Both the position numbers and the translations under genes were made by a program. Below, piece after piece: positions 1-20,000 of a stretch of 20,000 nt of DNA. The stretch covers positions 1,397,604 to 1,417,603 of the forward strand of contig NC_057719.1 of NCBI RefSeq assembly GCF_004010195.1. Reading direction: 5' to 3'. Under the pieces are notes generated by a model. That model saw only the letters and a program-made list of their open reading frames with translations, made no database searches and was not told the DNA's origin. Position 1 is the first letter of the stretch. The number at the start of each line of letters is the position of its first letter. The DNA is from Chiloscyllium plagiosum. Its lineage: Eukaryota.

Positions 1-676
1 CTAAACCGATTGGTAATTAAGTAGGCAAATGGAATTTTGTCCTTCGTTGCTGAAGGGATTGAGTTTAAAAGCAGGGAGGTTATGTTACAGCTGTACAGGG
101 CGCTGGTGAGGCCACACCTGGAGTACTGTGCAGTTTTGGTCTCCTTACTTGAGAAAGGATGTCCTGGCCCGGGAGGGGGTGCAGAGGAGGGTCACTGGGT
201 TGGTTCTGGAAGTTGAGGGGGTTGGCTTATGAGGAGAGACTGCGTAGACTGGGATTATATTCATTGGAATTCAGAAGAATGAGGGGGAATGTTGTAGAAA
301 CGTGGAAGATTATGAAGGGAATAGATGAGATAGAAATAGAGAGGATGTTTCCACTGGAGAGTGAAACTAGGACAAGAGGGCACAGCCTCAAAGTTAGGGG
401 GAGCAGGTTTAGGACTGAATTGAGGAGGAACGTCTTTACCCAGAGGGTGTAAATCTATGGAATTCCCTGCCCAGTGAAGTAGTTGAGGCTACCTCATTGA
501 ATGTTTTTAAAGTTGAGATAGATAATTTTTTGAATACTAAGGGAATTAAGGGTTACGGTGACAGTGCAGTAAGTGGAGCTGAGTCCATGAAAAGATCAGC
601 CAAGATCTTATTGAGTGGTGGAGCAGGCTCGAACAGCCGAATGGCCTACTCCTGCTCCTAACTCTTATGTTCTTAT
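1..676 (+). mobile_element. CR1-clade LINE, 3' fragment (ORF2 C-terminus plus 3' UTR/tail), running off the left edge
   Basis: Translates to CR1 ORF2 C-terminal motifs (LVRPHLEYC..; GLAYEERLRRLGLYSLEFRRMRG; TRTRGHSLKVRGSRFRTELRRNVFTQRV) with frameshifts; ends in ...cctactcctgctcctaactcttatgttcttat. Confidence 0.92.
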
Positions 677-1122
677 AAACCTCTATAAGATCACCCCTCA
701 CCCCTCTCTCCAGGGAAAACAGCCCCAGCCTGTTCAGCCTCTCCCTATAGCTCAAACCCTCCAACCCTGGCAACATCCTTTATAAATCTTTTCTGCACCC
801 TTTCAAGTTTTGCAACATCCTTCCTATTGCACGGAGACCAGAAATGCATGCAGTATTCCAAAAGTGGCCTAACCAATGTCCAGTATAGCTGCAACATGAC
901 TTCCCAACTTCTGTACTCAATGCACTGACCAGTAAAGGCAAGCATTCCAAATGCTGCCTTCACTATCCTATCTACCTGTGACTCCACTTACAAGGAGCTA
1001 TGAACCTGCACTGCAAGGTCTCTTTAATCAGCAACACTCCCCAGAACCTTACCATTAAGTGTGTCGGTCCTCTTCTGATTTGCTTTTCCAAAATGCAGCT
1101 ACTCACATTTATCTAAATTAAA
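677..1122 (-). mobile_element. CR1/HER1-like LINE ORF2 fragment
   Basis: ORFs 745-987 and 546-776 (QVDRIVKAAFGMLAF..LVRPLLEYC..WSP; LPGLEGLSYRERLNRLGLFSLE); closely resembles the copy at 10980-11320. Confidence 0.92.
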
Positions 1123-1127
1123 TAGGG

Positions 1128-1350
1128 ACTATCTGTATCTGCACCCTGTCAAAATCTAAGAATTTTGTAATCTTCAATCATCTTTACTCATTCTTCAAAA
1201 CTCTGTGGAATACAGTTCCAGCCTTTACAATCTCTCCTTGCAAGACAGTCCTGGCGCTGATCTGGTGAACCTTCATGCACACTCTCCCTAACAAGAATAT
1301 CCTTCCTTCAATTACGAAACCAAAACCAAGACTAAAACTATGTTCTCCAG
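1128..1350 (-). mobile_element. Old, degenerate CR1 ORF2 fragment
   Basis: Diverged similarity to the other CR1 copies (tcattcttcaaaactc..aatctctcctt..ctggtgaaccttc..atatccttcctt). Confidence 0.55.
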
Positions 1351-1959
1351 AGATTTGGAGGGAAAGGTGCGAGAAAGGTTAGATGGGTTCAGTGCTGGAG
1401 GGATGGTTAGTGCTGGTTATCGTCCGGGGGTACAGGCAGTGACTCAGTCTGACAAAGAAGTGCATCACATCATTGATCCCGTGTGCAGTACATGGCTGTT
1501 GTGTAATGCAGGAGCGGATTCTGCAGGAAGTGATCATGTGGTTTGCTGTTGATATTTGTAAATGCTGAAATTAAAGTGTTACAGACTTGGCACCTGCCTC
1601 ACTGGCAGCACACGGTGTTAACTTGCCTCACCATGAGGTAATGTTGCTGGATTTACAATGATTCACAAACACCACTGAGGGTGTTGATTTCCTCACTGTT
1701 AATGAATTGATCATGCCAGCACTGATGTCATCGAATTTAATATTTAGACATGAATAAACAAAACAAAAATCCGTCTGTGAGGGATCAGTATCCATGCTTG
1801 AAGTTACTTCCTCAGTGTAGCCTGGGTCTCAGACAAGTAGGTTTCTGTTCTGTATTTATTGACCAGCTCACCCTACAGACACACTTCCTATAAGCCAGTT
1901 GGATGGTGTGGTTTGTTAGCGCAGACAGTTGTGTGTTGTCCACTGATACTGTTGCAGAT

Positions 1960-2220
1960 GTCTGAGTCAGCAAGTCATGGCTTTGACTGCCACTTCAGAC
2001 TCTTGAGTACACAATTCAGGCTGATATTCTCAATGCTTTCCTGCATATTGCAGCACTCTTGGAAAGAGCCACCTTTTGGATCAGACAAAATCTTGTCTTA
2101 CTCCCTGGATGGTTGTAAAAGATATCACAGAGAACATGAGAGTGTTCTCCCCAGTGTTGTTGGCCTATATAATGACCAAAACCAGCATTACTGAAAGCAG
2201 CTTACCCGGTCAGTGCCACA
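1960..2220 (+). mobile_element. Deu-domain SINE (SacSINE1-like), degenerate
   Basis: tctgagtcag..ccacttcagactcttgagtacacaattcaggctgata..gtaaaagat..gagtgttctccccagtgt..accagcattactgaaagcag matches the recalled shark DeuSINE layout; its 3' part matches minus copies at 2680-2900 and 18275-18492. Confidence 0.7.
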
Positions 2221-2254
2221 CATGACAGCAACGTAACATCAAACATGCATCCTA

Positions 2255-2430
2255 AATGTAACATCTAAAGTGCTTTGTCTGAAAATAATAAAGCAGGTAT
2301 AATACTAAACCACATGGTTATGAGGGTAAATGACCAAAAGCTCAGTCAAAGAGGTGAGTTTTAAGTTGTGTTTGTAAAGGAAGGCGGTGAGATGGAGAGG
2401 CAGGAGGGGTCAGGGTAGGAATTCCAAAAT
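2255..2430 (-). mobile_element. L2-clade LINE 3' end fragment
   Basis: tgaccaaaagctcagtcaaagaggtgagttttaag..gagatggagaggcaggaggggtcagggtaggaattcca is the reverse complement of the L2 3' region also seen at 6577-6765. Confidence 0.65.
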
Positions 2431-2679
2431 TACTATATTCAGGTGAAGGCGTTGCATGATGTAGACCAAACTGGGCTCCATCCTCGTGTACATTGCCTTG
2501 TCCCAGTTTCTCTATGATAATATGCTGCTGGTGTTGTCTAGTACTCTGATCTCAGAACACAATCCCAGACAATTCTTCAAATTGGATTAGGGTGAATCGT
2601 AGTTACAGTTGAAATATGGACTAGGCAAGAACTGAAAAAGCAGTAGGACTGAAGGGTGAAGTTGTAATGCTTAAGAAAG

Positions 2680-2900
2680 AAAGGATTTACATTGTTTCTT
2701 TCCTGCCAGGTTGCCAGGTTTCCGGGTGTCCCCACCCATTTTGTGACCTTCTGGCACTTGTTGAAATGTAGTCTCGGTGTAATGTGGGAAGTCTGACAAC
2801 CAAATTGCTCATAGCAAGCTCCCACAAATACTGGGAAGCGAATGAGCAAATGGCAAATCTGTTTTAGTAATGTTGTTTGAGGGATAGGTGTTGACAGGGA
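2680..2900 (-). mobile_element. Deu-domain SINE, 3' part
   Basis: gtaatgtgggaa..caaccaaattgctcatagcaagctcccacaaa..aatctgttttagtaatgttgtttgagggata; parallel to 18345-18450. Confidence 0.75.
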
Positions 2901-2960
2901 GTGAGTGAATTAGGACAGTAAAACCCAGCCAATTTTCCTGTTCCCATCTGGGGACACACT

Positions 2961-3756
2961 CATAGAACATAAAACAATACAGCACAGAACAGGCCCTTCG
3001 GCCCTCGATGTTGCGCCGACCTGTGAACTATTCTCAGCTCGTCCCCCTACACTATCCCAAAATCATCCATGTGCTTATCTAAGGATTGTTTAAAATTTCC
3101 CTATTGCGACTGAGTTGACTACATTAGCAGGTAGGGCATTCCATGCCCTTACCACTCTCTGCGTAAAGAACCTGCCTCTGACATCTGTCTTAAAGCTATC
3201 ACCCCTCAATTTGTAGTTATGCCCCCTCGTACATGCTGACATCATCATCCTAGGAAAAAGACTTTCACTGTCTATCCTATCTAATCCTCTGATCATCTTG
3301 TATGTCTCTATCAAATCCCCCCTTAGCCTTCTTCTCTCCAATGAAAACAGACCCAAGTCTCTCAGTCTTTCCTCATAAGACCTTCCCTCCAGACCAGGCA
3401 ACATCCTGGTAAATCTCCTCTGCACCTTTTCCAATGCTTCCACATCCTTCCCAAAATATGGCAACCAGAACTGTACACAATATTCCAAGTGTGGCTGCAC
3501 CAGTATTTTGTATAGTTACAGCTTGGTACGGTGGCTCTGGAACTCAATCCCTCTACCAATTAACATACTGTATGCCTTCTTAACAGCACTATCCACCTGG
3601 GTGGCAACTTTCAGGGATCTATGCATATGGATTCCAAGATCCCTCTGCACATCCACACTACTAAAAATCTTTCCATTGATCCAGTATTCTGCCTTCCTGT
3701 TATTCTTCCCAAAGTGCATCACCTCACATTTAGCTGCATTGAACTCCATTTGCCAC
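2961..3756 (-). mobile_element. CR1-clade LINE, 5'-truncated, with intact 3' tail
   Basis: ORFs 3516-3767 (WQMEFNAAKCEVMHFG..QRDLG) and 3090-3500 (PHLEYCVQFW..LEKVQRRFTRMLPGL..FFTQRVVRAWNALP); tail catagaacataaaacaatacagcacagaacaggcccttcggccc. Confidence 0.95.
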
Positions 3757-3824
3757 AACCAGGGCACAAACAGTGCATCTTCTCACGAGGAAGGGAATGG
3801 AGTGGTCAGTAGACTGTACTCCTG

Positions 3825-4598
3825 GAAACTTGAGTGCTTGGTGTGTAATGGTGCAGTGATAACAATCTCTCCCTCACTGTCAGCAAAACTAAAGAACGGA
3901 TCATCAACTTCAGGAAGCAAGGAAGAAGGCACAGCCCGATCCAAATCAACGGAGCTGAGATGGAGATGGTCAAGAGTGTCAAGTTCCTAGGAGTGACGAT
4001 CACCAACAATCTGTCCTTGATAACCCATGTTGATGTGATGGTCAAGAAGGCTCAGGAGGCAAAGGAAATTCAGCGGGTCTGTAAGGACAACCACAAACTT
4101 TAACAGATGCTCCATAAAAAAGCATTCTATCTGGATGCATCACAGCTTAGTACGGCAACTGCTCTGCCCAGGACCATAACAAACTACAGAGAATTGTGGA
4201 CACAGCCCAGACCATCACACAAACCAACCTTCCTTCCATTGACTCCGTCTATACTTCTTGATTCTGCAGAAAGATAGCTAATATCGTCAACACCCCTCCC
4301 ACACTGGTTTTAATCTCTTCTAACCTCTTCTGTTGGGCAGAAGATACAAACGCTTAAACACACACACCAACAGATTGAAGAACAGCTTCTTCCCTGCTGT
4401 TGTTAGACTGCTGAATGGGCCTCTCAGATTTCAAATTGAATGTTGATCTTACTTTTTGTACACCTTTTTTCCAGCTGTAACCTTATATTCCTCGCTACGT
4501 TCAATCCCCCTATGATCTTTCTATGTTATGATCTACTTGTATTGCACATAAAACAAAACTTTTCACTGTACTTAAGTACATGTAATGATAAATCAAAT
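3825..4598 (+). mobile_element. Rex1/Babar-clade LINE, 5'-truncated
   Basis: A frame from ~3848 reads WCSDNNLSLTVSKTKERIINFRKQGRRHSPIQINGAEMEMVKSVKFLGVTITNNL..VKKAQ, typical of Rex1 post-RT sequence; later NSFFPAVVRLLN; 3' UTR ends aaaacttttcactgtac..ataaatcaaat. Confidence 0.88.
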
Positions 4599-4651
4599 TG
4601 AGTCATATGGGGTGCCTGAAAGCTAGTTTGAGGTGATGAGATGTGGCTTTT

Positions 4652-4955
4652 CCTTTTATCCATTCATGGGCTGTGAGTGTCACTGGGTGGACTAGCATTT
4701 ATTGCCCATCTCTAATTGCTCAGAAGACAATTAAGAGTCATCCATGTCACTGGGTCTGGAGTCACATATAGGCCAGACCAGGTACGATGCAGCTTTCTTT
4801 CCTCAAAGGATGGTGATGAACCCACTTGGGTCTTTACGATCAATGACAGTGGTTACATGATTTCCCCCAGGTTAGCTTTTCATTCCAGGGTTTTGTTAAA
4901 TTTAAATGCTCACCATCTGCCAGGGTGAGATTTGAACCCACTTCCCCCAGCATCT
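4652..4955 (-). mobile_element. tRNA-derived SINE with conserved core and CR1-type 3' tail (family not named)
   Basis: B-box-like tgggttcaaatctc on the minus strand near 4927-4940; core ttaagagtca..gggtctggagtcacatataggccagaccagg shared with 9145-9950; tail shared with the LINE at 11322-11497. Confidence 0.8.
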
Positions 4956-5179
4956 CCCGAATGGATGTTCAGTTAACTACCTAAACTGAATTGAGAAATA
5001 TCAAGCAGAGCGATATGGCCAGATCGCCTGATATTGGTCAAGAGATAATTAATAACCAGGACACCAAGTAGAACTGCCTGGTTGCCTCCTGAATACTGCA
5101 ATGCGATCATCTACCCAAAGGGGAACTGGAAATCTCATTTAATAACCCAACACCTTCAACAGTGGGCGCCACATTCTTC

Positions 5180-5716
5180 TCCCTGTCTGAGATTGAACAC
5201 GACTGTTAGTGTCCTTGGTGTTGTGTGTGATGAGTGTCTGACTACCTGTTCACTGCCTTACTAATATGGCATATTTCCACCCACATCACAATGACCATCC
5301 TCTGTGACTCAGACACATCCTGTCCATTTTCTATCTTCTGTAAGTTTAAAATCATCCAAAACTCTGCTGCCAGTGTGTAATTTGCCCCAGATACTGTTTA
5401 CCTACTCCCTCCTGTGTTCTCTGCCTTTTGCTTGACCCTCAGTTAAACATTGTATTGATTTTCAAAATTCTCACCCTTGCTTTTAAATCCCTTCATGGCC
5501 TGCTTTGTGCCTCCTTTTTGTAATCTCCTGAAGCTCACATTTCCAGGGGACTTATTTTGACTTCTTGAGCATCGCTAAAAACTGACATGGCCCAGTTTAA
5601 TTGATGAGCTTGCAACAAATTGCAAGGACATAATGGCCAGATTATTTGTCTCACTGATGTTGTTTGTGGGATAAATATTGGCATTTTGTTGATTCCTGAA
5701 GATGTAATCACTCCAT
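5180..5716 (+). mobile_element. L2-clade LINE fragment, left part (interrupted by a Deu-SINE piece at ~5585-5685 and an LTR at 5717)
   Basis: Remnant motifs IIQNSAA.. and IDFQ/KILTLAFKSLHGL (L2 ORF2 C-terminus); joins to 6577 across the LTR. Confidence 0.7.
5585..5685 (-). mobile_element. Deu-domain SINE fragment
   Basis: ataatggccagattatttgtctcactgatgttgtttgtgggataaatattggc matches the other Deu copies. Confidence 0.6.
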
Positions 5717-6425
5717 TGTTACGACATGGGGCAAACCCCTCTGCTAATGTAAACCCGACACACAGAGAAGTTCAGCTCGCGCCGTAATCTGTTACATTCG
5801 AGAGGCAAAGAACTATCCCCGAGGTCACTACTTAAAGTAAAAATTAACAATTTTATTCTTTAAGTCCAAAAGGTAACATTAAACAACAGCTATTTACAAC
5901 TCCTTTCTCTGAAACCTATCCTTTACCTCCCACCCTACAATACTGGTCCAATTTAAAAAAAAATCACATTTCAAAACCAGTCAGCTTTGTCGATTCTCCT
6001 TTGTAGATTTTTCTAGCTCAGCTTCGGTCTTCTGCGGCAAAATTTCTTATGAACCGGTACCTTTCAGAAAGCTATTCGGTGAGCAGACTATACTTGTTGG
6101 TTTTCTTGGCAGTTTTCCCCCTAACTGTTCAAAATGTCTGGTTTTATACCCCAAAACATCAGATCATTTCATTGGTTTGATATCATCAAAACACTAAATT
6201 CGAATTTGATTGGATTTTCGTATCTGGAGCATAATTCAAACTGATAGGTCGAATTTGAATTTGTTTTTATTCCATGGCAATGCAAATCCAACTATTTGTT
6301 TCAACTAAGTATTACATTTTTAAATTGTTCAGGACACTGTGCTTTCAGTCGGTCCTTGCTAGCTCCCTCTCTCTTTCCTGTCTCCCTCCATGTCTGTGTC
6401 TGTCTCTCCGTCTCTCTCTGTCTGT

Positions 6426-6481
<56 letters not shown>

Positions 6482-6537
6482 GTCTCTCTGTCTCTCTGTC
6501 TCTCTCTGTGTCTCTCTCTCTCACACACACACACACT

Positions 6538-6573
<36 letters not shown>
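5717..6573 (-). mobile_element. Probable solo LTR
   Basis: Starts TGTTACGA and ends ACA, flanked by CAT/CAT. On the minus strand, CCAAT (6209-6213, 6171-6175), TATAAAA (6142-6148) and AATAAA (5852-5857) occur in U3-R-U5 order. Interrupts a colinear L2. Confidence 0.65.

Positions 6574-6575
<2 letters not shown>
6366..6575. repeat. Compound microsatellite (CT)n / (GTCTCT)n / (CA)n
   Basis: Directly visible; source of the SLSL/ERER/THTH ORFs. Confidence 0.99.
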
Positions 6576-6576
<1 letters not shown>

Positions 6577-6765
6577 TGGTAGCAGCTTGGTCTTAAGCTC
6601 GGAATTCTGTCCCTGAATTCTTCTCTAAGTTCTTCCTTAAATCCCCTGTTTGGATAGCCTTTTTTGATCCCCTTTCCTATTATATGCTCCTGTTCCATTT
6701 TGCCGGGCCCATTTCTATGAAATACTGAGGTGTTTTTCAGAGTTATAGTAATACGGATGGTGATT
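6577..6765 (+). mobile_element. L2-clade LINE 3' end, right part
   Basis: taagctcggaattctgtccctgaa..ccttaaatcccctgtttggatagcctttttgatc; reverse-complement similarity to 2330-2430. Confidence 0.6.
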
Positions 6766-6774
6766 GTTAAATTG

Positions 6775-6834
6775 TTCCTGATGAAAGGCTTATGCCTGAA
6801 ACATCGATTCTGCTTCTCCTTGGATGCTTCCTGA
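6775..6834 (+). mobile_element. Short hammerhead-motif element (Penelope-terminus-like), truncated copy
   Basis: CTGATGA-a-AGGC-ttat-GCCT-GAAAC-ATC then gattctgcttctccttggatgct, as in the copies at 13174, 14758 and 19241. Confidence 0.8.
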
Positions 6835-6940
6835 AGAGTAACCCAAGCAGACCCATTCCCCGATCCTATTACTCTATGTTTACCCCTAATTAATGCACCT
6901 AATTTACACATCCCTGAATACTGCGGGCAATTTAGCATGG
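6835..6940 (-). mobile_element. HE1-like SINE internal fragment
   Basis: gaagagtaacccaagcagacccatt..atgcacctaa..gggcaatttagcatgg is the reverse complement of 12510-12582. Confidence 0.75.
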
Positions 6941-7302
6941 TTTGAGTTGGGGTTTCTGTGTGAATTATCTGAGCCTCCTAATCTTGTTAGATATCATGAT
7001 AGCAATTCAAGGTTTTCACATGTCCCTGTTTCTGTTAACCACCACCTACCAGTTTCCCTTCCAAACACATACAGGCGTCACAATGAAAATGGGAAAGGTT
7101 ATTGTGCTGCACTAACAGTGCATACAGACGTCAGGCTTCCAGGTTTGTTTGAATCCCTGGGTTTACTTGTTATAACCTGCAGTGTCTGAAGAGAATGCTG
7201 ACTGTTCCTGAGTCAGCCAAAACAGTCCAAGTAATTCCATGATATTTTTCTGCACGTATATCAATATCCAAAGTTAATAATGGAGCTTTTGTTTACAATA
7301 TT

Positions 7303-7612
7303 GTTTTTTGGGATGTTATTATCAGTGGCAAGGCCAGCCTTCACTATCCAATCCTAATTGCCCTGGAGGTGGTGGTGTTGAGCTGCAGGCCATGGGGATA
7401 CCAACAGTGCTTTTTAGAAGGGAATTCTAGGATTTTGATCCAGCAACAGTGAAGGAACAATGATATATTTCCAAGGCAGGATGGTGTGGGGTCTGCAGGT
7501 GCTGGTATTCCCACTATTTGCCCACTACTTTCTAGAGGGGTAAAGTTGTGGGTTTGGAAGATGTTGTCGAAGGAGCATTGGTGAGTTGCTGCAGTGCAGC
7601 TTGTAGTGTACT
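7303..7612 (-). mobile_element. CR1-like LINE 3' fragment (second family)
   Basis: gggaattctaggattttgatccagcaacagtgaaggaacaatgatatatttccaagg; homologous to 10165-10545 and 11322-11497. Confidence 0.78.
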
Positions 7613-7837
7613 ACCTGCTTTAATTCATCACTGTAACTGCTGGAATGCTTGTGATTGAACCACAAGTTGTTTGCAGACAACAAACCATTCACCTTATTCT
7701 AATATATCCATTCAGAAAGGCCGTAGAATTTCACTAACCAAATCTTTCACAATTACTAATTTTGTATCCATCACCCTGCTGACAATCTAATTGTTTATTT
7801 TGCCTCCTGCATTCTCAGTGTTCCTCAACTTGCCTTT

Positions 7838-8125
7838 CATAGAATTTATAGAATTTATACAATGCTGAAAGAGACCATTCAGCTCATCAAGTCTGCACCA
7901 CCCCTCCGAACAGCAACCCACCCAGACTCTACCCTCCACCCTAGCCCTGTAACCCTGAATTTCCCATGTCTAACCAACCTCGCCTGCATATCCCTGGACA
8001 CTATGGGCCAATGTTAAGTTTGGTCAATCCATCTAACCTGTATGGCATTTGTACTCTGCGAGGAAACCAGAGCAGCTGGAGGAAACCCACACAAACCAGG
8101 AGCACATGCAAACTCCTCACTGATT
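7838..8125 (-). mobile_element. HE1-like SINE (V-SINE), lacking its 5' head
   Basis: Tail catagaatttatagaatt; body gaggaaaccagagcagctggaggaaacccacacaaac..tgcaaactcc is the reverse complement of 12414-12473. Confidence 0.85.
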
Positions 8126-9144
8126 GGCATGCTTTATTTTTGGTACTGATCGAGGTGAACATTTCAAGCACTGTTTTGTATCTTGCACATATCTAGGTTG
8201 CTGCCTGTCACATCTGGCAAGGCTGACAATCCTCAGTTTCTCCACTCTATTCAAGAAGTCAGCCTCTTGTGACTCAAAATGCCTTGCTTTTATCATCTGA
8301 GCGATCAGTGGATGAGTTGTCTGACCAGAGAACTGTATGATTCAATTATGACTTCCTCTGAGTTGTACTGTAATGGTTACATACTGCAAAAGAACTGAAA
8401 AAGGTTAGGGAAACTCAGCAGGTCTGATTGCATCTTTGGATAGAACCAGAAACTGCATAATGATATAAAAAAAAACCAGAAACAACACATGGTTGACCAT
8501 AAATATGACCCGGTCAGCCATGTGTTTCAGCCAGGTCCTGCCCTACTGAACTTGGCTACTTACCAACACAACTTCAATACTTTCCATTTGTATAGTCTCC
8601 TCTGACTTGCATGAGTCTTCAATGCCTTACTTATTGCAGTTTGCAGAATTCGGGCCCTAATTATTTCTAGTCAAGCTGTCCTGCCATCCCTCGCACAGGT
8701 ACCCGTGACCCAATCTCTGGCTATTTTTGTAACTAAGTTAGTCCGTGATGGTATAGCTGAGCAAATGTTGGTGTTACCATAACCCAGTTTATATGGATAT
8801 TTGTATGAACACTTCTATCTTGGTGAGTCATTATACTGCTCTGTAATCAATGAACCATTTAGTTCAGGAAATCTTTTAGATTCTGCAAAGTGGAATAAAC
8901 CAGCCTGAATGATCACTGGTAATGGTGTCCAGAAATAGGAAGACAAAGAAGAAACCCATTCAACCACACAGAATTCCTTCAAATTTTTCCAGTTCTTTAT
9001 TGTTAGTTCCACTCCTTTGCTCACCTTGATGGCTACTATCACATTCTCTTCGACATGTTAATATTGACTATGGTTGCAACAGTGGCTTCCAAATCTTAAT
9101 CATTCATTGCTACTTCCCTTAAATGTCCATCCTTTGATTATCAA

Positions 9145-9950
9145 TTTAGTTTGTTTATGGGATGTAGGTGTCACTAGCTGTGTCTGTGTTTATTGTTCAT
9201 TTGTACTGTATAGAGGGCAGTTAACAGTCAACCACACTGGTCTGGAATCATGTCAGCCAGACCAGATAAGAGCAGCAGATTCTCTTCCCTAAAGGATGTT
9301 AGTGATCCAGTTGGCTTTTTATGACCATGGACAGTGGTTACATGGTCACAGTTAGGCTGATCTTCTGTACCAGATTTTTGTTGAATCCACATGTTATCAC
9401 CTGCCATGTTAGAACAACGAACAAAGAAAATTTACAGCCCAGGAACAGGCCCTTCGGCCCTCCAAGCCTGAGCCGATCCAAATCCACTGTCTAAACCTGT
9501 CACCCAATTCCTAAGCATCTGTATCCCTCTGCTCCCCACCTACTCATGCATCTGTCCAGATGCACCTTAAATGAATCTATCGTGCCCCCCCCTCAAATCT
9601 CCTTTTTTCTAATGAAAACAAACCTAACCTACTCAACCTCTCTTCATAGCTAGCACCTTCCATACCAGGCAACATCCTCGTAAACCTTCTCCAAAGCGTC
9701 CACATCCTTTTGGTAATGTGGCGACCCGAACTGTACACCGTATTCTAAATGCAGCCGAACCAATGTCTTGTCCAATTTTAACATGATCTGCCAGCTCTCA
9801 TACTCAATACCCCGTCTGATGAAGGCAAGACTATCATATGTCTTCTTGACCACACTATCCACCTGTGCAGCATTTGAACCCATGTACCAGAACGTTGTTC
9901 TGGGATTCAGTATTGTTAGTCCAGTGACTTTATCACCACATCACTGCCTT
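9145..9950 (-). mobile_element. tRNA-derived SINE (same family as 4652-4955), split by a CR1 insertion: pieces 9145-9408 and 9869-9950
   Basis: ..cacctgccatg | agcatttgaacccatg rejoin to match ..catctgccagggtgagatttgaaccca at 4914-4940. Confidence 0.8.
9409..9868 (-). mobile_element. CR1-clade LINE 3' fragment with internal deletions
   Basis: ORF 9650-9883 (QVDSVVKKTY..LAFIRRGIEY..LVRLHLEYGVQFGSP); tail agaacaacgaacaaagaaaatttacagcccaggaacaggcccttcggccc. Confidence 0.92.
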
Positions 9951-9974
9951 TGCTCAATATTGGAACCATTTTTA

Positions 9975-10075
9975 TTTCCAAAGTGCTATTATTGAAATCA
10001 TTCCTTGTAATTTGAGGAAACAAAAACAGCCAATTTGTGCACAGTAATTTTCCACATGGTAATGTTCAGGCCATA
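9975..10075 (-). mobile_element. Deu-domain SINE fragment
   Basis: ttgtaatttgaggaaac..cagccaatttgtgcacagtaa resembles 18345-18400. Confidence 0.55.
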
Positions 10076-10164
10076 TTTGTTACATTTTGAGCAGGTGAGC
10101 TCAACTGCACTTTTAATATTGTGATAAGATTTTTCTTATTTTTGTTTAATTCGGAATTTACATT

Positions 10165-10545
10165 TCACTAGTTGGGCCAGCACGGATTGCCCCATTTCTC
10201 ATTAATCTGAGATGGTGGCCTTCTTGAATCACTGTAGTTCATTTGATATCGGTTCATCCACAATACCATTAGTGATGGAGTTCCAGCACTTCGTCCCAGT
10301 AATACTGAAGGAATAATGATATATTTCCAAGTTAGTATGGTGAGTAGCTTGGAGAGGAACTTGTAGGTGTTCTAATCTAGCTCTTGTCCTTGTCCTTGGA
10401 GATGATGATGGCTTTAGGTTTGGAAGGTGTTGTCTCAGGAACCTCTGACGTTCTGCAGTCCATTCTATAACTGATACAGCCATGACTGAGCATCTGTGGT
10501 GAAAGCAGTGAATATTGTGAATGTGGTGCCAACCAAGTGAGCTAC
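10165..10545 (-). mobile_element. CR1-like LINE 3' fragment (second family)
   Basis: Homologous to 7303-7612; translation ..SFSITGTKCWNSITNGIVD..LQ. Confidence 0.78.
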
Positions 10546-10549
10546 TTTC

Positions 10550-10627
10550 AGTCAGTGGCCCTTGCGTCCATGTTATTGATGTGGATTGTAAATAGTTGAG
10601 AGCCCAACACTGATTCCTGCGGCATGA
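10550..10627 (-). mobile_element. CR1 reverse-transcriptase fragment
   Basis: Minus strand reads PQESVLGSQLFTIHINNMD, a degenerate [16 protein letters not shown] motif. Confidence 0.65.
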
Positions 10628-10630
10628 TAC

Positions 10631-11321
10631 TAGAGTCATAGCACAGAAACAGACCATTTGGTCCAACTTACTTGTGCTGACTAGACATCCCAATCTGATC
10701 TGGTCCCATTTGTCAGCATATGGCCCAGATCCCTCTAAACTTTGCCTGGTCACATGCCCATCCAGATACCTTTTTAAATATTGTAATTGTACCAGTCTCC
10801 TCCACTTCTTCTAGCAGTTCATTCCACACACACATACACCATCCTCTGCATGAAAAAGCTGCCCCTTTAATCCCTTTTAAATATTTCCCCACTCATCTTA
10901 AACTTATGCCTTCTGGTTTTGGGCTCCATACTCTAGGAGGAAAAGATCTTGTCTATTTACCCTATCCATACCCCTCATGATTTTATAAACCTCTATAAGG
11001 TGACCCTTGGCCTCTGATGCTCCAGGGAAAACAGCCCCAGCCTATTCAGTCTCTCTCTATAGCTCAAACCCTCCAACTCCGGCAACATCCTTATAAATCT
11101 TTTCTGAACCCTTTCAAATTTAACAACATCCTTCCTGTAGCAGGGAGACAAGAACTGAACACAGTAATCCAAAGGTGGCCTAACCAATGTCCTGTACAGC
11201 CATGACATGGTGTCTTAACTCGTATAATCAAGGCACTGACCAATAAAGACAAGCGGGCTAAATGCTGCTGCCTTCGCCCTTCTACTTGCACATTCACTTT
11301 CAATGAATTATGTACCTGCAC
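10631..11321 (-). mobile_element. HER1-like CR1 LINE, 5'-truncated, with 3' tail
   Basis: ORF 10993-11208 (LYRTLVRPPLDYCVQF..ERVQKRFIRMLPELEGLSYRERLNRLGLFSLE); 3' UTR matches 11720-11950 and 19816-20000. Confidence 0.93.
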
Positions 11322-11497
11322 AGTTCCTTCAATGTTGCTGGGTCAAAATCTCTCTTATGACATTGTGGGTCTTCCTACAACGCACGGAATGTAATGGTTC
11401 AAGAAAGTACTTCACCACCACCTTCTCAAGGACAGGTAATAAATGATGGCCCAGCCAGTGACATCCACATCCCATGATTCCATATTTTTAAAAAAGA
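11322..11497 (+). mobile_element. CR1-like LINE 3' end (second family)
   Basis: ttccttcaatgttgctgggtcaaaatc..caccaccaccttctcaagg..ccagtgacatccacatcccatga then A-rich end; reverse complement of 7303-7460. Confidence 0.8.
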
Positions 11498-12212
11498 TTA
11501 AAGTCTGTCAACCCCAGCATGACTTATTTGTCTCTAATATCTGTTTCCTGTTTACCTATAATAGGATTTTCCTAAGTGCCCTTCAGTGCTTTGTCAGGGG
11601 TGTTAGCCTGCATTATAGATTCAGGTCATCAATCCGCAGGTTACACTGGTGTGAATGAATGTGGTTTGCTCGCTGAGTGGTGTGAATGCTATGAGGCCTC
11701 ATCTTTTGAAACCGGTTAGTCATACATGATAGGAACAGACCTTTCTGTCGGATTCGTCGGCACTGACCAGACATCCCAATCTCATCTAGTCCCATTAGCC
11801 AGCATTTGGCCCATATCCCTCCAAACCCTTCCTATTCGTATACCCATCCAGATGCCTTTTAAATGTTGTAATTATACCAGCCTCCATCACGTCCTCTGGC
11901 AGCTCATTCCACACACGTACCACCCTCTGTGAAAAAGTTTTGCCTTAGGTCCCTTTTAAATTGTTCCCCTCTCACCGTAAACCTATGCCTTCTCGTTTTG
12001 GACTCTCCTAGCCTGGGAAAAAAAGACCTTTGCTTTTCACCCTATCCATGTCCCTTATGATTTTATAGACCTCTATAAGGTCACCCCTCAGTCTCCAAAG
12101 CTCCCAGCCTTTTCAGTCTCCCTAAAATGAAAACCCTCCAGTCCTGGCAAAACCCTTATAAATCTTCTCTGCATCCTTTCAAGTTTAACAGCAGTTTTGC
12201 TCAAGTGTCTGG

Positions 12213-12294
12213 GTAGTTGTGGCCGAGTGGTTAAGGTGAGGGATTTGGAATTCTTTGGGGCTTCCCTGTGCAAGTTTGAATCCTACCGGCTATG
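12213..12294 (+). pseudogene. tRNA-Ser pseudogene (82 nt, long variable arm)
   Basis: gtagttgtggccgagtggttaaggtgagggatttggaattctttggggcttccctgtgcaagtttgaatcctaccggctatg aligns end to end with the vertebrate tRNA-Ser GTAGTCGTGGCCGAGTGGTTAAGGCGATGGAC..GGTTCGAATCCTGCCGACTACG; many CpG-type changes, damaged B box, no CCA. Confidence 0.9.
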
Positions 12295-12322
12295 GCTGGG
12301 GGTGGAGTTTGCTTCCGATTTT

Positions 12323-12645
12323 GGGGGGCGGCATAGTGGATCACTGGTTAGCACTGATGCTTTACAGCACCAGGGACCCGGGTTCAATTCCCCCCTTGGG
12401 CAACTGTCTGTGTGGAGTTTGCACATTCTCCCCGTGTCTGTGTAGGTTTCCTCCGGGTGCTCTGGTTTCCTCCCACAGTCCAAAAATGTGCAGGTCAGGT
12501 GAATTGGCCAGGCTAAATTGCTCGTAGTGTTAGGTGCATCGGGCTAATGTAGCGAAATGCGTCTGGGTGGGTTAGTCTTCGGAAGGTTGGTGTGGACTTG
12601 TTGGGCCAAATGGCCTGTTTTCAAACTGCAGAGAATCTAATCTAA
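12323..12645 (+). mobile_element. HE1-like SINE, essentially full length
   Basis: tRNA-like head (tagtggatcactggttagc; gggttcaattcc), V-domain gtgtggagtttgcacattctccccgtgtctg..ggtttcctccgggtgctc, LINE-like tail ending aatctaatctaa. Confidence 0.92.
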
Positions 12646-13173
12646 CATCCTTCCTGTAAATGACCAGAATTGAACGCATTATTTCAAAAGTAACCTCACC
12701 AATGTCCTGTCCAGTCACAACATGACATCCCAACTTCTATATCCAGTGTTCTGACCAATGAAGGCAAGCATGCCAATCACCACCTATGTCTTCACTTTCA
12801 AGGAACTACGTACCTATACATTGTTTGGCAACATTCCCCAGGGCCTTATCTTTAAGTGTATAAGTCCTGCCCTGGTTTACATTACCAAGATGCAACACTT
12901 TTACATTTAGCTAAATTAAACTCCATCTGTCATTCATTGGCCCATCTGATCAAGGGTGCGTAGTATACAGTTAACCAGTACTTGGTGCCTATTGTTGGTC
13001 ACAGGCCTCCAGTCTGAAAAACAACCCTCTATCACTATGCTGTGACTCCTAACTTTAAATTAATTTTGTAAACTGATTGGCTGTCTTCCACCCTGACTCC
13101 ATGTGATCTAATTGCTAACCAGTCTATCATGGGGAACATTGTTGGACGCTTTGCTGAATCCCATATAGACAAC

Positions 13174-13326
13174 GGAGCAGGAAGTGAGGACTGCAGATGT
13201 TGGAGATAAGAGACAAAAAGTGTGTGCTGGAAAAGCACAGCAGGACAGGCAGCATCAGAGGAGCAGGAGAATCAATGTTTTGGGCATAAGCCCTTCATCA
13301 GGAATGTGAGGCCACACTTTTTGACC
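13174..13326 (-). mobile_element. Short hammerhead-motif element with a small inverted terminal piece
   Basis: Minus strand: cattcCTGATGAaGGGCttatGCCCaaaacattgattctcctgctcc.. (core decayed at CpGs). 13313-13322 is inverted relative to 13214-13223. Flanks CCCATATAGAC (13160-13170) and CCCAAATAGAC (13327-13337). Confidence 0.85.
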
Positions 13327-13372
13327 CCCAAATAGACGCTGTCTATTGCTCTCCTTTCATCACTCATCTTGG

Positions 13373-14153
13373 GATAAAGGGGTCATATTTAGGAGGGCAG
13401 CAGGTGATTCAAGGAGCTCCAGAGGGGGTGTTAGGACCACAACTATTTATGTTAAACATTAATGATCTGAATGAAGGAACTGAGGGCATTGTTGCTAAGT
13501 TTGTAGATGACACAAAGATAGGTAGAGGGACAGATAGTGTTGAGGATACAGGGAGGCTGCAGAAGGATTGGAGTGTGGGCAAAGAACTGGCAGATGGAAA
13601 ACATTATGTATGAGGTTAAGCACTTTGGTAGGAAGAATAGAGACGTAGACTATTTTTTTAAATGAGAAAGCTTTCAGAAATCTGAAACACAAAGGAACTT
13701 GAGAGTCCTTATTCAAGATTCTCTTAAGGTTAGCATGCATGTTCAGTTGGCAATTAGGAAGGCAAATGCAATGTTTGCATTCATTTTAAGAGGGCAATAA
13801 TACAAGAGCAGAAATGTCATACTGAGATTGTAAAAGGCTCTGTTCTGACCACATTTGGAATACAGTATTGTGAACAGCTTTTGGCTTTGTATCTCAGGAA
13901 GGATATGCTAGCATTAGAGGGATCTAGAGGAGGCTTACAAGAATGATCCTGGGGTTGAAGGTCTTGTCATATGAGGAGCGATTGAAGACTGTGGGTCTGT
14001 ACGTGATGACAGATCAATGAGAGGTGTTCTGATTCAAACTTAGACAATACTGAGAGGCCTGGATGCAGTAGACATGTAGAAGATATTTCCACTTGTAGGA
14101 GAGACTAAGACCTGATGGCACAGCCTCAGGGTAAAGGGATGATGCTTTCGAAC
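13373..14153 (+). mobile_element. CR1-clade LINE ORF2 fragment (RT to C-terminus)
   Basis: ORF 13404-13613: GAPEGVLGPQLFMLNINDL..VAKFVDDTKIG (RT FADD motif); downstream matches 1-450. Confidence 0.92.
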
Positions 14154-14159
14154 TCTCCC

Positions 14160-15105
14160 TTTCAGGCTCTCCCTGTCCACCCTATCTAACCCCCTGATTA
14201 TCTTCTATGTCTCTATTAAGTCACCTCTCAATCTTCTTCTCTCTAACGAGAACAGCCTCAAGGCCCTCAGCCTTTCCTCGTAAGACATTCCTTCCATTCC
14301 AGGCAACATCCTAGTAAATCTCCTCTGCACCCTTTCCAAAGCTTCCACATCCTCCTTATAATGCAGTGACCAGAACTGTACACAATACTGTGGCTGTACC
14401 AGAGCTTTGTACAACTGCAGCATAACCTCCTGGTTCTGGAACTCAATCCCTCTATTAATAAAGGCCAAAACACTGTATGCCTTCTTAACAACCCTGTCAA
14501 TCTGGGTGGCAACATTCAGGGATCTGTGTACATGTGCCACCTCTCAGCCCAGCTCTGCATCCTTTCTATGTCTCTCTGCAACCTACTACATCCTTCGTCA
14601 CTATCCACAACTCCACCGACCTTAGTGTCATCCGCAAATTTACTAACCCACTCTTCTAAGCCCTCATCCAGGTCATTTATAAAAATGACGAACAGCAGTG
14701 GACCCAACACCGACCCTTGTGGTACGCCACCAGTAACTGGACACCAAGATGAATATGCTGAAAATGTGTTGCTGGAAAAGCACAGCAGGTCAGGCAGCAT
14801 CCAAGGAGCAGGAGAATCGACGTTTCGGTCATGAGCCCTCATGCCCGAAACGTCGATTCTCCTGCTCCTTGGATGCTGCCTGACCTGCTGCGCTTCTCCA
14901 GCAACACATTTTCAGCTCTGATCTCCAGCAGCTGCAGTCCTCACTTTCTCCACCAAGATGAATATGTTCCGTCAACTACAACCCTCTGTTTTCTTTCAGC
15001 AAGCCAATTACTGATCCAAACTGCTTTGTCTCCCACAATCCCATTCCTCCGCATTTTGTATAATAGCTTACTGTGGGGAACCTTATCGAACACCTTGCTG
15101 AAATA
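14160..15105 (-). mobile_element. Relatively young CR1 ORF2 fragment (RT domain), internal deletion near 14537, interrupted at 14758-14950
   Basis: FSKVFDKVPHSKLL..WISNWLAERKQRVVVDG / [32 protein letters not shown] / QIDRVVKKAYSVLAFINRGIE..LERVQRRFTRMLPG. Confidence 0.95.
14758..14950. mobile_element. Palindromic (head-to-head) copy of the short hammerhead-motif element, with 16-bp target duplication
   Basis: Arms 14757-14835 and 14838-14916 (79 bp, 3 mismatches); CACCAAGATGAATATG at 14742-14757 and 14951-14966. Confidence 0.93.
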
Positions 15106-15124
15106 TGATTTCTGAAGAATCTTA

Positions 15125-16000
15125 ATATGAATTTGGGTGGGAAAGTTAGACATGAGGGAGAAACAAGGACGCTACAGAAGAGTTTAGATAGGTCAAGTGA
15201 TTCAGTGAAAATGTGTAGGATGTGAGAAACTGTCCACTTTGATAGGGAAAATGAAAGAAAAAAGGAGAATATTATTAAAACTGGCATTCATGGTGAGCTG
15301 GTTGCACATGTAGATTAATCACAAAGTTTGCATGCAGATTCAGCAAGCAGTTGGGAAGGCAAATTGGATGTTGATTTTAATTACAAAACAGTTATAGCAT
15401 AGGAATAAAATGAGTGGTTTTGAAACTATGTAAAGCCTTGAGATCACATTTGGAGTATTGTGTAGTACCCAGGGTAATTAACAATGAGTAATGCTGGCCC
15501 ACCTAGTAAAGCCCTCATACCCTTAATGAATATAAAAATGTACTGTGTGATTGCCTCATTCAATGAACGATTTCCTGAAAGGGTTTTTACAGGTTTACCA
15601 CATTGATTGCTGAACCAGGGAGAGGTTAGGAATGATTTGAGTAGGTTAAGCCAATATTTCCTGGAGATTAGAAAAGTAGGAGACAACATTGTTGGAGCAG
15701 GTAAAGTTGTTATAGGGCTTGTTGGGCTGGATGCTGACAGGCTGTTTAATTGAATCTCTAACACGGATCACCCTCTCGGGGTAAGGGGCTATTCTTTTAC
15801 GTTTGGGATGATGAGAAATTTCAAGGTTGAAATTCTCTGGATGACCACAGCTTGCTTGAGTGGCCATTGAGAGAGTTTGACATTTTTAGATGGGCGATGA
15901 TGAGAAAAGGTGAAATTGAGATTGAAAATCAGTCATGATCATATTGATTCACAGAGCAAGCCTAAGGATCAAATAGCCTCCACTGCTTAGTCTCTGTTGA
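15125..16000 (+). mobile_element. Old degenerate CR1 3' fragment (with a short second-family tail at ~15470-15540)
   Basis: cagcaagcagttgggaaggcaaattggatgttg..agatcacatttggagtattgtgt..aatcagtcatgatcatattga parallel to 13740-13880 and 595-660. Confidence 0.7.
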
Positions 16001-16175
16001 ACTTAGTAGTGTGCTCACACTGTCCACAGCTGTTCCCACTGCCCATGCTTCTTAATATTTCTTCATACAGTCTGTCCTTTGTCAACATGGTAACCTTAGT
16101 TTTACATCCTTCTAAAAAAATCATACTTTAGTACTTTTTGTTCATTCACTTTGATTCTGAACTTTTATATTCCAG

Positions 16176-16256
16176 GTGCTGGTAAAGCTCCATCGCTGGG
16201 AACAGGGTTCCACACCAACCTTGGGAAGGAGTCACGTGCACAGACTTTACAGAATG
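16176..16256 (+). CDS. Candidate 81-nt internal exon of an unidentified host gene
   Basis: Unique, more GC-rich island; branch-like tctgaac, pyrimidine tract and CAG acceptor; ATG|gtaaat donor; length divisible by 3; two frames open. No protein recognised. Confidence 0.35.
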
Positions 16257-16359
16257 GTAAATGAGCAACAATTTTGACTTTTAGATGTCCTTGACTTGTC
16301 TTTTTCTTTCTTCCAGAACTGTTCATTGATCGTTTAATTAGAATGCTGTTTTAACATTG

Positions 16360-17355
16360 AATTTGTGCAAATGACATGAAGTTAGTGCAGTTGTGAATAG
16401 AGAAGAAGGTTATCAAAGGATACAGCTGGATGCAGAGTAGTTGGAAAGTTGCACAGAGAAATGACAGATGGAGTTTATTCCAGCCAACTGTGAGGAGATG
16501 CATCTTGGGAGGTCAAATGCAAGAGGAAGTTCTTCAGTAACTGGCAGAACCTTTAGCAGCATTGATGTACAGAGAGATCTTGGGTGCAAGTCCATAGCTC
16601 CCTGTATGTGGAAGCACAAGTGGATAAGCTGATAAATAAGGCATGTGACAAGCTTGTCTGTGAGGCAGCAGTGCTAACCACTGTGCCACCGTGCCACCCC
16701 AGATCTTGGGTGCAAGTCCATAGCTCCCTGTATGTGGAAGCACAAGTGGATAAGCTGATAAATAAGGCATGTGACAAGCTTGTCTTCATTGGTCAGAATG
16801 TTGTGTATAAAAGTTGGCAAGTCATGTTGCAGCTGTGTAAGATTTTAAGTTAGGCCACATTTGGAGTAGTGTGTGCAGTAACTGTTGCCACTCTATGTGA
16901 AGGATGTGGAGGTTTTGGAGACGGTGCAAAAGAGATTTACCAGGATCTTGCCCAGATTGAAATGTGGTAGGTATAAGAAGAGGTTTGGATTGTCTTTACT
17001 TGGATTGTTTTTATTGGAACATCAGAGGCTGAAGAAGGACCTGATCGAACTGTAGAAAATTGAGAGGCATAGACAGTGGAAAATTGGAATCTTTTTCCCA
17101 GGGTGGCAATATCAAATAATAGGGAGCGTAGGGGGCCTAAGGTGAGGGTGGGAAAGTTTAAGGAAGATTGCCAGGCAATGTTTTTTCAAATAAACTTGTT
17201 GGACTATAATCTGGTGTTGTGTGATTTTTAAGAAGCATTTGAAGGCAGAGAATATAGATTGATTAGAGGGGACTATATACAGGCAAATGTGATTAATTTA
17301 GAATGGCATCATGGTTGGTGGAGACATGTTGAACTGAAGGGCATTTTCCTGTGCT
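16360..17355 (+). mobile_element. CR1-clade LINE 3' fragment including tail
   Basis: WQMEF-like tgacagatggagttt, QRDLGVQVHSSL..QVDKLINKA..LVFIGQNVVYKSWQVMLQL; tail gaagggcattttcctgtgct. Confidence 0.9.
16575..16785. repeat. Perfect 85-bp direct duplication (16575-16659, 16701-16785) flanking an HE1 SINE 5' head (16658-16700, minus strand)
   Basis: Copies read identical base by base; the insert's reverse complement is ggggtggcacggtggcacagtggttagcactgctgcctcacag, matching 12325-12367. Confidence 0.95.
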
Positions 17356-17829
17356 AAATGTTCAGGGTTCTGTGTTTTGTTTTCCAATGTGATAGAGTCC
17401 TGGATGCACATAAATACTGAGGTTACCTTTCACTTTGACTGCAGTCTGTAGAGTGTTCTCTCAGTCTCTAATTGAATGAACTGACATTCGTATACGTCCC
17501 TTGTGGAATTAAGGCAAATTTGTTTTTTCATGGGTAGTGTGTTGTCACAATTCCAGTTGCTAGACTCCTGATTCTGTTCATTGAACAAATCTTTATCGTG
17601 TACAATACACTTCCATTGTGGACAGATTTAGAAAACTGATCCTGTGCTTTTTTTAAAAAACTCTAAATATTTTGCATCCTTCAATCTAACAGGAAGTGAT
17701 TTCTGTATGTGCACTGGCAGTTGTATCATGTGTTCTAAGTTTTGTCTATTTGTAATCTATTTATAATAATCTATGTGCATTTACTAACATTTCCAGTCCT
17801 GTCCATCAATCCACTCAAAACATGAAGCC

Positions 17830-18010
17830 TAGACTTGTCTCCCCAAAATACTGTGGATGGTGGGAGTTTGTTGAAATGTTACCCTCTGCAGATGGTAGAT
17901 TTTTTTAAATGCGTGAGTAGCAATGAAATGGAATGAAGTAAATAAATTGAATTAGGGTACGGGAAGCCATTGATCTAATTGAGTAGTAGAACAGGCATCC
18001 CGTGTTCATA
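17830..18010 (+). mobile_element. Very degenerate CR1 3' end
   Basis: gatggtagatttttt..agccattgatctaattgagtagtagaacaggc resembles 515-630. Confidence 0.45.
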
Positions 18011-18274
18011 AGCTAATTTGTTACATCACTGGAACAAAGAGATGATCTGCGCTGATTTTAAAAATTGTGTTCTCATGGCTGATGTTCACTGAGACAGCCC
18101 CAGGGCCTTGACAGCAGGAGAGGTTGATATTCTCAAGCTGGTAATAGGACCTGTAGGGTTAATCAGGCTCCTGCAGCTCCTTAAAGTGTAAGTGTTTGCC
18201 CTACCATTTAAGGCCATTTCTTTCCTGTCACTAGATAGCAATATCACAAGATAATTATGGTCAAGGAAACCTAT

Positions 18275-18492
18275 GAAAGAAAGACTTGTATTTGTACAAT
18301 TATGTTGTATTTTACAGCTTGTTGAAATACATTTAAGTGTATTCCCTGTAATGTCTGAAATACAGCAACCAATTTGCACATAGCAAGATTCCATAAATGG
18401 CAATATAATCATGAGCAAATATTTGTTTTAATGATGATGAATAAATATTAACCAATGGAGAAGCCAGTCAATTGGAGACAACTCCTCTGCTC
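18275..18492 (-). mobile_element. Deu-domain SINE, 3' part with tail
   Basis: Tail gaaagaaagacttgtattt; cagcaaccaatttgcacatagcaagattccataaa; aactcctctgctc. Confidence 0.75.
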
Positions 18493-19240
18493 AACAAAGG
18501 GCGAGGTCACATTAGATTTGGCATTGGGTAATGAACCTGGCCAGGTGTTAGATTTGGAGGTAGGAGAGCACTTTGGTGATAGTGACCACAATTAGGTTGT
18601 GTTTACTTTAGTGATGGAAAGGGATAGGTATTTTGCAAGGTTTGTGAAGGTTTGTAGCTCAGGTTGAGGTTTAGGGTGTAGGTTGGAATAGGCCACTGTT
18701 GGAATATTGCAAGAGTGCCAGGCCTCTAGGAATCCTCTCAGAAAACAGAGGAGAACCTCCTATACAATGTATTCAAGATGAACGGATACTCAAAAAATAT
18801 AGTCCGCAGATTCCTCAGGAACAAACAGACCAAACACAGCCAGAAACCCTAACCACCTAACCATACATCAAATAAGTTTCAGAAATGACAGCCAGACTAC
18901 TAAGACCCCTCGGAATCCTAGTAACAAACCCAGCAACACTCTCAAACAAAAACTAACAAACTTAAAAGACCCAGTACAACTCATGGACAAAACCAACGTC
19001 GTCTACAAAATTCCATGCAAGGACTGCCACAAACACTATGTAGGACAAACAGGAAGAAAGTTAGCCACCAGGATACACGAACACCAGCTAGCCACAAAAA
19101 GACACGATCCCCTCTCCCTCGTAGCCCTACACATGGAAGAAAAAAACCACCATTTTGACTGGGACAACACATCTATCCTGGAACAGGCTAAGCAAAGACA
19201 TGCCAGAGATCTCCTAGAGGCCTGGCACTCTAACCACAAC

Positions 19241-19333
19241 CCTCCTGATGAAGGGCTTTTGCCCGAAATGTCGATTTCGCTGCACCTTGGATGCTGCCTG
19301 AACTGCTGTGCTCTTCCAGTACCACTAATCCAG
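19241..19333 (+). mobile_element. Short hammerhead-motif element inserted into the Penelope ORF
   Basis: CTGATGA-a-GGGC-tttt-GCCC-GAAA-TGTC at 19245-19272; flanked by ACTCTAACCACAAC (19227-19240) and ACTCCAACCACAAC (19334-19347). Confidence 0.9.
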
Positions 19334-19498
19334 ACTCCAACCACAACGCCATAAACAAACACACAGATCTAGATACCATCTATCAACCCCTCAGAAAACG
19401 AACAGGAAATGACATCACCACAAACCCCAGGAATCCTATCCTGGACAAACATATAAATAGAAAGCAGGAGACAACAGCTTTGCTTCACTTGGAGGTCG

Positions 19499-19538
19499 CC
19501 ACTGATGATGTTACCTAGCCAGGTAATGAAACGTCTGG
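19499..19538 (+). ncRNA. Minimal type I hammerhead ribozyme in the Penelope 3' terminus
   Basis: Stem I CCA/TGG; core CTGATGA 19502-19508; stem II GTTACC-tagcca-GGTAAT; GAAA 19528-19531; palindromic ACGT stem III; GTC cleavage triplet 19533-19535. Confidence 0.85.
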
Positions 19539-19815
19539 ATATCAAACCTACAGCTCAGCGAGCAAACCCACCCTAAGGGATAGGTATATACACCGCAGGG
19601 CAAGAGTTATAGCTCAGGGAAAGGCAATTAGAATGCGATTAGGCAAGATTTAGGATGTGTAGGATGGGGAAGGAGATTGCAGGGATGGGCACAATTGAAA
19701 TATGGAGCTTATTTAAGAACAGCTACTTTGTGGCCTTGCTAAGTATGTACCTGTCAGGCAGTGATGAAGTAGTCGAGTGAGGGAGTGTGGTTTACTAAAG
19801 AAGTTGTATCTCTTG

Positions 19816-20000
19816 TCATCGAGACATAGAGATGTACAGCATGGAAACAGACCCTTCGGTCCAACCCGTCCATGCCGACCAGATATCCCAACCTAATCTA
19901 GTCCCACCTGCCAGACCCGGCCCATATCCCTCCAAACCTTTCCTATTCATATACCCATCCAAATGCCTCTTAAATGTTGCAATTGTACCAGCCTTTCCAC
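19816..20000 (-). mobile_element. HER1-like CR1 LINE 3' tail, running off the right edge
   Basis: catagagatgtacagcatggaaacagacccttcggtccaac..ggcccatatccctccaaacc matches 10631-10800 and 11719-11890. Confidence 0.92.

Follow-up and report, generated by a model that had tools for sequence, protein, structure and literature searches.

Abundant short hammerhead-bearing repeats in the shark Chiloscyllium plagiosum derive from the terminus of an autonomous Penelope element and have a preferred 5' boundary

Described systems and the copies in the window

Penelope-like elements (PLEs) have already been described with solo and inverted pLTRs, with tails and with minimal hammerheads that are dispersed (PMC8557442, PMC3846280, PMC4209133). 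EN+ Neptune PLEs (Craig et al. 2021, PMC8557442; Adineta Pen2a, PMC3846280) leave insertions that are 5'-truncated, form partial tandems or carry an inverted pLTR, with a tail of 30–40 bp, and the RT-EN linker of Neptune and Nematis is marked by a Zn-finger-like Cys motif (PMC8557442). Minimal hammerheads are known from PLEs (Cervera & de la Pena 2014, PMC4209133). In an Anolis element, unprocessed RNA serves as template and none of the reads ends at the cut; reverse transcription starts at internal sites that bracket the tail, both strands are extended, and uncleaved RNA is used (Frangieh et al. 2024, PMC11167929). Drosophila Penelope has an internal promoter in its pLTR (PMC2377424). Retrozymes have been described as PLE derivatives in a survey that includes one cartilaginous fish (Li, Clavereau & Pollet, bioRxiv 10.64898/2026.07.22.740005).

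We analysed a 20,000-nt stretch of the Chiloscyllium plagiosum genome (the window), for which the original prediction was a non-coding mobile family at four loci, either retrozyme-like or a non-autonomous Penelope derivative. Element positions are counted with the C of CTGANGA as 0. On this scale, the hammerhead is predicted to cut after +27 and a cleaved RNA would start at +28. A search of the window with a family profile matched exactly the four predicted loci and no others (Table 1). The target-site duplications (TSDs) of 11–16 bp given for three of them were confirmed at 11, 16 and 14 bp. No TSD was found around the 6775 copy, and the stretch after it (6829–6950) gave 21 matches in a random 1 Mb, marking it as a common repeat unrelated to the family. 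The copy at 13174–13326, with its 15-nt stub, is an inverted-type insertion. The profile alignments themselves cover 6775–6834 (+), 13309–13178 (-, -8..+124), 14839–14761 (-, +7..+86) and 14838–14951 (+, +11..+125). The profile alignment at 19241 spans 19228–19325 (-14..+80), and the limits of that insertion in Table 1 were set by sequence.

Table 1. Features of the four copies in the window.
Feature	Position	Strand	Element coordinates and remarks
3'-truncated pLTR copy, decayed minimal hammerhead	6775..6834	+	-3..+56; runs into unrelated common repeat
pLTR + tail arm, hammerhead core G12>A and C17>T	13171..13311	-	-10..+124 plus 7 nt more
Inverted 15-nt stub of pLTR end, head-to-head with the arm above	13312..13326	+	+77..+91; from sequence
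TSD pair	13160..13170 / 13327..13337		11 bp, 1 mismatch
Inverted tail-less arm	14758..14839	-	+7..about +89
Direct arm with tail, CTGANGA absent	14838..14950	+	+11..+125
TSD pair	14742..14757 / 14951..14966		16 bp, exact
Solo tail-less pLTR copy, another subfamily	19241..19333	+	inside GIY-YIG frame of a different Penelope element
TSD pair	19227..19240 / 19334..19347		14 bp, 1 mismatch

At the level of the family, the predicted hammerhead holds up and is of the minimal type I: the CUGANGA / GAAA / NUH core, stem II and a short helix I are all present, the full core is kept in 41 of 104 arms, and subfamilies vary in N7, loop II and a helix I mismatch. The four copies in the window are decayed and none fully matches the hammerhead consensus of the family. 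The core at 13301 has the G12>A and C17>T changes, the C15.2–G16.2 pair is broken at 6778, and C15.2>T at 19245 leaves a wobble. The palindrome at 14758–14950 had also been credited with a hammerhead motif, but both of its arms are without CTGANGA and hence it has no core. An AGGC/GCCT pair in the 6775 copy (6786–6797) that had been read as a retained stem is a single case among 226 arms, compared with 35 arms with G-T and 8 with A-C, and represents decay and not a lineage. An Rfam search gave no hammerhead match, and the 14758 palindrome gave only hairpin-driven miRNA matches below the gathering score.

The Penelope element that hosts the 19241 copy has its own hammerhead at 19502, is without the Cys linker, and has a GIY-YIG match in Pfam at E=0.002, below cutoff. 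Comparison by blastn found no DNA similarity beyond chance between this element (hammerhead at 19499/19502) and the family studied here; the two are distinct, as had been proposed.

Parent element and abundance

The unit is the pLTR, with an optional tail of ~37 nt, of an autonomous Penelope element that appears to be Neptune-type. It is near certain that such an autonomous element is the parent of the copies. The four copies in the window have no coding sequence attached, as had been noted; this does not extend to the family, whose parent has an RT/GIY-YIG ORF. The involvement of Penelope machinery was correctly predicted.

Of the 29 other best-matching loci, six have a C-rich tract directly upstream, and in three of the six the sequence goes on into a GIY-YIG frame. 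Conversely, all 12 loci found with an internal ORF segment end in the pLTR unit (two with its start deleted), and copies that read past the tail enter the ORF start, with a likely ATG at +163. When 12 loci of this latter, ORF-start kind were extended, three (L186, L190, L187) had the 5' pLTR, ORF start, RT, EN and 3' pLTR in this order and two (L184, L188) had nearly the full order; the remaining loci are deleted, truncated or gapped. The unit at L186 is ~3.8 kb; the parent element reads pLTR, leader, ORF (RT, Cys linker, GIY-YIG), C-rich 3' UTR and pLTR. A tblastn alignment of the full-length homologue P0017 along L186, L190, L187 and L184 followed a single ORF with RT and then GIY-YIG. The RVT_1 match in Pfam (E=1e-5) is below cutoff and Pfam gave no GIY-YIG match to the decayed family fragments, in which the EN motif was read from translations. 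The best homologues are shark and ray proteins with 48–72% identity, with names from Chiloscyllium, Rhincodon, Stegostoma and Hypanus. They carry PF00078 and PF01541, and RT, a C-x4-C-x2-C linker and GIY-YIG are all present. The C-x4-C-x2-C motif lies in the RT-EN linker of three loci (L139, L134, L047) and of homologues P0001–P0003, and it is by this linker motif that we assign the element, putatively, to the Neptune type. The family also has the tandem and inverted pLTRs and the optional 30–40 bp tail of EN+ PLEs. The tail ends in a splice acceptor-like motif; no joint was found there among the joints listed for 3' poly(A) reads on L160, and a good donor was not seen.

To count insertions, we searched 100 arbitrarily placed 10-kb genome stretches (0.963 Mb non-N) with the family profile and required a strong pLTR arm, for which 126 of 167 profile clusters qualified. 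These 126 insertions comprise 51 inverted, 40 short and 35 that extend >20 nt upstream. If the sample is representative of the 3.56 Gb genome, the total is ~465,000 insertions. TSDs, mostly 13–17 bp long, were called for 42 of the 91 short or inverted units compared with 9 of 379 random positions, which is the false-positive level of the caller; most long units exceeded the span searched for TSDs. Copies diverge from the profile consensus by a median of 12%, subfamily differences included, and those of a young subfamily are 92–98% identical to each other.

The 5' boundary, the extra G and how short copies may form

Gaps or edges censored 16 of the 161 arms, which left 145 for mapping 5' ends. 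More than half (80) begin at -10..+5, with a mode at -3/-4 and a pile-up at -5..-3, although ends spread from -10 to +10. Per nt, the hazard of ending reaches 0.084 at -5..0 and 0.060 between -10 and -6, compared with 0.0015–0.005 beyond -10 and beyond +10. A non-random 5' boundary beside the hammerhead had been predicted and is borne out. The opposing idea, that the copies are randomly 5'-truncated ends of an autonomous element, is right about the autonomous parent and wrong about random truncation. Plotting ends against the cut site does show enrichment at a boundary, but ~30 nt upstream of the predicted cut. At the predicted cleavage site there is no peak, with one arm at +28 and three at +30 among the 145. 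These data indicate that cleavage does not set the boundary, and the claim that ribozyme processing does so is largely refuted. In the Poseidon-like 19502 family, one of 15 matches begins near its core (by blastn, a method that differs from the arm analysis), so the stop is not general to hammerhead-bearing elements here.

The 3' ends fall into two groups, at about +75..+98 (the pLTR end) and at +125/126 (the tail). Adjacent arm pairs are head-to-head in 47 cases and tail-to-tail in none, and 41 of the 47 pairs have one tailed and one untailed arm. Junction centres of inverted pairs follow either arm and so fit two-strand priming and fold-back alike. Mini-tandems consist of a pLTR, the tail, part of the ORF start and a second pLTR that usually starts near -4.

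The base at -5 in long copies is C or T, with G in 0 of 47. Yet the exact 34-mer that starts at -5 occurs genome-wide 3,098 times with G and 1,511 times with A, where base composition predicts 0.71 to 1. Among the first 100 matches listed for a degenerate 34-mer, counted by eye, there are 24 with G, 5 with A, 4 with T and 67 with C; four of the 24 with G could be templated by the opposite arm and the others follow varied bases. As a comparison, 100 matches listed for the cleavage-site junction include 4 with G and 7 with A (Fisher p=0.008). Starts number ~200 at that junction and about 4,600 at -4, counts from different patterns that compare only in order of magnitude. A control at -1 is G-rich too; fold-back junctions template G there, which confounds the control, so the specificity to -5 depends on 11 events. 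An extra 5' G has been attributed elsewhere to cap copying (PMC4038843, which cites Gilbert 2005). A G that is absent from long copies and precedes the -4 boundary is what copying of an mRNA cap would be expected to leave. The signal would be no different if an untemplated C were added wherever there is a hard stop.

The A at -4 lies within TCATTC/ACATTC, ~31 nt after TATTTAT. By consensus rules, we take the first word to be initiator-like and the second to be TATA-like. Single-cell 3' poly(A) reads on L160 (824, on both strands) had no pile-up of starts or ends and no joints, and a second run gave 0 reads. Loose read ends at -4 mirror genomic boundaries in contigs from another run and are therefore uninformative on transcription.

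Our preferred explanation is that the short copies probably formed when RT started inside the RNA leader and ran off a likely capped 5' end at -4. Transcription would start at the A at -4 and yield an mRNA with two copies of the priming region. Long, randomly truncated copies would come from priming in the 3' repeat, whereas run-off cDNAs of ~90–130 nt, with the cap copied as an extra base, would come from priming in the leader. Palindromes would form if both nicked strands were primed or if the cDNA end folded back, and mini-tandems if the RT jumped onto another leader fragment. The hammerhead would be kept by selection in master elements while the template RNA stayed uncleaved. In about half of the copies with an ORF start, the 5' pLTR is longer, and for these the run-off reading needs jumps or read-through RNA. 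Whether the hundreds of thousands of copies are retroviral-style strong-stop products, primed in the leader, with the cap copied as G and often with both target strands used, seems to us an even call.

The best of the alternatives, although we find it doubtful, keeps the same Neptune parent and dispenses with a transcription start: short copies would be primed in the 3' repeat, and RT would stall or fold back at -4, at the hammerhead edge or the start of the C-rich tract. The 4-bp helix I has its outer end at -4, within a self-complementary stretch, and the position is therefore equally compatible with a structural stop. Short self-complementary words at about -3..+10 recur at fold-back junctions, palindromes at inverted junctions have been read as self-priming (PMC3846280), and the 3' poly(A) reads are without a start pile-up. 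Such a stall does not, however, predict that G is in excess where the flanks vary. The same stop is also found, without inversion, in solo copies and at mini-tandem junctions, and the 19502 hammerhead family does not show it.

It is improbable that some short copies form a non-autonomous, SINE-like lineage that is itself transcribed and that the Neptune protein remobilises in trans, as a separate non-coding family was predicted to be. Short and inverted copies do make up 91 of the 126 insertions, ORF-start sequence occurs only twice in the census sample, and Adineta pLTRs are reported to be sufficient for mobilisation in trans. Against a master lineage of their own, each of the six diagnostic subfamilies scored has both long and short members, and the 36 unassigned arms are likewise mixed. 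Palindrome junctions and arm lengths also vary by locus, and short copies lack the upstream TATA-like segment. The unit is instead an autonomous element's terminus.

A compensatory stem II lineage of 200 exact copies, compared with 1,023 copies with a single change, has the same N7 in 96 of the first 100 matches listed and indicates that the hammerhead was selected in master elements. Priming, however, falls in a region downstream of the cut, and the uncut site is read through in long copies, in line with the Anolis element (PMC11167929). Selection on the ribozyme, together with the full cores noted above, the existence of two-hammerhead mini-tandems and the derivation of animal retrozymes from pLTRs (bioRxiv 10.64898/2026.07.22.740005), could suggest a ribozyme-cut, possibly circular retrozyme RNA, but this is very improbable given that cleavage predicts the absent 5' ends at +28, that mini-tandem spacing differs at every one of 13 loci (78–1,246 nt), that no array of at least three equal units was seen among the individual loci examined, and that the MFE fold of the monomer is not a hammerhead. 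The MFE fold of a young monomer and of a mini-tandem has no hammerhead, a calculation that does not address the fold of a dimer- or protein-assisted ribozyme. The fixed tandem unit and cleavage-defined ends of non-LTR retrozymes are thus not features of this family at the loci examined, and its copies in the window are solo or inverted, and the retrozyme-like label does not fit.

Comparison with known systems

This is an ordinary repeat family, and its proper annotation is Neptune pLTR rather than retrozyme, MITE or miRNA. What makes it valuable is the very large natural experiment that it offers on how inverted and tailed insertions form and on the role of the hammerhead, two questions in Penelope biology. 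The junction statistics yield exact predictions, namely a start at -4, priming close to +90 and to +125, and no cleaved template. If the run-off explanation is true, the fossil copies would record where transcription of a vertebrate Neptune element starts and where both of its priming sites lie, and would show that a conserved ribozyme stays uncut in the transposing RNA. Among the titles and abstracts covered, none concerned this shark family or, in PLEs, cap-G run-off or a 5' stop that is fixed and comes with an extra G. The family may well be catalogued already, since Repbase, Dfam, subscription papers and supplements lie outside that literature.

Non-LTR retrozymes, like the shark copies, are non-coding, hammerhead-bearing and pLTR-related, and form two-hammerhead tandems. 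Unlike them, the shark family was not seen as a fixed unit or array, its ends lie off the cleavage site, and the palindromic form dominates over the tandem (bioRxiv 10.64898/2026.07.22.740005). With PAc, the Anolis Poseidon element, it shares two classes of 3' end that bracket the tail about 90–125 nt past the hammerhead, and the absence of ends at the cleavage site. PAc belongs to a different clade and its ORF begins in stem II, whereas the likely start codon of the shark element is at +163 (PMC11167929); the in vitro precedent is thus a Poseidon element and the shark element is apparently Neptune-type. As in metazoan PLE minimal hammerheads, there is no real helix III, helix I is short, an extra base precedes stem II, and thousands of solo or opposite-strand copies come from truncated PLEs (PMC4209133). 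Stem II is 4 bp in the shark family compared with 7–8 bp in Schistosoma families, and the copy number is far above the 4,000–9,000 motifs of coelacanth and Xenopus, which were counted by another method (PMC4209133).

There is also a close likeness to Neptune PLEs as described in the available portions of PMC8557442 and PMC3846280. TSDs are mostly 13–17 bp in the shark family compared with 8–10 bp in Adineta (PMC3846280), and most shark insertions measure ~90–250 bp, stop at a fixed 5' position and show an excess of G, a combination of which we found no description in those portions. In common, both have a pLTR-ORF-pLTR structure, RT with a Cys linker and GIY-YIG at the C terminus, a hammerhead in the pLTR, TSDs, head-to-head inverted pLTRs and a tail at one end.

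Mini-tandems and the tail end of the Neptune-type family

Several genomic loci of the Neptune-type Penelope family are mini-tandems that carry two hammerheads. The distance from hammerhead to hammerhead in these loci is 200–650 nt and the junction is individual to each. For cleavage in dimeric form they offer natural substrates, and retrozymes could possibly draw on them as raw material. An internal ORF segment is also repeated in tandem (5 x ~53 nt) inside one long copy (L062:4204-4460).

The end of the tail lies 3 nt ahead of a motif resembling a splice acceptor (branch point, pyrimidines, TAG). This motif is found family-wide at +112..+128, counted from the C of CTGANGA (for instance, L170:1501-1520), and neither a donor nor a spliced read was seen for it. 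The likely start codon of the element is 35 nt downstream.

Features of the window and the mini-tandem loci
Feature	Position	Strand	Remarks
Two-hammerhead mini-tandems	L143-L145, L150-L152, L154, L158, L164, L165, L170, L173, L174, L176, L180, L181		
3' end of second Penelope family, Poseidon-like	18803-19575	+	GIY-YIG frame; hammerhead core at 19502
Many fragments of RT-coding LINE-like family	659-1011, 3259-3629, 9607-9760, 10637-12193, 14164-14757, 16575-16962, 19835-19994		
tRNA-like sequence	12213-12294	+	Rfam, 36.8 bits, over gathering score

LINE-like, SINE-like and tRNA-like DNA

One LINE-like fragment (RVT_1 E=8e-10) is split by the 14758 palindrome, an inverted-type pLTR insertion. 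Another contains an exact direct repeat of 85 nt that flanks a 41-nt SINE-like piece (16575-16785). The tRNA-like sequence adjoins SINE-like DNA and is probably a decayed copy.

Relatives of the Neptune-type family

The second Penelope family lacks the Cys linker and is Poseidon-like. Its 3' end is at about +65..+74, and this end had 15 matches in a random 1 Mb of the genome, with short ones almost absent. In a Stegostoma protein prediction (P0003), the C-terminal residues match a translation through the hammerhead region of the Neptune-type family, which suggests that the same pLTR is present in this shark.

Follow-up and report, generated by a model that had tools for sequence, protein, structure and literature searches.

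Insertions of Penelope-like elements (PLEs) usually consist of an inverted, 5'-truncated copy beside a direct pLTR, with a tail of 30 to 40 nt on one side only (PMC8557442, PMC3846280), and a tail of this length has also been described in PMC11167929. The origin of the inverted structures is an open question according to PMC8557442. The PAc protein of the anole Poseidon element cleaves and extends both target strands in vitro and has been modeled as a dimer; the element has two internal start sites, which delimit the tail, and its template is uncut RNA (PMC11167929). Inverted genomic pairs are not discussed in the main text of that paper, whose one use of "inverted" concerns a primer block. 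For the minimal hammerheads of metazoan PLEs, motif pairs have been reported 100 to 700 bp apart on opposite strands (PMC4209133). Dual priming has been put forward as a postulate, for L1, in PMC2837659. Non-LTR retrozymes are described as head-to-tail tandem units, each with a complete hammerhead (10.64898/2026.07.22.740005).

The palindrome described here lies in a window of 20,000 nt, which is the whole stretch of DNA that was analyzed. We are highly confident that it is a dead insertion of about 193 nt, derived from a very abundant PLE and having the form of an inverted copy plus tail; as such, it is a new instance of an already published PLE form. Positions within the repeated unit are numbered from the C of the CTGA box, so that stem II of the hammerhead occupies positions 9 to 20. 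The parts of the locus are as follows.

14519..14741, minus strand: fragment of the host LINE reverse transcriptase (RT), downstream of the insertion, matching Pfam RVT_1.
14742..14757, no strand: left copy of the target site duplication (TSD), an exact 16-mer whose last base also fits the element.
14757..14839, minus strand: copy of the pLTR end, inverted and without the tail; it extends between the inner 3' boundary and unit position 8-10 and includes all of stem II.
14827..14838, minus strand: complete hammerhead stem II in antisense, 4 bp with a 4-nt loop, one pair being broken by the change at 14829.
14838..14839, no strand: CT microhomology joining the arms (left-arm positions 8-9, right-arm positions 12-13).
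14838..14951, plus strand: direct copy of the pLTR end, from unit position 12-14 to the 3' end of the family.
14917..14951, plus strand: one-sided PLE "tail" of 34 to 35 nt, absent from the left arm.
14951..14966, no strand: right copy of the TSD, an exact 16-mer whose first base also fits the element.
14967..15104, minus strand: fragment of the host LINE RT, upstream of the insertion, in frame with the other part after excision.

The anatomy, the junction letters, and the restored host frame can be read directly at the locus. An inverted-repeat search of the 20,000-nt window gives arms at 14757-14835 and 14838-14916, each of 79 nt and 96% complementary, with three noncomplementary pairs (14829/14844, 14782/14891, and 14777/14896). 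The insert between the TSD copies measures 193 nt. The right arm exceeds the left by 34 nt (14917-14950) that have no counterpart in the left arm, and the CTGA box is missing from both arms, the left reaching position 8 and the right beginning at position 12. On all three points (79-bp arms with three mismatches, a right arm longer by 34 nt, and loss of the box from both arms), the first-pass annotation of this DNA was accurate. Compared with the letters of the family, the arms show about four changes in 193 nt (14829, 14896, 14931, and 14782), or about 2%. Of these, 14829 in the left arm and 14896 and 14931 in the right arm are private, and 14782 is either a CpG change or a subfamily letter present in 26 to 38% of the family. 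In the right arm are loop II and the 3' strand of stem II, together with GAAAC and the GTC cleavage triplet (14852-14854). Folding of the tail region gave no stable structure (z scores of +1.4 and -1.4), and no second copy of the palindrome center was found in the 20,000-nt window.

The insertion had been placed inside an RT, and this holds, since 14519-14755 on the minus strand matches Pfam RVT_1 (5.6e-10) and the host frame reads through 127 codons without a stop when the insert is removed together with one copy of the TSD. The part at 14967-15104 alone gave no Pfam match. The host LINE RT is putatively CR1-type; the repeat depth of the host stops at about 15104 to 15110. The same annotation had reported a perfect 16-bp TSD. 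The exact 16-mer pair is there, with just two occurrences in the window, a match that cannot be extended, and a rough chance of ~4e-7, but the length of the duplication is 14 to 16 bp, because one base at each edge (14757 and 14951) is common to the element. Both copies have T at the 13th place (14754 on the left and 14963 on the right), where the host family has C: in three DNA runs this letter accounts for 99.4 to 99.7% of the contig depth, and all 14 RNA reads show it. As this locus-private T is present in both 16-mers, the private change was duplicated, just as a real TSD would do. The inferred primer ends both finish in TG; other TSDs in the window do not, so no cut motif is claimed.

The proposal of a Penelope-like insertion with an inverted terminal copy agrees with this anatomy, which matches the published form: an inverted, 5'-truncated copy adjoins a direct copy head to head, a tail within the range of 30 to 40 nt stands at one end only, a TSD encloses the whole unit, and the terminal repeat of the family contains a hammerhead motif. 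Head-to-head copies, a one-sided tail, and an enclosing TSD are likewise seen in insertions of EN+ PLEs (PMC8557442, PMC3846280), although the insert here is much shorter than those and contains no open reading frame (ORF). The TSD of 14 to 16 bp differs from the 8 to 10 bp of the rotifer PLE examples, and the junction has a 2-nt overlap, in contrast to the 15-bp overlap and the palindromes of 18 to 38 bp in the rotifer paper. Both the minimal hammerheads of metazoan PLEs (PMC4209133) and those of the present family show the core boxes, with one additional base ahead of stem II, and both have a G-C closing pair as well as a palindromic ACGU, whereas stem II is 4 bp here and 7 to 8 bp in the schistosome examples of that paper. 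The palindromic copy itself departs from those hammerheads in that neither arm has the CUGANGA core box upstream of stem II, and the core of a functional minimal hammerhead cannot form.

Other classes fit less well. The locus differs from non-LTR retrozymes in that its units face each other head to head and have no box. Miniature inverted-repeat elements (MITEs) end on either side in mirror-image terminal inverted repeats that directly adjoin the TSD, and this class was rejected as the right end has 34 nt without a counterpart. A microRNA precursor was likewise rejected: the best Rfam match reached 44.2 bits versus 75 (mir-1791), and other hairpin matches were generic and far below the cutoff.

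Four public runs (three of DNA, as contigs, and one of RNA, as reads) were aligned to 14812-15200. The contig records placed number 69,898, 134,738, and 60,518, to which 1,965 RNA reads are added; almost all lie on 14838-14951, and the right-arm unit is present at very high copy in runs of three organisms. In all four runs, loose ends gather behind 14951 (368, 89, 212, and 539 records), which indicates that the 3' end of the family lies there. Among the rows listed (24 of 717), the consensus of the loose ends that precede 14838-14842 is ATTCCTGA(A/T)GAAGGG in four of four runs, and this consensus is the missing half of the minimal hammerhead. The main loose-end consensuses retain the CTGA box in all four runs, among the rows listed. 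The window holds further copies of the unit at 6775-6834, 13174-13304, and 19243-19333, all with a CTGA box and a 4-bp stem II, and all three end 2 to 6 nt upstream of the box. Hammerhead features (the CTGA box, stem II, and GAAA) are thus found both in the window copies and in the loose-end consensuses of the four runs; a search for Rfam hammerhead matches returned none at E values up to 5.

At the boundary of the tail, 7 of the 12 joints listed (out of 42) have one side at 14911-14919, and no clear step in depth was found at the inner boundary (14916) in the four runs. In runs X1 and X11, there are joints that link the 3' end (14950-14952) with 14911-14919, which suggest a tandemly repeated tail in copies elsewhere. 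No RT-GIY-YIG frame linked to the unit was found, and other copies were found at 0 loci among viral contigs, metagenomes, and prokaryote genomes. A protein search for other centers with the 63-residue read-through frame gave no candidate (lengths of 34 to 111 only).

The center of the palindrome is where the locus parts company with the first-pass annotation, which had seen the arms as centered on the stem II hairpin around a 2-nt CC spacer and had attributed them to snap-back or self-priming of cDNA at that hairpin. The axis falls at 14836/14837, midway between two loops and 4 nt from each, the stem II loop of the left arm lying at 14831-14834 and a second loop, in the right arm, at 14839-14842. 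The CC is not a spacer but templated element sequence (positions 10-11), as the left arm continues to 14839. The distance from GTTTC to GAAAC across the center is 20 nt, whereas snap-back at stem II predicts 12. Furthermore, positions 10-11 are present in the left arm alone, and the 34-nt tail is present in the right arm alone. Since each arm has letters that the other lacks, neither arm is a self-copy of the other, and it is this property that makes the palindrome an informative case. Positions 10-11 of the left arm cannot have been templated by a cDNA from the right nick, since such a cDNA ends at positions 12-14. Nor can the 34-nt tail have been templated by a cDNA from the left nick, which begins inside the tail boundary. 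Both nick-anchored cDNAs therefore fall short of the letters needed, and target-anchored self-copying explains neither arm.

The nearness of the center to stem II may have another source. In the three other copies of the window, the 5' ends lie 2 to 6 nt upstream of the box, so any joined pair would be centered near the hammerhead, and a loss of 10 to 20 nt from such ends would put the joint in stem II. We think it likely that the nearness follows from this pile of 5' ends and not from hairpin priming.

The reading that we favor, and hold to be probable, is that two nick-primed cDNAs with starts 34 nt apart had their ends joined. The element nuclease would cut both target strands 14 to 16 nt apart, leaving two 3' ends, each of which would prime cDNA on uncleaved element RNA. 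One cDNA would begin at an outer start and include the tail, and the other would begin at an inner start 34 nt upstream and lack it. Both would run toward the hammerhead region, where family copies usually end, and a stop or trimming would leave them at positions 12-14 and 8-10. The two 3' ends would then be joined via the 2-nt CT/AG match, and the gaps would be filled, so that a single event would yield the head-to-head arms, the one-sided tail, and the TSD. It is the two priming events, the joining of the ends, and the timing of the trimming that we infer. Because both arms pass the cleavage triplet, the template RNA would have been uncut. The mechanism is read from one junction, and the argument from positions 10-11 consists of two templated letters plus a 2-nt overlap; chance additions could mimic those letters roughly 1 time in 16. 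Further points against it are that the depth has no clear step at 14916, that no RT-GIY-YIG frame linked to the unit was found, and that PMC3846280 explains PLE junction palindromes by self-priming on an antisense template.

Two published systems resemble this scheme. In the anole Poseidon element (PMC11167929), as proposed here, there are two starts bounding the tail, an uncut template, and a hammerhead shortly upstream of the starts, although the PAc data are from in vitro work on another element. The junction disfavors priming at the ribozyme hairpin and fits two-strand priming of the kind carried out by the anole protein in vitro. In the twin priming or dual priming of L1 (PMC2837659), both nicked strands prime cDNA, a TSD bounds the inverted pieces, and the inner junction has little or no microhomology, all of which the present reading shares. 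However, twin priming in L1 uses nonoverlapping pieces of one RNA, whereas the arms here cover the same stretch. This would require two RNAs, or one RNA with two pLTRs in tandem, and corresponds to the dual priming postulated for L1.

Several other routes to the same structure were weighed. Long palindromes tend to lose their centers, and a later deletion between two CT dinucleotides, removing the center of a longer pair that had both CTGA boxes, would leave the same letters as joining at insertion. The other copies in the window retain the box, and a repair deletion also leaves 2-nt microhomology, as in the microhomology-mediated deletions known from Penelope copies (PMC3846280). However, the product is still a near-perfect palindrome, so the structure would not have been relieved, and a divergence of no more than about 2% between the arms and the family letters leaves limited time for such an event; we regard it as unlikely. 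We give less credence still to self-priming of a free antisense strand that then integrates and loses its left tail. Self-priming of this kind has been published for PLE junction palindromes (PMC3846280), and a strand running from the tail to position 8 contains all the letters for both arms. Here, though, it would have to occur at a register other than that of stem II, pairing CT with AG across 2 nt, which calls for a 2-bp stem with a 2-nt loop, for a separate step removing exactly the tail from one side, and for no role of stem II; it appears decidedly improbable.

Snap-back or self-priming of cDNA at stem II itself has in its favor a center no more than 4 nt from the stem II loop and a left arm that ends at or just beyond the base of stem II, but the 20-nt center and the mutually missing letters (the tail and positions 10-11) make it very improbable. 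Snap-back combined with a slippage of 8 nt was considered and rejected, as the 8 additional nt do not repeat the letters next to them in tandem. The run data also speak against it. None of the five deletion rows from the four-run alignment is the 8-nt omission that would signal snap-back, and in the RNA run (X21) the mean depth is ~2 reads over 14812-14837, compared with 745 at 14846, while 632 reads fall into three loose-end classes whose consensus retains the box. Forms centered on stem II thus make up at most ~0.3% of X21 reads at the start of the arm, a figure that is no tally among palindromes, as hairpin RNAs may drop from libraries and a consensus can hide minority centers. Opposite-strand joints in X21 amount to one RNA read, among the joint rows listed (15 of 29). 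Contig depth over 14812-14837 is left out of the evidence because such pieces fit both arms and such contigs collapse palindromes. The same low share of the center in RNA, together with the lack of a second center in the window, bears on the idea of a palindromic master copy mobile as one unit, in the manner of a MITE or a hairpin SINE. The locus is short, TSD flanked, and a near-perfect inverted repeat, as such a unit would be, but its ends are not mirror images, and we find the idea hard to credit. An artifact of assembly or library construction, that is, a fold-back chimera, is extremely improbable. The exact palindromic allele is known from the assembly, the aligned stretch starts at 14812, inside the left arm, and no listed record of the four runs aligned to 14812-15200 spans the center or the right junction. 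A chimera is nevertheless difficult to reconcile with three differences between the arms and private changes on both sides, with an exact TSD that repeats a locus-private letter, with an exactly restored host frame, and with a unique right flank that is present in X1 with 0 differences (there are three in X11).

Joining of two nick-primed cDNAs, if it is the right account of this locus, could have a wider bearing. A tentative extension, to which we lean slightly less than not, is that PLE head-to-head pairs generally arise as a dimeric RT-nuclease primes both nicked strands, from an outer and an inner start. In that case, the one-sided tail, the overlapping arms, and the short microhomology joint would be one signature, and dual target priming would replace the published antisense self-priming model. 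Dual priming was not found proposed for PLE inverted pairs in the mostly open-access literature covered, and older PLE reviews may discuss it. The locus itself is minor, a dead 193-nt insert within a dead LINE, and on the origin of PLE inverted structures it contributes one data point.

The palindrome had also been expected to form long double-stranded RNA (dsRNA) if transcribed, and the part of this that concerns folding stands: its RNA is predicted to form a very stable hairpin of -152 kcal/mol (z, -21.5). Long dsRNA would arise from such palindromes on a large scale if many of them were located in introns. In X21, with ~2% of the run read, RNA depth is 0 over the unique flank at 15111-15200. 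At the level of the family, A>G plus T>C places number 25 in the RNA compared with 11, 6, and 10 in the DNA runs, a difference (P of 0.04 to 0.07) that is confounded; A>G and T>C account for 11 and 14 places, respectively, in X21, compared with 3 and 8, 1 and 5, and 4 and 6 in the DNA runs, which come from other individuals. The A>G changes in X21 are enriched in one strand class. However, the nonediting changes at 14879, 14904, 14915, and 14938 rise in the same strand class as the A>G excess, and 142 X21 RNA reads share one flank behind 14950, with a consensus containing AATAAA, which suggests one expressed copy of the unit near a transcript 3' end. Because the nonediting changes rise alike and these reads share a flank, one expressed divergent copy can explain much of the A>G/T>C excess.

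The window also contains a second, truncated PLE of another family at 18619-19587, with an exact 13-bp TSD and its own hammerhead motif (19502-19532). A GIY-YIG-like frame at 18806-19237 (E of 0.0012, below the cutoff) belongs to this family and not to that of the palindrome. Its left end starts with 53 nt of the terminus in inverted orientation, which include the extension or tail, so that the tail is on the inverted side; these are followed by 27 nt resembling the host LINE family and then by 20 nt of its own ORF in antisense. This three-piece junction is far from the hammerhead of the element, which also speaks for the favored reading of the palindrome. Nested in the GIY-YIG frame is a solo hammerhead unit of a sister subfamily (19243-19333), with a 14-bp duplication containing one mismatch; in the alignment, the end of this unit coincides with that of the left arm of the palindrome, which has no tail.

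An older antisense copy with tail and CTGA box lies at 13174-13304 and is followed by an 11-nt sense stub (13313-13323), a match that 6 of 1897 control windows equal; an 11-bp duplication with one mismatch accompanies 13174-13337. The stretch 13174-13323 is probably a third, very lopsided inverted pair, with its turn upstream of the box. At 16575-16659 and 16701-16785, two identical direct copies of 85 nt flank 41 nt that are 79% complementary to 12325-12367, and 16575-16785 as a whole reads as an exact duplication of great length with a tiny insert inside. A tRNA match at 12213-12294 (36.8 bits; cutoff, 29) has a long variable arm and is probably the head of a tRNA-derived repeat or a pseudogene. 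We also found a compound microsatellite of ~220 nt, CT and then CA, at 6360-6580.

Follow-up and report, generated by a model that had tools for sequence, protein, structure and literature searches.

A minimal hammerhead in the 3' pseudo-LTR of a truncated Penelope-like insertion of the shark Chiloscyllium plagiosum: a probable fossil with apparent start and stop codon overlap

Minimal hammerhead ribozymes occur in thousands of copies per genome, mostly as single motifs, and are defined by a long stem II, one unpaired base before stem II, a palindrome at positions 15.2-16.2 and a highly conserved G10.1-C11.1 pair (Cervera and De la Pena 2014, PMC4209133, main text). A single motif from Schistosoma showed no detectable cleavage in that work, and dimers had low activity (PMC4209133). 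According to the literature, two repeats in one transcript of a live element would swap their palindromic ACGU to form stem III; alternatively, the element's own protein would aid the hammerhead fold. In the sections of Frangieh et al. (2024, PMC11167929) drawn on here, the motif of PAc, a Poseidon element of Anolis carolinensis, required the element's protein for cleavage, could be dispensed with for insertion in vitro, and had no RNA-seq reads ending at its site. An earlier sequence-only reading of the present locus had stated that Penelope-like elements carry minimal hammerheads thought to act as dimers, and the literature supports this; their role is called unclear in the part of PMC8557442 that treats it. 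Type I hammerheads in animal repeats, tied to Penelope pseudo-LTRs, are also found in non-LTR retrozymes, which have been reported in one chondrichthyan genome (PMC7229834; bioRxiv 10.64898/2026.07.22.740005, in the sections available).

Here, we analysed a 20,000-nt stretch of the C. plagiosum genome (the window), which carries a motif of this class (Table 1). Like the minimal hammerheads in the main text of PMC4209133, it has a type I core (CUGANGA, GAAA, UH) without stem III, a stem II of 7 bp (7-8 there), an unpaired base between 9 and 10.1, and a place in the pseudo-LTR of a single copy of a truncated element; it differs from them in its stem I of 3 bp, compared to 4-5, and in a G·U instead of a G-C pair. 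Sharks are not named as hosts in that main text, and the supplements, which list families by species, may include them; shark Penelope hammerhead families are apparently undescribed in the literature searched. As in PAc, the ORF begins where stem II begins and an AC-rich 'tail' is present at one end only; the cut lies 26 nt past the ORF start in PAc and after nt 28 here (A = 1). However, PAc is expressed, is arranged in tandem and encodes a full protein, whereas the shark copy is truncated, broken and single, and the shark copy has a stop codon in stem-loop II that the available text on PAc does not mention (PMC11167929). The inverted 5' pseudo-LTR, the tail at one end and the short target duplication are those of a typical Penelope insertion as outlined in PMC3846280 and PMC8557442, and so is the linker without CX2-5CxxC (PMC8557442); unlike the typical case, the inverted piece is internally deleted here and its hammerhead is lost. 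Retrozymes, as described in the sources above, are tandem and non-coding and need two motifs, whereas here one motif lies in a coding remnant; a non-LTR retrozyme identity was rejected upon finding a single unit within a coding remnant bounded by a duplication. We consider the motif to be a minimal hammerhead of the Penelope/Poseidon type that lies in the 3' pseudo-LTR of a 5'-truncated insertion and is now probably an inert fossil, with a probability of roughly 0.8. The shark families add a host and not a kind, and the locus, as one decayed copy of an abundant repeat, matters little by itself.

Table 1. Positions of the hammerhead motif, its host insertion and overlapping features in the window
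Feature	Position	Strand	Evidence
Minimal type I hammerhead motif	19499..19538	+	Sequence reading, shuffles, folding
Putative start codon ATG (A9 + extra U + G10.1), terminal-repeat copy of the element's start codon	19508..19510	+	Frame; anole parallel; N-termini of P0083, P0026 and P0040
TAG stop codon of the RT-endonuclease frame (...TDDVT*), spanning the top of stem II and loop II	19516..19518	+	tblastn, shark proteins
Position 11.1 = T, G·U in place of G-C	19527	+	Folding; ancestral base inferred
Target-site duplication, left copy, 13 bp	18619..18631	+	Sequence; empty-site joint
Target-site duplication, right copy, 13 bp	19575..19587	+	Sequence; LINE continues from 19588
Inverted, internally deleted terminal-repeat piece at the element's 5' end	18632..18730	-	Repeat match, joints
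5'-truncated ORF remnant, linker and GIY-YIG endonuclease	18730..19518	+	tblastn
Short repeat of 93 bp from another family, nested in the remnant, with decayed minimal hammerhead	19241..19333	+	Pattern scan, joints

Anatomy of the motif and its closing pair

All 13 core positions of the motif, together with U16.1 and C17, were unaltered: the CUGAUGA box (19502-19508) is followed by the unpaired extra U (19509), and GAAA (19528-19531) is followed by CG (19532-19533), U16.1 (19534) and C17 (19535). Stem I has 3 bp (CCA 19499-19501 with UGG 19536-19538), and folding allows a further 3 bp beyond a 2×2 loop. Seven base pairs are possible in stem II (19510-19516 with 19521-19527, loop AGCC), and the palindromic ACGU at 19531-19534 (positions 15.2-16.2), which encloses 2 nt, replaces stem III. 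The sequence-only reading had thus placed each base of the catalytic core correctly, as it had the 3-bp stem I, the extra U after CUGAUGA and the reduction of stem III to self-complementary ACGU, and its predicted cut 3' of C19535 is at the right site because this base is C17. Its stem II of 6 bp has to be lengthened to 7 bp, with G19510·U19527 as the closing pair. None of 1000 dinucleotide-shuffled windows contained a motif with a stem II of at least 6 bp and a stem I of at least 3 bp, and a looser hammerhead pattern matched twice in the window versus a mean of 0.04 in 200 shuffles. The fold energy alone was unremarkable (z of -1.81 for the 40-mer and 0.02 for 81 nt). The covariance-model search that had been proposed as a check came back negative, with no Rfam hammerhead match at E ≤ 10 in 15000-20000 or 19440-19600, and a pattern scan found no hammerhead motif on the minus strand. 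The motif is a real minimal hammerhead of the class published in 2014. The nearest other hammerhead core is at 19245, 257 nt upstream on the same strand.

The motif had also been called intact, which holds for the core bases and is overstated for the 10.1-11.1 closing pair, which is G·U and not the usual G-C. Stem II was predicted at -5.4 kcal/mol with the G·U pair versus -6.7 with C, a penalty of 1.3. If the ancestor had a C at 19527, this was a CpG site, because G12 comes next, and U at 11.1 is probably CpG decay (C to T) from an ancestral C that we infer rather than read. The commonest differences of related copies from this stretch were T>C and A>G in all four runs, an excess that is expected if CpG decay struck this copy; the individual difference rows covered were 40 of 156, all of them outside the motif. 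In the window's other hammerhead family, the copies at 6778 and 13304 have lost the equivalent CpG by decay. Judged from amino acids, 2 of 39 relatives' N-termini imply U at 11.1, so a G·U pair at 10.1-11.1 may be tolerated, and the codons of the flatworm protein P0040 imply a change from U-A to C-G at 10.2-11.2. No measured rate for a G10.1·U11.1 hammerhead variant was found in the literature searched.

The host insertion and its family

The insertion spans 18632-19574, lies inside a LINE and is flanked by a 13-bp target-site duplication. We take the flanking LINE to be CR1-like. The empty site was seen among related LINE copies as the joint 18628>19587 in four of four runs, and since the LINE resumes past the right duplication, there is no downstream tandem copy. 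The long contig from a related species extends to 18520, short of the insertion. In the inverted piece, 18711-18730 is the reverse complement of 19211-19230, and 18632-18684 is the family's 3' 'tail', which is missing at the right end of the insertion; the tail joint 18684/19564, between opposite strands, was found in four of four runs. The inverted piece lacks a hammerhead, and this copy has a single sense-strand terminal repeat, which holds the motif. About 22 bases of LINE-like sequence (18689-18710; inverted match 834-871, joint 16836>18689) fill the deletion in the inverted piece, possibly as the result of a template switch.

The ORF remnant is interrupted by two in-frame stops, by frameshifts and by a nested insertion, and it matched RT/endonuclease proteins with 44-85% identity; its match to PF01541 (GIY-YIG) had an E value of 0.00092 at 19.9 bits, which does not reach the cut-off of 22.6. 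The closest proteins were from carpet sharks (12 of the 16 found belong to Stegostoma, Chiloscyllium or Hemiscyllium), and close proteins have PF00078 upstream of the endonuclease, the RT being missing from this copy. Protein matches and insertion structure together confirm that the motif sits at the 3' end of a Penelope-like element, as had been proposed, and the in-frame stops, frameshifts and 5' truncation bear out that the ORF is dead. A CX2-5CxxC zinc finger was absent from the linker of all seven relatives with an endonuclease anchor (eight examined) and from the window's linker translation. Absence of the Neptune-type zinc linker points to the Penelope/Poseidon type, and a truncated insertion of this type would carry the hammerhead as a copy in its 3' pseudo-LTR. 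The closest named non-shark relatives (P0010, P0040 and other flatworm proteins) belong to trematode and cestode elements, at ~50-56% identity. In addition, this endonuclease sequence forms the end of annotated shark isoforms for MAP3K7, CUEDC2 and a third gene (P0006, P0011 and P0016), which reflects either exonisation of Penelope fragments or faulty annotation.

The two bins that cover the motif had a summed contig depth of 371,000-922,000 in three DNA runs, compared to 12-40 in unique bins; this measure is not copy number, and a depth four orders of magnitude over unique sequence indicates a very abundant repeat. Related copies differed by ~10% in the motif region, a level like that of the remaining element (16/156 and 15/139 letters). 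The family's DNA patterns had no match in metagenome contigs or viral contigs, and an endonuclease search of viral contigs gave no confirmed locus among 48 candidates. The 93-bp repeat nested in the remnant is flanked by a 14-bp duplication (19227-19240 and 19334-19347), and the insertion-free joint 19226>19334 was present in four of four runs; the repeat entered the endonuclease end later than the element. Its own hammerhead, with the core at 19245, has AUGU instead of ACGU and a stem I of 2 bp only.

A putative start codon and a stop codon within the hammerhead

The frame that opens with the ATG inside the motif is open to 19573 and starts MLPSQVMKRL; this ATG is a putative start codon. The 'extra U' would then be part of the start codon, an arrangement shared with the anole element and a coding overlap that the earlier reading had missed. 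At the other end of the element, four of the six shark proteins that reach the TDDVT* motif also stop there. In a Chiloscyllium protein, residue 19 begins the stretch MSPRQGTKRL, and in the phmmer alignment its Met matches the first residue of a relative of 832 residues, which begins MSSRLVTKRL. Codon 7 has 11.1 as its second letter, so that Thr at this codon means C at 11.1 if G12 is kept. An N-terminal region was present in 39 of the 277 proteins examined; with patterns that were picked after the first matches had been seen and that concern amino acids only, without DNA, the C type (M-x(3-8)-[TAPS]-K-[RC]) was found in 5 of these 39 versus 1.2% of internal windows, and the U type ([MVL] at the same site) in 2 of 39 versus 0.7%. 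P0083 is a sixth C type, which the count of five lacks because its window ended too early.

One frame of the inverted tail reads QPELQTF, which compares with PELQIF in one relative and PELPVF in another, at residues 26-27; joined by hand, the tail joint sets QPELQTF in the ATG frame at residue 27. When all 1,654 Met positions were ranked by an ungapped Met-anchored score, P0040 came third and P0083 fourth, behind two internal chance matches, so that this score is weak by itself. When its N-terminal 92 residues were used as the query, P0083 was the sole match. Start and stop signatures are both carried by the relatives' proteins; at the level of sequence, the signature appears to extend over sharks and at least one flatworm, and it would concern the live family rather than this fossil copy. 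In the literature searched, including the accessible text of PMC8557442 and the PAc supplement text, no mention of the stop-codon overlap was found.

The motif would be shaped by a double use: A9-U-G10.1 would serve as start codon, residues 1 to 10 would be encoded by stem II together with GAAACG, and the frame coming from upstream would end at stem-loop II. With the stop within stem-loop II and the ATG upstream of it, the stop in a tandem RNA would lie 8 nt past the beginning of the next start codon, with the cut in codon 10. It is conceivable, if rather unlikely, that in a live Penelope/Poseidon branch the hammerhead is a translation switch and not a unit-length cutter. If so, the upstream stop within the hammerhead could couple termination to re-initiation in tandem RNAs, and if cleavage is also protein-dependent as in the anole, the protein would sever the AUG from its own message as a feedback brake. 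With the start codon inside it and the cut a short way past that codon, such a motif would have a testable role in translation control.

Cleavage, transcription and neighbouring repeats

A monomer of this motif cannot form stem III, because A15.1 and U16.1 enclose two bases, and in the minimum-energy monomer G5-G8 pair with the cleavage strand, the open-core fold having a probability of 0.002. In a nearest-neighbour model that omits tertiary terms, the double hammerhead had -13.5 kcal/mol, two monomers -19.8 and the best dimer, which is inactive, -27.3. The probability of stem I dropped with context from 0.83 (81 nt) to 0.09 (351 nt). The published monomer negative concerns one Schistosoma motif, from another family than the shark copy. 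The core is whole and the G·U pair still forms, which weighs against an inert reading. Nevertheless, the proposal that this copy could still self-cleave appears doubtful, given a monomer that is inactive and dimers that are weak in print, the lack of a cis partner, the G·U pair and a predicted fold that sequesters the core. At this locus the start codon would lead nowhere, a cis partner is absent and 11.1 has probably changed from C to T, so that negligible cleavage would be expected in vivo.

Cleavage of this copy could still occur in vivo through trans pairing with family RNAs or with the help of a live element's protein, in which case crossing transcripts would be nicked. The unaltered core and the protein-assisted motif of the anole (PMC11167929, in part) are in line with this, as is the presence of family-like RNA: 2,380 reads from ~2% of one poly(A) single-cell run matched 16050-19750, with a depth of ~24-38 near the motif. 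However, only 84 of the 2,380 reads were at least 99% alike, and the depth in unique bins of the same sample was zero. No read-end pile-up was listed for this sample, which is poorly suited to cleavage ends. The inactive dimer fold is far more stable than the double hammerhead, and the anole protein was found to bind within the first 172 nt of the ORF (PMC11167929, in part), whereas only 67 nt follow the ATG here. On balance, such cleavage seems improbable. An effect on plus-strand transcripts had been suggested as well, but no host transcript over the motif was seen in this ~2% sample, which is weak evidence and does not exclude one. A search for RNA data sets containing 15100-19700 listed none, a result that says nothing about expression.

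Pairing within one transcript with the hammerhead of the nested repeat, 257 nt upstream, would provide an accidental tandem. Both motifs are on the same strand, and AUGU with ACGU could give 4 bp with one G·U; but in a heterodimer each 5' stem I arm must pair with the other's 3' arm, and the first pair is mismatched in both combinations, the second combination being mismatched at its first three pairs, and stem I of the upstream motif has 2 bp only. This heterodimer was rejected on the stem I mismatches and is very improbable. Domestication of the motif by a host gene, like that of the conserved intronic hammerheads of amniotes, has known precedents (PMC6155905, in part), and upstream on the plus strand there are two exon-like stretches bordered by AG and GT, but it is hardly credible here: the conserved closing pair is altered, stem III and the tertiary loop contact are absent, and the motif region has diverged between related copies like the rest of the element. 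Neither exon-like stretch (16176-16256 and 17797-17894, the second behind a TACTAAC branch-like motif) had any RNA depth in the ~2% single-cell sample, and the second has a 4-nt insertion in a related species. For 16176-16256, one frame had no PDB match and two frames gave only SERTA at E 0.1 in Pfam; 17797-17894 had no Pfam match. With no convincing domain and no RNA depth in that sample, we do not assign these stretches to a host gene.

The nested repeat belongs to a second family of short repeats headed by a hammerhead (19241-19333; 6775-6833; 13174-13304 on the minus strand; 14757-14954), which has duplications of 11-18 bp and no coding part; all five copies in the window have a decayed or truncated motif. 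This family had very high depth in the DNA runs and the top RNA depth within 16050-19750. At 14757-14916, two of its 5'-truncated copies in head-to-head orientation form a palindrome of 79 bp (96%, arms 2 nt apart), which sits in one 16-18 bp duplication (14742/14951) and resembles Penelope inverted junctions. Finally, a perfect 85-bp direct repeat at 16575-16785 surrounds a 41-bp short-repeat fragment (16660-16700), and it is either a target duplication of unusual length or a feature of the local assembly.
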